Source of the DNA: an uncultured Chthonomonadaceae bacterium
GTDB lineage: Bacteria; Armatimonadota; Chthonomonadetes; Chthonomonadales; CAJBBX01
Direction: 5' to 3'
Assembly: GCA_964396385.1 (NCBI GenBank)
Contig: CAYNFH010000001.1
Coordinates: forward strand, 51,123 to 115,122
Length of the DNA stretch: 64,000 nt
Below the pieces are notes generated by a model. That model saw only the letters and a list, made by a program, of their open reading frames with translations. It searched no databases and was not told the DNA's origin. Of the stretch, positions 1-64,000 are shown piece by piece (the stretch's first letter is position 1; each line of letters opens with the position of its first letter). The translations under genes and the position numbers were made by a program.

Positions 1-1
1 C

Positions 2-184
2 GGCTACATCGACGTGGGCGAGATGGCCCTGGGCGAGCCGGAAGTGGATCTGGCCGCCGCCGTCTGGAGCCTCCAGTACAACCTGGGCGCCGGGCACGGA
101 GCGGCGTTCCTGCGGGCGTACGGCGTAACCGACGCGGACGAGGAGATAGTAGAGCGCCTACGGGTGAGCTATGAGCTGCGCTGA
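2..184 (+). CDS. C-terminal end of a phosphotransferase (APH/choline-kinase fold) family protein; the 5' part lies outside the window
   Basis: Open frame from the window edge to TGA at 182-184. The translation GYIDVGEMALGEPEVDLAAAVWSLQYNLGAGHGAAFLRAYGVTDADEEIVERLRVSYELR resembles the C-terminal lobe of aminoglycoside-phosphotransferase-like kinases. Confidence 0.5.
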   Translation, partial: GYIDVGEMALGEPEVDLAAAVWSLQYNLGAGHGAAFLRAYGVTDADEEIVERLRVSYELR

Positions 185-251
185 CGGTCCGGTTCTCCGG
201 AAGTCACTATCGGTGGCCCCATCGTGACTGAATAGCAGTGATGGCATTCCC

Positions 252-283
252 CCACAAAGTGGGACCATGGTCCCACTTTGTGG
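252..283. repeat. Perfect 32-bp palindrome CCACAAAGTGGGACCATGGTCCCACTTTGTGG
   Basis: Read directly; the two 16-nt halves are exact reverse complements, centred on CCATGG. Intergenic, between the phosphotransferase 3' end and the DUF559 3' end. Confidence 0.95.
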
Positions 284-403
284 TCATTTGGTCCCATCGC
301 CGGACGAGCATGAAGGATTTGAAGAGGCGGCCGTGGCGGGCGTTACGGTAAATCTATACATCGGCGAGCGTGAGTCCTCCGTCATATGAACGCACTCACG
401 CGG

Positions 404-472
404 CCAGACACCTCCCTGGTAGGGAGGGCGAGGAACGGAGCTGCGGGTACGGCGGTGAGTGGGTGGGCCGGC
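404..472 (+). repeat. Copy 1 of a ~69-nt repeat family (hairpin CCTCCCT-N3-AGGGAGG, then ~31-33 nt, then GGTGGGCC)
   Basis: ccagacaCCTCCCTggtAGGGAGGGcg...GGTGGGCCggc. After the hairpin it aligns position-for-position (same length, roughly 70% identity by eye) with the copy at 1192-1260. Confidence 0.8.
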
Positions 473-507
473 TGAGGCCGCCTTATGACGTAATCTGAAT
501 TCCTGCA

Positions 508-921
508 TCACGGCTCTTCGCGGTCCGCGACAGTGCGTTGAGCGGCGACTGCGGCTCGGAGCTCAGACAGAACTCCCTCCAGATCCTGCTGCACTCGGTC
601 ATTGGAGAACCTCAGTACGCGCAGGTTGCGACGCTCTAGAATCCGGTCTCGCTCCACATCATAATCCTTCTGTCCGGAATGAATCGAGCCATCCAGTTCT
701 ATTACCAGCCCTGCCGCATGGCAGTAGAAGTCCACGATGAAGCCATCGATCACCTGCTGTCGCCGGAATGGTACTCCGTCCAGCCGGCTGTTCCGGATCC
801 GGGCCCACAGCTTCGCCTCCGCGTCGGTCATCCTGTGGCGCATCATCCGCGCCGACTCCCGCTTCACCTGCGAGCTTGGCCCGTACACGATGCCTGAGCG
901 GTCTACCTCATTCTGCTCCAT
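508..921 (-). CDS. DUF559 (Vsr-like) endonuclease domain protein
   Basis: Translation ...RHRMTDAEAKLWARIRNSRLDGVPFRRQQVIDGFIVDFYCHAAGLVIELDGSIHSGQKDYDVERDRILERRNLRVLRFSNDRV is typical of DUF559. The ORF track extends to 1125, but that N-terminal part reads through repeat elements; ATG at 921-919 (MEQNEV...) chosen as start. Confidence 0.75.
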   Translation of the reverse strand: MEQNEVDRSGIVYGPSSQVKRESARMMRHRMTDAEAKLWARIRNSRLDGVPFRRQQVIDGFIVDFYCHAAGLVIELDGSIHSGQKDYDVERDRILERRNLRVLRFSNDRVQQDLEGVLSELRAAVAAQRTVADREEP

Positions 922-1022
922 ACCCGCACCTTCTCCGGCCGACCCGGAGGCCCACGCCCGGAGGCCTACCCACGCAACTCCGTACGTGTTGCTCCGCCAT
1001 ACGGAAGGCCCACCCACGCCCG

Positions 1023-1090
1023 GAGGCCCACCGGCATATTGCTGTACGCGTTGCTGCGCCCTACGCCCTCCCTGAGAGGGAGGGGAGCCA
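1023..1090 (-). repeat. Copy 2 (inverted orientation) of the ~69-nt repeat family
   Basis: The reverse complement reads ...cCCTCCCTctcAGGGAGGGcgtagggcgcagcaacgcgtacagcaatatgccGGTGGGCCtcc, with the same hairpin, spacing and terminal GGTGGGCC. Its tail is tandemly duplicated at about 955-1006. Confidence 0.65.
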
Positions 1091-1191
1091 TTGGTGTGAG
1101 GTTGATACATGGAACGGCCTGCCAATAATCGGACTTACTTCAGGTACGAGCGGCCCGGATGCTTGCGAACGAACCTGATGACCTCAAGCAT

Positions 1192-1260
1192 CCAGACACC
1201 TCCCTCCCAGGGAGGGTGCGGAACCGGGCGGCGAGTAGGGCAGTGCGCAGGTGGGCCGGC
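1192..1260 (+). repeat. Copy 3 of the ~69-nt repeat family
   Basis: ccagacaCCTCCCTcccAGGGAGGGtgcggaaccgggcggcgagtagggcagtgcgcagGTGGGCCggc. Confidence 0.8.
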
Positions 1261-1288
1261 GCGACGGGCTTGCCCTGCTAATCTCCTG

Positions 1289-1588
1289 CTACGGCCGGCA
1301 CGTGCATCCGCGGCTCAGAGAACCACCGACGTCGTTGGCAGCCCACCGGTCCAGTTCTGCCGCGTCGTTGGAGCAGACCTTGCGGTATCCGTTCCCGACG
1401 CGGCGGGCGGGGCTCGCTATGTGGCGGCACGTGGCGCGGTGCAGCACAAGGTAGATCGGAGATGGATTCTCGTAGCAGTTCACCACGTAGCCGTTCGGGT
1501 TGGCGGCCAGCCAGGCGAAGTAGGCCTGGTCACTGTCTGGGAAGTCCGGCATGCGATTCTCCTTCTCCGAGGTGGCTGGTTCGCTCAT
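1289..1588 (-). CDS. Hypothetical small protein (99 aa)
   Basis: ORF immediately downstream of hicB (17-nt gap). The sequence ...GYVVNCYENPSPIYLVLHRATCRHI...YRKVCSNDAAELDRWAA...CTCRP looks protein-like, but no family was recognised with confidence. Confidence 0.45.
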   Translation of the reverse strand: MSEPATSEKENRMPDFPDSDQAYFAWLAANPNGYVVNCYENPSPIYLVLHRATCRHIASPARRVGNGYRKVCSNDAAELDRWAANDVGGSLSRGCTCRP

Positions 1589-1604
1589 GCCAGGCGGACC
1601 CCTC

Positions 1605-1796
1605 CTATTCCGTTACCGGCCGGACCGTCGGCAATATGGTCGCTACAGGCGGAGTGAAGTGGAGCCTCAGCGCCTCGCCCAGGTTCGCCAGAGCCTCGGA
1701 TTCACTCTCGCCCTGGCTTGCAACCTCTATCTCCCTGCACTGGGCTATGTACCAGTTACCCTCCTGCCATACGTTCGCGGTGAAATGCTGCTTCAT
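1605..1796 (-). CDS. hicB: HicB-family antitoxin-like protein (UPF0150 fold)
   Basis: MKQHFTANVWQEGNWYIAQCREIEVASQGESESEALANLGEALRLHF matches the HicB N-terminal domain pattern. AAGGAG lies 6 nt upstream of the ATG at 1796. No hicA was recognised nearby. Confidence 0.7.
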   Translation of the reverse strand: MKQHFTANVWQEGNWYIAQCREIEVASQGESESEALANLGEALRLHFTPPVATILPTVRPVTE

Positions 1797-1823
1797 GCTC
1801 GCTCCTTCTCGCACCTTCGATTG

Positions 1824-2065
1824 TTACTCCCGTTGGTCCCCTGTCAGCCCGAACTTCTCCAGCACCTGGGTGAGGCGGGCGTCGGCTTGCTCGCGCTCGG
1901 TGCGGGCGGCGGCCAGGTCCGCCAGGATCTCGGCCATGGGGCGGTGCGTTACGCGCTCTCCGAGAACTTGGGGACGTCGGTGGCGCCGCGGATGACGCAG
2001 GCGGCGTCCCAGAGCCATTGCTCCAAGGACGAGACGGAGAGGCGCTCGCCTTCGGCGGGCTCCAT
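1824..2065 (-). pseudogene. hsdM: Remnant of a type I restriction-modification methylase (HsdM): N-terminal ~35 aa and a C-terminal tail only
   Basis: MEPAEGERLSVSSLEQWLWDAACVIRGATDVPKFSE matches the HsdM N-terminal motif (LW..A..lRG..d..kf). A stop follows, then a frame-shifted tail ...AEILADLAAARTEREQADARLTQVLEKFGL resembling an HsdM C-terminus. The methyltransferase core is absent. Confidence 0.5.
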
Positions 2066-2148
2066 GGTGAGGGTGTGCTGGGCGGTCAAGCGGGCCTCCG
2101 GAAGTTCGAGGTGGACCCTACGCGCCGATTCCGGCGCCATGAGCCACG

Positions 2149-2649
2149 CTAGGATTCGGGGCTCATCCGGCTACATCCTCCGGTATCTGAACCCACGCGC
2201 ACAATCTGCAGGATGCTCTCCACGACCTCGTTCAGCGGAGCAGTGGTGTCGATCACGTGATGGGCGGTGCGGCGGAGGAGCGGCTCGAACGTTTCGATGT
2301 GTCTCCGGACCTCCTGGAGCTCTTCGGCGGACTTACCGTAGCGGTTGGTGGTTCGACGGGCGAGCCGCTCGAAGATCACGCCGGTCGGAGCCGTCAGTAG
2401 GATGATGTGGTCGAACTGAGGGTAGAACCTCCCCTGGTTGGTGGCGCAGCCGGAAAGGAACAGGACGTCGCCCTCGGCGGTCGAGAGGAGCTCCTGGATG
2501 AGATCCTCGCGCCAGACCCAGTCGCCGTCCGGTCCGCGCTCCGACCAGCCGTAATCCGCATCTACCGCCTTGTATCCGCGGTCGGCAAGAGCCTGAATGA
2601 CGGAGGACTTGCCGGTGCCGGACATCCCGGTGAGAAGGACGCGTTTCAT
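2149..2649 (-). CDS. P-loop NTPase / small kinase-like AAA protein
   Basis: MKRVLLTGMSGTGKSSV is a Walker A motif at the N-terminus. The size (166 aa) and layout resemble shikimate/adenylate-kinase-like proteins. Confidence 0.75.
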   Translation of the reverse strand: MKRVLLTGMSGTGKSSVIQALADRGYKAVDADYGWSERGPDGDWVWREDLIQELLSTAEGDVLFLSGCATNQGRFYPQFDHIILLTAPTGVIFERLARRTTNRYGKSAEELQEVRRHIETFEPLLRRTAHHVIDTTAPLNEVVESILQIVRVGSDTGGCSRMSPES

Positions 2650-2809
2650 GTATCCTTAGGAACCACGGCATACAAACCGCTATGTAAAGCAGATCCCTCG
2701 CGGAGCTCGGGATGACAGATTGGTGCGGTTCGAGTATCTATCCAACAGCGTGGTGGTTCCGCTATTGGCCACTGGGATTCGAACGCCGACCTGATTGATT
2801 GGATCGGTG

Positions 2810-3505
2810 CTACTTCACGGCAACCGGCGTGGGGTTTTGGGGCAGGCAGTTTCTTGCGAGCCACTGGGGGTAGACGGTTGCTTTCCACCGGCCGGACTTC
2901 ACCCACGGATCGCCGTCCAGCCAGGCCTGGATCTTCTTGTCGTCCGTGCCGCGGAAGAGCGCTATCTCGCGGACCGCATCGCCGGAGGTGGCCACCGCGT
3001 GGAAAGCCAGGCCGGCGCTCGCGCCATCGCGTATCGCGTCACGGTGTGGCGTGCCGGCCGGCTGCTTCGGCAGCGCCCCATTCTCCAGGCGCTCAAGCAC
3101 CACCAGCCGGTTCTCTTCTATGGAATCCGCGTCGGCCCCGGTGACCCGAAGTACCTCGCCGAAATCCGGTTTCAGCGGCACCACGTGCGCGGTGAAGATG
3201 CCGTGCTGGAAGAAGGGGTCCGGTTTGAAGCTCTCGTCCACGTCCCGGCGGGACTTGACGGTGAGCAGCACGATACCCCGGCGCGTCCCACCCGGATCCC
3301 GCATCGGACCGGCCACGGTGAGCCGCTTCAGATCGTAGAGGCGCCTGGAATTGCCCAGGTGGGCCTTCATCATCTCTTCGCTCTCCGCCTGGGAGAGCAT
3401 GGCCTGCACCTTGGTGTGCTCGATGAACACCCACCAGGACCGTTCTTGCGCCTTACCGCCGCCCGGCGCGCCAAGCGCACAGGCAAGCATGATCGTCATC
3501 CACAT
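2810..3505 (-). CDS. Secreted protein with two YciI-like domains
   Basis: Hydrophobic N-terminus, then two segments with a YciI-like pattern (...HLGNSRRLYDLKRLTVAGPMRD...DPFFQHGIF... and ...LFRGTDDKKIQAWLDGDPWVKSG...). Confidence 0.55.
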   Translation of the reverse strand: MWMTIMLACALGAPGGGKAQERSWWVFIEHTKVQAMLSQAESEEMMKAHLGNSRRLYDLKRLTVAGPMRDPGGTRRGIVLLTVKSRRDVDESFKPDPFFQHGIFTAHVVPLKPDFGEVLRVTGADADSIEENRLVVLERLENGALPKQPAGTPHRDAIRDGASAGLAFHAVATSGDAVREIALFRGTDDKKIQAWLDGDPWVKSGRWKATVYPQWLARNCLPQNPTPVAVK

Positions 3506-3687
3506 CCCCGGATCTCCCTCTCCCCGTAATGACCGCTCGCCCGGATCGATTCGCGATCAGGGCGGGAAAGACCTTCCGGGAAGCCGAGCGACCCGGTGTG
3601 TTTAGCGCGTGCCTTGTCATAGCCGATAGAGAAAGCGCCTGAACCTGCTCTCCTCACCGCTCCGGCGAGAGGAGCGGCGCGCGAGAC

Positions 3688-4992
3688 ATGACGTCCGTAA
3701 CCGTCCAGCCCCAGAGCATATCCCGGCAGGCGCCTCCGGAAGTGCGGCGGAACCGCTGGCTCCTCTTTTGGAGCCAGGCGGTCTTCATGTTTGCCGCGGG
3801 CCTGCTGGACGTAAAGACGCTCCTGCCGGCTTTCGTCAGCAGGTACAGCGCATCCCTGCTGCTCGTCGCCCTCCTGCCGGCCCTCGGCTCCGGCTGCAAG
3901 CTGCTGCCGCAGCTCTTCGCGGCTCACGTCATGCGCCCACACGCGCACAAGAAGCCGTGGCTGCTGGCTGCGGACCTGGCGCGCATTCTGCCCATCGCGG
4001 GTCTCGCGTGGATGCTGTTTGTCCGGCCGCGCGCTGCCGGGCCGGCCGTACTACCCGTGTGTTACTTCGCCCTTATTCTGTTTACCGTGGCCAACGGCGT
4101 TGGAGCCATCGCATGGTGGGACATCCTGGGCAAGACCGTCCCACGCTCCGATCGGCCGGGGCTGTTCGGTGGTATGATGCTGGGAGGATCGGCTATGGGG
4201 CTTGCGGCCGGCGCGCTGGTGGAGGCCCTGCTCAAGAGCTCGCGCGGGCCTTTTTCGCACGATTTTGCCCTGCTGTTCGCCCTGGCGGTGGGCGCTCTGG
4301 CGGTTACGTTTGTCGTGGATGCCGGGCTGGTCGAGCCTGCCGGCAGCGCAGCGCCCATTCCGGATACGCGTCACGACTCCCTGGTTCGGCTCGTACGCCT
4401 GCTCAGGGATGGAGGGCCGTTCGCCCGGCTGATGCAGGCGCAGTTTCTGCTAGGAGTACCGGGTCTCGCCGCGGGGCTCTACACGCCGTACGCGCTTGGC
4501 GAGCTGAGGCTGCCCCTGGACGCTATGGGGCTGCTGGTGGCGGCCACCGCAGCGGGCTCTGGTGTGGGAGGCATCTTCCTGCCGGGACTGTCGCGACGGC
4601 GGGGTAGCCGGTCCGTCCTGGCGGTAGCGGCGTCAGCGGTGGTACTGGCGCCACTCGTCGTCGCGGCCGCGGGAGCTCTCCGGGGCTTCCTGGGCCTGCG
4701 CGCGGCGTGCTGCGCCATCAGCTTCGGCTGCCAGGGGCTGGCGACGAGCGGTCTGTTCGTCGGCATGAACGACCTCGTGCTCGCGCTGGCGCCGGCGGAT
4801 GACCGACCGTTGTACGTTAGCCTGTCCAATTCTGTTTCAGGCCTGCTCGTGCCTCTTCCGCTGCTTGGAGGCGTGCTGGCCCAGCGGTTTGGCTCGGCCG
4901 CCGTGCTCTGGCTGTGTCCGCTGCCCGCAGTCGTGGGGCTGCTCAGGCTCCGCGCCCTGCGTGCGCCAGGCGTGGGGGCAGGGCCAGGATGA
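3688..4992 (+). CDS. MFS transporter
   Basis: 434 aa, about 12 hydrophobic segments, very high GC3. No convincing competing frame. Confidence 0.75.
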   Translation: MTSVTVQPQSISRQAPPEVRRNRWLLFWSQAVFMFAAGLLDVKTLLPAFVSRYSASLLLVALLPALGSGCKLLPQLFAAHVMRPHAHKKPWLLAADLARILPIAGLAWMLFVRPRAAGPAVLPVCYFALILFTVANGVGAIAWWDILGKTVPRSDRPGLFGGMMLGGSAMGLAAGALVEALLKSSRGPFSHDFALLFALAVGALAVTFVVDAGLVEPAGSAAPIPDTRHDSLVRLVRLLRDGGPFARLMQAQFLLGVPGLAAGLYTPYALGELRLPLDAMGLLVAATAAGSGVGGIFLPGLSRRRGSRSVLAVAASAVVLAPLVVAAAGALRGFLGLRAACCAISFGCQGLATSGLFVGMNDLVLALAPADDRPLYVSLSNSVSGLLVPLPLLGGVLAQRFGSAAVLWLCPLPAVVGLLRLRALRAPGVGAGPG

Positions 4993-5100
4993 AACAGGTT
5001 CTGTACCGGTATTTATGGGTGGAGTGAGGGCCTCTTCTTCTACTGTAAATGCGGTATGGGAAGCCAAATCGGCTCCCCGGACGCTGTAAAGGAGAGAACC

Positions 5101-6237
5101 ATGCGCCCAAAACTCTTGTTGATTCCCATGCTGGCCGTACTTGCCGGCCAGGCGGCCCAGGCTCAGCAGTACACCGTTACCGACATCACCCCGGCCGGCG
5201 TGGATGCTATCGCTACATCCACCAGCCTGTACGACGCGTTCAAGCCGGCGGGCGCGCTCTACTCTGGAGCGGACTTCTCCGATCCGAAGGCAGCCGTTTG
5301 GAACGGCTTTACGCAGGACGCGGTGAACCTGCATCCCGCCGCCATCTTCGACCTGCCCATCACCGGCGGAGAGGGACGATCCATTGTGACCGGCACGGAT
5401 GCCCTAACCCAGGTGGGATACGGCTCCGGCCCCAATACATCGCAGCGCGACCTCGCGGTGGCATGGAGCGGAACCGCGGACTCCGCCTCCGTGCTCCCGG
5501 TCCCGTTCAACCACTACGAATCGAGGGCGCTGGGCATCGGCAGCGGCCAGATCGTGGGATACGCGTACACGCAGCAGAGCTCGGGAGGCCGCGGCACCAT
5601 CCACTTCTTCGCCGGCCCGCCCCACGCCCTGCTGTGGGATGAGACCACGCACGCGGTGGTAGACCTGGAGAACGGCGCGCAGGGCACGGTCGCCGTCGCG
5701 GCGACGTTTGGCAAGCAGGTGGGTTATGGAGGCGTCTACCCACCCACCACGCCCGGCCTGATTCTGGACCAGCCCAAGGCCATGATGTGGCAGGGCAGCC
5801 CCAATAACTTCGTGTGGCTGCATCCGCCGAGCGGCTACCAGGCGTCCGAGGCGCTGGAGACGGACGGGATCCAGGAAGCGGGCTGGGGACAGCTCAACGG
5901 CGGCGGAGGCAAGACTACGACCATTCCCCCTACCCACGCGATGTACTGGACCAATAGCGCGGCGAGCTTTGTGGACCTGCACCCCGCCGGGTACGTGAGC
6001 TCCTACGCGCTGGGCGTTGCCATGGGACAGCAGGTGGGCTACGGCACGGATGCGGCCGGGCTGAGCCACCCGCTGGTGTGGAGTGGAAGCGCGGCGAGCG
6101 TGGAGGACCTGGGCCAGTTCCTGCCGGCGGGATACAGTTCTGCCGTCGCGACCGGCATCGATACGTCCGGTAACATCTCCGGGTACGCGATCTACGGTAC
6201 GCAGCGGCGGGCGATTATCTGGTCGCCCGTGCGGTAG
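5101..6237 (+). CDS. Secreted HAF-like extracellular repeat protein
   Basis: Signal peptide MRPKLLLIPMLAVLAGQAAQAQQ, then about 6 repeats of the form (Q)VGYG...A(L/M/V)(W)...(V)DL(H)P. The track ORF starts at 5056; ATG 5101 is preferred. Confidence 0.6.
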   Translation: MRPKLLLIPMLAVLAGQAAQAQQYTVTDITPAGVDAIATSTSLYDAFKPAGALYSGADFSDPKAAVWNGFTQDAVNLHPAAIFDLPITGGEGRSIVTGTDALTQVGYGSGPNTSQRDLAVAWSGTADSASVLPVPFNHYESRALGIGSGQIVGYAYTQQSSGGRGTIHFFAGPPHALLWDETTHAVVDLENGAQGTVAVAATFGKQVGYGGVYPPTTPGLILDQPKAMMWQGSPNNFVWLHPPSGYQASEALETDGIQEAGWGQLNGGGGKTTTIPPTHAMYWTNSAASFVDLHPAGYVSSYALGVAMGQQVGYGTDAAGLSHPLVWSGSAASVEDLGQFLPAGYSSAVATGIDTSGNISGYAIYGTQRRAIIWSPVR

Positions 6238-6413
6238 CCCCACGCCGAGCGCGGCGGTCTGGAATAGGCTGTAGGGGGCCGGGTGGCCTTTCGCATACCG
6301 GGCCGAGTGCCCAGAGGCCCGGCGGCCACCCCGTCCCGTCCCGGCTTTGGAGTGCGGCGGCTTGACGCCGCTTTCTCTGTGCCGTAATTCAAGCACTAAT
6401 CGATAAACGCGGT

Positions 6414-6444
6414 AGGGGCCGGGCGCCGTCCCGGCCCCTTTACA
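6414..6444. terminator. GC-rich hairpin between convergent genes (candidate bidirectional terminator)
   Basis: AGGGGCCGGG-cgccgt-CCCGGCCCCT forms a 10-bp stem followed by TTTACA. It lies between the 3' ends of 5101..6237 (+) and the 6457..6729 (-) remnant. Confidence 0.45.
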
Positions 6445-6456
6445 GTGGGTCCGCGA

Positions 6457-6729
6457 CTATTCCTTCACCCGTTTGTATCCTGCCAGGAAGAGCAAGGTCT
6501 TGGGCTTCGATTCAAAGCGGGTGGGGCGCGCCTTACCGGAGAGGTCGTAGCAGATCTTCATCCGGTCTCCGGAAAGCTGGACGATGGCGGGATAGGTCTT
6601 GCCCTTGTTGGGTCCCTCCGTCCCGTGCACGTCCATCCCCAGCGGCTTCCGGTTGGGAAGAACCGTCCACGTCCCGCGGTCCGGGCTTTCGGCGCCCAGG
6701 AGCCCGTACTCCCCTTCCGTGAACTCCAG
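6457..6729 (-). pseudogene. C-terminal ~90 aa of a TIGR03067-type (lipocalin-like, Planctomycete-type) domain protein with no usable start
   Basis: Hand translation: LEFTEGEYGLLGAESPDRGTWTVLPNRKPLGMDVHGTEGPNKGKTYPAIVQLSGDRMKICYDLSGKARPTRFESKPKTLLFLAGYKRVKE*. The frame opens directly after, and in frame with, the TAA of the upstream gene. No ATG/GTG/TTG precedes the domain core. Confidence 0.55.
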
Positions 6730-7794
6730 TTACGACAACAGCAGCATGGCGTAGGCGGCAAGCCAGTGCTCCACCATGTAGTCGCTGCCGGACACCTGCG
6801 GGAGGGAGGCCGCCGCGTGCCGCTCGGCGGCGCGGAGGAGGGGCGCGGAGCGGCCGTCTTGCGGCGGAAGGTTCTCGGCGATGCGCGTGAACGCCGCCGC
6901 GCGGCTCAGGTTGAGGCCGTGCAGATGGGCGATCTGGCCATCGGTGGGATCGGAGACTTCGGCCGGTGTAAAGAGGGATGCGGGCTCCTCCCGGGCCAAT
7001 CCGGGCAGAAAGCTGGACAGCCACTCCGCGAACGCACCTGATTCCAGGAGTCGGGACATCAGGTCCGCTTCGCACAGGCAGGGAGACAGGAAGTCGGTTC
7101 CGGAGGGCTCGTAGCGCGCCGGACAGTCGATGTCGGCCCCGAACCACTTGCCGGCATGGAAGCGGATGGCATCCAGTAGGCGCAGGTCGCCCTGACCGGC
7201 CAGGAGCCGCGCGTAGTCCCAGGAGCGGGAGAGCGCGAAGGCGGTGTTGGAGTGCACGCCGATGCGGACCGGATGGCTTAGCCTCGGCAGCCAACCGACC
7301 AGCGCCTTCACGATATGGTGGGCCAGCGGGCGGACCGCCTCCGCCCACCGGCGGCCTTCGGGATCGTCCCAGGTCTCGAGCTCATGCTGGAGCGTCAGGA
7401 GCCAGCCCCAGCCGTAGGGTCGCTCGATCCACAGGTGCTGCGGCTGCTGGAAGAACCGCAGCTCGACGGCCAGGTTCTCCGAGGTGAGCTGCCGCCGCAG
7501 AGTCTCCTGGGCGGCGGCGGCGATGGGCTCCCGGGGCAGGAGCTTCAGCAGGCGGACCAGGACCCAGTGCATCTCCACGGCGGAGTGCCAGTCGAAGCAG
7601 CCGTAGAAGGCCGGATGCTGCTCCCGGTGCGTAGGATAGGGGCCGGGTCCCGTGGCCACAAACAGCGGCATTACCGGATACTCCCGCGTGATGCCGGCTA
7701 TCGCCGCTCCCGCGATCTCTGCCGCCCGCTCACGGAGCAGTGCCACCCGCTGCTCCGTTTCGATTGACATTTTGCCCGCCCACACCGGATCCAC
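6730..7794 (-). CDS. DUF2891 family protein
   Basis: ...HPAFYGCFDWHSAVEMHWVLVRLLKLLP...RPYGWGWLLTLQHEL...HSNTAFALS... is characteristic of DUF2891. The start may instead be the ATG at 7770. Confidence 0.75.
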   Translation of the reverse strand: MDPVWAGKMSIETEQRVALLRERAAEIAGAAIAGITREYPVMPLFVATGPGPYPTHREQHPAFYGCFDWHSAVEMHWVLVRLLKLLPREPIAAAAQETLRRQLTSENLAVELRFFQQPQHLWIERPYGWGWLLTLQHELETWDDPEGRRWAEAVRPLAHHIVKALVGWLPRLSHPVRIGVHSNTAFALSRSWDYARLLAGQGDLRLLDAIRFHAGKWFGADIDCPARYEPSGTDFLSPCLCEADLMSRLLESGAFAEWLSSFLPGLAREEPASLFTPAEVSDPTDGQIAHLHGLNLSRAAAFTRIAENLPPQDGRSAPLLRAAERHAAASLPQVSGSDYMVEHWLAAYAMLLLS

Positions 7795-7838
7795 CCTGCG
7801 GCGAGTTTAGCCAGGCACGGTTGCCCGGCGTGTGCCGC

Positions 7839-10622
7839 TCACTCGGCGCCAGGACTCGCGAGCGCAATGAGCTGATCCGTGCTCATCTCACGCCCTCGTT
7901 CCCACGCAGCCGCGAACACCGCGTCGCCTAATTGCCCACGCGCCACGGCAACGTTGTGCTCGTAGTCGGCTCGTTCTCCTTCGAAGCGGGCGACGTGCGC
8001 CGACTCACGGATCCGCTCGATCCCGCCCCAAAGAGCAGTCGCCTCCGCTGGCCGGCCTTCGCGCAGAGTGAGCATGGCCCACCCCTCCAGTGAGACCAGA
8101 AGGGTCTGTTCTACATCTATTTCCATCGAGATCGCCGTGCTTCGCGACAAGAGCTTGCGGGCTTCTCGGAGATCCGACCGTGCCAGGGCCGTCCGCGCCA
8201 ATAGCGCTGTTAGCAGGGCCACGCTCTTCCTGTCGCCCAGGTCTGTGGCGATGGCAAGGGCCTCCTCCCTCAAGGCGCGGGACTCTTCATAATTTCCCTG
8301 TCGGTGGCGTACGCTTCCCAGCACGATCAGCGGGTAGATCGTCCCATGTGCGTTGATCAATTGGCGGAAGCCCCTCAGGCTCTCCTCGGCCCAGAGTCGC
8401 GCCTGCTCCAGATCGCCTTCTTCCAAGGCCGAGAACGCAAGGTTGACCAGCGCCGTTGCAGTTCCTTGATGATCGCCGAGTCCCCGGATAATGGTCAGGC
8501 TCTCTTCATAGAACGCCCGCGCCTCGCTGTACCGTCCCTCCGCAGCCGCCAGGACGCCGAGGTTGTTCAGTGACGCGCTGATGCCCTGGCTGTCCTCAAG
8601 CGCCCGCCGCGTCGCCAGACCTTCTTGGAGCAGCGCGCTCGCCTTCGCGTGGTCGATGGCAATCGCGAGTGCGCCCGCCGCGTTCAGTGCAGCAGCTCGC
8701 TCCCTGGTGGCGCCGCAGGCCTTGCTGTGCTCCAGTACAGCCTCCAGGTGACCAAGTCCGTCGCTGTAGTATCCGCGCACTTCCCAGAACCGCCAGAGTG
8801 CGATGGTGAACCGCAGTTCCTTTGGGACGGCTTCAGGATCGTCGGCCAGTTCCTCCGCACACCACGCCAGCGCGGCGCGAATGTTTTCGTGCTCCATCTC
8901 GAGACTCCGGTGCCACCGCGCTTGATCCGCACCCCTTAACTGCTTAGCAGCTTCCTCCGCATACCATAGGAACCATTCACAATGCCGGCGGCGTAGCTCA
9001 CCCATCTCGCCGCTTTCCAGCAGGCGGTCGCGGGTGTACTGTCGGATCGTCTCCAGCAGTCCGAATCGGCCTGTTTCGTCGTGGGTTTCGTCCGCCAGCG
9101 GATCGTGCAGCGTCACGAGGGACTTATCTACCAGGCTGGACAGCAGGTCCATAACCTCCGATTCGTCGATTCCTCCCTCCGAGCAGACGGCTTCAGCCGC
9201 CCGCAATGCCCAACCTGCAGAAAACACAGACAGGCGGCGCAGCAGTTTCTTCTCCGCCTCGCTCAGCAGGTCGTAGCTCCAGTCAATGAGCGCTCTGAGG
9301 GTCTGCTGGCGAGGGAGGGCGGTGCGGCTTCCGCCTGTCAACAGACGGAAGCGCTGGTCCAGCCGTGAGCAGATCTCCTCGACGGGCAGAGCCCGGACGC
9401 GGGCCGCTGCCAGCTCTATGGCGAGCGGCATCCCGTCGAGACGTCTGAATATAGACGCGACCGAGGCGGCGTTCTGCCGGGTGATTGCAAATCCGGGCTG
9501 GCACAGCTTGACCCTCTCCGTGAAGAGCAGCACCGCCTCGGATTGCTGTACCTGGACAGGGTGAGTGTCGGTTCCTGTGCGAGGCAAGGAGAGTGAAGGT
9601 ACACGGTAGGTCTGCTCACCGGTTACTTTTAACCCCTCTCGGCTGCTCGCCAGGATCTGCACGTGAGGGCAGAAGCGAAGTATCTGGTCGACTAAATGCG
9701 CGCAAGATTCGAGCAGGTGCTCGCAGTTGTCCAGTAAGAGGAGGAGCCGCTTCGGCTTCAGGGACTCCACCAGAGTACGGGTGAGCGGCTTGCCAGATTC
9801 CTCACGCACTCCAAGCACCAACGCGACCTCCTGAGCCACAAGATCCGAATCCGTGACGGATGCCAGCTCGACCACCCAGACGCCATCGGGATACATGTCC
9901 AGCCTATTGGCCGCCACCTGGAGGGCCAGGCGCGACTTGCCACAGCCGCCTGAGCCCGTGAGCGTCAGAAGGCGCGCCGTCTTGATGAGCGTGTGAATCT
10001 CGCTCATCTCCTTCTCGCGACCGATGAAGGACGAGAGCTGTACGGGCAGATTGTTGGGCAGTTCGGTGCTGTCGAGTGACCGGAGCGGGGGGAAGGCGGA
10101 GGCCAACTCAGGGTGGATTAGCTGAAAAACATGTTCGGGCCTTGCAAGATCGCGGAGACGATGTTCCCCGAGGCTAAGAAGGGAGCATAGGGGCGGAAGA
10201 TTATCGCGTGCCAACTCCTGCGCAGCGGCAGAGATGAGCACCTGCCTTCCATGGCCCGCCGAAAGGAGCCGCGCGGCGCGGTTGAGCGCTTGCCCCACGT
10301 AGTCTCCATCCCGCGCTTCGGCGGCTCCCGTGTGAATCGCCATCCGGACACGGATCGACAGATCGCCTGCCGCAAGTGATCGCAAACTGAGCTGCGAGTC
10401 AAGAGCAGCTCGCACGGCGCCCGGAGCGCCCGAGAAGGCGGCGCAAAAACCGTCTCCTACCGTCTTGAACACAATGCCACCGTACCGTTCGACGGCTGCC
10501 TTGATGATACTGTTGTGGAGTGACAGGGCCTCACGCATTGGTTCGGGGAACTGTTCCCACAGACGAGTGCTTCCCTCGATGTCGGTGAAGAGAAGCGTCA
10601 CAGTGCCGGTCGGAAGGTTCAT
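7839..10622 (-). CDS. Class III adenylate/guanylate cyclase domain fused to a STAND (NB-ARC/AAA) ATPase and TPR repeats
   Basis: N-terminus VTLLFTDIEGSTRLWE...KTVGDGFCAAF (cyclase), then LTLTGSGGCGKSRLA (Walker A) and LLLLDNCEH (Walker B). The C-terminal third carries many TPR-like A/L-rich repeats. Confidence 0.85.
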   Translation of the reverse strand: MNLPTGTVTLLFTDIEGSTRLWEQFPEPMREALSLHNSIIKAAVERYGGIVFKTVGDGFCAAFSGAPGAVRAALDSQLSLRSLAAGDLSIRVRMAIHTGAAEARDGDYVGQALNRAARLLSAGHGRQVLISAAAQELARDNLPPLCSLLSLGEHRLRDLARPEHVFQLIHPELASAFPPLRSLDSTELPNNLPVQLSSFIGREKEMSEIHTLIKTARLLTLTGSGGCGKSRLALQVAANRLDMYPDGVWVVELASVTDSDLVAQEVALVLGVREESGKPLTRTLVESLKPKRLLLLLDNCEHLLESCAHLVDQILRFCPHVQILASSREGLKVTGEQTYRVPSLSLPRTGTDTHPVQVQQSEAVLLFTERVKLCQPGFAITRQNAASVASIFRRLDGMPLAIELAAARVRALPVEEICSRLDQRFRLLTGGSRTALPRQQTLRALIDWSYDLLSEAEKKLLRRLSVFSAGWALRAAEAVCSEGGIDESEVMDLLSSLVDKSLVTLHDPLADETHDETGRFGLLETIRQYTRDRLLESGEMGELRRRHCEWFLWYAEEAAKQLRGADQARWHRSLEMEHENIRAALAWCAEELADDPEAVPKELRFTIALWRFWEVRGYYSDGLGHLEAVLEHSKACGATRERAAALNAAGALAIAIDHAKASALLQEGLATRRALEDSQGISASLNNLGVLAAAEGRYSEARAFYEESLTIIRGLGDHQGTATALVNLAFSALEEGDLEQARLWAEESLRGFRQLINAHGTIYPLIVLGSVRHRQGNYEESRALREEALAIATDLGDRKSVALLTALLARTALARSDLREARKLLSRSTAISMEIDVEQTLLVSLEGWAMLTLREGRPAEATALWGGIERIRESAHVARFEGERADYEHNVAVARGQLGDAVFAAAWERGREMSTDQLIALASPGAE

Positions 10623-10652
10623 GCGAGCTCACACAACAATGCGGCATCTTCT

Positions 10653-10681
10653 GGCGGAGATTGAGATCAGAAATCTCCGCC
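10653..10681. promoter_or_regulatory. Inverted repeat GGCGGAGATT-N9-AATCTCCGCC in a divergent intergenic region
   Basis: Read directly. The half-site CGGAGATT recurs twice more as direct repeats at about 10785-10809. Confidence 0.3.
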
Positions 10682-10832
10682 GTAAGTGGGTGATGGTCAT
10701 TTCGCCAAGTCCCCCCAGATCCCTGCTCGGCCGGTGGCGGGCGCTTTGCGTTCCCCTGGCAGCGCGCGGCAGGGGAATACCCCGCCGGAGATTAATCTGA
10801 CGGAGATTACGGTACGTGGAGAGGAACCGTCG

Positions 10833-12953
10833 ATGAGACTTGGCCTGTGGATGCCGGCCGTCCTGTTCGGAGTCTTGCTTGTATTAGCCCGTGCGCCGGT
10901 GGCAACGCAAACCCCGGCCGGGCCGGCGCCGGCGGAGAGCCAGACCGAATGGGCGTACTATGGCGGTACACCTGACGGAACCCGCTATTCGCCGCTGACG
11001 CAGATCAACCCGGCCAACGTCACTCAGCTTCAGATCGCGTGGACGTACGACTCCGGCGAGGGGCCGGGCGGCACGCAGTGCCAGCCGCTGGTGACCGGCG
11101 GCGTGCTCTACGGCGTAACGCCGAACCACAACGTAGTCGCGCTGGACGCAGCGACCGGGAAGCCTTTCTGGAAGTTCGAGTCCGGCATCATCGGGCAGGG
11201 CCCTAACCGCGGCCTCGCTTACTGGACGGATGGCAGCGAGCGGCGCATATTCGCAGCGGTCACGCAGTTTGTCTATGCGCTGGATGCCGCAACCGGCAAA
11301 CCGATCCCTAGCTTCGGGAGGAACGCGAGGATCGACCTGCGGGAAGGCGTGGGGCGCGACCCGGCCAAGCAGTCCATCATCCTGACCACGCCGGGCGTAG
11401 TTTATAAAGATCTGCTCATTGTGGGCGGGCGGGTGTCCGAAGGGCTGCCGTGCACCCCCGGCGACATCCGTGCGTACGATGTCCGCACCGGTCAGATGCG
11501 GTGGTCGTTCCACACCATCCCGCACCCGGGCGAGTTCGGGTACAAGACGTGGCCGAAGCTCTCCTGGAAGGTCAACGGCTCGGCCAACAACTGGGCCGGG
11601 ATGACCGTGGACGCTGCGCGCGGGCTGGTGTTCGCGCCGACCGGCTCCGCCGCCGCCGACTTCTACGGCGCGGACCGGTTGGGCGACGACCTCTTTGCGA
11701 ACTGCGAGCTCGTGCTCGACGCAAACACGGGCAAGCGCGTGTGGCACTTCCAGGCCGTCAAGCACGACCTCTGGGACCGCGACCTCCCGTCGCCGCCCGC
11801 CCTGGTCCGCGTCAAGCGCGGGCGCCGATGGGTGGACGCGGTGGCGCAGACCACCAAGAGCGGGCACGTCTACCTCTTCGAGCGCAGCAGCGGAAAGCCG
11901 CTCTTCCCCATCGCCTACAAGCGGTATCCACCCAGCGACACGCCGGGCGAGGTGGCGGCCAAGACCCAGCCGCTGCCCACCCGGCCGGCGCCGTTCGCCC
12001 GGCAGGTGCTGACGGAGGACATGCTCACCAACCGGACACCCGAGGCGCACCAGTGGGCCTTGGAGAAGTTCCGGACGTTTCATGGCGGCACGCAGTTCGT
12101 GCCGTTTCGGGTAGACCAGGAGACCATCATCTTCCCCGGCTTTGACGGGGGCGCGGAGTGGGGCGGACCTGCGTTCGACCCGGACACGGGGCTCCTGTAC
12201 GTGAACGCGAACGAGATGGCCTGGACGTCCCACCTGGCCAGGAACGATGTCGCCCGGACGGCGCGGCAGCTCTACCTCCACAACTGCGGCAACTGCCACG
12301 GCGACACCCTGGCCGGGTCGCCGCCCCAGCTTCCCAAGCTACTGAACATGGGACCGAAGTGGGACATCGCCGCCATTACCAAGATCACGCGCCAAGGCGC
12401 CGGCCGCATGCCCAGCTTCCCCAATCTTTCCGATGCGGACGTGAGGGCGGTGGCGGAGTACGTCCTGACCGGGCAGAGCAAGCCCATCGACTCAGACGAG
12501 CCGGCGGAGGTGACGCAGGACTACCGCTTCACGGGCTACCGCAAGTTCCTGGACCCCGACGGCTACCCGGCCATCGCGCCGCCCTGGGGCACCCTCAGCG
12601 CCATCAACCTGAACACCGGCGAGTATGCCTGGAAGGTCCCGCTCGGGGAGTATCCAGAACTGGCGGCCAAAGGGATGAAAGATACCGGCAGCGAGAGCTA
12701 CGGCGGTCCGGTGGTGACCGCGGGCGGGCTCCTCTTCATCGCCGCGACGAACTACGACCGTAAGCTCCGGGCATTCGACAAGGGCACGGGCAAGCTGCTC
12801 TGGGAGACGACGCTACCTTACTCCGCCAATGCGACGCCCGCGGTCTACATGGCCGGAGGACGCGAGTTTGTGGTGGTAAACGCCGAAGGCAGCAAGGGCC
12901 GACAGAACGATCCCAAAGGCGGCAAGTACGTCGCCTTCGCGCTGCCCCGGTAG
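10833..12953 (+). CDS. PQQ-dependent dehydrogenase (glucose/quinate/shikimate-type beta-propeller) with an internal cytochrome c module
   Basis: Signal peptide after ATG 10833 (GGAGAGGA upstream). PQQ-propeller motifs (W..DLWD.D). CGNCHG (CxxCH) plus GRMPSF at about 12283-12480, followed by ~150 aa more of propeller. Confidence 0.8.
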   Translation: MRLGLWMPAVLFGVLLVLARAPVATQTPAGPAPAESQTEWAYYGGTPDGTRYSPLTQINPANVTQLQIAWTYDSGEGPGGTQCQPLVTGGVLYGVTPNHNVVALDAATGKPFWKFESGIIGQGPNRGLAYWTDGSERRIFAAVTQFVYALDAATGKPIPSFGRNARIDLREGVGRDPAKQSIILTTPGVVYKDLLIVGGRVSEGLPCTPGDIRAYDVRTGQMRWSFHTIPHPGEFGYKTWPKLSWKVNGSANNWAGMTVDAARGLVFAPTGSAAADFYGADRLGDDLFANCELVLDANTGKRVWHFQAVKHDLWDRDLPSPPALVRVKRGRRWVDAVAQTTKSGHVYLFERSSGKPLFPIAYKRYPPSDTPGEVAAKTQPLPTRPAPFARQVLTEDMLTNRTPEAHQWALEKFRTFHGGTQFVPFRVDQETIIFPGFDGGAEWGGPAFDPDTGLLYVNANEMAWTSHLARNDVARTARQLYLHNCGNCHGDTLAGSPPQLPKLLNMGPKWDIAAITKITRQGAGRMPSFPNLSDADVRAVAEYVLTGQSKPIDSDEPAEVTQDYRFTGYRKFLDPDGYPAIAPPWGTLSAINLNTGEYAWKVPLGEYPELAAKGMKDTGSESYGGPVVTAGGLLFIAATNYDRKLRAFDKGTGKLLWETTLPYSANATPAVYMAGGREFVVVNAEGSKGRQNDPKGGKYVAFALPR

Positions 12954-13121
12954 TGCCGAGGAGGACGCCAGGTTACCAAGCAAGCATTCCTCCAACCGGC
13001 TCCAACTAGGTGGTGACTCCTGCCTTGAGATTCCATTCGAACACGATGGTAAGTTCGTTGTCCACGGCGAGTAGAATACGGCGACACTCCGTTTATGCGC
13101 AGCCCCTTACTGGAGACGGGT

Positions 13122-13496
13122 ATGCCCTGGTGTCCTGATTGCAAAACAGAATACGATCCTGGTATAGCCGTATGCGCAGATTGCGGTGCCGATCTTGTGG
13201 ATGAACTTCCCCAAATTCGGATCGGACCGCCGCCTGAAGTTGCGTATGTAGCAAACACGGCGGCAGAGGCGCAGATTGTAGAGGCGACCCTGCAAGCCGC
13301 AGGAATCCCGGCGTTTGTGCAGCCTACCAGCGTCGCGTGGCCAGGTGAGAGCATTACGGACGTCGGTAGCCCAGATCTAGCGGTGCTCGTGCCGGCTGAT
13401 AGATTGACTGAAGCCCAGGAGGTTCTCCACGAGCAAGCCGTGGATGAGGAGGAACTCGCACGCCTGGCAGATTCCACGTCCGATTCCTCCACCTAA
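13122..13496 (+). CDS. DUF2007-like small protein with an N-terminal zinc ribbon
   Basis: MPWCPDCKTEY...CADCG (CxxC...CxxC), then ...AAEAQIVEATLQAAGIPAFVQ, typical of DUF2007. Confidence 0.55.
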   Translation: MPWCPDCKTEYDPGIAVCADCGADLVDELPQIRIGPPPEVAYVANTAAEAQIVEATLQAAGIPAFVQPTSVAWPGESITDVGSPDLAVLVPADRLTEAQEVLHEQAVDEEELARLADSTSDSST

Positions 13497-13661
13497 TACC
13501 CCGGCCTCCACGGTCAGCCGGCCGTTTGCCCGGACCCTAGCCGGCAGGGAGCCGCGAAACAAACCCTACCAATGGAGTAGCTGCGTAGCAGCGGAGCTGC
13601 CTGCGTTCCGGCCCGCTCCGGTTGCGGGCACAGAGGCCCGCGGCTACTTGGGTTGCGGCCT

Positions 13662-14057
13662 TCAGAGGTACAGCACGATATACCCGGTCTCTACGGTGAC
13701 CGGATACGATTCAATCACCGGCTCCGCGGGCTCCACGGCGATGTCGTAGGCCCGAACGCGCAAACCATGAGGGTTGAAGATCGACCGGCCGGTCAGGATG
13801 TCGAACTCCCAGCCGTGCCACGGGCAGCGCAGTATCTCGCCCTCGCGACCCCAGAGGTACTCTCCGGGCGCGGAGGGCAGCGCCATTCCGGTGACGCGAC
13901 CCAGGCAGAGCGGGGCTCCCTGGTGCGGACAGCGGTTGCGGAGGGCGTAGTAGGTCCCGTGCACGTTAAAAACCCCGATGGAGATGCCTTCGACCTCCAC
14001 GATCTTGCGCTCGCCCGGCAGGATCTCCGCCGTTGTCGCTACTCTGAATTGCTTCAC
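13662..14057 (-). CDS. Rieske [2Fe-2S] domain protein
   Basis: CPHQG...CPWHGWEF (CxH...CxxH). The GTG start at 14057 overlaps the upstream TGA (GTGA). The longer track ORF to 14354 lies inside the amidohydrolase gene. Confidence 0.8.
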   Translation of the reverse strand: MKQFRVATTAEILPGERKIVEVEGISIGVFNVHGTYYALRNRCPHQGAPLCLGRVTGMALPSAPGEYLWGREGEILRCPWHGWEFDILTGRSIFNPHGLRVRAYDIAVEPAEPVIESYPVTVETGYIVLYL

Positions 14058-15103
14058 TCGAGGCCGTACCACTCCCGCGCGTTGGCCTCGAAGATGCGCT
14101 GGCGCATGGTGTCCGGCAGTCTGGGAAAAGCGTGCTGAGGCGAATCGAAGTCCCAGTGCGGATAGTCGGAAGAGAAGAGCAGCAGGTGTTCGGCGTCCAT
14201 CATCTCGAGTATCTGGAGGAGCTGGTGGTCGTCGTCCGGCCGCTCCAGCGGCTGGGAGGTGAGGCGCACGTGCTCGCGGAGGTACTCCGACGGGCGCCGC
14301 TTGACCCACGGCACCTCCGAGCGGAGCGCCTTCCACTCCTGATCCAGCCGCCACATCAGCGGGACCAGCCAGGAGACGCCGCCCTCCACCAGCACCACCC
14401 GGAAACCGGGGAACCGCTCAAAGACACCCTCCGTCAGCAGGCTCACAAGATGCGCCTGGAACCCGAGGGAGAGGCAGGTATGCCACTCGATGTAGCGCGT
14501 GGGGTAGCCGGGCGAAGGCTGGATGTTGATGCCCATGCCGTCCGTGCCCGGATGGATAGCGAGCGGCACGTTGTGGCGCGCACAGGCCTCGTAGATGGGA
14601 TAGTAGCGGCGCTGCCCGAGCGGCTCTCGCGCCCCTGAATCCGTCCTGACCTGCACAAAGTGCGGATGGCCGGCCCACCGCTCTATCTCCCGCGCCGCCG
14701 CTTCCGGGTCCTGATGGGCGATGCTGATGGACCCTTTGAAGCAGCCATCCGCGTTGTACCGGTCCAGCCAGGTCGCGGCCAGCCAGTCGTTGAACGCGGC
14801 GGCGATGGCCGTTCCGAAGTCCGGGTCCGGCTGCAGGCTGGCGAAGGAGCACGGCAGCAGGATAGCGTGTGCGATGCCGTACTCCTCCACGTGCTGTTTG
14901 CGCAGAAATCCCGGGTCGGATCCCGGTTTTGCGCCGTCCGGCGGCTCGCTGTCCAGCCGGGCCCAATGCGGCGGCATGAAGTAGCCGCGCCCGCCGCCGC
15001 TCCAGCGGTCCCGGAACGGCATGGCCAGGCGCTCCCGGATCTCCTCCGGACTGCGGGGACCGGGGTGTACATCACAGTCGATGATGCCCGCGCGCGGCGT
15101 CAT
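14054..15103 (-). CDS. Amidohydrolase-2 family metal-dependent hydrolase/decarboxylase (TIM barrel)
   Basis: IIDCDVHPG..., ...LAIHPG..., ...LLFSSDYPHWDFD.... The ATG at 15103 overlaps the upstream TGA (ATGA). Confidence 0.8.
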   Translation of the reverse strand: MTPRAGIIDCDVHPGPRSPEEIRERLAMPFRDRWSGGGRGYFMPPHWARLDSEPPDGAKPGSDPGFLRKQHVEEYGIAHAILLPCSFASLQPDPDFGTAIAAAFNDWLAATWLDRYNADGCFKGSISIAHQDPEAAAREIERWAGHPHFVQVRTDSGAREPLGQRRYYPIYEACARHNVPLAIHPGTDGMGINIQPSPGYPTRYIEWHTCLSLGFQAHLVSLLTEGVFERFPGFRVVLVEGGVSWLVPLMWRLDQEWKALRSEVPWVKRRPSEYLREHVRLTSQPLERPDDDHQLLQILEMMDAEHLLLFSSDYPHWDFDSPQHAFPRLPDTMRQRIFEANAREWYGLE

Positions 15104-15996
15104 CCCAGGGCTTGCTTGTACAGGGCGATGAGCTTGGCCCACGCGCGCTCCGCGTCCGGCTTGTTGTAGATGGGCTTACCGTCCTGGAGGGGCATGTCCG
15201 GCACGCACCAGCCGTGCAGGTCCGGGTAGACCTCGACCTCCGCCGGCACGTGAGCGCTTTCGAAGGCCTCGCGCAGCTTGTCCTTGGCGTCCGGCTGGCG
15301 CTGGTCGTCGTTGGAGGCGATGGCGACGTACATGCGAGCCTTCATCTTCGGGATGAGCAGGTGCGGGCTGGTCGGCTGGTCCGTAACGAGGCCGCCGCCA
15401 TGGAAGGAGGCTCCCGCGCCGATGCGGTCCGGCTGGCTCGCGGCCGTGCGGAACACCAGCGGTCCGCCCATACAGTAGCCCTGGGTGCCCATCTTGCGCT
15501 TCCTGTCCACGGCGCGCTGGGCGTCCAGGAAGGCGACGAAGGCCGCCGCGTCCTTCTCGGTTCCCTCCGGGGTGATGCCGCCCATGTACTTCCGCAGCCG
15601 GGCCATATCGTCCGGGTTGTGGAAGTCGAACGTCTTCGAGTTGAGGTCGATGGAGGCAGCCGGGGAGGCGCGGTAGTAGGGGTTGGGGACCAGGACGGCG
15701 TAGCCCTCCGCTGCCAGACGCTTGCCCATCTCCCGCATGGTGGGCCGGAGGCCGAATGCGTCCGGCCACAGGATAACGGCGGGGTGCGCGCCGCGGGTAG
15801 GGTGGATGAAGGCGGCATCGCACGTCCCGTCCGGCGTCTTAACCTGGACGTCGTGCTCCACCACTTGGACGCGTGCGGCCTCCGCCCCTGCGGACGCGCC
15901 CACCGCCGCCGCCAGCGACAGCCCCCCGACTACTACCTCTCGCCGGGACAGGTCACCGCGCCGTGCTTCCTTCTTCACAGAATCCTTCTTTGCCAT
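15100..15996 (-). CDS. Dienelactone hydrolase family protein, Tat-signal
   Basis: SRREVVVGGLSLAAAVGA... is a twin-arginine leader. GYCMGG nucleophile motif and a DLH-like layout. Confidence 0.8.
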   Translation of the reverse strand: MAKKDSVKKEARRGDLSRREVVVGGLSLAAAVGASAGAEAARVQVVEHDVQVKTPDGTCDAAFIHPTRGAHPAVILWPDAFGLRPTMREMGKRLAAEGYAVLVPNPYYRASPAASIDLNSKTFDFHNPDDMARLRKYMGGITPEGTEKDAAAFVAFLDAQRAVDRKRKMGTQGYCMGGPLVFRTAASQPDRIGAGASFHGGGLVTDQPTSPHLLIPKMKARMYVAIASNDDQRQPDAKDKLREAFESAHVPAEVEVYPDLHGWCVPDMPLQDGKPIYNKPDAERAWAKLIALYKQALG

Positions 15997-16028
15997 TGTC
16001 TAGCTCCTTCTCATGGCTGCGGATCGCA

Positions 16029-16262
16029 TCAAGCCGACCAGTCCTCGAAGTGGAGCCCTGGTACCCTGGAAAAGTCCGTGCTGTTCCTGGTGAGAAGCGT
16101 GGCGCCGCTCGCCAGGGTTACAGCGGCAATCTTCAGGTCCATCGTACCCAGCCGCAACCGCGCTGCATGTAGCCGCTGGTATTCGGCAACGGCCCTGCCG
16201 TCGAAATCCAATAACCCTCCACGTTGCAGTAGGCTCATGTGGTCAGAGTCGAGGACCACCAT
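16029..16262 (-). CDS. vapC: PIN-domain VapC-like toxin, abnormally short (77 aa; apparent internal in-frame deletion)
   Basis: The N-terminus VVLDSDHMSLLQRGG joins directly to the C-terminal PIN half LLDFDGRAVAEY...MDLKIAAVTLASGATLLTRNSTDFSRVPGLHFEDW. About 45-50 aa expected between them are missing. Confidence 0.55.
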   Translation of the reverse strand: MVVLDSDHMSLLQRGGLLDFDGRAVAEYQRLHAARLRLGTMDLKIAAVTLASGATLLTRNSTDFSRVPGLHFEDWSA

Positions 16263-16465
16263 CAGCGGGCGTCCTCATCCTTTGAAGGTCGCTGCGCCTC
16301 GCGATACTCCCGCCCGAGTCTGACGGCCTCCTCGAATCCCTCACTGTCGGCGAATGAGCCGACAATCCGCTCCCACCGAAGCATGCTCTTAGGTGGCTCC
16401 TGCTTCTCTAATAGCTGACGCACCTGTGACTCAAGCGCGCTCACGCGCTGTTCCAGCGTTAGCAT
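16262..16465 (-). CDS. Putative antitoxin partner of VapC
   Basis: 67 aa. Its stop overlaps the vapC ATG (TGATG). Coiled-coil N-terminus and W..IVGSFADSEGFEEAVRLGREYR tail. Confidence 0.5.
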   Translation of the reverse strand: MLTLEQRVSALESQVRQLLEKQEPPKSMLRWERIVGSFADSEGFEEAVRLGREYREAQRPSKDEDAR

Positions 16466-16528
16466 TGAATCTCACCTCCGCCAAGAATCTGCCACTGGAT
16501 TTCGGCCGCTCGGAGCTCATCCGGCACC

Positions 16529-16732
16529 CTAGTCCGGAAACTCGGCATTCCAGCCGTTTGCGTCGATGACCTTAGATAGAATGTACGCCACATCCGTGGC
16601 CTCATGGTCTCCAGGGTGAGCACACCAGTACTCATTGAGCAGTCGTATTACTTCGCGGCAGTCCTCCACGCTCCCCGCACGGAGTGCCATACCGCCAAGC
16701 TCGCTCAGGGTCAGTTCTCGCTCTTCTGTCAT
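16529..16732 (-). CDS. Hypothetical small protein (67 aa)
   Basis: ORF with protein-like composition; no family recognised. Confidence 0.35.
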   Translation of the reverse strand: MTEERELTLSELGGMALRAGSVEDCREVIRLLNEYWCAHPGDHEATDVAYILSKVIDANGWNAEFPD

Positions 16733-16879
16733 TCTTGTTTCAACGGCACTGCATCCGGGTGGCCCCTGCCAGCGCCCATGCGCGCGGCGAGACCAGTTGC
16801 GCGTGCTGGTCCCATTCTACCTCCCGACTTGCCGCTTTGGCGGAGGAAGACTGTGGGTTCCATACCCGGATTCGGCGTC

Positions 16880-17338
16880 TCACTCTTGCTGCTGGTCGCC
16901 GAGGAGCTTGCCCATGCTGATGCGCTCTTCGACGGCGTAGCCCAGCTTCCGGTAGAAGGCCACGGTCTCCGCGTTGGAGGCGTGGAGCTGCAGGTTTACC
17001 TTGGGACAGCCGCGCTGCCGCAGCTCCTCTTCCACGTGGCGCATCAACACGGAGCCGATGCCCCGCCCGCGCGCCTCCGGAGCGACCGCGAGCGAGTAGA
17101 TCCAGCCGCGGTGACCGTCGTACCCTCCCATCACCGTACCAACGACCGTGCCGGCCACTACGGCCACGAAGAAGAGGTCCGGCTGGACCCGCTGCTTCTG
17201 CCGGATGACGGCTGCCGGATCGTTGTGTGCCGTTGAGTAGCCGAACACGGTTTTCCAGAGCGCCACGACTTCGGGCTCGTCTGCCGCCTCAAATACACGG
17301 ATCTCAACGTTGGCTCGCTGGCTCACGGCTTCCTCCAC
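16880..17338 (-). CDS. GNAT family N-acetyltransferase
   Basis: ...GWIYSLAVAPEARGRGIGSVLMRHVEEELRQRGC...AFYRKLGY is the acetyl-CoA binding motif. Confidence 0.85.
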   Translation of the reverse strand: MEEAVSQRANVEIRVFEAADEPEVVALWKTVFGYSTAHNDPAAVIRQKQRVQPDLFFVAVVAGTVVGTVMGGYDGHRGWIYSLAVAPEARGRGIGSVLMRHVEEELRQRGCPKVNLQLHASNAETVAFYRKLGYAVEERISMGKLLGDQQQE

Positions 17339-17472
17339 TCCCGCACTGTTCGCGAAATACCATCGGTCCCCTGCCGAGGCAATGGCGCAGCCATCCAGCC
17401 GCGCACTTGGGCAGGTGCTGAAGAGACTCCGGATCGCGGTGGAGGCGTGAGCGTACTGAACCAGCCGGCGCC

Positions 17473-18267
17473 TCAGTCGCTGCTGGCTGCCGGGCGGAGG
17501 AGGTCGTCGGAAACCGTAGGCATGGAGCTGGTTGCCGGACGCAAGAGCGTGTCGGGCTCATCTGCAGCCGGCCTCAAGAGCGAGACCGAAGGCTGCTCCT
17601 CCGCCAGGCGCTCTCGGAGGGTGGTCGCACACTCCTGGGCAGCCCGGGCGAGGGCCGCAATCTCCGGAGATCGTGGCTCTATCCTGGCAAGGTGCTCGAC
17701 GTAACGCAGGCTGGTCGCGTCGCCGACGTGCACAAGCGCCCGGTTTGCGCTGAAGGTGAATTCCAGGCAGTACAGGGGATGGGGGCTCTGGGACAGCCGG
17801 CCGGAGCTGCCGTCCATGCAGCCGTTGAGCAGTCTCAGGTCCGCCGCCGTCAGGAGCCCTCTATCGTGCTCCGAGATATGGTCGAGGATTCGAGATGCGG
17901 ATCTGTCCAGGAGCGACTTTGTCTTCTGTCCGCATATCTCCTGGCGTGCGCGGAGCAGCGGGCCGAGCGCTCGAATGTCGTCCAGCGCGCCCAGCGCTTC
18001 CAGCGCGCGCCGGTCACCGGTCCAGCCCAGCGCCACAAAGGCGGGCAGCGCTATCGGTCCGCAGAGCACGAGTCCGAAGAGTCCGCCAAGCACGTCCCCT
18101 GGCAGGCCGGTAAGCGGCTGCGCGCCTGCCCGGAGAGCGAGCAAAGCGATAATGGAAATCCACGGGCAGGTGGAGGCAAGAATGAGGTAGAGCGTCTTCC
18201 TCCGCCGCTGCCGGTTGACTTCGGCAATCGCAGTCTCTACCTCATCTCCTCGATCGTTCGGCGTCAT
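17473..18267 (-). CDS. Hypothetical membrane protein with a C-terminal triple LLRPA motif
   Basis: Two or three TM segments near the N-terminus. The C-terminus reads SLLRPAADEPDTLLRPATSSMPTVSDDLLRPAASSD. Confidence 0.5.
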   Translation of the reverse strand: MTPNDRGDEVETAIAEVNRQRRRKTLYLILASTCPWISIIALLALRAGAQPLTGLPGDVLGGLFGLVLCGPIALPAFVALGWTGDRRALEALGALDDIRALGPLLRARQEICGQKTKSLLDRSASRILDHISEHDRGLLTAADLRLLNGCMDGSSGRLSQSPHPLYCLEFTFSANRALVHVGDATSLRYVEHLARIEPRSPEIAALARAAQECATTLRERLAEEQPSVSLLRPAADEPDTLLRPATSSMPTVSDDLLRPAASSD

Positions 18268-18372
18268 GGTCCCGGACCTCCGCGCGCTCTCGTTACGTTG
18301 TAGAGATACGCGGCGCCGTGATCACCGGTTCGCGCTCCGAGCACGGAAGTCCAAGGGCGCGGAGGCAATTCA

Positions 18373-19560
<1,188 letters not shown>

Positions 19561-19725
19561 CCTTTGATCTTCCCCTTTTGCTGGGCGTATAGTGTGGACA
19601 TTCTAGGATGCGCCGAAAGCGGTGTCAAGGAGATGCCGCAGGGAAGGACGGTGCGGCACAGCCATGGAGGGCGCGACACGGCTGGGAGATAGCGAGATGA
19701 AGAGTGAGCTAATCGGAGGATGTGT

Positions 19726-20790
19726 ATGCCCGAGTCTTTGCCCCGCGTTGTAATCCAGGATGCGCCGCTGCTCCGGTTCCCCGGCGCAGGACTGGCCGGG
19801 CACGAGGGCGAGACCGACTGCAACAGCCCCGCCCATTGGGACGGAGAGACCTTCTGCCTCTTCAACTCCGCCGGAGAGCCCTGGCGCAGCGCGGGAGCGG
19901 ACCTGTTGCACCTCAGGGAGACGCGCGTCCCGGTGAAGTTCGACAACACGGCGAATGGCGGTCGCTGGTTCGAGGCGACGTGGAAGGAGCCCGGCGGGCC
20001 ACTCTATGGCTGGTATCATCACGAGCCGAACGGCGTCTGTCCCGACCGCAATGACCGGCATCTTACCGCCCCGCGCATTGGAGCGGCTGTTTCCGAGGAC
20101 AACGGCCTGACGTGGCATGACCTCGGCACCATCCTGGACGCGCCCGCGGGATCCCTTTATTGCGACACCCGGAACTTCTACTTCGCGGGCGGCAATGGGG
20201 ACTTCTCGGTGATCCTGGATGGCCGGAAGGAATACTTCTACTTCCTGTTCAGCGCTTATGGCGACTTCGAGGAACAGGGCGTGGCGATGGCCCGCTTGGC
20301 GTTCGGGGACAGAGAGCTCCCAGTGGGCAAGGCGCGGAAGTGGTACGCGGGGCTGTGGGACGAGCCGGGGCTGGGCGGGCGCCTGACGCCCATCTACCCG
20401 GCAAGAATCGACTGGCATCGGGAGGATGCGGACGCGTTCTGGGGTCCCTCCGTTCACTGGAACACGCATCTGGAGCAGTATGTGCTCCTGCTGAACCGGG
20501 CGAAGGACAAGGACTGGACGCAGGAGGGGATCTACGTTGCGTTCTGCCGGGACCTGGCGCACCCGGAGGGCTGGAGCCGGCCCATGCGCATCATGGACCC
20601 GCCGCTAAAGGACGGATGGTATCCGCAGGTGGTAGGCATGGACAGGACTCGCCGCGAGACCGACAAACTGGCCGGACGCGCGGCCCGCCTATTTGTTCGC
20701 GGCGAGTCCCGGTGGGAGATCCTGTTCCTGCGGGAGGGGGAACGCCCTAAGGGCGCTGGCGGCTACTCACACCGTATTGTGCAGGCGTGA
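19726..20790 (+). CDS. Hypothetical protein, possibly a beta-propeller glycoside-hydrolase-like fold
   Basis: 354-aa ORF; GGAGGA lies 5 nt upstream of ATG 19726. Motifs such as WYHHEPNG and GGNGDFSV..YFYFLFSAY. The context is glycan-degradation genes. Family not recognised. Confidence 0.55.
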   Translation: MPESLPRVVIQDAPLLRFPGAGLAGHEGETDCNSPAHWDGETFCLFNSAGEPWRSAGADLLHLRETRVPVKFDNTANGGRWFEATWKEPGGPLYGWYHHEPNGVCPDRNDRHLTAPRIGAAVSEDNGLTWHDLGTILDAPAGSLYCDTRNFYFAGGNGDFSVILDGRKEYFYFLFSAYGDFEEQGVAMARLAFGDRELPVGKARKWYAGLWDEPGLGGRLTPIYPARIDWHREDADAFWGPSVHWNTHLEQYVLLLNRAKDKDWTQEGIYVAFCRDLAHPEGWSRPMRIMDPPLKDGWYPQVVGMDRTRRETDKLAGRAARLFVRGESRWEILFLREGERPKGAGGYSHRIVQA

Positions 20791-20797
20791 GGCGAGT

Positions 20798-21028
20798 CTA
20801 GCGGTCGATCATCCGCTGCGCGCTTTCCGGGTACCGCTCTCCCTGCACGGTGATCCTGGAGGCTACGTCGTTGATCTCGCGCAAATCGTCCGGCGTCAGC
20901 TCCACGGACGCCACCGCGACATTCTTCTTGAGGCGGTGCAGCTTCGTGATCCCGGGAATAGGGATCATCCAGGGCTTCTGGGCGAGTATCCACGCGAGTG
21001 CGATCTGCGGGCGTCCCAGGGGCCGTAG
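20798..21028 (-). pseudogene. C-terminal ~75 aa fragment of an aldo/keto reductase
   Basis: Hand translation ...LRPLGRPQIALAWILAQKPWMIPIPGITKLHRLKKNVAVASVELTPDDLREINDVASRITVQGERYPESAQRMIDR* matches the AKR C-terminal consensus. The N-terminal ~250 aa are absent, and the nearby RBS+ATG is in another frame. Confidence 0.65.
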
Positions 21029-21068
21029 AGAACCGCTCCTTGCATGGTTCGTCTCCTTCTGTTGGCGC

Positions 21069-21464
21069 TCAGCGCCGGTACTGCTCGTCCGTGACGTGCT
21101 CCAGCCAGTCCACCGGCTTGCCGTTCAGCTTCTCCTGAACCGCGATGTGGGTCATCGCCGTGCTGGGCGTGGCCCCGTGCCAGTGCTTCTCGCCGGGCGC
21201 GAACCAGACCACGTCGCCCGGCCGGATCTCCTCCACCGGTCCGCCCTCGCACTGGACCCATCCGCACCCGGCGGTTACGATGAGGGTCTGGCCGAGCGGA
21301 TGCGTGTGCCAGGCCGTGCGGGCGCCCGGCTCAAAGGTGACGCTGGCGCCGGCGGCGCGCGCCGGTTCGGGCGCCTCGAACAGCGGATCGATCCGGACCG
21401 CGCCGGTGAACCATTCCTGCGGTCCCTTGCCGGAAGGCCGGGAGCCGATTCGCTTGATCTCCAT
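21069..21464 (-). CDS. Cupin domain protein
   Basis: ...[25 protein letters not shown]...[16 protein letters not shown] is the two-motif cupin signature. Confidence 0.8.
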
Positions 21465-21786
21465 CTCTCTTCTCCTTTGCTCTAGGCGCCCAGGCTATGA
21501 ATGACCTGGCTGAGCCAAGAAGTCCCGTGAACAGGACTCCCGTGTCTCTGCGTACTTGCCTGGGCTGGGTTGACCCGGCTTCCTCGTTCAGCCAGACGGT
21601 TTACCGCCTGGGCACTTCTACGGCGCACCGGAAAGATTGGTTCGGATCGAGCTGGCGGCACGGGACGTGGAGCATCTGCGGGCCAGCCTGGGCGCGGCTC
21701 CCGCCGCAACCGCCAGCCAACCATAGATGATATGCGCGCTGGTGAAGCCCTAAACGAAGCCTACTTTGGTGGCGCGACGCCGGCGT

Positions 21787-22152
21787 TCACAGGGGCTCTA
21801 TCGCGACTTCCCCGCCCTCCTCGGCGAGGATTCTCACCTCGCAACCCTTGAGCAGCGACATACCGAGGAGCGGCTCATCCTCCATCGCGAGGGCCTCAAC
21901 CGTACGCTCGTCCCCGTCCCAGATGACCGTAGCCTCATAGATGTCGACGAGGACGCGTACCCTGCCGGCGAGACGAGCGTAACCCTGATTGATCCATTCG
22001 AGCTGGAGTGAATGGGCCAGAGATGTGGGGAGAGCGAGGAATCCAGAGAAGCCGGTGTCGAGAACGAAATCGATCTCGTGATGAGATCCGGCGGAATCTT
22101 GCAAAGGGAGCCGGATGACTGCCTGGTTGCCGGAGACCGGACCCAGGATCAC
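21787..22152 (-). CDS. Retropepsin-like (clan AA) aspartic protease
   Basis: ...EIDFVLDTGFSGFLALP... (DTG active-site motif), with ...LLGMSLL... near the C-terminus; 121 aa. Confidence 0.65.
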   Translation of the reverse strand: MILGPVSGNQAVIRLPLQDSAGSHHEIDFVLDTGFSGFLALPTSLAHSLQLEWINQGYARLAGRVRVLVDIYEATVIWDGDERTVEALAMEDEPLLGMSLLKGCEVRILAEEGGEVAIEPL

Positions 22153-22418
22153 TGCTTGGCGGGGCCGATAGATGGCCCGAAGGTAGACAGGGCATCCGCC
22201 CCGATCCTGCGAGCAAAGAAGCTGCCGTTGGGCCTCCGCTCTCTTAGCCGACGCGTCGCCGGAATGACATTGTCGTCTACCTCATAGTCTCCAGTATCGA
22301 CGTCTATTGCCACGATCTTTCCGTTCTGCTCCGGTTCCACCAGAGGACGAATGGACGCCTCATAGATGGCATCGGCTTTCTGCCCAATCTGTTCAGGACC
22401 GGCGGCACGTGCGTTCAT
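22149..22418 (-). CDS. Small partner protein of the retropepsin-like protease (hypothetical)
   Basis: 89 aa. Its stop overlaps the protease ATG (ATGA), implying translational coupling. Confidence 0.45.
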   Translation of the reverse strand: MNARAAGPEQIGQKADAIYEASIRPLVEPEQNGKIVAIDVDTGDYEVDDNVIPATRRLRERRPNGSFFARRIGADALSTFGPSIGPAKQ

Positions 22419-22529
22419 GCTCCCCTCCCGCTGGATAGAGTATACGCGATCAGATTGCCCATCCCTGAATCGCGTGGTATTCTCTTGCTATTACGAAGTA
22501 GCACCCCCTGAACGACCCTTGACCTGCCT

Positions 22530-23612
22530 ATGACACGAAGCAGAAGCAGCGGCGCGGCGAGACCGGCCGCCGGGCATCCAACCATAGCGACTATCGCCGC
22601 CCACATGGGGCTCTCCCGCGCCACTGTCACGCACGTACTCAACGGGCGCGCGGCGGAGCAGCGCATCCGGCCGGAGACCCGGAAGCGCGTGCTGGAGGTT
22701 GCGCAGGAGCTGGGCTATCGCGCCAACAGGTCTGCGCGGGCCGTGCGCGCAGGCCGTTTCGGCAGCGTCGCGCTGATCCAGTCACAGCTTGGGCAGTACT
22801 TGCCTCCGGAGCTGCTGTGCGGGCTGATCTCGGCGATCTCGGCCGAGGACCTGCACCTGGTACTCACCGAGGTCGCCAACGTGGACGCGAGTGGTGAGGC
22901 GTACGTCGCGCATACCATGCGCGAGCTGTCCGTAGACGGAGTGCTCGTGAACCGGCACGGAGGGGCGCCCCCACCCTTCCTGGAGCGCATCCGGAAGCTT
23001 CGGATCCCCGCCATCTTCCTGAATGCGCAACAGGACTTCGACTGCATCTACCCGGACGACCTGATGGGCGGCAGGCTGGCTGCCGAGTTCCTGCTGCGCC
23101 TCGGGCACGAACGGATCGCCTATGTCGAGACGGAGCCGCGGTGCGTACCTCACTACAGCGAGCAGGACCGGCGGTCCGGTTACGAGCAAGTCATGGCGCG
23201 GGCCGGGAGGGCGGCGCAGGTCCTCCGGCTTCCGGCGGATTGGCGTGTGCCGGGGGATCCGGGGAAGGATCAGCGCGTGGAGACGGCGGTCGGGCTGCTG
23301 AAGGGACCTGACCGGCCGACGGCGGTGGTCGCGTACGAGCTCACGGAGTCGATGGCTGTAGCGCGGGCCGCGCTCGTCCAGAGTCTGCGCATACCGGGGG
23401 ATCTCTCGCTCGTCCAGTTCCACAACAGCGTCGAAGAGCGCTGTTTCATCCCCATACACACTGTGAGCAACCGGATGCGGGAGGTGGGCGAGGGCGCGGT
23501 GGGCATGCTCCTGGAGAAGATAGAGGACCCGGAGCGGGCGCTGCCGGCGCGGGCCGTGCCGGAAGAGATCCTGCCGGGAGCAACGTGTATGCCGCCTCCC
23601 AGCCGCCGCTGA
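22530..23612 (+). CDS. LacI family transcriptional regulator
   Basis: TIATIAAHMGLSRATVTHVLNG (HTH) followed by a periplasmic-binding-protein-like sugar-binding core. Confidence 0.85.
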   Translation: MTRSRSSGAARPAAGHPTIATIAAHMGLSRATVTHVLNGRAAEQRIRPETRKRVLEVAQELGYRANRSARAVRAGRFGSVALIQSQLGQYLPPELLCGLISAISAEDLHLVLTEVANVDASGEAYVAHTMRELSVDGVLVNRHGGAPPPFLERIRKLRIPAIFLNAQQDFDCIYPDDLMGGRLAAEFLLRLGHERIAYVETEPRCVPHYSEQDRRSGYEQVMARAGRAAQVLRLPADWRVPGDPGKDQRVETAVGLLKGPDRPTAVVAYELTESMAVARAALVQSLRIPGDLSLVQFHNSVEERCFIPIHTVSNRMREVGEGAVGMLLEKIEDPERALPARAVPEEILPGATCMPPPSRR

Positions 23613-23691
23613 ACGACCACATATCCTGCAGAGCAGCCACGCCGGCAATCTCCCTCCGCCGGAGCGGCAACAGAAAGAAAGGGCGATATAG

Positions 23692-26926
<3,235 letters not shown>

Positions 26927-27092
26927 ATGCCGCCCGCCCCCACTCGTAACAGTCCGGGCTAAAGGTGCCCTTTCGGGGAATGTAGAAAGAGGGGCCTGAC
27001 TCGCATAGAGTGCAATGTGGCTGCTCTTTCCGCAAGGCAGCATCTCCAGGGGAGAGCGGCTCCATTGGCCCGTTGCCGGAGCAGGTTGATCG

Positions 27093-29828
27093 ATGATGGT
27101 CCAGGCGGTACAAAGTCGCACTCCGAACGCGTCCTCCGGCGCGCATGGTCTGCCGCTGTTGGCGATCAAGCTGGCGGTTCCGCCCCCTCTAACCACGCTC
27201 ATTGCGCGGCAGCGCCTCACTGCCCGCCTGGACGACGCCAGAGGACGCCTCGTGCTCGTGGCCGCTCCGGCCGGAGCGGGCAAATCCTCCCTGGTCGCTC
27301 AGTGGTGCCACGGTGTGGCGGCCGACCGCGTCGCCTGGCTCACGTTGGACTCCCGTGACAACGATCCGGTGCGCTTCCTTCAGTACCTCTGCGCGGCAGT
27401 CGGGCGTGTTACGCCGGAATTGGCCCAAACAATCGAGGACCTCTCTGGATACCGCGAGCCGTTGCCGCCGGACCTTGTCCTGACCGTGCTGCTGAACGGC
27501 ATAGCGGCCGTTCAGCAGCCTATGATGCTGGTGCTTGATGACTATCACCTGATCGAAGCGCCCGAAGTCCACCAGATCGTCGGCTCGCTCCTCGATAGCC
27601 GGCCGCCATTGTTGAGTCTCGTCCTAATGTCACGCTCGGAGCCGCCGCTGCCGCTGGCTCGACTGCGGGCTCGTGGCGAGCTGGTCGAGCTGCGTGGCCG
27701 TGACCTGCGGTTCACCTTGGAGGAGGCCGAGCAGTTCCTGAAAGGCGGAATGGGCCTTGCGCTCTCACAGGGGGCGATTCGCCGACTGACCGAACGGACC
27801 GAGGGATGGATCACGGGCTTGCAGTTGGCCGCCCTCTCGCTGCAAGGGCGCTCCGATGCCGAACAGTTTGTTGAGTCATTCAGCGGCAGTCATCGCTACA
27901 TTGTCGACTACCTTGTAGAAGAGGTGCTGGCCAGACAGTCCGAGGATGTCCGGACCTTCCTCCGTCAGACGGCTATCCTGGAGCAGTTGTGCGGCCCTCT
28001 GTGCGACGCGGTGACCGGGCAGCCGGGCGGCCGCGCGATGCTGGAGCGTCTACACGCTGCCAGCCTCTTCGTGATCCCGCAGGATGAAGGGAGATACTGG
28101 TACCGATATCATCACCTCTTTGCGGAAGTGCTGCGGGTGCGGCCCGAGCCCCTGCCCCCCGAGGAGGCTTCTGCGCTGCACGAACGCGCGGGCGCCTGGT
28201 ACGAGGCGGAGGGCATGAACACCGAGGCGATCGGCCACGCGCTTGCAGGCGGCAAATTGGAGCAAGTGATCCGGCTGATCCAGCGGCACGGCGGCTCGGC
28301 TGCGCTCGACCGTAATCCGGCGGCGTGGGAACAGTGGCTCCGCGCCGTGCCCGCGCCCCAGATTAGAACGCGGCCGCTGCTTGCCCTCGCGGTGGCCTCC
28401 ATCTGTCACTACCACCGTCGGGAAGACCGGGTAGAGGAGATACTCGGACCGTCCGGGTTCGGGCTGTCCGACGCGCCAGAGACCCGCGGGCTGCAAGGCA
28501 AGCGGTTGCTCTTGCTCGGAATGGCGGCGCGCGAGCTTGGTGAGACCGACCTGGCGGAGGAGCGGTCACGGGAGGCGGTGGCGCTCTTAACGCGCGACGG
28601 ACCCTACTGGCGAAGCATGGCGCTTCGCTTGCTCGGAGAGGTGAGCGCCGACCGCGGAAAGCTGGAGCAGGCGTTGAGCCGATTCGCAGAGGCGCTGGAC
28701 GAGGCTAGGCAGGCCGGCACACCGCTCCCGCTCCTGCTGGCCACGATAGAATCGGGGGCGATCCTGGAGAGCCAGGGCGCTCTTCGCCGGGCAGAGCAGC
28801 TCTACCTGGACACGCTGGATTTCGCGCGCCAACGATACACCCTCGACCTGCCTCTTTCCGGAGCGCTCTTCGCGGCGCTCGGACGGCTCCGATTCGAGGT
28901 GAATGACCTCCCCGGCGCGCTGCCTTATATGACCGAAGCGCTAGAGCGCGCTCGTACGCCGTCTGCCGGACGGGAGGCGATCCACGCATTCGTAGCGATC
29001 TATGAGATGTGGCGTCTGCAAACGGCGCTTGGGAACGCCGGGGAAGCCGATAGATTGTTTGAGCGCCTGGCCGCGGCCACCGGTTGTGACCGGTACTACG
29101 ACCGCCTGGTGCGCGCGCTTGGCACTGTGCGGCCGGAGACCTCCGCCGAAGAGGCCGCCGCCTGGGTGAGAGAGTTCGAGGGACGCATCGAAGGAGAAGT
29201 CTCTCCTGGCCCGTCAGTGCCGGACTCGGTCTCGCCCGATGCCGCGAGCCTCGAGATCAGAATCTGGGCTCGGCTGCGCGCCGGGCGGGGCGGGACCGAA
29301 GCGGTCACCCAACGACTCGAGCTGTTTCTGCACAGGATGGCGGCGAACGGCCGAGAGGGCAGCGCACTGCCCGTCCGCATTCTGCTGGTTACGCTCCTCT
29401 GGGAGAAGCGACTGCACGACCGAGCCGTGGCGGCCCTGGCGCCTGGCCTGGACCTCGCGGCGCGGGAGGGATACGCGCGCGTCTTCCTGGATGCCGGCGA
29501 CGCCATAGCTCCCGTCCTGCGCGCCTGCGCAGCCCACGGGACCGCGCCCGAGTACGTGGGGAAGCTGCTCGCCACGATGGGTAGCCGGGCTCGCCAGATG
29601 GCAGCGCGTGCATCTGATAGGGAGATGACGCTCATAGAGCCACTATCGGACCGGGAGCTGGAAGTCCTCCGGCTGGCGGCCGCGAGGCTCTCAAACGAGG
29701 AGATCGCGAGTCAGCTCTTCCTCAGTACCGGCACCGTGAAGCGCCACCTGCACAACATCAACGGCAAGCTGGACGTGACGGATCGGCTGGCCGCCGTGGC
29801 GCGCGCACACGCCCTCGGTCTGCTGTAG
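27093..29828 (+). CDS. MalT-like STAND ATPase / LuxR-family transcriptional regulator
   Basis: APAGAGKSSLV (Walker A), MMLVLDDYH (Walker B), long helical/TPR region. C-terminal LSDRELEVLRLAAARLSNEEIASQLFLSTGTVKRHLHNINGKL (LuxR HTH). Confidence 0.85.
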   Translation: MMVQAVQSRTPNASSGAHGLPLLAIKLAVPPPLTTLIARQRLTARLDDARGRLVLVAAPAGAGKSSLVAQWCHGVAADRVAWLTLDSRDNDPVRFLQYLCAAVGRVTPELAQTIEDLSGYREPLPPDLVLTVLLNGIAAVQQPMMLVLDDYHLIEAPEVHQIVGSLLDSRPPLLSLVLMSRSEPPLPLARLRARGELVELRGRDLRFTLEEAEQFLKGGMGLALSQGAIRRLTERTEGWITGLQLAALSLQGRSDAEQFVESFSGSHRYIVDYLVEEVLARQSEDVRTFLRQTAILEQLCGPLCDAVTGQPGGRAMLERLHAASLFVIPQDEGRYWYRYHHLFAEVLRVRPEPLPPEEASALHERAGAWYEAEGMNTEAIGHALAGGKLEQVIRLIQRHGGSAALDRNPAAWEQWLRAVPAPQIRTRPLLALAVASICHYHRREDRVEEILGPSGFGLSDAPETRGLQGKRLLLLGMAARELGETDLAEERSREAVALLTRDGPYWRSMALRLLGEVSADRGKLEQALSRFAEALDEARQAGTPLPLLLATIESGAILESQGALRRAEQLYLDTLDFARQRYTLDLPLSGALFAALGRLRFEVNDLPGALPYMTEALERARTPSAGREAIHAFVAIYEMWRLQTALGNAGEADRLFERLAAATGCDRYYDRLVRALGTVRPETSAEEAAAWVREFEGRIEGEVSPGPSVPDSVSPDAASLEIRIWARLRAGRGGTEAVTQRLELFLHRMAANGREGSALPVRILLVTLLWEKRLHDRAVAALAPGLDLAAREGYARVFLDAGDAIAPVLRACAAHGTAPEYVGKLLATMGSRARQMAARASDREMTLIEPLSDRELEVLRLAAARLSNEEIASQLFLSTGTVKRHLHNINGKLDVTDRLAAVARAHALGLL

Positions 29829-29926
29829 ACCACAGCGGTCTACCTGTCCCGCTAATGGTCCCACCTCCTCGCCGTACCGTCCCGTAACCCTCTTCCTCTT
29901 CTGCTCCGTGGCGCCATCGTGCCGCG

Positions 29927-29949
29927 AATTGTATCCCCGAATGTATCTG
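29927..29949 (+). promoter_or_regulatory. Conserved 23-nt motif AATTGTATCCcCGAATGTaTCTG upstream of the sigma-factor operon
   Basis: 21/23 identical to 31571-31593. Contains the direct repeat TGTATC-N6-TGTATC. Confidence 0.4.
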
Positions 29950-30004
29950 ACGGTACATGCGCACGCCGCGTCTCCTCCGCTAGACTGACATCACAACGAT
30001 AACG

Positions 30005-30640
30005 ATGCCGCTTCAACTAATTGCGCGGCGCGGGAGCGAGGGCAGAGACATGGTGCGTTCCGATCAGGAAGTCGAGCGCCTTGTGCGCGAAAACGAGAAG
30101 CTTGTGCAGTTTGTAGTCAACCGCTATCTGGCACGCTATACCGTCCCGGGTATGGAGCGGGAAGACCTCGTCTCCTGGGCAATGATCGGCCTGGTCAGCG
30201 CCGCCAGGGCCTGGGACCCTGCGCGCTCCGTCTCCTTTGCAACCCTGGCTTGCAAGGTCATGGAGCGGATGCTCGTACGGGGCGTCAAGCGCGAGTGGAA
30301 GCCGGAGCGGGCCGCCGCAACGGACTCCCTGGATTCTCCGCTCTGGGGAAACGGCTCGGATCGGAATGAGTCCGTGCTGGAGCGAATCGCGGACGTGCAG
30401 GACGTGGAGAGCGAGGTCCTCGACGGCTCCACGCGGGCAGCAGTCCGCACGGCGGTGGCGGAACTTCCGGAGCATCAGCGTCGGCTGATAGAGCTGCGCT
30501 TCTTTACCGACCTTCCGGCAGCCGAGGCGGCCCAGAAACTGGGTGTAAGTCGCCGCAGCGTCTTTGAGCGGCAGCGGCTGGCGCTCCGAAAGCTGCGGTT
30601 CGCTCTTGCGCCCGCATTCTCCGCGGAGGGAGTGGGGTGA
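30005..30640 (+). CDS. Sigma-70 family RNA polymerase sigma factor (regions 2 and 4)
   Basis: ...LVQFVVNRYLARY...EDLVSWAMIGLVSAARAWDP... (region 2) and ...LPEHQRRLIELRFFTDLPAAEAAQKLGVSRRSVFERQRLALRKL (region 4). The start may be ATG 30050. Confidence 0.8.
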   Translation: MPLQLIARRGSEGRDMVRSDQEVERLVRENEKLVQFVVNRYLARYTVPGMEREDLVSWAMIGLVSAARAWDPARSVSFATLACKVMERMLVRGVKREWKPERAAATDSLDSPLWGNGSDRNESVLERIADVQDVESEVLDGSTRAAVRTAVAELPEHQRRLIELRFFTDLPAAEAAQKLGVSRRSVFERQRLALRKLRFALAPAFSAEGVG

Positions 30641-31203
30641 TGATCGCCGAAGGGACGGCCGCAGCAATTGATGGCGCTCAGCGCGATTTCGATGAGCTGG
30701 TCGAGAGTACGCGGCGCTTCGCCTACAAAGTGGCGTACCACTTTACCGGGAATAGGGACGAAGCGGAAGACCTGATCCAGGATGCTTACCTGCGGGCGTA
30801 CAGGTCATTCGGCACGTTCAACTCCGATCTCTCGTTCAGGGGCTGGCTCTACCGGATCCTCTCCAACCTCTTCAAGGACCGGCAGCGCCGCTCGCACCGG
30901 CGCAAGACGGTTTCGCTGGACCAGCCGCTCCCCACGGGAGATGGCAATGATGATTTCATTCTGGAGCTGGCCGACGAAGAGAGCGATCCGCAGGAGCGGC
31001 TTCTCAAGCACATCCTAGACGAGCGGTTGGAGCGGGCACTGGCCAAGGTCTCAAAGCAGTTCCGCATCGCGGTCCTCCTGCACGCGGTCGAGGGCATGAG
31101 CTATGAAGAGATCGCCCGCGCCACAGGTACCAGCATCGGGACGGTGCGCTCGCGCATCCACCGGGGCCGCAAAGCGCTGCAAAGGTACATGACTAACCTG
31201 TGA
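30637..31203 (+). CDS. ECF-type sigma-70 family sigma factor
   Basis: ...EAEDLIQDAYLRAYRSF... and ...MSYEEIARATGTSIGTVRSRIHRGRKAL. The start overlaps the stop of the preceding sigma gene (GTGATG). Confidence 0.85.
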   Translation: MMIAEGTAAAIDGAQRDFDELVESTRRFAYKVAYHFTGNRDEAEDLIQDAYLRAYRSFGTFNSDLSFRGWLYRILSNLFKDRQRRSHRRKTVSLDQPLPTGDGNDDFILELADEESDPQERLLKHILDERLERALAKVSKQFRIAVLLHAVEGMSYEEIARATGTSIGTVRSRIHRGRKALQRYMTNL

Positions 31204-31260
31204 TCCTAGCGGAGGCGCTTGTGCGCGGTCAGCCGCGAGAACGGAACGGTGAACGACAAC

Positions 31261-31527
31261 ATGTGGAGACAGCCGGATAACGATCAGTTTGTGGAGGAAC
31301 TGTACCTGGCGGGCGAGTCTGTAGCAGAGGGCGCGTACCGCGAGATCGGCAGCCTTCGCGAGGTCCACGTAGACGAAGGAGAGATGCTGCCGGGCAGCCT
31401 GGACGGCCGAGTTGCTTGCTATATACGCCTGCGAACGTGGCACGAGGTGACTCGGTCCGAGGAGCACAGGAGCCGTCTTCCTCCTGAGAACGGCGCTGAT
31501 AGAACAGGCACAAGGAAGCCGAAGTGA
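31261..31527 (+). CDS. Hypothetical small protein directly downstream of the ECF sigma gene
   Basis: MWRQPDNDQFVEELYLAGESVAEGAYREIGSLREVHVDEGEMLPGSLDGRVACYIRL.... No zf-HC2 motif and no TM segment. Coding status is uncertain. Confidence 0.35.
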   Translation: MWRQPDNDQFVEELYLAGESVAEGAYREIGSLREVHVDEGEMLPGSLDGRVACYIRLRTWHEVTRSEEHRSRLPPENGADRTGTRKPK

Positions 31528-31570
31528 TATCGCGTTCTAGCAAGCCCCAGGCTCGCATCCGCATACGGCA

Positions 31571-31593
31571 AATTGTATCCGCGAATGTGTCTG
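31571..31593 (+). promoter_or_regulatory. Second copy of the 23-nt motif AATTGTATCCgCGAATGTgTCTG, upstream of the small-ORF/RND operon
   Basis: 21/23 identical to 29927-29949. An AT-rich GATATA follows 18 nt after TTGTAT. Confidence 0.4.
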
Positions 31594-31720
31594 CCCGATA
31601 TACCCCGGCTGCGCAAGCCCCTGGCTGGACTGAGGCAGCAAATGGCCGGGCCTGGCGTCTCCCACCTCACGTGGAGGGCCGCACGTGACGCCTTGCGCGC
31701 GCCACTGAACAGAGGGACTG

Positions 31721-32008
31721 ATGCTCGAGCAACATGATGATGAGCAGCCCGTACCGCTGCGGGCCGGCTGTAGTGCATTTCGATACGTTATCCGCGTGCA
31801 GGGCCACCTGGACCCGGCGTGGTCCGAGTGGCTGGAGGGACTGAAGATCACGCACGAGGAAGGCGGCGCGAGCTGTCTTGACGGCCCGGTCGTGGATCAG
31901 GCGGCCCTTCATGGGCTGCTGAACAAGCTGCGCGACATGTCGCTCGCCGTACTCTCGGTGCAGCGGCTTGAGGACATAGAGGGAAGGGCGGAAAGACCAT
32001 GCGGATAG
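31721..32008 (+). CDS. Small conserved hypothetical protein (95 aa)
   Basis: ...RVQGHLDPAWSEWLEGLKI...LDGPVVDQAALHGLLNKLRDMSLAVLSVQRL resembles a recurrent uncharacterised small-protein family. Its 3' end overlaps the RND gene start by 10 nt. Confidence 0.5.
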   Translation: MLEQHDDEQPVPLRAGCSAFRYVIRVQGHLDPAWSEWLEGLKITHEEGGASCLDGPVVDQAALHGLLNKLRDMSLAVLSVQRLEDIEGRAERPCG

Positions 32009-35000
32009 TGCGTCTGGCGTTGAAGCGTCCGCGGACCATCGCGGTCATGGCGATTCTCATCGCTCTCCTGGGCGTGTTGAGCATCGCTCGGACTCCCACG
32101 GACATCCTCCCCTCCGTTCAGATACCGGTGGTGTACGTCATCTGGCAGTACGCCGGCCTCTCTCCGGAGGAGATGGAGGGCCGCGTAGTGCGTGTCAGCG
32201 AGGCCGTCATCACCACTTCGGTGTCCAATGTCGAGCACGTCGAGTCCCAGTCGCTGCCCGGCATCGGCATCGAGAAGGTCTACTTCCAGCCGGGAGTGCA
32301 GGTCAGCCAGGCCGTAGCGCAGCTCTCCTCCATCATGCAGACCATCCTCCGCACCATGCCGGCGGGAATGACGCCGCCGCTCATCCAGCAGTACGACGCA
32401 TCGGACGTGCCGATAATCCAGCTTGCCCTTAGCAGCGATAAGCTGCCAGCCAGCCAGCTCTACGACCTGGCCCTGATCCACGTCATCTTCCCGCTGGTCA
32501 CCATTAACGGCGCCCACCTTTCGCTGCCGTTCGGCGGCTCGTCTCGGCTCATCAACGTCGACCTCGACACCCATGCCATGACCGCCGAAGGCGTAACCGC
32601 TCAGGACGTGGCGACCGCCGTCGGGGCGCAGAACCTCGTTCTGCCGGCGGGCACGGCCAAGATGGGCGCCCGCGAATACATGGTCCTCCTGAACAACAGC
32701 CCATCCGCGGTACAGGCCTTCAATGACCTGCCCGTCAAGACCGCGAATGGAGCCACCGTTTTCCTGAGGGACGTGGCGCACGTCCGCGACGGATACGACG
32801 TCCAGAAGAGCGTCGTCCGCGTGGACGGCAAGCCCTCCGTGCTTATGACGATCCTTAAGGGAGGCAACGCCTCCACCATAACCGTAGTGGACGAGGTCAA
32901 GGCCCGGCTGCCGATGATCCGCCAGACTCTGCCGCCGGAGGTTAAGCTGGACCTGCTCCAGGATCAGTCCGTCTTCGTGCGCGCCTCCGTCAACGGCGTG
33001 GTCCGGGAGGCCTTGCTTGCGGCGGCGCTGACAGGGCTGATGGTCCTGCTCTTCCTGGGAAGCTGGCGCAGCACCCTCGTGGTGGTGGTGTCCATCCCGC
33101 TCTCCATCTTGACGTCCCTCATCATCCTGTCGGCGCTGGGCCAGACCATCAACACGCTCACCCTCGGGGGATTGGCGCTGGCGGTCGGCATGCTGGTAGA
33201 CGATGCCACCGTGGAGGTGGAGAACACTACGCGGAACCTCCAGGAGGGGCTGCCGCTGCGCCGGGCAATCCTCTCCAGCGCGCAGCAGGTCGCTCTGCCC
33301 ACGCTGGCCGCCACGCTCTCCATCTGCATCGTTTTCGTGCCCGTGATGCTGCTCACGGGAGTGGGCAAGTCGCTCTTCGAGCCGATGGCCATGGCGGTGG
33401 TGTTCGCGATGCTGCCCTCCTACCTGCTCTCGCGCACACTGGTCACCAACATGATGCTGCACCTGCTCGGCCCGGCTCTGGACCTCTACCAGACCGAAGG
33501 GGATTCCCCCTCCAAGCGCAACCTGCTGTGGCGGATCCATGAGCGGTTTGAGCACGGGTTCGAGGCGATACGGGAGAGGTATCGCGGCATCCTGGAGTGG
33601 ACATTGGGGCACCGTGCCATCGCGGGCGGCGCGCTATCGCTCTTCTTCGCCGCTTCGCTTCTTCTGCTCCCACGCGTCGGTATGGATTTCTTCCCGGCCG
33701 TAGATGCAGGGGCGATGCGGTTGCACGTCCGCGTACCACTCGGCACGCGCATCGAGGAAACCTCGCGGCGCTTCTCGGAGATCGAAGCTACTATCCGCCA
33801 GGTGGTGCCTAAGCGCGAGACTGCGCTGATCCTGGACAACATCGGCCTGGCTGGCTGGCAGACCTATACCGCGGGCAATAGCGGCACCATTGGCTCCTCC
33901 GACGGGGAGATAGACATCAGCCTGAAGCCGGAGCACCATCCGACCGACGGGTACGCGAGGACGCTGCGCCGAACGCTGGCCCAGCGGTATCCGGACTGCG
34001 ACTTCTACTTCCAGCCGGCGGACATCGAAACGCAGGTGCTGAACTTCGGCGCCTCCGCGCCCATCGACGTCCAGGTGATCGGCCCCTACTTCAATAAGGC
34101 GAAGAACTACGCGCTCGCTCAGCAGGTGCAGCGGAAGATGGCGCAAGTACCCGGCGTGGTGGATAGTTACATCTTCCAGGAGCCGGATGCGCCGGCGTTG
34201 CGCCTGGACGTGGACCGGACGCGCGCCGCCCAGCTAGGTCTGACGCAGCAGCAGGTGGCTAACAACCTGCTGGTCTCACTCTCTTCCAACTCCCAGGTCT
34301 CGCCCGGGTTCTTTCTCAACTACCAGAATGGGGTGCAGTACAACGTTCAGGTCCAGACGCCCCAGTACGGGATCGACTCCATGGACGCGTTGCTGGCGAC
34401 TCCCGTGGCCACGACCACGGCAACGCAGGGAGGATCCACGCCGGAGCTGCTGTCCAACCTGGTGAGGACGGGCCGGACGACCACTTCGGCGAACATCACG
34501 CACATCAACACCCAGCCCGCCTTCGAAGTGTTCGCCAGCGTGGAGAACCGCGATCTGGGCGGCGCGGCGGCAGACATCGGCCGCATAGTCGGGTGGGCGA
34601 ACAAGAACGTGCCGCGCGGCAGCTACGTCGCGATGAGCGGACAGGTACGGACGATGATGAGCTCCTTCCTCCAGATGGGGTTGGGCCTGATCTTCGCCAT
34701 CGTGCTGATCTACTTGCTGCTCACCGTCAACTTCGAGTCATGGGTGGACCCCTTCATCATCCTGATGGTCTCTCCCGGCGTGCTCTCCGGCGTCGCGTGG
34801 ATGCTATACGTTACCCAGACCACCTTGAACGTGCCTTCGCTGATGGGAACCATCATGGCCATCGGCGTCGGCACCGCCAACAGCATCCTCCTCGTGACCT
34901 TTGCCAACGACGAGCGGTTGGAGGGCAAGAGCGCGATGCAGGCGTCGCTCTCCGCCGGCTATACGCGCTTCCGCCCGGTGATCATGACCGCGCTGGCTAT

Positions 35001-35241
35001 GATCCTGGGCATGCTCCCGATGTCGCTGGGCATGGGCGAAGGCGGCGAGCAGAACGCCCCGCTGGGACGCGCCGTGATCGGCGGCCTAATTGTCGCCACC
35101 CTAACAAACCTTATCCTGGTACCCGTGATGTACAGCCTATTGCGTCGCCGCGAGATCCAGGTTCCGGAGGAGGACGACGATGTCCCCATCCAATCCATTA
35201 CGGTCAAGTCCGCCGACGGGGCCGCGAGCCTCCAGGCGTAG
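31999..35241 (+). CDS. RND efflux transporter permease (AcrB/CzcA superfamily)
   Basis: 1080 aa. MRIVRLALKRPRTIAVMAILIALLG..., 12-TM layout with two large periplasmic loops, and a typical ...LGGLALAVGMLVDDATV... motif. Confidence 0.9.
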   Translation: MRIVRLALKRPRTIAVMAILIALLGVLSIARTPTDILPSVQIPVVYVIWQYAGLSPEEMEGRVVRVSEAVITTSVSNVEHVESQSLPGIGIEKVYFQPGVQVSQAVAQLSSIMQTILRTMPAGMTPPLIQQYDASDVPIIQLALSSDKLPASQLYDLALIHVIFPLVTINGAHLSLPFGGSSRLINVDLDTHAMTAEGVTAQDVATAVGAQNLVLPAGTAKMGAREYMVLLNNSPSAVQAFNDLPVKTANGATVFLRDVAHVRDGYDVQKSVVRVDGKPSVLMTILKGGNASTITVVDEVKARLPMIRQTLPPEVKLDLLQDQSVFVRASVNGVVREALLAAALTGLMVLLFLGSWRSTLVVVVSIPLSILTSLIILSALGQTINTLTLGGLALAVGMLVDDATVEVENTTRNLQEGLPLRRAILSSAQQVALPTLAATLSICIVFVPVMLLTGVGKSLFEPMAMAVVFAMLPSYLLSRTLVTNMMLHLLGPALDLYQTEGDSPSKRNLLWRIHERFEHGFEAIRERYRGILEWTLGHRAIAGGALSLFFAASLLLLPRVGMDFFPAVDAGAMRLHVRVPLGTRIEETSRRFSEIEATIRQVVPKRETALILDNIGLAGWQTYTAGNSGTIGSSDGEIDISLKPEHHPTDGYARTLRRTLAQRYPDCDFYFQPADIETQVLNFGASAPIDVQVIGPYFNKAKNYALAQQVQRKMAQVPGVVDSYIFQEPDAPALRLDVDRTRAAQLGLTQQQVANNLLVSLSSNSQVSPGFFLNYQNGVQYNVQVQTPQYGIDSMDALLATPVATTTATQGGSTPELLSNLVRTGRTTTSANITHINTQPAFEVFASVENRDLGGAAADIGRIVGWANKNVPRGSYVAMSGQVRTMMSSFLQMGLGLIFAIVLIYLLLTVNFESWVDPFIILMVSPGVLSGVAWMLYVTQTTLNVPSLMGTIMAIGVGTANSILLVTFANDERLEGKSAMQASLSAGYTRFRPVIMTALAMILGMLPMSLGMGEGGEQNAPLGRAVIGGLIVATLTNLILVPVMYSLLRRREIQVPEEDDDVPIQSITVKSADGAASLQA

Positions 35242-35253
35242 GAAAGGAAACCC

Positions 35254-36984
35254 ATGAGCACGGAATCGCAATCCCGGAGTGAACCGACGCCTCCTGGCGC
35301 GCCGCATAGCCGAAACCTGCGCCGGTTCGTTCTTGGGGCCATCGCCCTGGTAGCCGTTGGCGTCCTGTACGTCGCCGGCGCGCTTCCGCGAGCTCAGCGG
35401 CAGGCAGCGCTCGCCCAGGATGTCCGGGAGGTCAAGACCGCGGTCCCGGAAGTCACGGTCGTAACCCCGCGCCTGGAAAGCGATAGCGGGCTCAGCCTCC
35501 CCGGCAACATCCAGGCGATCCGTGAGTCCGCGATCAACTCACGGACCACCGGCTACTTGCGGCGTCTCTACGTGGACATCGGCTCGCGGGTGAAAGCCGG
35601 ACAGGTCCTGGCGGAGATCGAATCGCCGGACGTGGACCAGCAGGTCTACCAGGCGCTCGCACAGACTGCTCAGTCCCGGGCAACGGTGGGGCAGTCCCGC
35701 GCCACCGTTGCTCAGCAGCGCGCCAACGTGGCGCAGACGCAGTCCGATGTTGCCAAGCAGCGCGCGACCGTCGAGCAGGCGCGGGCGCAGCTCGCCGCCA
35801 GCAGGTCCACGCTGGCGCAGCAGCAGGCCGCGCTGGGAGCGACAGAGGCGCAGCTTGCGCACTCGCGCCAGCAAGTAGAGGTGCAGAGGAGCAACGTACA
35901 GCAGGCGCAGGCGCAGCTTGAGCTGGCAACGGTCTCCAATCAGCGCTATCAGACGCTGTTGAAGCAGGGTTTTGCCGCCGCGCAGGATGCGGATCAGGCG
36001 GCGGCGACGCTCAAGACGGCCACGGCCACTGTCGCCTCGGCGCAGGCATCGCTCCAGTCGGCGGAAGCGGACGTTGACTCGGCGGCGCAAAACGTGGAGG
36101 CGGGCAAAGCGCTTGTCTCAAGTGCCCAGGCCAACGTGCAGGCCTCCCAGAAGAACGTTCAGGCAACGGTCGCGGCGCTCGCGTCCAGTGAAGCCTCGGT
36201 GCGGGCGGCGGAGGCGAGCGTGCACGCCAGCCAGGCGAACGTGCAGGCAAGCCAGGCCACGGTGGCCTCTAACGTCGCGAACGCGCGCCACTACTCCGTG
36301 ATGCGCTCCTTCGAGAACGTAGTGGCCCCCTATGACGGGGTAATTACCGCCCGCAACGTGGACGTGGGCTCCCTCATCAACGCCGGCGGCAGCGGCGGCA
36401 ACAACGCCGTCACCAGCGCTATCCCGAGCACGGCCATGCTGGGAATCGCCCGCACGGATGAGGTGCGGATCCAGGTCAGCGTCCCGCAGACCTACGTTCC
36501 CGCCGTCCGCGCCGGGGCCACGGCCCGGGTCGTGGTGCGCGAGCTGCCGGGCCGCGCTTTCTCCGGGACCGTTGCCCTGCGTGCGGGCGCGCTCGATCCA
36601 TCCACCCGCACGGAGCTGGTGGAGGTCCACCTCCCCAATCGAAACGGCGTCCTGATGCCGGGTATGTACGCGGACGTGCGGCTGATACCTGCCCACGCTC
36701 CGGCGGAGCTGCGGATCCCCGGCTCGGCGCTGGTGATCGATGCGCAGGGGACTCGCGTCGCGAGCGTGGGGCCGGAGGGGAAGATCCACTACGTCACCGT
36801 CCAGCTCGGACGGGATTTCGGAACGGAAGTGGAGGTCCGCGGCGGGCTGAGCGGGGGCGAGAAGCTGGTCGACAATCCGCCGTCCACGCTGGCGGAAGGC
36901 GACGCGGTGAAGGTGGTAATCCCACGGCGCCGGTCCAGGCAGGCAGCTACCGCCGGACCTCCCGGCCGCAGACCCGGGTTTTAA
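35254..36984 (+). CDS. RND efflux periplasmic adaptor (MFP/HlyD family) with a greatly extended coiled-coil hairpin
   Basis: N-terminal TM anchor. Lipoyl/beta-barrel motifs (...GYLRRLYVDIGSRVKAGQVLAEIESPD... and ...APYDGVITARNVDVGSL...) flank ~220 aa of Q/A/S/V-rich heptad-like sequence. Confidence 0.85.
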   Translation: MSTESQSRSEPTPPGAPHSRNLRRFVLGAIALVAVGVLYVAGALPRAQRQAALAQDVREVKTAVPEVTVVTPRLESDSGLSLPGNIQAIRESAINSRTTGYLRRLYVDIGSRVKAGQVLAEIESPDVDQQVYQALAQTAQSRATVGQSRATVAQQRANVAQTQSDVAKQRATVEQARAQLAASRSTLAQQQAALGATEAQLAHSRQQVEVQRSNVQQAQAQLELATVSNQRYQTLLKQGFAAAQDADQAAATLKTATATVASAQASLQSAEADVDSAAQNVEAGKALVSSAQANVQASQKNVQATVAALASSEASVRAAEASVHASQANVQASQATVASNVANARHYSVMRSFENVVAPYDGVITARNVDVGSLINAGGSGGNNAVTSAIPSTAMLGIARTDEVRIQVSVPQTYVPAVRAGATARVVVRELPGRAFSGTVALRAGALDPSTRTELVEVHLPNRNGVLMPGMYADVRLIPAHAPAELRIPGSALVIDAQGTRVASVGPEGKIHYVTVQLGRDFGTEVEVRGGLSGGEKLVDNPPSTLAEGDAVKVVIPRRRSRQAATAGPPGRRPGF

Positions 36985-36999
36985 GGGAGGCGAGATTCC

Positions 37000-38448
37000 A
37001 TGAGCTACTGCAATCGATATCACTACTCTCCAGCGCCGGACGCCGGCCTAGCTCTTCTGGCGGCGATCTCGTACCTGCTGATGGGGGGCCCGGGCGCGGA
37101 AGCGCAGGCCCCGCCGCAGCCGCCCGGGCGGGCCTCGCCCCCCGCGCCGCAGGTGGTGAACACGCCCGCCCCGCCGCCGGTCGCTCTGCCGGCTCCGCCG
37201 CCGGGGCAACTTGTCGCGCCGGCTCCGCCCGATGCCGCCAACCGGCCGCTAACGGCGACCGAGGCAGCGCAGATCGCGCTGACGCGGCAGCCCACTATCC
37301 TGGCGGCCACGGGCCAGCTCATGGCAGCCCAGGGCATCACTAAGCAGGAGCGCTCGGGTCTGCTCCCGGCCGTCGGCGTAACCGCCGGCTATACGCGCAC
37401 GCAGCTTCTGCAAGGCCGGATCCAGACCGTAGGCGATGGCTTCGTGACGGACGCGACCCTGACCCAACTCATATACGACTTCAACCACACCCGGGAGCTT
37501 GTACGGGCTGCCCAGGCCAACGAGCGTGCCTCGGCACAGAGCCTCTCGGCTACCCAGGCGAATGTGGTGCAGCAGGTCAAGCAGGCGTTCTACCAATTCG
37601 TCCAATCGCGCCAACTCGTCTTGGTCAACGAACAGAACCTGGCCAACCGCCAGTCCCAGCTCGCCCTGGCGAACGCGCGGTACCAGGTGGGATTGGGGCT
37701 GCCTTCCGACGTGGCGAATGCCCAGACGGCGGTTTCAGAAACGGTCCAGAGCCTGGCGACGGCGCAAAACAACGCCGCTATCGATCGCGTGAACCTCGCC
37801 CAGCTCATGGGCATCGATCCGCGCACGCCCATCGAGCCTGCGGAGGGCGGCGAGCCGCCGCTGGCATCCGACGACGTAAACGGCTTCGTTCAGGCAGCGC
37901 TGAGGCGGCGCCCTGAGATCGCGGGAGCGCAGGCCACTCTGGAGGCCGGTCAGCACGCCGTAAGCGCGGCCCGGACGTTCAACGCGCCCGCCTTCCGAGC
38001 CAACCTCGGCTTCAACGCGGACGGTCCGCAGTACTTTCCGCAGAACCAGTCGTTCGCGGTGGGAGCGACCTTACAGTTCGACCCCTTTGACGGAGGCTTA
38101 ACCGCCGGCAAGGTGAGGACGGCCCGCGGCAACCTTGAGACAGCGCGGGCGCAGCTCCAGAACGAGCAGCTCACCGTGGGCTCTGAGGTAACACAGGCCT
38201 ACCTGGACGTCCGCTCGGCCGAGCAGCGGGTGGCCGCCGCAGGCACGGAGGTGATCAACGCACGGGAAGGAGTCCGTATCGCCACGGGCCGCTATCAGGC
38301 GGGACTGGGGCAGTTTCAGGATGTCCTCACCGCCCAGCTAGCCCTGTTTACGGCCCTGAGCGACCAGGTGAATGCTCGGGCGGCGCTGGAGACATCGCTC
38401 GTAGCGTTTAGCCGCGCCATTGGCTCCCCGGCCCAGGGAGCGCACTGA
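37000..38448 (+). CDS. TolC-family outer membrane efflux protein
   Basis: Two repeats of the OEP pattern (...LTATEAAQIALTRQP...A...LLPAVGVTAGYTR...). A proline-rich linker follows the signal sequence. Confidence 0.85.
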   Translation: MSYCNRYHYSPAPDAGLALLAAISYLLMGGPGAEAQAPPQPPGRASPPAPQVVNTPAPPPVALPAPPPGQLVAPAPPDAANRPLTATEAAQIALTRQPTILAATGQLMAAQGITKQERSGLLPAVGVTAGYTRTQLLQGRIQTVGDGFVTDATLTQLIYDFNHTRELVRAAQANERASAQSLSATQANVVQQVKQAFYQFVQSRQLVLVNEQNLANRQSQLALANARYQVGLGLPSDVANAQTAVSETVQSLATAQNNAAIDRVNLAQLMGIDPRTPIEPAEGGEPPLASDDVNGFVQAALRRRPEIAGAQATLEAGQHAVSAARTFNAPAFRANLGFNADGPQYFPQNQSFAVGATLQFDPFDGGLTAGKVRTARGNLETARAQLQNEQLTVGSEVTQAYLDVRSAEQRVAAAGTEVINAREGVRIATGRYQAGLGQFQDVLTAQLALFTALSDQVNARAALETSLVAFSRAIGSPAQGAH

Positions 38449-38672
38449 GGCTGGCGGCCTGTCATACCGCGTTCGGAATCAACCGTGAATCCATCTCCGA
38501 GACACATCCGATCCAATCCCTCCAGGGCTGCACGTCCCGCGGAGTTCGATCCGGACAAACTAGTCGCTGCGCGCCAGACGGTGGCTTCGCCGTGGGAGCT
38601 ACACGAGCGCATCGTTGCCGGAGAGTTCGCGCCCCAGACGTTCTTTGATCCGCGCGCGCACTGAAGCACTCC

Positions 38673-39956
38673 ATGGCAGACACCGTTTCGATAACCAGCG
38701 CCGGCGAGGCCCGGAACGGCGCGCAGCCAAGTGCGGCCTGGCTGGGGCCGCTGCGCGTGCTCCGGAACCGCGAGTTCGCTCTGCTCTGGAGCGGACAGGC
38801 GGTCTCCCAGACCGGCACGTGGATGCAGCAGTTTGCCCAGGGCTGGGTCGTCACCACACTGGCCATGTCGGCGCTTGCGCTGGCGTCGGTCAACTTCGCG
38901 GCGGCGATTCCTGCCGTCATCCTGTTGCCGTTTGGAGGGGTCGCGGCGGATCGGATGGAGCGGCGGCGCATCCTGCTCGTCACGCAGTGCGCGATGGCTC
39001 TGCTCGCCGTCCTGATGGGCGTGCTGGTCCTGGCAGGTCGTCTGCGCCTGTGCTATGTGTGGCTCATCGCCCTCCTGTTCGGCATAGCCACCGCCTACGA
39101 TACGCCGGCTTATCAGTCGTTCAATCCCCAGCTCGTTGAGCCGGAAGGCCTGTCCCAGGAGATCGCGCTCAACCAGGCGACCTTTTATGGATCTCGCATC
39201 ATTGGGCCGGCAATCGCCTCCTGGTTTGTGGCACGGTGGGGGATGGCGGCTGCCTTCTTCGCCAACGGCGCCAGCTTCCTCGCCGTCATCGGCAGCCTGC
39301 TGCTGATACGCCACAGGCGTCCCGCGACCGGCGGCAGGCAGGTAAACATAACGCGCTCGATGGCGGAAGGAGTGCAGTACGTCCGGGAGCGCCCACAGAT
39401 CATGGCGCTCCTGGGCCTCACCGCCGTCACCACTTCGTTCGTGTTCCCGAATGGGGCAGTTCTCATGCCATTCTACGCGAAGCACGTACTTCACGTGGGG
39501 CCGGGCGGCCTCGGCGCGATAATGGCGGCGTCAGGCGGCGGCGCGTTCCTGGGGTCCACTTATCTGCTTGCCCTCCCACGCGGGGCCCGTATCGGACGGA
39601 TCACGACCGCGCTCGTCGTGGCGGCGCTTTCGCTTTGCGTACTCTCCTGGTCTCGCCACCTGGCTCTGTCTGTCGCGATGGCGGGAATCCTGTCCTTCGG
39701 CATCTCCAGCTCGCTGGGGGTCGCCTCGATCATGGTTCAGGAGAGCGTGGTGGATGCGGTGCGAGGCCGCGTGATGAGCCTGTTCTCGCTTGCCTTCACG
39801 GGCGTGATGCCTTTCGCCGCTCTGGCCATCGCGCGGCTGGCCGACGTGATCGGGATGCGTCGCGAGCTTCAAATTGCCGCCGTCCTTTATGGAGCATGCG
39901 GCGCGCTCCTGCTGCCAATGCTCCGCAGAGCGGGCGACGGAAGAGCATCGCCATGA
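38673..39956 (+). CDS. MFS transporter (DHA3/EntS-like)
   Basis: ...LRNREFALLWSGQAVSQTGTWMQQFAQGWVV... and about 12 TM segments. Confidence 0.8.
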   Translation: MADTVSITSAGEARNGAQPSAAWLGPLRVLRNREFALLWSGQAVSQTGTWMQQFAQGWVVTTLAMSALALASVNFAAAIPAVILLPFGGVAADRMERRRILLVTQCAMALLAVLMGVLVLAGRLRLCYVWLIALLFGIATAYDTPAYQSFNPQLVEPEGLSQEIALNQATFYGSRIIGPAIASWFVARWGMAAAFFANGASFLAVIGSLLLIRHRRPATGGRQVNITRSMAEGVQYVRERPQIMALLGLTAVTTSFVFPNGAVLMPFYAKHVLHVGPGGLGAIMAASGGGAFLGSTYLLALPRGARIGRITTALVVAALSLCVLSWSRHLALSVAMAGILSFGISSSLGVASIMVQESVVDAVRGRVMSLFSLAFTGVMPFAALAIARLADVIGMRRELQIAAVLYGACGALLLPMLRRAGDGRASP

Positions 39957-39999
39957 CGAGCGGCCGCTTGCAATTTACAAATTGAGGAGGCGAATTCGA

Positions 40000-40608
40000 A
40001 TGACCACACATCCCAACTACCTGGAGATTCATGTCCACAGCGTGGACGGCCACATGGCCGCGTTCGTTCAGCAGGGCGCAGAGGCGGTCCAGAAGCTGAT
40101 CGCGCAGATGCAGCCCGGCCGCGTGTTCAGGCAGCCCTTCCTGGCAGTGGCGGGCCAAGGGTCGCTCAGTGTCTTCCCTGCTGCAACGGTGGTGCGGGTG
40201 GACCTGGTAATGCGCGGCTTCCCGGACTGGCCCTTTCACCTGGGCTTCCGCGACGCCATGGAGCTTTCCGAAGACGAGTTCCGGGAGCGCATCTCCCTCA
40301 ACGACTGTTCCCGCGAGCCCTTGAGGGGGCCTGCTCCCATCTACGCGGACATTGAGATGACCAATGGGGAGGGGCTCTACCTGCAGATGGAGGTAGATGA
40401 CCGCGACGAGCCCGTCATGCAGGTGGAGTTCGGGATGCTCATCGAGCGCTTCCTCTCTGCGTCCAGTCTTCACGCACGTCGCGTCGGCGGCGGCGCGCTC
40501 GTGATCAACCCGGCGCAAATCCTGCGCGTGCAGCTCCGCCCCGCTCCTCCGCATCCGCCGCTGAACGCCTGGAGCGCCGAACCGCTTGCCGATCTTATTG
40601 CAGCCTGA
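40000..40608 (+). CDS. Hypothetical protein (202 aa)
   Basis: GAGGAGG lies 10 nt upstream of ATG 40000. No family recognised. The track ORF start at 39874 overlaps the MFS gene. Confidence 0.5.
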   Translation: MTTHPNYLEIHVHSVDGHMAAFVQQGAEAVQKLIAQMQPGRVFRQPFLAVAGQGSLSVFPAATVVRVDLVMRGFPDWPFHLGFRDAMELSEDEFRERISLNDCSREPLRGPAPIYADIEMTNGEGLYLQMEVDDRDEPVMQVEFGMLIERFLSASSLHARRVGGGALVINPAQILRVQLRPAPPHPPLNAWSAEPLADLIAA

Positions 40609-40657
40609 TAATCGCGTCAGCATCCGTACTGGCGAGGGTAAGGCGCGCCCTCTTGCA

Positions 40658-40843
40658 TCATTGCGGCACGGGGTCCGTGCGGCCGCAGACAGCCACGCCG
40701 TCGCTATTGGTCCGGTAGCCGGGAAAGGCGGGGTTCGGCCCGCGCTTGGCCACGACGTGCCCGTCCTCAAAGAGGTAGTTCCCCGTTTCAAAGTGGTTGA
40801 AGTCCGGCGGCTGGTAGACCACCGGCGGCCCGGTTCTCCGCAA
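40658..40843 (-). CDS. Possible small ORF (TTG start) or gene remnant
   Basis: The open frame continues upstream to the stop of the GGDEF gene, in the same frame. ...PPVVYQPPDFNHFETGNYLFEDGHVVAKRGPNPAFPGY... is protein-like, but no family was recognised. Confidence 0.2.
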   Translation of the reverse strand: MRRTGPPVVYQPPDFNHFETGNYLFEDGHVVAKRGPNPAFPGYRTNSDGVAVCGRTDPVPQ

Positions 40844-40924
40844 CGGGAATTCGAATTCTTGTCCGGCTTGCGGCAGAGCTTGAAAGGAGACTATAGGGCG
40901 GGGGTCGGCGATCAGCGCCGGGAT

Positions 40925-41908
40925 TCAGGCCGCGACGAGGGATGAGGCGGGGGCATCCGGCCGGTAGAGCTCCACGCGGTTGCGGCCGAGCGACTTGGCG
41001 CAGTAGAGAGCCCTGTCCGCCTCCTGCACCAGTTCCCAGGGCATGGTCTCAGGATCCGATAGGGTCGAGACGCCCAGGCTCACCGTGACCGGACGATACG
41101 GCCACTCCAGCCTTTCCACGCGCGTCCGCAGCCGCTCCGCAAAGGCCGCCGCGGCCTCCGCGCCTGCGTCAGGAAGGAGGAGGGCAAATTCCTCACCTCC
41201 GTAGCGGGCTGGAACGTCATCCTCGCGTGTGGTGGACTGGATGGCCGCCGCGATGGACTGGAGCGCTTCATCGCCTGCCTGGTGTCCATAGGCGTCGTTA
41301 TACTGTTTGAAGCGGTCCACGTCCAGCATGATGACGGAGAGAGGCGCGCCGCCGCGCCGGGCTCGCTCGAACGCTTCCTGGAGCCGTTCCGCGAAGTAGG
41401 TGCGGTTCTTCAGACCCGTCAGGCCGTCCGTGACTGCCGCCTCCGCGAGCAGCAGGTTGATGGTGATCAGCTCCCGGTGCAGCGCCTCCAACTGTGCCGC
41501 ACGGTTCTGCAGCTCCTCCTGCATGGTGAGGATGCGGTTTGCCACCTGGAGTCGCGCGCTCAGTTCGTCGTAATCCACCGGCTTGGTCAGATAGTCGTCG
41601 GCGCCGGCCGCCAGTCCTTCCAGCCGGTCCTGAGCGCTGCCGCGTGCGGTAAGCAGAATGCAGTAGCGGTAGCTGCCGGACAGTTCGCTCCGGATGAGCC
41701 GGCAGAGCGCCAGGCCATCCATCTCCGGCATCATCCAGTCCGAGATAACCAGCCGCACGTTCGGGCTGCGCTGGAGCAGGTCCCAGGCCGCCGCCCCGTT
41801 GGGCGCGCAGACGGATCGGTGCCCTAGCTGCTCCACCATGGACTGGAGCACCAGGACCGAGACGGGATCATCCTCTACGATCAAAACTTCCAATGGGATA
41901 TCCGCCAT
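40925..41908 (-). CDS. Response regulator receiver + GGDEF diguanylate cyclase (PleD-like)
   Basis: MADIPLEVLIVEDDP...LVISDWMMPEMDG (REC), then ...DGLTGLKNR...RYGGEEFALLL (GGEEF). The start at 41908 is preferred over the track start at 42046. Confidence 0.85.
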   Translation of the reverse strand: MADIPLEVLIVEDDPVSVLVLQSMVEQLGHRSVCAPNGAAAWDLLQRSPNVRLVISDWMMPEMDGLALCRLIRSELSGSYRYCILLTARGSAQDRLEGLAAGADDYLTKPVDYDELSARLQVANRILTMQEELQNRAAQLEALHRELITINLLLAEAAVTDGLTGLKNRTYFAERLQEAFERARRGGAPLSVIMLDVDRFKQYNDAYGHQAGDEALQSIAAAIQSTTREDDVPARYGGEEFALLLPDAGAEAAAAFAERLRTRVERLEWPYRPVTVSLGVSTLSDPETMPWELVQEADRALYCAKSLGRNRVELYRPDAPASSLVAA

Positions 41909-42109
41909 CTTCCTGCTGCGGACGCCAGCCATCCCCGGCGGAGGAGGGGCGTGAAAACGCAGGCAACGTGTCCGGCGAATCGGACACCAATCTGATGGTC
42001 GGCACGCCCGATACGGAGCCCTGCCCGCAAATGGACCTGTTTCCATTGTCTATGATCGCCCGATTCGTGGAACGATCCTGTCATCATTGCCGGCTACGGG
42101 AGGAACCGC

Positions 42110-44887
42110 ATGACTGCCTCAATGGGAGAGGGCCGCGAGCCCTGGCTGTGCCGGTCGCTTGTCCAGGACCTGCCCATCAGCCTCTTCGCCAAGGATAGAC
42201 AGGGCCGGTACATCTACATGAACCGGCAACTGTGCCGCACACTTGGACTATCCGAGGACGCTCTGATAGGCAAACGGGACGCAGACATCTTCCCGCCAGA
42301 GGTAGCCGCCAGGCACCGGGCTACCGATCGGCAGGTGATGCAGACCGGAGGCCCCGCCCTCGCCATCGAGCAGCTCAGGCTCGCCGACGGAACGCTGGCC
42401 CATCTGGAAGTCCTCAAATCCCCCCTGCGGGATCCGCACGGCGAATTAGCCGGAGTGATGGGCGTTGTATGGGACGCAACCGACAAGGTGCGCACGCGCC
42501 AGGATGTGGCGCGCATCACCTCCAGCGCCCAATGCCTGCTCTGGTACGGCAACGGTAGGGAAGTTGGAGAGGAGATGGTGGACCTGCGCATCGAGATGGC
42601 CGACGAGGAGGCCGCCCAGCGCGCCTTTCCCGTTGCGCGGAAGCCCGGAGAGCCGTACGTTGCGGCCTGGCTCCGGTCCAGGCTCCAGGAGGACGGCGCG
42701 CGGACGGATGAGTACGGGTCGCAAGAGATGCGGGCCGGCCGCGGCTACCGCCAGGAGTTCCGCCACCGGATGGCCAACGGCGAGATCCGCTGGCTCTCCG
42801 AGGCGGTCCACGTTGAGAGCGTCGGCCCCGGCCGGTGGCGCGCGGTGGGCGTGTGCATGGACGTGACCGAGATCAAGCGGGTGGAGGAGGCGCTGGCGGA
42901 GGAGCGGAGCCGGCTGGAGGCGCAGACCCGCGAACTCCAACAGGCGCGAGACCAGGCGCTCTCCGGCACGCGCGCCAAGAGCGAGTTCCTGGCCAACATG
43001 AGCCACGAGATCCGCACTCCCATGAACGGCGTAATCGGATTGAGCCGGCTCCTTCTGGATACGTCCCTCAACGAGACGCAGGCCAACTACGCGCGCATGA
43101 TCCACTCGAGCGCCGAGGCGCTGCTTACGGTTATCAACGACATCCTGGACTTCTCCAAGATCGAGGCCGGCAAGCTGGCTATCGATGAGGTCCCGCTCAA
43201 CCTGCGCACGCTGGTGGAAGAGGTCACCGAGCTCGAAGCGCCGCGCGCCCAGCAGAAGGGACTCGAGCTGGCCTGCGTTATCCCGCCCGACTTTCCCGAG
43301 CTCCTCTGTGGAGATCCCTGGCGTCTTCGGCAGGTGCTCACTAACTTGCTGGGAAACGCGGTGAAGTTCACCAACGAGGGCGAGGTCCGGCTGGAGGCGC
43401 GCGCGGTGCGCGAGAGCGGCACCCACGTCTCCCTGGAGCTGGTGGTGACGGACACCGGCATCGGCATTCCCGCCGAGCGCCAGGAAGCGATATTCGAGAG
43501 CTTTACCCAGGCGGACGGCAGCACTACGCGCAGGTACGGGGGCTCCGGACTGGGGCTCGCCATCTCCCGCCAGTTGGTGGAGCTGATGGGCGGCAGCTTG
43601 ACTCTCCAGAGCGAGCCTGGCAGCGGCAGCCGGTTCCAGGTGGAGCTGTGCCTTAAGCGCCAGGTGGATGTGGACAAGCCGAAGCTTTCCGTGCCGGCCG
43701 GGCTGCGCGGACTGCGCGTGCTGGTGGTGGACGACAACGCAACCAACCGGCTGATCCTGCTCGATCAGCTCCGCTCCTGGGGGTGCCGGCCGGTCGCCGT
43801 AGCCGGGGCCGCGCAGGCCCTGAAGCGGCTGGCGTCGGCCCGCCGGACCGACCCCTTTGGCCTGGTGCTGCTGGACATGCAGATGCCGGAGATGGACGGC
43901 GATAACACGGCTCGGGCCATCCAGGCCGATCCGCAGCTCGCGGGCGTGCCCCTGATCCTGCTGACCTCCATATGCGGCCAGGCGGGGGTTCAGGAGGTGG
44001 GGCCGCCGTTCCGCGCGGCGCTGAGCAAGCCGGTCCGCCAGTCCCAGCTCTTCAACACGCTGTTAGAGGCGGTGGGCGTCGCCGAACCCGCGGTGGCCCC
44101 CGATGGCCCCGGCGCCGCTTCACACGAGATAACGCCCCTAAACCTGCGCGTGCTCCTGGTAGAGGACAATCCAATCAACCGGATGGTGGCCGCGGGCATG
44201 CTGGAGAACCTGGGCTGCAGCGCCTGCCAGGCGGAGAACGGCCTCCTTGCGGTCCAGGAGCTGGAGCGCGCCGAGTACGACGTGGTGTTGATGGATATCC
44301 AGATGCCGGAGATGGACGGATTCGAAGCGACCGCGGAGATCCGGCGCCGCGAGGCCCTCGGTGCGAGGCACACGCCCCTTATCGCGATGACCGCCCACGC
44401 TATGGAGCGGGACCGCGAGCGCTGCCTGGCGGCCGGTATGGACGACTACATCGCCAAACCGCTCTCCCAGGAGCTGCTCCACAGCACGTTGGTTCGCTGG
44501 GCGCCGTGTGTGGCTCCGGGCACTGCGCCTTCGCAAGCCGCAGTGACGCTGAACCTGGACCAGCTCGGCGCGAGCTGCCGGCACAACGCGGTTCTGGAGC
44601 AGCAGGTGGTGGACACCTTCTTGACCCACTCCGCCGGCACGCTGCGCGCCGCCGCGGCCAGGGTGGAGGCGGGGGACCTGTCCGGCGCGGGCTCCGACGC
44701 TCACTCCGTCAAGGGGTCCGCCCTTACCATCGGCGCGGAAGCGCTGGCACAGGCGTGCGCACGGCTGGAGACCGCCTGCCGTGAAGGGGATCTGGCCGGC
44801 GCCCGAGCCGCCGCCCAAGCGGCGGACGGCGAGTTCCTTCGCCTCCGCGCCGTCCTGGAATCCCGCCCCCACTCCCGCGCCGCCTGA
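42110..44887 (+). CDS. Hybrid sensor histidine kinase (PAS-PAS-HisKA-HATPase-REC-REC-HPt)
   Basis: [12 protein letters not shown] (H-box), [18 protein letters not shown] (G2). Two receiver domains ([13 protein letters not shown] and [13 protein letters not shown]). C-terminal HSVKGSA (HPt). Confidence 0.9.
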
Positions 44888-44922
44888 CGGGCCGCAGAAT
44901 GACCCAGCGGCCGCTCCCGTTC

Positions 44923-46266
44923 CTACCCGGATACCCGCGTCATCTCCAGGCCGCGCATGGTGCCGGTGCTGGAGGCAAACTTGTCGGCCTCGAGCCCGAA
45001 CCGCTGGAGCATGCTCACGAAGAGGTTCGGCAGCGGATAGTTGCGCTGGCGGTCGAAGGCCAGGTGCTGGCCGTGCCGGAAGCCGCCGCCCGCAAACAGG
45101 ACCGGCAGGTTCGTGGTCACGTGGGTGTTGGCGTTGCCCAGGTTGCTGCCGTAGAGCACCATGGTGCGGTCCAGCAGGGTCTCGTCTCCCTCCCGGTGCG
45201 CCTTCAATTCGCCAAACAGGTGGCCCAACAGCTTCATGTGCTCGCGGTCGATCGCTTCGAGCTGCGCCAGCTTCTTGGGGTCCTTGCCGTGGTGGGAGAG
45301 GTTGTGGTAGCCGTCCGACATCGTCTTGCCCTCGACCCGGATGGCCGGGGAGTTGACGCTGTCCAGCATCAGCGTGATGTTACGGGTGGAGTCGGTGGCG
45401 AAGGCGAGGCGCGCCATGTCGTACATCAGGCGCACCTTGTCCATGTACTCCCGCGGGTCCGTAATGTCTATTGGCGGCTTCTCCGTCACCACCGGGCGGG
45501 GCTTCGTCTCCCACTCCGCCGCCTCGACCATCCGGTGCTCCAGATCGCGCACGCCGGTGAAGTACTGATCCAGCCGCTCTCGATCTCGCGCCCCCACGCT
45601 CCGCTCCAGGGCCCTGGTCTGGTCCGCCACCGTGTCCATGATCGATTGACCGAGGGCCAGCCTGCGCTGCTGCGCCTGGACCTCCGCAGGCGTTCCGCCC
45701 AGGAAGAGGCGCTTGAAGATCTCGGACGGTTTGTCCTCGCAGGGAATCAGCACGCCGCCCGCGGTAAAGGAGAGGCTGCGCGCGCCGTGTCCCACGTTGA
45801 CGCCCAGCGTGAGGGAGGGGAAGCGCGTCAGGTGGCCGATGCGCTCGGCCACGTACTGATCGAGCGAGATGGTGTTGCGGAAGCCGCCGCTGGAAGGGTG
45901 GGGCGCGGCCGTGAGGAAGCAGATGTCCGCCGGATGGCCGCCGTCCACGTCCGGGTGCATGACGCCGCTGAAGATGGTGAAGTCCGAGCGGAAGTCGCGC
46001 AGCTCCTGCAAGTAGGGTGAGAGCGTATAGTCTCGTCCGGTCTGGGCAGGATCGGGGAAGAACTTGTCCGGCAGCACTCCCAGATTATTGCAGATGCCGA
46101 AGAACCGCCGCGGCGCCGGACTCTGTCCGGAGGCGTGCGCGAAGGCGGGCAGCATCGCGTCCAGCAGGGGGAGTCCCAGCAGGACGCCGGTCCCGCGGAG
46201 GAAGTGACGGCGCGAGAGCCTGTGCGGCGTGGAGAAGTGCACCGTCTTCACCGAATCGGAAGCCAT
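44923..46266 (-). CDS. DUF1552 domain protein (Tat signal)
   Basis: [24 protein letters not shown]... and a DUF1552-like body. Paired with a DUF1592-type gene, as is usual for this family. Confidence 0.85.
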
Positions 46267-46279
46267 GGACCTGTTCCTC

Positions 46280-48994
46280 TCACTTATTCCGGAAGAGCTC
46301 GCTCAGTATAATGCCGTGGATAAGTGACTTTACCCCGTAACCATTGGACCTCGCGCGGTCCAGGATGGCCTCAACCTTCGGCCGGTCTGCGAAGCGCACC
46401 GGAGCCCAGGTGGAGTAGATCACAAGCTGCTGCGTCAGGTTGCGGGCGATCTGCCGCTCGTCCTTCAGGAGGAGGCGCTTCAGGTCGCGCACGTCCGCAA
46501 ACGCGCGGCCGTCCGGCAGGATGCCGGAGCAGTCCACCGGCTTGCCGTTGTGGAATGCAAAGGGTTGGCCGCCCTTGCCGAAGCCGGGCACCGTATCTTC
46601 ACTGCCCAGCGCGCGATAGCAGGTCCGATAACCGCCAAAGACGTCGAAGCTCTCCAGGGCGAAGCCGGGCGGATCGATCACGGCGTGGCAGGACCGGCAG
46701 GCGGGCTGCGTGCGGTGCTTCGCAAGCTGCTCGCGGATGGTGGTCGCGCCGCGCGTGTCCGGATCCACCGCGGGCACCGAAGCGGGCTTCGGCGGCGCGT
46801 TCTGCCCGAGTATTCGCTCGTTGATCCAGACGCCGCGCAGCACCGGCGAGGTGGTCGTGCCGTTGGCCGTTACCTTCAGGATACTGGCCTGAGTCAGCAG
46901 CCCGCCTCGTACGGAGTCCTTCGGCACCTCCACGCGACGGATGGCGGCGCCGTCCACGCCCTTGAGGCCGTAGAGCGTCGCAAGCCGGTCATTGACCATC
47001 ACGAAGTCCGAATCCACCAGGTTGCGCGCGGGGAGATCCTTGGCGATCAGCTCTGCGAAGAAGTCCCGCGTCTCACGGATGGAGGACTCGACCAGGAGGT
47101 CATCCAGGTAGTAGTCTCCGTATAGGTCGCCGTCCGGATTAGTGTCGCCTACCTTGCGCAGGTCGAGCCAGTAGTCCAGGAACGCCTGCACGAACTGGCG
47201 GGACCGCGGGTCGGCGAGCATGCGGTCGGTCTGCGCCAGCAGGACGGCGGGGTAGTGCAGCTCCTTGCGCTCGGCCAAAGTGCGCAGAGTGGCGTCCGGC
47301 TCCGTGTTCCAGAGGAAGTAGGAGAGGCGGGACGCCAGCGCGTAGTCGTCCAGCCGTCCCGGCCGCTCCTCCAGCGTGAGGAAGCCGGGTGAGCAGAGCA
47401 CTCCGGAGTAGGCGGCGATCATCGCATCCGTGAAATCCACGCCGGCGTCCAGCGCTTTGTTCGCCAGCTTGACGAAGGGCTGGATGTCCGAGTCCTGAAC
47501 GGGCCGGCGATACGCGCGCAGCACAAAGCCGCGGATAAGCCGCGCCGCGTCGGCCTTGGGATCCCTGGACTCGACCGTTATCTTCCCGTCCGGGCCGGCC
47601 TTGAAGGGCAGGTTGCCGAACATCAGCCGCTGGCCCGGCGTGGGCCAGGAGTCGAGGAGCGGCCCCTCCACCTCCAGCCATTGGAACGCGACGCCCGGCT
47701 GGCCCTCCGGGGTCGCGAGTGGATTGTGCCAGCCGGTACGGGACTTCTTTGCCAGCGGATCGTCCGGGTTGGGCGGTCGCGAGCGGAAGAGCCGGGCCGC
47801 GTCCGGCATGATGGTCTCGCCCGTGAGCAGGATAGCGTCTATGTCACACGTAGTGGACTGAGGGCCGACGTCCACCGTGCCGAGCAGCCTGAGCTGCTGC
47901 GGCGGGGAGGCAGCGTAGAGGCTGATGGGCTCCCGCGTGCGGCCGGCGGATATCACGGTGCGGCTGGCCTGCCACCACCTGGCAGCGCTCTCCGGCCCGG
48001 CCCAGAAGGAGTGGGCGCGGATCCGCAGCCTGTACCGGCCGGAGATGGGGGCGTGGAAGCGGTCGAAGCGCGGCTGCAGCGGCTCGTAGGCGCTGGCGAC
48101 CACGCCCAGCGCTTCCTGCTCACGCTTCACCGGGTCCTTCTCGCCGACGGTCATGGGTCCCGTTCCGTTGAGGGCGGGAAGGTCCGCCGCGTCTCCGAGG
48201 ACGGGGAACGTCGCTCGGGCCGTGGCGCCGGAGTACGCGAAGCCAGCTTTCACCAGGCCGGCAAAGGAGCGCTGCTCGCGGGCATAGTAACGGGTTGTGG
48301 TGGTCTCCGGCCGCGCGACCTGCGGCGCCATGGCCTCCCGGAGCGCGTATTCCGCCGCGGCAAGGTAGCGGCTCATCTGGACGTGCGAGACGTCCAGCGC
48401 CTCTCCGAGCTTGTTGAAGCGATAGGCCAGCCCATCTTCCGGGAGCATGTCCCGGACCTGGAGCCACGGCGCGCCAAGCAGGTCCCGCAGCGTGTTCTCG
48501 TATTCGTAGCGGTTCAGCCGCCGCCAGACGGCGCGACCCTCCCGGCGGGCCCGCGCATCCTGAAGAGCGATCAGCGGCTGTGTTAGCGCGGCGAGGAAGC
48601 CGTTCCGCGCCGCGGGAGCGGGCCGGGGCATGCCTTTGGGCGGCATCTCGCCCTTTTCTACGCGATCGTGGACCTTCACCCACAGGGCGAAGTTGGACGG
48701 GTCACCCGGCCGGAAGGGGGTCGCGGCGAAATTCAGGCCGCCGCTCGCGGTCTGCTTGTTGTGGCAGAGGGCGCAGTTCTGCTTGATAAAGCCCTGCACG
48801 GAGGCGGGCAGAATGGGTGCGGCCTGCGCATGGATGCGGTGAGCCCGGCCGCGCTGTGCGCGCGTGCGCTGGGGCGCGCTCGCGTGCACGAAGCAGGCGG
48901 AGAAGAGGAGCGCAGCGGTGCTGAGCGCCAGCGCGAGGAACGGCCGGACCGGACAGACGGAGGACCGGTGACGGGTGACCGGCCCGGAATCCAT
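46280..48994 (-). CDS. DUF1592/DUF1588/DUF1587/DUF1585/DUF1595 multi-domain protein with an N-terminal heme-binding CxxCH
   Basis: ...[11 protein letters not shown]...; later [16 protein letters not shown] (DUF1585-like). The start is uncertain: ATG at 48994, 49015 or 49111; 48994 gives a signal peptide. Confidence 0.85.
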
Positions 48995-49296
48995 CCGTCC
49001 ACCGTCTTCCGTCATCCGTCGTGTTCTTTGGCTCCGGCTCAAGCGGCGGTTCTCTCCTGGCGATGGCATTCGTGTCGCACTATGATGGAAAGGGTATTCC
49101 ATTGGTGGCAAATTGTCAATCCGCGCTCCCTACAGACCCGCCGCGGAAGCGAGTCTGGTGAGACATTGTCTCAAAATTGGCAGGCTGCTGGCCCTCACCC
49201 CCAACCCCCTCTCCCAAGAACAGGAGAGGGGGAGCAGGAGTGAGACATTGTCTCAAAATTGGCGCGGCGGGACTCTGTGTTGCTTTAGTGGCGTTC

Positions 49297-49332
49297 CGCT
49301 ACAATTTGAGCGGATCCGCTCAAATTGTAGCG
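49297..49332. repeat. Perfect 36-bp palindrome CGCTACAATTTGAGCGGATCCGCTCAAATTGTAGCG
   Basis: Read directly; centred on GGATCC. Confidence 0.95.
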
Positions 49333-49414
49333 ATTTGCTCTCATCGCTGCACACGCGACCTTGCGCAGGCGGACTGTCTCTGCTCGCCTGGGCTCGTGGT
49401 GTGAGACATTGTCA

Positions 49415-49441
49415 CAATTTGACACGCCGCGTGTCAAATTG
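49415..49441. repeat. 27-bp palindrome CAATTTGACACGC-C-GCGTGTCAAATTG embedded in motif copy 3
   Basis: Read directly; 13-bp arms around a single central base. Confidence 0.95.
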
Positions 49442-49623
49442 GGACGGTTGAGGCGGGGAATCGCGGCCCGGGTGGAGTGAGACATTGTCTCAAATTGCTG
49501 GACTTTGCGCACGCTCGCTCGCTTACGGATGAACTCGTCAAGCTCTCTGCCAAGAGCCCTCGGAGAATTGCGCGATGTCATGTTGCGCACGGTATATGGC
49601 GCTATTTGGGCGACTGCACGGCG

Positions 49624-50103
49624 TCAGGCTCGGGACGAGCACGCTTGAAGCGGGCGGCCGAGCGCAAAGTCGAGAAATTGTAAATTGGCGCGGCGGCGCC
49701 AGATTCGGATATTCCTCTCCAACAGATCGCCGCCTGAGTCTTCGCGGTAATAGCTGGATATTGCGCGGAAAGCGCGGAAAGCGCGATAAGGAGGGTGTAA
49801 CACCCGTTCCAAGCTCAAAAGGAGCAGGACTCCGGTCTTGCGCGGTAAGCGCGGTAAGCGCGGTAAGTAGCAGCGTCCTCGTTGGGGAGAAGCAGGCAAA
49901 GGCAACCGGCATTGCGCGGTAAGCGCGGTATGCGCGGAAGCGATGCCTCCCTGCGAAACGTCGTACTCGCGCATGACCTCTTCCGCAGTCAAGCCGGAGC
50001 CGAGGGAGCCCACGATGATGGAAACAGGAATGCCCAGACCCGCGATGACGGCTGCCCCGTGTGCAATATCGGGATCTACGGTGATTCCGGGTGCGATTTC
50101 CAT
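49624..50103 (-). pseudogene. Degraded DUF433-like gene; only the N-terminal ~55 aa are recognisable
   Basis: MEIAPGITVDPDIAHGAAVIAGLGIPVSIIVGSLGSGLTAEEVMREYDVSQGGIASA... resembles DUF433 but lacks the usual GKP/GTR residues. The frame then runs through all three 9-mer clusters (SAHTALTAQ, LPRLPRLPR, YRAFRAFRA) without a proper stop. Confidence 0.4.
49763..49940. repeat. Three 27-bp clusters of a 9-bp tandem repeat (GCGCGG[T/A]AA x3) at 49763-49789, 49840-49866 and 49914-49940
   Basis: Read directly. Each cluster is preceded by (A)TTG. Cluster starts are 77 and 74 bp apart. Confidence 0.9.
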
Positions 50104-50453
50104 CTTTGTCCGGCCCAGCCTGCGCCTTTAGGGGTGCAGAGCTCGGCAGCGGTTGGCTCGGCTTCACCGGATTCGAGCCGTGCGACCCTGAGAAGGTGGG
50201 CGGCGGGTACTTCGGCGCGGTGTAAGGCGAGGTAGTGGATGCAGAGGGAGTTGGTCTCTTCGCCGTTCGGGAGAACGTAGTCGCAGTTGGTGCTCCTGGC
50301 GCCGCAGCGGCAAACGTGGACTCCTCGCCAGGTTCTTGCCCGCGTCGCCATGCGGAACGCCGCGGTCATCCTGCGGGTTAGGTAGTCCACCACCGGTTCG
50401 GGCGAAGCCGGTCCGGCCGGCTCGATGTAGAGCAGTCTCTTCTCTGCAAGCAG
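50076..50453 (-). CDS. Hypothetical Cys/His-containing small protein; start uncertain (possible CTG after GGAGGTGA)
   Basis: ...EPVVDYLTRRMTAAFRMATRARTWRGVHVCRCGARSTNCDYVLPNGEETNSLCIHYLALHRAEVPAAHLLRVARL... is protein-like. The track ORF start at 50618 abuts the GH51 gene and its N-terminal part looks non-coding. Confidence 0.4.
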   Translation of the reverse strand: MLAEKRLLYIEPAGPASPEPVVDYLTRRMTAAFRMATRARTWRGVHVCRCGARSTNCDYVLPNGEETNSLCIHYLALHRAEVPAAHLLRVARLESGEAEPTAAELCTPKGAGWAGQRWKSHPESP

Positions 50454-50614
50454 GTTGTCACCTCCAGGTAGGGAAACGGCGCTCAGTTGCCGTCCGGCGT
50501 GAGGACCTTCCACTCGCGGACGCCCGAGGCCCGTTGGGGCTGCATCCGGATGACCAGGCGGAGGGGGCACTGGATCCCACGATACGTTATGCTCGCCGCA
50601 CTCGATGGCCGATG

Positions 50615-52138
50615 TCACGCTAACTCAATCGTCAGACGGGAGACGGAGGCGGGAGGGAGCGTGAAGACGGCGGAGCTCTGCTGGCCGCTGAATGCCACGT
50701 CCAGGGAGCGCCGGTCTACCTTTGCCGGCTCGTCGTGCGTGTTGTGCGCGCGGAGGTCCCCGGAAGGATAGCTCAGCCCGCGCGCCTGCGCCGACCGCGG
50801 CTGCGCCCCGCCCGAGAGGCTGAGCGCCGCCTCCACGCTCTCCCCGACGCTGGAGTTCACCAGCGTGAGGGTGAGGACCCGCTCCCGCAGGGAGGCAGAC
50901 CCCGAAAGCAGGGGCAGCTTTCGGGCCTTGCCCGCAACGGTGGAGTCGATCTCCGGGGCGTTCACCTCCGTTCGCACCGCCTTTGCGCCCTGGTGCGGTT
51001 TGTACAGGTCGTAGACGTGATAGGTGGGGGTCTTCAGCATCCGGCCGCCGTCGGTCAGGACCAGCGCTTGCAGCACGTTGATGGTCTGCGCGATGTTGGC
51101 CATGACGACCTTATCCGCATGGCGGTTGAAGATGTCCAGCGTCAGCGCGGCCACCAGAGCGTCGCGCACCGTGTTCTGCTGCCAGAGGAAGGCCGGGTTG
51201 CGGCCCGGGGCGGGGGGATGCCAGGTGCCCCACTCGTCCACGATCAGGCCGACCTTGCCCTCCGGGTCGAATTCATCCATCAGGGCGCGCTGCTCCACTA
51301 CGAGCGGCTCCATCTGGAGGGCGGCCGCCAGCATGCCGTACCACTGCGTCTCGTCGTATTCGGTCGCCGTGCCGTACTGGCCTTCCCGGTTCCAGGTGTA
51401 GTAGTGGGCCGCGTAGCCCTGCATGGCCGGGCTGTGGCCGTAGTCCCTGTACAGCTTCTCGAAGAGGCGGCGCGTCCAATCCAGGTCATGGCTGTTGGGA
51501 CCGCAGCCGATGAGATAGAGCCGGTCGGGACCCCAGTTGCGCAGAAAGCTGGCGAAGCGGCGGTACTCCGTGCCGTAATCCTCCGGCGTGAAGTGGCCGC
51601 CGCAGCCCCAGCTCTCGTTACCCACCCCCCAGTAGCGCACGTTGAACGGCTCCGGCGACCCATTGGCGGCCCGCTGCCGCGCCCAGGTACTGTCGCCGGG
51701 GAAGTTGCAGTACTCCACCCAGTTACGCATCTCCTGGGGCGAGCCGCTGCCTAGGTTGCCACAGACATAGGGCTGGGCGCCGACGGCGCGGCAGAAGGCG
51801 ATAAACTCGTGCGTGCCGAACTCGTTGGCCTCGATCACGTCGCCCCAGTGGATGTTGATCCGCCGCGGGCGCTGATCGCGCGGGCCGATGCCGTCCTGCC
51901 AGTGGTAGTCGTCGGCGAAGCAGCCGCCGGGCCAGCGGATTACCGGAGTGCCGACCTCTCGCAGTGCCGCGACCACGTCATTCCGGATGCCGCCCGTGTG
52001 GGCGATGGACTCGTGGTCGCCCACCCAGCATCCCTCCGTGATGCAGGTGCCCAGGTGCTCCATGAAGTGGCCGTAGATATTCGGGTTGATCGTGCCCACC
52101 GGCTCGTCGAGCAGTACGTCTATGGCTGCCTTGGCCAT
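50615..52138 (-). CDS. GH51 alpha-L-arabinofuranosidase
   Basis: ...INPNIYGHFMEHLG...IRWPGGCFADDYHW...YWGVGNESWGCGG.... Confidence 0.9.
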   Translation of the reverse strand: MAKAAIDVLLDEPVGTINPNIYGHFMEHLGTCITEGCWVGDHESIAHTGGIRNDVVAALREVGTPVIRWPGGCFADDYHWQDGIGPRDQRPRRINIHWGDVIEANEFGTHEFIAFCRAVGAQPYVCGNLGSGSPQEMRNWVEYCNFPGDSTWARQRAANGSPEPFNVRYWGVGNESWGCGGHFTPEDYGTEYRRFASFLRNWGPDRLYLIGCGPNSHDLDWTRRLFEKLYRDYGHSPAMQGYAAHYYTWNREGQYGTATEYDETQWYGMLAAALQMEPLVVEQRALMDEFDPEGKVGLIVDEWGTWHPPAPGRNPAFLWQQNTVRDALVAALTLDIFNRHADKVVMANIAQTINVLQALVLTDGGRMLKTPTYHVYDLYKPHQGAKAVRTEVNAPEIDSTVAGKARKLPLLSGSASLRERVLTLTLVNSSVGESVEAALSLSGGAQPRSAQARGLSYPSGDLRAHNTHDEPAKVDRRSLDVAFSGQQSSAVFTLPPASVSRLTIELA

Positions 52139-52311
52139 GCTGTGTCCGTTCCTCCGCGGTCAGTTGTTATGCCTCAAGTTCTGCGCCTGGTGAGTGGCTT
52201 CCCCTGTGTGAGCGAGGGAGGATTCGCGACCCGCCAGGGATAACCAGGCGGGCAGACAGAACGCGATTGGCGCGACGCTGTGGTTGAGCGAAACATACCG
52301 GGAGATGAGAG

Positions 52312-52806
52312 ATGCTGGAGACTTACCTGGATTTACTGGATCAGGACTTTTACGAGGCGAAGTTCGCGTTTGAGGGGCTGGCGGACGAGCACGTGTGGAA
52401 GCGGCCCGCTGAGGGGCTGCTCTCCGTGGGCGAAATCGCCGGACACATTGCGTACTGGGAGGCCATCAGGCTGGCGGGCGAGGGCGAAGATCTGTCGAAG
52501 TGCCGGGTGAGCAGTCTGCTGGTCGATAAGCGGTTCCGCTACTATCCGGATACGATAGCGACTCCGCCATCGCAGCAGCATCTGGCGATGACGGCGGAGC
52601 AGGTCTGCGCGGAGCTGCTCAGGGTGCACGAGGAGGGGGTGGCGCACTTGAAGGCACTGAACCCCGATCTGGGCAGCGCTGTTCCCGGATTAGGGCAGTG
52701 GACCTATGGCGGGCAGCTCAACTACCTGGTGTTCCACGTGGCGTACCACGTGGGCCAGATGTACTCCGCGCGCCACCTGCTGGGGGAAACGCCGCCGGAT
52801 AACTGA
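52312..52806 (+). CDS. DinB-superfamily protein
   Basis: Four-helix pattern with conserved His residues (...IAGHIAYWE..., ...VFHVAYHVGQM...). Confidence 0.75.
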   Translation: MLETYLDLLDQDFYEAKFAFEGLADEHVWKRPAEGLLSVGEIAGHIAYWEAIRLAGEGEDLSKCRVSSLLVDKRFRYYPDTIATPPSQQHLAMTAEQVCAELLRVHEEGVAHLKALNPDLGSAVPGLGQWTYGGQLNYLVFHVAYHVGQMYSARHLLGETPPDN

Positions 52807-52840
52807 TCAGATGATGGTGGCAAGGCAGACAGGGCACATG

Positions 52841-53035
52841 TCAGACCTCGTACCGGTCGTGGCGCCGGACCCAGTCCATGGGACTCTCCTCGTTCCTTCC
52901 CAGCGGAGTGAGGTCCAAGAAGTTGTATGTTCCGATCAGCAGGTCGAGCCCGCGCTCGTAGGTGGAGTAGGTGCGATAGACGTTTCCCTGGTCATCCTTG
53001 AAGAAGACCGATAGCCCACGAAAGAAGGGAACGGC
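52841..53035 (-). pseudogene. C-terminal ~60 aa remnant of a DUF899 (thioredoxin-like) protein
   Basis: Hand translation ...PFFRGLSVFFKDDQGNVYRTYSTYERGLDLLIGTYNFLDLTPLGRNEESPMDWVRRHDRYEV* matches the DUF899 C-terminus. An in-frame stop lies at 53048-53050, and the upstream part is replaced by the MFS gene. Confidence 0.6.
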
Positions 53036-53037
53036 GC

Positions 53038-54420
53038 GTGCAACAAATCATCGGGGCAACGCCATCATCTCAGGGCGGTGGGGCGCGCTATGCCTGGGCC
53101 ATCGTCGGCATGCTCTGGCTCGTCTGTTTCTTCAACTACGCAGACCGGATGGCCGTGTTCTCCGTGTTTCCGGTGCTTGAGAAGCAGTTCCATTTCACGA
53201 AAGCGCAACTTGCGCTTATCGGTACGGCCTTCTCCTGGGTCTATGGAGCGATGGCACCGTTCGCGGGTCACGTCGGCGATCGGAATCCCCGCAAGCTGGT
53301 TGTTCTGGGCGGCCTTGCGGTCTGGAGCGTCATTACCGGCCTGACGGCTCAGTGCAGCCGCCTCTGGCACTTTGTTGCGGTGCGCGGCGCGGAGGGGCTG
53401 GGCGAGACGTTCTACTTCCCGGCCTCCATGGCCCTCATCAGTGACTATCACACTCCCGCGACACGGTCTCGGGCCATCGGGCTGCACCAGACCAGCATCT
53501 ACGCGGGAACGATCTGCGGCGGGGCCGTGGCCGGATGGATGGCGCAGGACTTCGGCTGGCAGTCTCCCTTCTGGGCGCTCGCCGCAGCCGGCGTGCTGCT
53601 CAGCCTCATCCTTGCCCGGTACATTCGGGAGCCGCAACGCAATCAGGCGGAGCGGGCGCTGATGCTCGAACCCGCCAGCGCGAATGGGGAGCACCAGGCG
53701 CCCGCCCTCAGGTTCATCGCAGATCTCGTTCACACCCCCACCGCCATGCTGCTGCTGGCGGCCTATTTCGGCGCGAACATGGTCATGCTGATCTTCCTGA
53801 CCTGGACGCCGACCTATCTCAACGAGCGGTTTGGCAAGTCCGTTGCGGTATCCGCGGTGGAGGCGGTGCTGTTCATTCAAGTGGCGAGCATCGTGGGCGC
53901 CGCGGTGGGCGGGGCGGCCGCGGACCACTTCGTGCGGCAGCGGACCGATGGGCGCATCAGGGTCCAGGCGGCCGCCATCGTGATGGCGGTTCCCGTGGTG
54001 TTTGCCTGCGGTCGCACGCCGGTGCACGCGGTTCTCCTGCTCTCCCTGCTGCTCTTCGGCTTCTTCAAAGGGATCTACGATTCGAACCTGACGGCGGCCT
54101 ATTACGACGTGATACACCCGGACCGGCGCGGCACGGCCACGGGGATCATGAACATGCTGGGCTGGCTGGCGGCGGGGCTGGGAACGCTCCTCTTCGGCAT
54201 CGCGGTGGACCACGGCGTGACCATGGGCGCGGCGATCTCCTCCACCGCCGTCGTCTACGTTCTCGTGGCGGTGGCGCTGCTTGCGGCGGGGCGGACCGTG
54301 TCGGGGGATATTCGACCGTTGCTTGTCATTCCGACCGGAGGGAGGAATCTGGCCTCGGGGACAGAGCGGCCAGATTCTTCGCTGTCGCTCCCAAGAAACA
54401 CCGTAGACACAGAGTACTGA
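53038..54420 (+). CDS. MFS transporter (anion:cation symporter-like)
   Basis: ...WLVCFFNYADRMAVFSVFPVLEKQFHFT...GHVGDR... and 12 TM segments. GTG start. Confidence 0.8.
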   Translation: MQQIIGATPSSQGGGARYAWAIVGMLWLVCFFNYADRMAVFSVFPVLEKQFHFTKAQLALIGTAFSWVYGAMAPFAGHVGDRNPRKLVVLGGLAVWSVITGLTAQCSRLWHFVAVRGAEGLGETFYFPASMALISDYHTPATRSRAIGLHQTSIYAGTICGGAVAGWMAQDFGWQSPFWALAAAGVLLSLILARYIREPQRNQAERALMLEPASANGEHQAPALRFIADLVHTPTAMLLLAAYFGANMVMLIFLTWTPTYLNERFGKSVAVSAVEAVLFIQVASIVGAAVGGAAADHFVRQRTDGRIRVQAAAIVMAVPVVFACGRTPVHAVLLLSLLLFGFFKGIYDSNLTAAYYDVIHPDRRGTATGIMNMLGWLAAGLGTLLFGIAVDHGVTMGAAISSTAVVYVLVAVALLAAGRTVSGDIRPLLVIPTGGRNLASGTERPDSSLSLPRNTVDTEY

Positions 54421-54517
54421 ACACGGGGCCCGTCCCGTCGCACTACTCGGAATGACAACGGGGCCGCGGGAATGACGGCTCTTGGCGCCTTAGCTTGCGA
54501 TAGTCGCCGCTCAAGCG

Positions 54518-55783
54518 CTATCGCATCACCTCTTTCCACTCCGGCGGCACCGGCATGGGCCTGTAGGAGATGTCGAGGTCGGGGGTAGCTATCTGGGGGA
54601 TTCCACGGTAGCGGCACTCCACGGCGTAGGCCAGTATTCCGGTCGTAAGGTAGGTTCGCGGACCGGAGGCAGCGGACGGCTTGCCGGTGAGGTACATCTC
54701 CTCTAGCGCGCGGACTGTAGAGGAGAAGTGCTTCAGGCGAGGTACGGGATCGAGGAAGTAAGAGGCGGCGACGATCTCCTTGCCGCCGCGCTTACGGTAG
54801 GCGAAGCTGAACTCTTCGCAGTAGCCGTTGGCAAGCAGTACCACCATCCGCTGCCCGTCTCGGTACTGGATGTCGTAGGCATAGACCTCCGAGGTATAGT
54901 CCTGGGGCCTCCCTCTGGGCTTCTTCACGCTTGCCAGGGCGGCGTCCGCGATGTCCCGCGGCCAGGCGCCGGCTTCGTGGGCGCGCCAGACATCGGCGCC
55001 GCGCAAGACGCCGACGCTTGCCACGCCGGTCTCACCCCCGGCGCGGCGCTCCACGATGTGCTGGCCTGTCTCCAGCGCGTGAAAGCCGTACGACTCGAAG
55101 CCGCCGTAGCCCACGGCGACGACTGTATCCAGCGGAGTGCCGTGCGGGAGCGGGACGAGCGGCTCGTACTTCGCGAAGGGAAGACTGCTTCCTGCCATCC
55201 ACGGGATATGCATCTGGCGGATGGTCCGCCACATGTACTTGGCCCAGGCCCAGTTCCACGACATGTGCTTGTCGTTGAAGACGGGCACGATGCGGCCGGA
55301 CTGGCGGAAGACGCCGATCACCTGATCGAAGATCTCGCGGCGTGGGTAGAGCTGCTGGCCCTTCTCGTTCAGCGAGTAGGTGCCATGCTCGCCGATGATT
55401 ACCACGCCATCGACCGCCAGCGTATCTACGCCCCGGCAGAGCGCCGTCGCCACAGAAGGGTACATGGGCACGTTGTGCTTCTTGGCCGTGGCAACCCCCA
55501 CGTCATCCTCGGAGATCTCTTTGAGGTGGATGGCGACCACTTCGCAGCGCGGCGGCTCGTAGTGGTCGTCGTACTGCTTCCCTTCCAGGAATTTGGTGCA
55601 GTAGCAGACGCCATGGCTGGTGGCGCCGTACTGGGTGAGGATGACGGCGAGCCTGGGCTTCGAGACCGGGCGCGATGGGCCAGAAGACCTGGCAGCGGCT
55701 GCTACCTCGCTGCCCAGCGCCATGCCGGCCCCGGCCGTCAGGAGCTCCCGTCGCGATGGAAGGATGGGGTCTCTTCGGGACAT
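54518..55783 (-). CDS. Conserved hypothetical protein with a Tat-type signal
   Basis: SRRELLTAGAGMALG... leader; 421 aa with protein-like composition. Family not recognised. Confidence 0.6.
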   Translation of the reverse strand: MSRRDPILPSRRELLTAGAGMALGSEVAAAARSSGPSRPVSKPRLAVILTQYGATSHGVCYCTKFLEGKQYDDHYEPPRCEVVAIHLKEISEDDVGVATAKKHNVPMYPSVATALCRGVDTLAVDGVVIIGEHGTYSLNEKGQQLYPRREIFDQVIGVFRQSGRIVPVFNDKHMSWNWAWAKYMWRTIRQMHIPWMAGSSLPFAKYEPLVPLPHGTPLDTVVAVGYGGFESYGFHALETGQHIVERRAGGETGVASVGVLRGADVWRAHEAGAWPRDIADAALASVKKPRGRPQDYTSEVYAYDIQYRDGQRMVVLLANGYCEEFSFAYRKRGGKEIVAASYFLDPVPRLKHFSSTVRALEEMYLTGKPSAASGPRTYLTTGILAYAVECRYRGIPQIATPDLDISYRPMPVPPEWKEVMR

Positions 55784-55851
55784 ACGAAGCGTGTATTCGA
55801 CGGCCTTGGCCGGCTACCTTCCGCGGCAAGGCAGGACGGTATACTCCACCC

Positions 55852-56142
55852 ATGGACATGGAGTTTGATGGCGAGATCTGGTACTGGAAGGGGCCGGCGC
55901 CCTTCTACTTCGTGACTATGCCGGCTAAGGAGAGCCGGGAGCTGAAAGAGATATCGGAGCTGCTGACCTATGGGTGGGGGGTGATTCCCGTGAGTGTTCG
56001 TATCGGAGCCACCGAATGGAAGACCTCCCTGTTTCCCAAAGAGGGCCGTTACCTGGTGCCCATCAAAGACAGCGTCCGAAAGGCGGAGAATCTGGAGGAA
56101 GGCGACCGGGTGACCATTCGGCTCATCGCCGAGCGACGATGA
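55852..56142 (+). CDS. DUF1905 domain protein
   Basis: MDMEFDGEIWYWKGPAPFYFVTMP...GWGVIPVSVRIGATEWKTSLFPKEGRYLVPIK...GDRVTIRL. Confidence 0.75.
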   Translation: MDMEFDGEIWYWKGPAPFYFVTMPAKESRELKEISELLTYGWGVIPVSVRIGATEWKTSLFPKEGRYLVPIKDSVRKAENLEEGDRVTIRLIAERR

Positions 56143-56249
56143 CCTGGAGCGGGTTTAGTGCGAGATACGCGCGAGTCTCTGGACGGAACTCCGCCATCTG
56201 CTTGTCCGTCCAGAAACCCCACGCGTGTGTGATCGTAATCACGCCGGGC

Positions 56250-58520
56250 TCAGGGAATGTAGTACAGAGCTTCCGGCAGTGGACTGCCGATAGGTGTCTC
56301 AAAGAACCTGGCCGGCTCAGGGTGTATCACTATGGCGCCATCCGAGGCGAAGAATGCCGTGATCTGGCTCTGGGCTCCCAGGGCGATATCCCGGAAGGCT
56401 GGTAGTCCGATACTGGTCAGAAAGGCGTGCGGAACCTTCGGCAGCAGAGGGTTCTCCGCAAACGCAAGGTCGTGGCGGTAGTAGGTGGCGCAGTCGGCCA
56501 GCGCCCCCGCACGCAGTATTGCCGTGCTCGCCGGATTCGGAACGACCTGGTCTCCCTTGGCGAACTGGACGATCACGGACTTCCGAGGACCCCCCGACAG
56601 GGGACTCTTCCGAAGGTATGGCGCATACGCCACGGGATTGCCGGACTGCGAGACCCACTCGGTGCGCTCAAACACCTCCTGGAGCTGCATGGCCCCCGCG
56701 ACCGTGTTGGTCACCGGCGATTGAATCACGCGGTCTGTTCCGTCCGCGAGACGGACCGGGAGCGGAACTCCGTCTCGCAGCGGCATGTTCTCGTCAAAGC
56801 GAGGCCCGGCTACAGATACCCCGGCAACCTGAGTAACCCCGGGGACATTCAGGAGCGAGGGCACACGCGAGGCGAGCGCCGCGCCGACGGACGCGCGGTT
56901 GATGGCCGACAGCCGAGAGCTTTCGATGGCCGATCCCCCGGGCACGTTGAGCACGCCCGCCCGCACGTCCGGCTCCACGGCCAGGAATTCGGTACCGTAG
57001 ATCCCGCCGAGCGACTGTCCGAAGTAGTAGATGCGGGAAGGATCAAGATCCGCAAGGCCGTCGCCGTCCACATCTATACCCACTTCGATGACCCGAACTA
57101 GCTGCATCAGGTCCGCGACCGTCTGCTGCTGGCCGTCGCGATCCCGAATAATCGAGCGCGGAGCGACAGCCTGGATGCCTTCGCTATTCCCGATGACGCC
57201 GTCACCGTTCTGGTCGGTCCCTCGCCCGCCCGCTGGGAGTATCACTGGATCGCCCGCAGTCTGGCTGATGGTCAGCGTTCCGAGAGGACCGAAGCCGTGA
57301 CCCACTGCATTAATCGCTATAGTTGCGATTCCTCTATCAGCCAGAGTGGCTGCAACGGCCAGTGAGCCCCAGCTAAACGGGATTCCTCCCTGCTTGCTGC
57401 CCCCAAGGCCGTGGCCGTAAATCGCTACGGGCCACCCGGCCGCCGGAGGCGTACCGGAAGGCACGTAGAGATTGAAGTAGATTTCGTTCGTTCCCTGGAC
57501 AACCGGGACTCCGGTCCTGGTTGCGACCGGTGGGATGTAGCCGTCCACCGTCTCGTAGTTGGGAGAGAGGTATTTTCCAAACGCAATCCGGCCCACGGCC
57601 CCGGGAATGATCCGCAGAAGGTCGACAGGATGCGCGGACGCAGTGAATTTCGGCGGGTTATCCCCGGTCTGCTGGTTGACGGTGATGCCTGTCACTTGAT
57701 CCAGCGAATACACTGCCCGGGCTCCCCCAGGGCCTATCCTGAATTCCGCGGGATCGGGCGTGGCCGCCTTGATCTGGTCGCGGATCTTCTCCAGCCCCGC
57801 CGTAACGCTCATCGTGGTGAAAACGCTGGCAGTAACTACATCCTTTGGCTGGATTCCGAGCTGCTCGGCAAGCTCCAGCGCGTCGATCAGCGACTTTCGG
57901 TACTTCTTGTCGGCGGCGTCGCCATCCTGTCCGTTGTTCAGATCCTGCTTGAATCGCCGGAAGCTATCGCTGGCCTCGACCGGTGCCCCGGACAAGTCGT
58001 GAATGCCGCTGGTCACCAGCAGCACATAACGGGTGTGCTGGTTCAGAAGCTCATCCGACTCTACGTTCAGCGAATTCGATGCCGGGTCCCACACGACCTG
58101 ATTGATGCCCACTATCTGTCCGCCGGGCCCCGAATCCTGGAGCGCGTCGCCGAGGCAGATGAGGAGGACGGCGCTGCTTGTAACCGTCGACGGATCGATC
58201 GAGCCGTCGAAAGGGATCGAGAGCCGGGGTTGCAGATTGAAACCGTCCAGCGTATTGAGAACGCCGACGTCCTGATAGTCGGAAGGGGACGCGACCGGGT
58301 CAGGATAGGGCAGATTCACACGGCGGCCCGTGTTCTGGCTCGCATCCGGGACCGTGAACCTATCGCTGGGGAACGGGCCGCCGGCGGGGGCGGACAGGTC
58401 GAAGAGGGCGTGAATCGCCTGGTCTTCGGTCCGGCCCGGCAGCGTAGTCGTTACCATCAGAATGGTGACCGCCAGAGAGAGCATTCCGGCGCGCGAAAGT
58501 CCTGCTGTTAGTGTGTGCAT
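56250..58520 (-). CDS. Secreted alpha/beta-hydrolase (lipase/esterase-like) with an N-terminal Ig-like region and DxDxDG-type loops
   Basis: Signal peptide. GHGLGGSK and GQSLGGIYG (GxSxG). DQNGDGVIGN and DVDGDGLADLD look like Ca-binding motifs. Confidence 0.65.
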   Translation of the reverse strand: MHTLTAGLSRAGMLSLAVTILMVTTTLPGRTEDQAIHALFDLSAPAGGPFPSDRFTVPDASQNTGRRVNLPYPDPVASPSDYQDVGVLNTLDGFNLQPRLSIPFDGSIDPSTVTSSAVLLICLGDALQDSGPGGQIVGINQVVWDPASNSLNVESDELLNQHTRYVLLVTSGIHDLSGAPVEASDSFRRFKQDLNNGQDGDAADKKYRKSLIDALELAEQLGIQPKDVVTASVFTTMSVTAGLEKIRDQIKAATPDPAEFRIGPGGARAVYSLDQVTGITVNQQTGDNPPKFTASAHPVDLLRIIPGAVGRIAFGKYLSPNYETVDGYIPPVATRTGVPVVQGTNEIYFNLYVPSGTPPAAGWPVAIYGHGLGGSKQGGIPFSWGSLAVAATLADRGIATIAINAVGHGFGPLGTLTISQTAGDPVILPAGGRGTDQNGDGVIGNSEGIQAVAPRSIIRDRDGQQQTVADLMQLVRVIEVGIDVDGDGLADLDPSRIYYFGQSLGGIYGTEFLAVEPDVRAGVLNVPGGSAIESSRLSAINRASVGAALASRVPSLLNVPGVTQVAGVSVAGPRFDENMPLRDGVPLPVRLADGTDRVIQSPVTNTVAGAMQLQEVFERTEWVSQSGNPVAYAPYLRKSPLSGGPRKSVIVQFAKGDQVVPNPASTAILRAGALADCATYYRHDLAFAENPLLPKVPHAFLTSIGLPAFRDIALGAQSQITAFFASDGAIVIHPEPARFFETPIGSPLPEALYYIP

Positions 58521-58552
58521 ATTCGTCTCCAGTTGGTTCCCTGTGGTCTGCC

Positions 58553-59110
58553 TCAGCGCCTGTTGGACACTATGTGGTTGGAGTAACCGCTCGCCCGTTT
58601 TGCCTTGCTGGAAGAACCGGGGGAAGAGATGCTCCCCTCAAAGCTGCCGAAAGTCGTGCCGGCGACGGTGTCAAACAAGCGCATGACGGTAAAGCTCCCC
58701 GTGGCGTCGGCGAACCGCCCCGTGCCGCCGGTGATGGTCGCGACCTCAACGATCGAGAGGACACCGGGCGTCGCAGTTGGACTGGCGTGGCCGGTGAACT
58801 CGGCGGTCAGCGTGTCGCCGTTGGCCGCCGTGAATTCGTAGGACCCGGTCGCCGTCCTGGTCACCCGGTTCACCAGGTGTGGGACGTCGAGCGTGAACTG
58901 GCCCAGTTGGGTGGCGTTTCCCGTGGCCTTGACCAAAACGGAATCCGTCGAGGGGTCGACCGGGGTTCGGGTAACCACTCCGTCCAGGCGGCCCTGGAAA
59001 GGTACCTGGTCTCCTGCCTTCGCGGGGCCGGCGAGGCCCGCTACGGCCGCGACTGCCAGCGCGATTCTGCCGGCGGAAACGGCGGCGCGGATTAGTCTGG
59101 CATGCTTCAT
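58553..59110 (-). CDS. Secreted small beta-rich hypothetical protein
   Basis: Signal peptide ...ALAVAAVAGLAGPAKA. GGAGGAG lies 6 nt upstream of the ATG. 33-nt gap to the downstream hydrolase gene. Confidence 0.55.
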   Translation of the reverse strand: MKHARLIRAAVSAGRIALAVAAVAGLAGPAKAGDQVPFQGRLDGVVTRTPVDPSTDSVLVKATGNATQLGQFTLDVPHLVNRVTRTATGSYEFTAANGDTLTAEFTGHASPTATPGVLSIVEVATITGGTGRFADATGSFTVMRLFDTVAGTTFGSFEGSISSPGSSSKAKRASGYSNHIVSNRR

Positions 59111-59421
59111 CTTCTGTTCTCCTCCACGTGGTATACACGGACCATTTGTCCGTGCTCATCACAGCTCGGGGAGTCGACTGAGCTCCGCCTGCCATGAATG
59201 TAGCGACACTCTAGCAGGCGAGCGTTAAGCCAGCGCATAGGGAACGTCCAACCTTCGTCCAATCTCCAGAGAAACACCGGCGGCACTCCAGGATGCCCGC
59301 AAGAACGGGCGGCGCAGCATGTGATGTTGCCCGTTAGAGCGTGGTGAGATTAAACGCTGCGTTTACAGCCAGGAAACGAAGAGGGAATAGAGGGTCCTAA
59401 CAGAGCACAGAGAAGGGGGAC

Positions 59422-62400
59422 CTATCGGCCGGAATGGTTGGCAGCGGCCGATGGGGCCCGCAGGGCGGACGGGGCATCCGTCTCCGTGAAGGGGGCCGCG
59501 CGCCATAGCCGGACCGTTCCGTCAGGGCTTCCAGAGATCAGGAGGTTGCCGTCCGGAGAGAACGCCAGGGAGAATATCCAGTTCTGGTGTCCCGTCAACG
59601 TGGCTTCTTCCTGGCTGACCGCCGGATTCCAGAGACGGATCGTGCCGTCCATCCCCCCTGATGCCAGCGTTTTGCTGTCGGGGGAAAAGGCGAGGGCGAG
59701 GACCGGACCCGCATGGCCGTCGAGCCGGCGCAAGAGCCTTCCACTGGCCCGGTCCCATAGGAACACAACTCCGTCGCGCTGGCCGGCCGCGATGAGCTTG
59801 TTGTCAGGAGAGAACGCAAGCGAGGCCGCGTTGGCCGTCCCCTCCAGCGTTGCCACTCGTTGCCGCCCGGCAACATCCCACAGAACAATCTTCTGATCCG
59901 GGCTCCCGGTGGCGACCGTCGTTCCGTCCGGGGAGATCGCGAGAGAGCCTAGAGGCGTCATGGGATCTCCGGTCAGCTTCCCCAGCCCTTTGTGCGAGGC
60001 CAGATTCCACAGTCGGATGGATGCCGGCACGCCGCCGGCGGCGCCGCCGTTTCCACTGACGAGAATGCCGTGGGCGGCGAAACCGACATGGGAGACTCCA
60101 AACTGGTGGCCGATGAGCGGGGGACTGATCTCCTTGCAATCCGGGACGTCCCACAGCCGAACGGTGCCATCCGTGCTCCCGCTGGCCAGCCGCTTGCCGT
60201 CTGCTGAGAACGCCAGGCCGCGGGGCAGCAGGACTTGACCAGGCCGCGGCCCAGATTCCTCTACCAGCGGGCGCCCTACCTGGGTTTTCGTGGCCGGACT
60301 CCAGAAGCGTATGGTGCGTGACCGCGCCTCCGCGATAAGCCGGCCATCCGGAGAGAATGTTACACCCCGAACCCCCTCGATACCGGCGGAGAGGATCTCG
60401 TACCCGTTGCGCTCCCTTGCGGCCTTCCGAAGGCGCTTGATGTCGGTGTCCCAAAGTCTCGCAGTACCGTCATCACTCGCAGATGCGAGAGTATCGCCGC
60501 CCGGGGAATAGGCAATGGAGGTGATTCGGCTCGTATGTCCGTGAAGGGCTGCCAGGAGTCTTCCGCTCTCGGGATTCCAGAGCCGGATCGTACCATCCGA
60601 ACCACACGATGCGATTACTGTCCCATCGGGGGAGAACTCGGTTCCGAGAATCACACCCGTATGCACGGCGTATTCCCTCAGCCGGCGGCCCGTTACAACG
60701 TCCCACAGAACCGGAGCTCCCGCTCCGGTGACGAGCCTCCGTCCGTCCGGAGAGAACGCCATGGACTGCACAAGTCCCTCCGGCGGCAGTGAGATTGGAA
60801 GGAGCTTCACCTGCCGGCCGGCGATATTCCAGAAGGTGATTCGGCTGGCTTCCTTTCCCCCGCTACAGACGGCAAGTGTCCTCCCGTCGCCTGACAGCGC
60901 CATGGGACCCGCGGAGAAGACCGGAATTGCGCGGCTCCGCGATCGATCGCCCGATCCCATATCCCAGAGCCGGATCGTGTTGTCATCCATTCCGGAGATC
61001 ATTGTCGTCCCGTCCGGCGTGAAAAGAATACGAGCCCACTGGCGATGGTATGCGGGAAACTGCCGCGCGAGTCTCACTGGACGTGACGTAAGGTCCCAAA
61101 GCTTAAGAGCCCCATCACTCCTGCCGAGGGTAGCGAGGAGTTTGCCGTCCGGCGAGAACGTCACGACGCTGGCTCCGGGGTGAGCCCTCACGGTTTCCAG
61201 AGGAATCATGCCGGTGGAGTCCCATAGCTGAACGTTGCCATCCGCGCCCGCGGCGGCCAGCACCTTTCCATCACGTGAATAAGCGACCGAGGATACCTCG
61301 CCCACGCGTTGCGGCAAGGTGTGCCGGTCCTGGCTTCGGCACATGCGCCATAGGAAGCGCCAGACAAAGTCACGCCGATCCGGAGCACCGGGCATCGGTC
61401 GATGAAGCTCCAGCAGGCGCCACGCGCGGACATACTGATCCTCATGCGACAGGTGCGCGAGGTTCATCTGCGAGGCGTAGAGCAGGTCGCCAGCGCCGGC
61501 CAGCGCTACTTGCCGATCGCTTGCCAGACGCTTCTCCCTCGCTGCCGATCGAAAAGATGTCCACGCCAGCGCTCCCGCCAGCCCCACGACCACACTGGCC
61601 GCCGCGGTAGCCCGCACAAGGCCGAGGCGGTATGCCGCCCGCTGCCTCCGTACCTCTGCGCCCGGCATATGGGCGGCGATCCACCGGCGGTCGAACGCTC
61701 GCTCGTAGAGGCGGTTGCGAATGACCAGCCGCCCTGCGCCGCCCGTATCGCACGTGCTAATGACACGGACAACCCCGGACAGCTTCAATACTGTGACCAG
61801 CGGGTTCGTTTCATGATTCTCCACTCGCCGCCCAGATAGCACGCGCTCATAAAGCTTGAGCAGATCGACAAGCTCCTCACCGCTCCTAAGCAGGCGTTCG
61901 CGCACGAACTGGAGGTTGTCGTCGACGTCTCGGGAGCCGGGGCTAAAGAAGAGACGCTCGCATAGGGAATCTACCGCGCCCGAACCCTGGAATCGAGGGT
62001 CTCTGCCGACCGCCTGGCAGAGACGCTGGGTCAGGTAGGGGTGCCCGGAGGTCCAGTAGAGGATGCGGGAAAGCAGGCGTTCAGGCGTTCGGGCATTCAG
62101 GTGATTGGTCTCTGGGCTGAGCGGCTCTGGACGTTCCACTTCGCTCTTGATAGGATCGTCCTCTTCATCCGAACGTCTGAACGCCTGAACGCCCAGCCCT
62201 GCCGCCAGCGGCGCCGCCTCTTCCTCCGTGAAGTCCGTCAGCTCGATGCGGTGGCCGATGTTGAAGGGCGTATTACGTGTGTCCCGGATCAGGTCGCCGG
62301 GCGTGGCTACTCCCAGCAGGCAGAAGGTCAAACGCCGATACTCGGGAATCTCACTTCGGCGGTTATAGCACTCTCGGATGGCGGAGAAGAACTCGTCGGC

Positions 62401-62847
62401 GGAAAACGGGAGCGAGCGTACCGCGTCGATCTCGTCGATAAAGAGAACAATCTGTCCGGGTACTTTCTCCAGCGCCACTTCCCGAAGCGCCTGCATCCAC
62501 CGTTGTATCGGGCCGAAACGCTCTTTGCCAAGCCAGTACTCCTCGAGCTCGTCCTCCAGACCCAGGCCCCGGGAGAGCAGGTGAAGGAGCCCGTCATACC
62601 ACTGCTCTGCGGAAAGGTTCTGGCCCACGGCCGTCAGATCCAGCGCGACCGTCGTGACCCCTTCCCGACGAAGGCGCGCCGCAGTTCGCACCATAAGGGA
62701 CGACTTGCCCATCTGACGAGAAGTCAGAACGTAGCAGAACTCACCGTCTCGCAGAGCCTGGAATAGCTCGGAATCGGCTGCTCGCTCCAGGTAGGAGCGG
62801 GCGTCCGGGGGGAGCGTGCCTCCCGTAATGTAGAACGCCGTCTCCAT
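59422..62847 (-). CDS. AAA_35-type STAND ATPase - TM segment - WD40 repeat protein
   Basis: FYITGGTLPPDARSYLERAADSELF...LTSRQMGKSSL (Walker A)...LFIDEIDA (Walker B), TM segment VRATAAASVVVGLAGALAWTSF, then about 14 WD40 repeats (...DGT(I/V)RLWD...). Start taken at ATG 62847 rather than 62982. Confidence 0.85.
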   Translation of the reverse strand: METAFYITGGTLPPDARSYLERAADSELFQALRDGEFCYVLTSRQMGKSSLMVRTAARLRREGVTTVALDLTAVGQNLSAEQWYDGLLHLLSRGLGLEDELEEYWLGKERFGPIQRWMQALREVALEKVPGQIVLFIDEIDAVRSLPFSADEFFSAIRECYNRRSEIPEYRRLTFCLLGVATPGDLIRDTRNTPFNIGHRIELTDFTEEEAAPLAAGLGVQAFRRSDEEDDPIKSEVERPEPLSPETNHLNARTPERLLSRILYWTSGHPYLTQRLCQAVGRDPRFQGSGAVDSLCERLFFSPGSRDVDDNLQFVRERLLRSGEELVDLLKLYERVLSGRRVENHETNPLVTVLKLSGVVRVISTCDTGGAGRLVIRNRLYERAFDRRWIAAHMPGAEVRRQRAAYRLGLVRATAAASVVVGLAGALAWTSFRSAAREKRLASDRQVALAGAGDLLYASQMNLAHLSHEDQYVRAWRLLELHRPMPGAPDRRDFVWRFLWRMCRSQDRHTLPQRVGEVSSVAYSRDGKVLAAAGADGNVQLWDSTGMIPLETVRAHPGASVVTFSPDGKLLATLGRSDGALKLWDLTSRPVRLARQFPAYHRQWARILFTPDGTTMISGMDDNTIRLWDMGSGDRSRSRAIPVFSAGPMALSGDGRTLAVCSGGKEASRITFWNIAGRQVKLLPISLPPEGLVQSMAFSPDGRRLVTGAGAPVLWDVVTGRRLREYAVHTGVILGTEFSPDGTVIASCGSDGTIRLWNPESGRLLAALHGHTSRITSIAYSPGGDTLASASDDGTARLWDTDIKRLRKAARERNGYEILSAGIEGVRGVTFSPDGRLIAEARSRTIRFWSPATKTQVGRPLVEESGPRPGQVLLPRGLAFSADGKRLASGSTDGTVRLWDVPDCKEISPPLIGHQFGVSHVGFAAHGILVSGNGGAAGGVPASIRLWNLASHKGLGKLTGDPMTPLGSLAISPDGTTVATGSPDQKIVLWDVAGRQRVATLEGTANAASLAFSPDNKLIAAGQRDGVVFLWDRASGRLLRRLDGHAGPVLALAFSPDSKTLASGGMDGTIRLWNPAVSQEEATLTGHQNWIFSLAFSPDGNLLISGSPDGTVRLWRAAPFTETDAPSALRAPSAAANHSGR
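62076..62193. repeat. Inverted-repeat-bounded ~118-bp segment inside the STAND-WD40 CDS
   Basis: GGCGTTCAGGCGTTC (62076-62090) is the exact reverse complement of GAACGCCTGAACGCC (62179-62193). The arms extend imperfectly to about 25 nt and are built from GCGTTCAG-like units. Confidence 0.85.
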
Positions 62848-62897
62848 CGTCCCGATAGAGTTATGCTCCGGCCCCTGCGCCGGATCGGTCGATCGGC

Positions 62898-63971
62898 TCA
62901 CCCTAGCGCTCCAGGGACGTCGAGCTTCCGTCCCAGATACTCCCGATAGACTCCGCAGCGGGGCGCCGCCTCCGTGGGACATTGCCCTGTGATGACCCCG
63001 GCGCTTCGCAGCCGGTAGAACGAGGCCTCCTCCGAGCAGCCGCGCCCTTTCAGTATGGATGTCACTTCATCGCACAGCTCCGGGGCCTGCACAAGGGCGG
63101 CCCACATGCGGCGCAAATGATCACCAAATGGACCGTCTTCCTGGGCCGCTTTGGCTTCCAGTGCAGCAGCGTCGATCCCCTTTTCTGCCATCAGGTGAAG
63201 ACCGCGGCGGACCAGGTAGGGACAGCCACCGACCAGCGTATACAGCCGCTCGATTCCGGGCCCATCGGCTATGGGCGAACCGTATCGCCGGTTCAGGTCC
63301 GCCACCTCCCCGCGGGTAAAGTCTTCCAGCGCAAGCCGCGTACCAACATTAAAGGGAGATTGGTTCAGGTCCGAGATGAACAGGTGGGCTTCGGTGGCGT
63401 ATGCCATTGCCAGGGTCAGCCGACACCACGGGCCGCCAGGATTGAGCGCGCGGTCATTGTGCCACGAGCGGAAGAGACCGAACACCACGCCGCTGAACGA
63501 AGAGCTGAAGAGCCGGTCCACTTCGTCGAGCGCCCATACGACATGCCCATCGTCGGAACGAAGCACGTCACGGCGCATGAAGCGCTCAAAGTTCACATTC
63601 CATCCTCGCCGGCCGTCCGCTACGTCGTCAAAGGAGACGTCGAGATCAAGCTGATCCGCCATCATCTCTCCAAAGGCGCGGAAGAGCGCGGCAGGTGATT
63701 CTAGCTGTTCCGGCGCGGCCCTTTGCATGTCAGTGAGCACGACACGGGCGCCAGCCTCTCGCGCATGCTGGAGGGATCGGGCCAAAAGGGAGGTCTTGCC
63801 GACCTGACGGGGACCTCTTACCAGGACGATGCTGTCGTGGTCCTGGACCGCGGTCAGGAACTCATGATCAGTAGGGCGGACGATGTAGAACCGCGAGTCA
63901 AGCGGCACCGCCCCGCCGTCCGGCTCCAGACGCGAACCCGTCCGCGCGTCCGGGACTAGAGAGCGGGGCAC
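62898..63971 (-). CDS. AAA_35-type STAND ATPase (stand-alone paralogue of the N-terminal module of 59422..62847)
   Basis: DSRFYIVRPTDHEFLTAV...VRGPRQVGKTSLL (Walker A)...VWALDEVD (Walker B)...SPFNVGTRLALEDFT...GGCPYLV. Confidence 0.75.
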   Translation of the reverse strand: MPRSLVPDARTGSRLEPDGGAVPLDSRFYIVRPTDHEFLTAVQDHDSIVLVRGPRQVGKTSLLARSLQHAREAGARVVLTDMQRAAPEQLESPAALFRAFGEMMADQLDLDVSFDDVADGRRGWNVNFERFMRRDVLRSDDGHVVWALDEVDRLFSSSFSGVVFGLFRSWHNDRALNPGGPWCRLTLAMAYATEAHLFISDLNQSPFNVGTRLALEDFTRGEVADLNRRYGSPIADGPGIERLYTLVGGCPYLVRRGLHLMAEKGIDAAALEAKAAQEDGPFGDHLRRMWAALVQAPELCDEVTSILKGRGCSEEASFYRLRSAGVITGQCPTEAAPRCGVYREYLGRKLDVPGALG

Positions 63972-64000
63972 AGCATGCGCAGGCTCGCCGCGCGCTAATT

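Follow-up and report, generated by a model that had tools for sequence, protein, structure and literature searches.

A repeat-rich, gene-less island in a probable Armatimonadota chromosome: a possible relic of mobile-element cis sites

A gene-less island of about 0.9 kb, probably located in an Armatimonadota chromosome, is present in the 64-kb window (the whole stretch of DNA that was analysed here, to which all coordinates refer). We give about an even chance (probability around 0.5) to the reading that mobile-element DNA landed on the 3' end of a DUF433 gene and that the island is what is left of it, a decayed or rearranged patchwork of cis sites; most likely it is not a cluster of RNA genes, nor is it an ordinary promoter region. 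The left two-thirds of the island (49158-49740) form a tandem array of five to six diverged units of around 80 bp, and the right third (49741-49945) carries clusters of a 9-mer. Among the roles that an earlier, sequence-only reading had proposed for this DNA was the wreck of a mobile or defence element. The mobile part of that proposal gives the best overall fit, in view of orphan sites, patchwork duplications together with one inverted duplication, a foreign hairpin and a DUF433 gene that lacks its stop codon; no defence gene and no PADLOC match was found.

The island had been singled out as the longest stretch in the window free of a credible coding sequence, and the codon-phase analysis bears this out. 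Using 300-nt windows across the 64 kb, the longest run without codon-phase GC periodicity extends from 48781 to 50280, and the second-longest is 660 nt. The G+C content of the island is 0.56-0.61, compared with 0.66-0.74 in the flanks. All six open reading frames (ORFs) listed in the sequence-only reading exist, and they have no match in Pfam, PADLOC or NCBIfam except for the DUF433 part of 49624..50103; the ORF calls across the island are spurious. All of the repeats and palindromes listed in that reading were also located in the sequence, beyond chance expectation. The other gaps of the window would, according to the sequence-only reading, not exceed about 370 bp; another repeat-rich non-coding zone, approximately 320-380 bp per side, surrounds a DUF559 gene at 185-1300.

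Three 27-bp clusters of the 9-mer, all on the plus strand, were recovered by TRF in the right third (six matches, compared with 0.16 expected). Cluster T1 (49763-49789) reads GCGCGGAAA GCGCGGAAA GCGCGATAA, with TT before and G after it; cluster T2 (49840-49866) is composed of three perfect copies of GCGCGGTAA, preceded by CCGGTCTT; and cluster T3 (49914-49940) reads GCGCGGTAA GCGCGGTAT GCGCGGAAG, preceded by CCGGCATT. They follow the pattern T-GCGCGG[T/A]AA x3-G in one orientation and are 74-77 bp apart. Conservation is limited to modules of around 36 nt, the 38-41-nt spacers being mutually unrelated, and the 5' flank of T2 is perfectly conserved along with T2. No opposing cluster was recognized on the minus strand of the window at up to three mismatches. 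A match of T2 to Novosphingobium proved to be a chance coding repeat, situated inside an MFS transporter gene.

The same class of 9-mer was found in six independent lineages of high-G+C viral or integrative contigs, in which two clusters lie in opposite orientation, 20-60 bp apart. A pattern scan identified inverted triple clusters at the loci L019, L020/L021, L024, L026, L029/L031, L035 and L036. In L019, L020, L026, L036, L116 and L118 the cluster pair immediately adjoins the 3' end of a DUF3987-family primase-helicase gene, and in two lineages (L024 and L029) it lies in frame inside the N-terminal linker of that gene. The 9-mers of T1 themselves also occur in L019, L020 and L026. Genes beside the cluster pairs encode DUF3987, with or without PriCT_1, plus HTH_17 and a tyrosine integrase, and the chromosomally integrated L116 and L118 show the order int, HTH_17, primase and DUF3987, followed by a 70-bp gap with the iterons. 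The DUF3987-type proteins of these loci constitute one family, with 37-46% identity. A family-wide scan of 31 loci revealed lineage-specific 3+3 clusters at the gene 3' ends, each with its own 9-mer, and three or more tandem units of period 8-10 were present near the gene end (-70..+260 nt from it) in 15 of 28 loci, compared with nine of 389 control windows. This family of primase-helicase elements is very large and poorly studied, with at least 6319 proteins at E<=1e-20 from several named phyla. The closest iteron type (GGTAA) is that of L035, which is also the sole other case of same-orientation clusters 75 bp apart. This contig, a phage that has a gpA terminase, carries its clusters around 90 bp upstream of a DUF3489 gene; the 12.5 kb examined contains no relative of DUF3987, and thus the 9-mer class is not exclusive to Rep origins.

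An array of protein-binding sites had been suggested for the whole island. For the 9-mer clusters this suggestion has gained support, in that their motif class is the one that forms iteron pairs at the 3' ends of DUF3987-family genes; for the 23-mer array of the left two-thirds it is only plausible. Paired arms in the related loci vary independently and not in a compensatory manner (for example, GGAAA x3 vs GATAA x3 in L019), and the ORFs that read through the clusters there do so in differing frames, both of which favour protein sites over an RNA hairpin. By analogy with the SaPI Rep/ori system, T1-T3 would be putative iterons that a Rep helicase recognizes through the winged-helix domain at its C-terminus, and in the related loci the inverted cluster pair would be a candidate origin. 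As the window has neither a Rep gene nor an opposing cluster, its clusters would amount to an orphan half-origin, unable to load a head-to-head pair of helicases. Such orphan clusters might be a relic; alternatively, a cognate element elsewhere in the genome might have its Rep bound and titrated by them.

The 36-nt modules also resemble a degenerate CRISPR-like or attC-like array, having three repeats of approximately 36 nt and unrelated, unique spacers of similar length (38-41 nt). We disfavour this idea and give it hardly any weight, since the modules are internally tandem 9-mers that match the origin iterons of DUF3987 elements. Furthermore, no CRISPR-DR model fits the modules (a weak CRISPR-DR match, with E = 9.4, falls in a spacer), and no cas or intI gene was found among the neighbours tested with Pfam and PADLOC.

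A different view of the same clusters is that the island has no genes of its own and depends on other elements in trans, or serves as a decoy. The iteron clusters, and perhaps the 23-mer array, would be retained for binding the replication or regulatory proteins of elements that invade or reside in the cell; they may work as a trap, through incompatibility or titration, or may provide a miniature non-autonomous replicon or satellite with its cis sites. The half-origin module is present three times with no Rep gene, and T2 and its 5' flank are perfect next to spacers of unrelated sequence. Iteron plasmids are well known to control their copy number by additional iteron sets outside the origin, and phage P4 has a second iteron-bearing cis region. 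However, no cognate Rep is known for the source genome, only a single genome carries the island, no terminal repeats were found at the island, and no att-like flanking direct repeats rose above the shuffled null (the best candidate is 14 nt, at 49078/50011); we therefore regard this view as rather improbable. Distinctly improbable, too, is the idea that the chromosome maintains the island as a gene-less 'iteron trap' or as a miniature replicon served in trans, the triplet iterons and the palindromic array being kept for binding the Rep proteins or regulators of DUF3987-type satellites or phages. Such binding might block replication of the elements, as a nucleic-acid-only decoy, or might let the elements replicate and mobilise the island.

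The preferred reading, a relic of mobile-element cis sites, draws on several signs of rearrangement, namely the cut in DUF433 at T3, the unrelated spacers of T1-T3, a degenerate copy of the 23-mer and an inverted duplication. The DUF433 gene fragment (49933..50103, minus strand) corresponds to Pfam positions 1-52 of 56 and has a weak codon-phase signal. Its homology ends exactly at T3, which overlaps the last homologous residues. The stop codon is gone from its expected place, so that the ORF runs on to 49624 through T1-T3, each cluster being read in a different frame. The usual partner of DUF433 is a PIN-like DUF5615 gene. The sequence-only reading had called that partner missing; the downstream ORFs have no Pfam, PADLOC or NCBIfam match and no toxin-antitoxin pair is recognized. 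A conserved small protein of around 110 aa (50076..50410, minus strand), belonging to no Pfam family, is the right-hand neighbour together with DUF433, and its homologues (approximately 60% identical) are found in non-syntenic, accessory-looking contexts that carry no island motifs. DUF433 was also considered as the protein that binds the island, and was set aside because the sites lie 3' of the gene and DUF433 is absent from all related loci.

The 23-mer of the left two-thirds has the consensus GTGAGACATTGTCTCAAA(A)TTG, for which four matches at up to three mismatches were obtained, compared with 0.00 expected in shuffles. These four strong copies are all on the plus strand: copy A (49158..49181; GTGAGACATTGTCTCAAAATTGGC), copy B (49240..49263), which is identical to A and is followed by GCGCGGCGG, a sequence resembling a single 9-mer, copy C (49401..49424; GTGAGACATTGTCACAATTTGACA) and copy D (49477..49500; GTGAGACATTGTCTCAAATTGCTG). 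Alignment of the units added a fifth, degenerate copy; this copy E (49667..49696, plus strand) reads GTCGAGAAATTGT----AAATTGGCGCGGCGG, and the right part of copy B has the same AAATTGGCGCGGCGG. At the core of the 23-mer lies a perfect 15-bp palindrome, TGAGACAtTGTCTCA, which the sequence-only reading had missed, as it had the CAATTTG/CAAATTG arms that three palindromes have in common. The 36-bp palindrome (49297-49332; CGCTACAATTTGAGCGGA directly followed by TCCGCTCAAATTGTAGCG) is perfect and occupies the position of unit B' in the 80-bp array; relative to the palindrome of the 23-mer, its inner arms are altered on both sides and its CAAATTG arms are retained. The 27-bp palindrome (13+1+13) at 49415-49441 is also perfect, and it extends to a 17+1+17 palindrome (49411..49445; GTCACAATTTGACACGC-C-GCGTGTCAAATTGGGAC; 94%) that copy C overlaps. 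Farther to the right, an imperfect inverted duplication (49493..49679), with 32-nt arms at 49493-49524 and 49648-49679 that are 81% complementary, connects the sequence on the right of copy D with that on the left of copy E; its fold z-scores are -1.9 on the plus strand and -2.9 on the minus strand. Perfect conservation in the 23-mer copies A, B and D and in cluster T2, next to spacers that are not conserved, looks like selection or recent conversion more than pure decay and speaks against the preferred reading.

The 10-bp stem of the hairpin CCCCCTCTCC-N8-GGAGAGGGGG (49205-49232) is part of a longer element, CCCTCACCCCCAACCCCCTCTCC-N8-GGAGAGGGGGAGC (49191..49243; stem 49205-49214 / 49223-49232), which occurs once in the window, inside unit A. 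Over around 50 nt it is 85-88% identical to elements on plasmids of Pseudanabaena, Leptolyngbya and Kovacikia, and this is the sole real match in BLAST of the island against phages and plasmids. Elements of this type are dispersed in cyanobacteria. The hairpin element is taken to be a foreign component of unit A.

A cluster of structured small RNAs had also been suggested; these would be either tandem sRNA paralogues or a type III antitoxin-like repeat RNA, each beginning with a 23-mer and ending with a hairpin. The units of around 80 bp do each contain a strong hairpin, the region 49150-49480 has a fold z-score of -5.0, and the inner palindrome arms differ between units with pairing kept. However, the hairpins are perfect DNA palindromes that fold equally on both strands, and the z-score is due to these palindromes. 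No Rfam match reached the gathering threshold over the window, and a search of 48500-50700 at E<=10 gave chance microRNA-like hairpins only. U-tract terminators are absent apart from one weak site, the lengths and contents of the units are irregular, and no adjacent toxin or target gene was found. Given that the arms in the related loci are not compensatory either, no positive evidence has emerged for small RNAs, and we consider them very unlikely.

To the left of the island is the upstream region of the PSD/DUF1592 gene (49016..49157, minus strand), whose start is fixed at the ATG at 49015 by the protein P0001 (911 aa, 100% identical). The PSD gene belongs to a PSD/DUF1592-HXXSHH operon downstream of the island, and the island might be a functional control region of this operon, in which the palindromes and 23-mers would be operators for a dimeric regulator with multiple upstream sites over tandem promoters. 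Two promoter-like sites on the minus strand both face the PSD gene and are just as compatible with regulation. In the proximal site (TTGCCA-18-CATCAT; 49111 to 49082) the -35 overlaps the near-palindrome TGGCAAATTGTCA (49104-49116), and the 17+1+17 palindrome together with copy C makes up the distal site (TTGACA-18-GACAAT, with an upstream TG; 49437 to 49408). On the minus strand, every 23-mer has the sequence TGAGACAAT, like an extended -10 element, but a usable -35 accompanies only one of the four. The cores of 18-24 nt are strictly conserved and the spacers are not. Against this reading, the nearest PSD homologues (74-75% protein identity) are not syntenic, have short or unrelated upstream regions and lack every island motif; there is no adjacent regulator gene; and an operator region would not typically be a 0.9-kb leader in which one copy is degenerate, a segment is duplicated in inverse orientation, and a foreign hairpin and 9-mers of the origin type are present. 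Control of the operon is thus possible but doubtful as the explanation of the whole island. The left array is plausibly a set of predicted sites for some dimeric DNA-binding protein, and some of these candidate sites overlap the promoter-like elements that face the operon.

The 23-mer family may belong to the mobile element, to which it is assigned by association only. It has no relative in the phage and plasmid BLAST or in the genome, metagenome and viral contig collections, exact-pattern scans of which gave low-G+C single chance matches only, and neither the everted GAGAC-N-GTCTC motif nor the CAAATTG palindromes were detected in the DUF3987-element loci (223 kb). A viral scan with the 16-mer TGCGCGGTAAGCGCGG yielded 65 loci, all of which are single coincidences in coding sequence and none of which is origin-like. 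Searches with the 23-mer, the 9-mer, the hairpin and the palindromes found no further copy in the remainder of the 64 kb, and exact 18-20-mer scans of genome and metagenome collections returned single chance matches only. Using tblastn, no DUF3987, HTH_17, integrase or O-like gene was detected in the window, and no remnant of DUF3987, HTH_17, integrase, O-like or DUF559 proteins in the island. The window has no tRNA gene. A chromosomal oriC was considered and rejected, as a GC-skew switch is absent.

If the proposed interpretation is correct, inverted 9-bp iteron triplets (3+3) at the gene 3' end would be an origin signature of DUF3987-type primase-helicase elements, and the origins and iteron specificities of these elements would be predictable from sequence. 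Origin modules could then persist, amplified and orphaned, in a chromosome, which raises the question of whether orphan iterons titrate the Rep proteins of mobile elements. The 23-mer array is a well-defined, lineage-private candidate binding-site array in its own right.

Short palindromic units clustered in an intergenic region are also typical of REP/BIME or MITE families. Across the 64 kb, the island motifs occur at this locus alone, and public collections yielded no copy of the 23-mer. Lambda-type origins inside the O gene, as in the viral contigs L050 and L074, likewise contain tandem palindromic iterons, and two of the L050/L074 iterons (GAGTCTCAAATTGAGACTC) have the 11-mer GTCTCAAATTG in common with the 23-mer of the window. 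Because nine of the 11 matching bases were forced by the search pattern, this likeness is an analogy only. Moreover, the half-sites are arranged the other way round (GTCTCA-N3-TGAGAC in the phages vs TGAGAC-N3-GTCTCA in the window), the iteron spacing is 22-24 bp compared with 76-161 bp in the window, and tblastn detected no O-like gene or remnant in the window.

In the ori1/crr region of phage P4 and in the 'inc' sets of plasmids, direct repeats that bind the initiator are also present in a second, origin-distal cis region, and such extra sets can titrate or handcuff the initiator. These sets share a replicon with the initiator gene, whereas the clusters described here belong to a chromosome whose 64 kb analysed here include no initiator. 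In the archaeal plasmid pRN1, a stem-loop at the origin lies 3' of a gene that combines prim-pol, SF3 and winged-helix domains (PMC4234260). An origin just downstream of a primase-helicase gene and a long inverted repeat are features in common, but the pRN1 origin is conserved as a structure and not as iterons, and the clusters of the window cannot form a pRN1-like stem-loop because they have no inverted arm. One satellite model has integrase, AlpA and a DUF3987 primase as its core genes (PMC10803314); in the window, tblastn detected no integrase, HTH_17 or primase-helicase gene, and no flanking direct repeat exceeded the shuffled null.

The closest comparison is with SaPI/PICI origins. In SaPIs, rep is followed immediately by 6-12 iterons, which are divided equally between the two sides of an AT-rich centre, run in opposite directions and are read by the winged-helix domain of Rep (PMC9371898). 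The present iterons are 9-mers in triplets, compared with the 5-6-mers of SaPIs, and the related loci carry a DUF3987-family gene in high-G+C, non-staphylococcal hosts. In the window, unlike in SaPIs, the sets T1-T3 all point one way, on the plus strand, with no second set opposed across an AT-rich spacer; an integrase is absent, and tblastn of the window with DUF3987-family proteins detected no rep or primase-helicase gene adjacent to the clusters. What T1-T3 do share with SaPI origins is clusters of short direct repeats of lineage-specific sequence, arranged in sets of the kind that is read by a self-loading primase-helicase. In L019-L118 the likeness goes further, since the sets come straight after the rep ORF and are oppositely oriented on the two sides of a central spacer, as in SaPIs.

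Every repeat, palindrome, hairpin and 9-mer cluster claimed in the sequence-only reading of the island (49016–49950) was found again by reading of positions 48700–50300 and by repeat finders. The direct repeat is a 23-mer, GTGAGACATTGTCTCAAA(A)TTG, with four plus-strand copies (49158, 49240, 49401 and 49477); four matches were obtained at ≤3 mismatches, compared with none in 100 shuffles. A 36-bp perfect palindrome occupies 49297–49332, a perfect 13+1+13 palindrome at 49415–49441 grows to 17+1+17 at 94%, and the hairpin CCCCCTCTCC-N8-GGAGAGGGGG is located at 49205–49232. The three 9-mer clusters, T1, T2 and T3, lie at 49763–49789, 49840–49866 and 49914–49940 (six motif matches, compared with 0.16 expected). 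Codon-phase GC analysis in 300-nt windows across the whole window supports the non-coding status of the island: 48781–50280 is the longest run without coding periodicity, and the next longest is 660 nt. The six ORFs named previously all exist, and no island ORF matches Pfam, PADLOC or NCBIfam, except for the DUF433 part of 49624..50103. The G+C content falls to 0.56–0.61.

Alignment of the approximately 80-bp units gives the array order A, B, B', C, D, E. Units A, B and D retain the exact 23-mer, the core of which is a perfect 15-bp palindrome, TGAGACAtTGTCTCA. Unit C is a variant of the 23-mer fused with the 17+1+17 palindrome, and B' is the 36-bp palindrome, in which CAAATTG is retained and both inner arms are altered (GAGCGGA/TCCGCTC instead of GAGACA/TGTCTC). 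E (49667–49696) is a degenerate copy, whose right part is the same as that of B and whose left flank repeats the right flank of D in inverted orientation. CAATTTG/CAAATTG arms are common to all three palindromes, and six of the 10 occurrences of CAAATTG in the window (2.2 expected) are inside the island. AAATTGGCGCGGCGG is found twice, exactly, at 49256–49270 and 49682–49696, and resembles ATTGCGCGG, the junction opening each 9-mer cluster. This resemblance is a hint that both repeat types, 23-mer units and 9-mer modules, may share one ancestral composite unit.

Collections of genomes, metagenomes, viruses, plasmids and phages yielded no relative of the 23-mer, and neither did 223 kb of loci of elements encoding DUF3987-family primase-helicases. 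A scan with the palindrome arms matched the phage contigs L050 and L074, both of high GC, in which tandem iterons (GAGTCTCA-N3-TGAGACTC, two reading GAGTCTCAAATTGAGACTC) lie within a lambda-O-like initiator gene. Four to five palindromic iterons, translated as ESQFETVVESQIETERVSPVRL, are present at L074:1700–1800 and L050:8830–8920. Their likeness to the 23-mer is an analogy only, since nine of the 11 shared bases were forced by the search pattern; compared with the 23-mer, the half-sites are arranged in reverse and spaced differently, and the window has no remnant of an O-like gene.

The structured small RNAs suggested previously were not borne out: no Rfam family reached the gathering threshold anywhere in the window, and at E ≤ 10 the island region gave only microRNA-like hairpin coincidences. 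The fold z score of −5.0 for 49150–49480 arises from the perfect DNA palindromes, which fold equally on both strands, and that of the 9-mer region (−1.7) is unremarkable. An sRNA cluster is very unlikely, and interpretation of the repeats as a CRISPR/attC-like array is extremely improbable.

The minus-strand gene order is a GH51 arabinofuranosidase (50615–52138), a conserved small protein (approximately 50076–50410), DUF433 (50103 to about 49933) and, beyond the island, the PSD/DUF1592 gene, which starts with the ATG at 49015, and then HXXSHH/DUF1552. One database protein (P0001) matches the PSD protein at 100% identity, and the next relatives, at most 75% identical, include named ones mostly from Armatimonadota (Armatimonas, Chthonomonadaceae). 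None of the relatives examined shows synteny with the window or carries island motifs. The window contains neither a tRNA gene nor a GC-skew switch. Two minus-strand promoter-like sites (49111→49082 and 49437→49408) face the PSD gene and are partly made of CAAATTG palindromes, which keeps alive a regulatory reading; that the island serves to control the PSD operon seems unlikely. The small protein (about 110 aa) has a Cx-C...H-rich core (VHVCRCG...LCIHYLALH) and matches no Pfam, PHROG or NCBIfam family; its 16 homologues (47–65% identity) occur in varied surroundings with many small unknown genes. The start of its 180-aa ORF was probably set too far upstream.

The DUF433 gene is indeed degraded. 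Its homology (Pfam positions 1–52 of 56) stops exactly at the start of T3, its ORF has no stop codon before 49624 and reads T1–T3 in three different frames, and its codon-phase signal is weak. Given the end of homology, the missing stop and the weak codon phase, the island is probably bounded on the right by a rearrangement breakpoint that lies in the DUF433 3' end. The hairpin element (49191–49243), the sole copy in the window, has 85–88% identity over approximately 50 nt to plasmid elements of Pseudanabaena, Leptolyngbya and Kovacikia. Both Pseudanabaena copies examined fall within annotated genes and have another, similar hairpin nearby. These copies, in Pseudanabaena galeata plasmids (L022:1501–1547 and L023:1501–1550), lie within CDSs for a 1,621-aa 'DUF559 domain-containing protein' and a DNA methyltransferase; either the hairpin is tolerated in frame or the gene models are wrong.

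The reading with the most support is that of a non-coding patchwork of selfish-element cis sites on a broken DUF433 gene, in which a private array of palindromic sites and a dispersed hairpin element accompany a half-origin, amplified and orphaned, of the DUF3987/SaPI-like type. The earlier suggestion that the whole locus is the wreck of a mobile element has a probability of about 0.5: the broken DUF433, the mixed repeats and the orphaned state of the 9-mer clusters favor it, tblastn having detected no DUF3987, HTH_17 or integrase genes in the 64 kb, but no att-like direct repeats above the shuffled null flank the island.

A DUF559 gene on the minus strand (511–921; Pfam E = 2.9e-36) lies in a second repeat-rich zone (185–1300), between 78-nt direct repeats (395–472 and 1183–1260; 78% identity) that bear CCTCCCT..AGGGAGG hairpins. 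The zone also contains a third hairpin (1067–1084) and tandem 53-nt repeats (951–1065), and it resembles a cassette with hairpin-bearing repeats at its borders. Just past the 3' end of DUF559 on the minus strand, a 32-bp perfect palindrome (252–283; halves CCACAAAGTGGGACCA and TGGTCCCACTTTGTGG) is the only long one in the 64 kb besides those of the island.

IMG/VR was scanned with 2.5 copies of GCGCGG[A/T]AA and then with three of GCGCGNNAA. The motif was found in high-GC contigs (L019, L020/L021, L024, L026, L029/L031, L035 and L036), arranged as two opposed clusters of three 9-mers with 20–60 bp between. In six lineages the adjoining gene belongs to one protein family (37–46% identity), assigned to DUF3987, sometimes with PriCT_1, by Pfam and to helicase or primase by PHROGs; in L019 and L026 an HTH_17 excisionase-type gene and then a tyrosine integrase lie beyond it. 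An alignment of six members (A1) yielded 31 further DUF3987-family loci, whose printed 3' ends have the 3+3 opposed layout almost everywhere, with a lineage-specific 9-mer (e.g. GCGAAAAAA, GCGACATAA, ACGAAGAAA, ACGATTTAA, GCGGAGAAA and GGGCAAAAA) and AAAG(G) as the typical end of each cluster. By a stringent measure, at least three tandem units of period 8–10 within −70 to +260 nt of the gene end were present in 15 of 28 loci, compared with nine of 389 control windows. In nearly all members of this clade, among L085–L118, the inverted pair sits directly past the stop (e.g. L086:3739–3830, L090:3780–3860 and L116:9417–9485). The chromosomally integrated L116 and L118 carry int, HTH_17, primase and DUF3987 genes, then a 70-bp gap with putative iterons. 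Two lineages differ: their pairs (L024:704–790 and L029:4992–5080) fall in frame within the DUF3987-family gene itself, in the N-terminal linker that separates a zinc-ribbon-like segment from the conserved core, which recalls lambda, with its origin inside gene O. The arms of one pair differ independently (GGAAA ×3 and GATAA ×3 in L019) and ORFs through them use differing frames, which argues for protein-binding sites over a coding repeat or RNA hairpin. At E ≤ 1e-20 the family, which spans several phyla, numbers at least 6,319 proteins, and its putative origin signature, the most useful by-product of this study, could predict origins and iteron specificity in thousands of integrative elements.

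T1–T3 are of the GCGCGG[A/T]AA class, T1 combining the GGAAA and GATAA variants found in L019. All have the same orientation, 77 and 74 bp apart, and conservation is confined to approximately 36-nt modules (CCGGnnTT plus 3 × 9) with unrelated spacers. The closest iteron type is that of L035, a phage contig that carries a gpA terminase and provides the only other example of same-orientation clusters 75 bp apart; its clusters lie approximately 90 bp upstream of a DUF3489 gene. Three GCGCG[G/A][T/A]AA triplet clusters are located at L035:7947–8092, one on the plus strand and two, 75 bp apart, on the minus strand. No DUF3987 relative was found across 12.5 kb of L035; thus the motif class is not exclusive to Rep origins and serves another context too.

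SaPI origins have 6–12 iterons directly 3' of rep, half on each side of an AT-rich center in opposed directions; a self-loading SF3 helicase recognizes them through its C-terminal winged-helix domain (PMC9371898). Origins of pRN1-type primase-helicase replicons are likewise placed 3' of the replication gene (PMC4234260), and the core genes of a published satellite model are integrase, AlpA/HTH_17 and DUF3987 primase (PMC10803314). From the DUF3987-family layout, the behavior of the arms and these described origins, we infer that the triplets are Rep iterons and the inverted pair the origin. The proposed array of protein-binding sites is accordingly supported for the 9-mer class, shared with putative DUF3987-element origins, and is plausible for the relative-less 23-mer; we lean towards T1–T3 being Rep-iteron-type sites. 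That the locus is a maintained decoy or a miniature trans-dependent replicon seems quite improbable. A SaPI-type origin combines an adjacent rep with opposed sets, whereas the window clusters have neither and fall outside that type, so that the copy described here would be an orphan half-origin.
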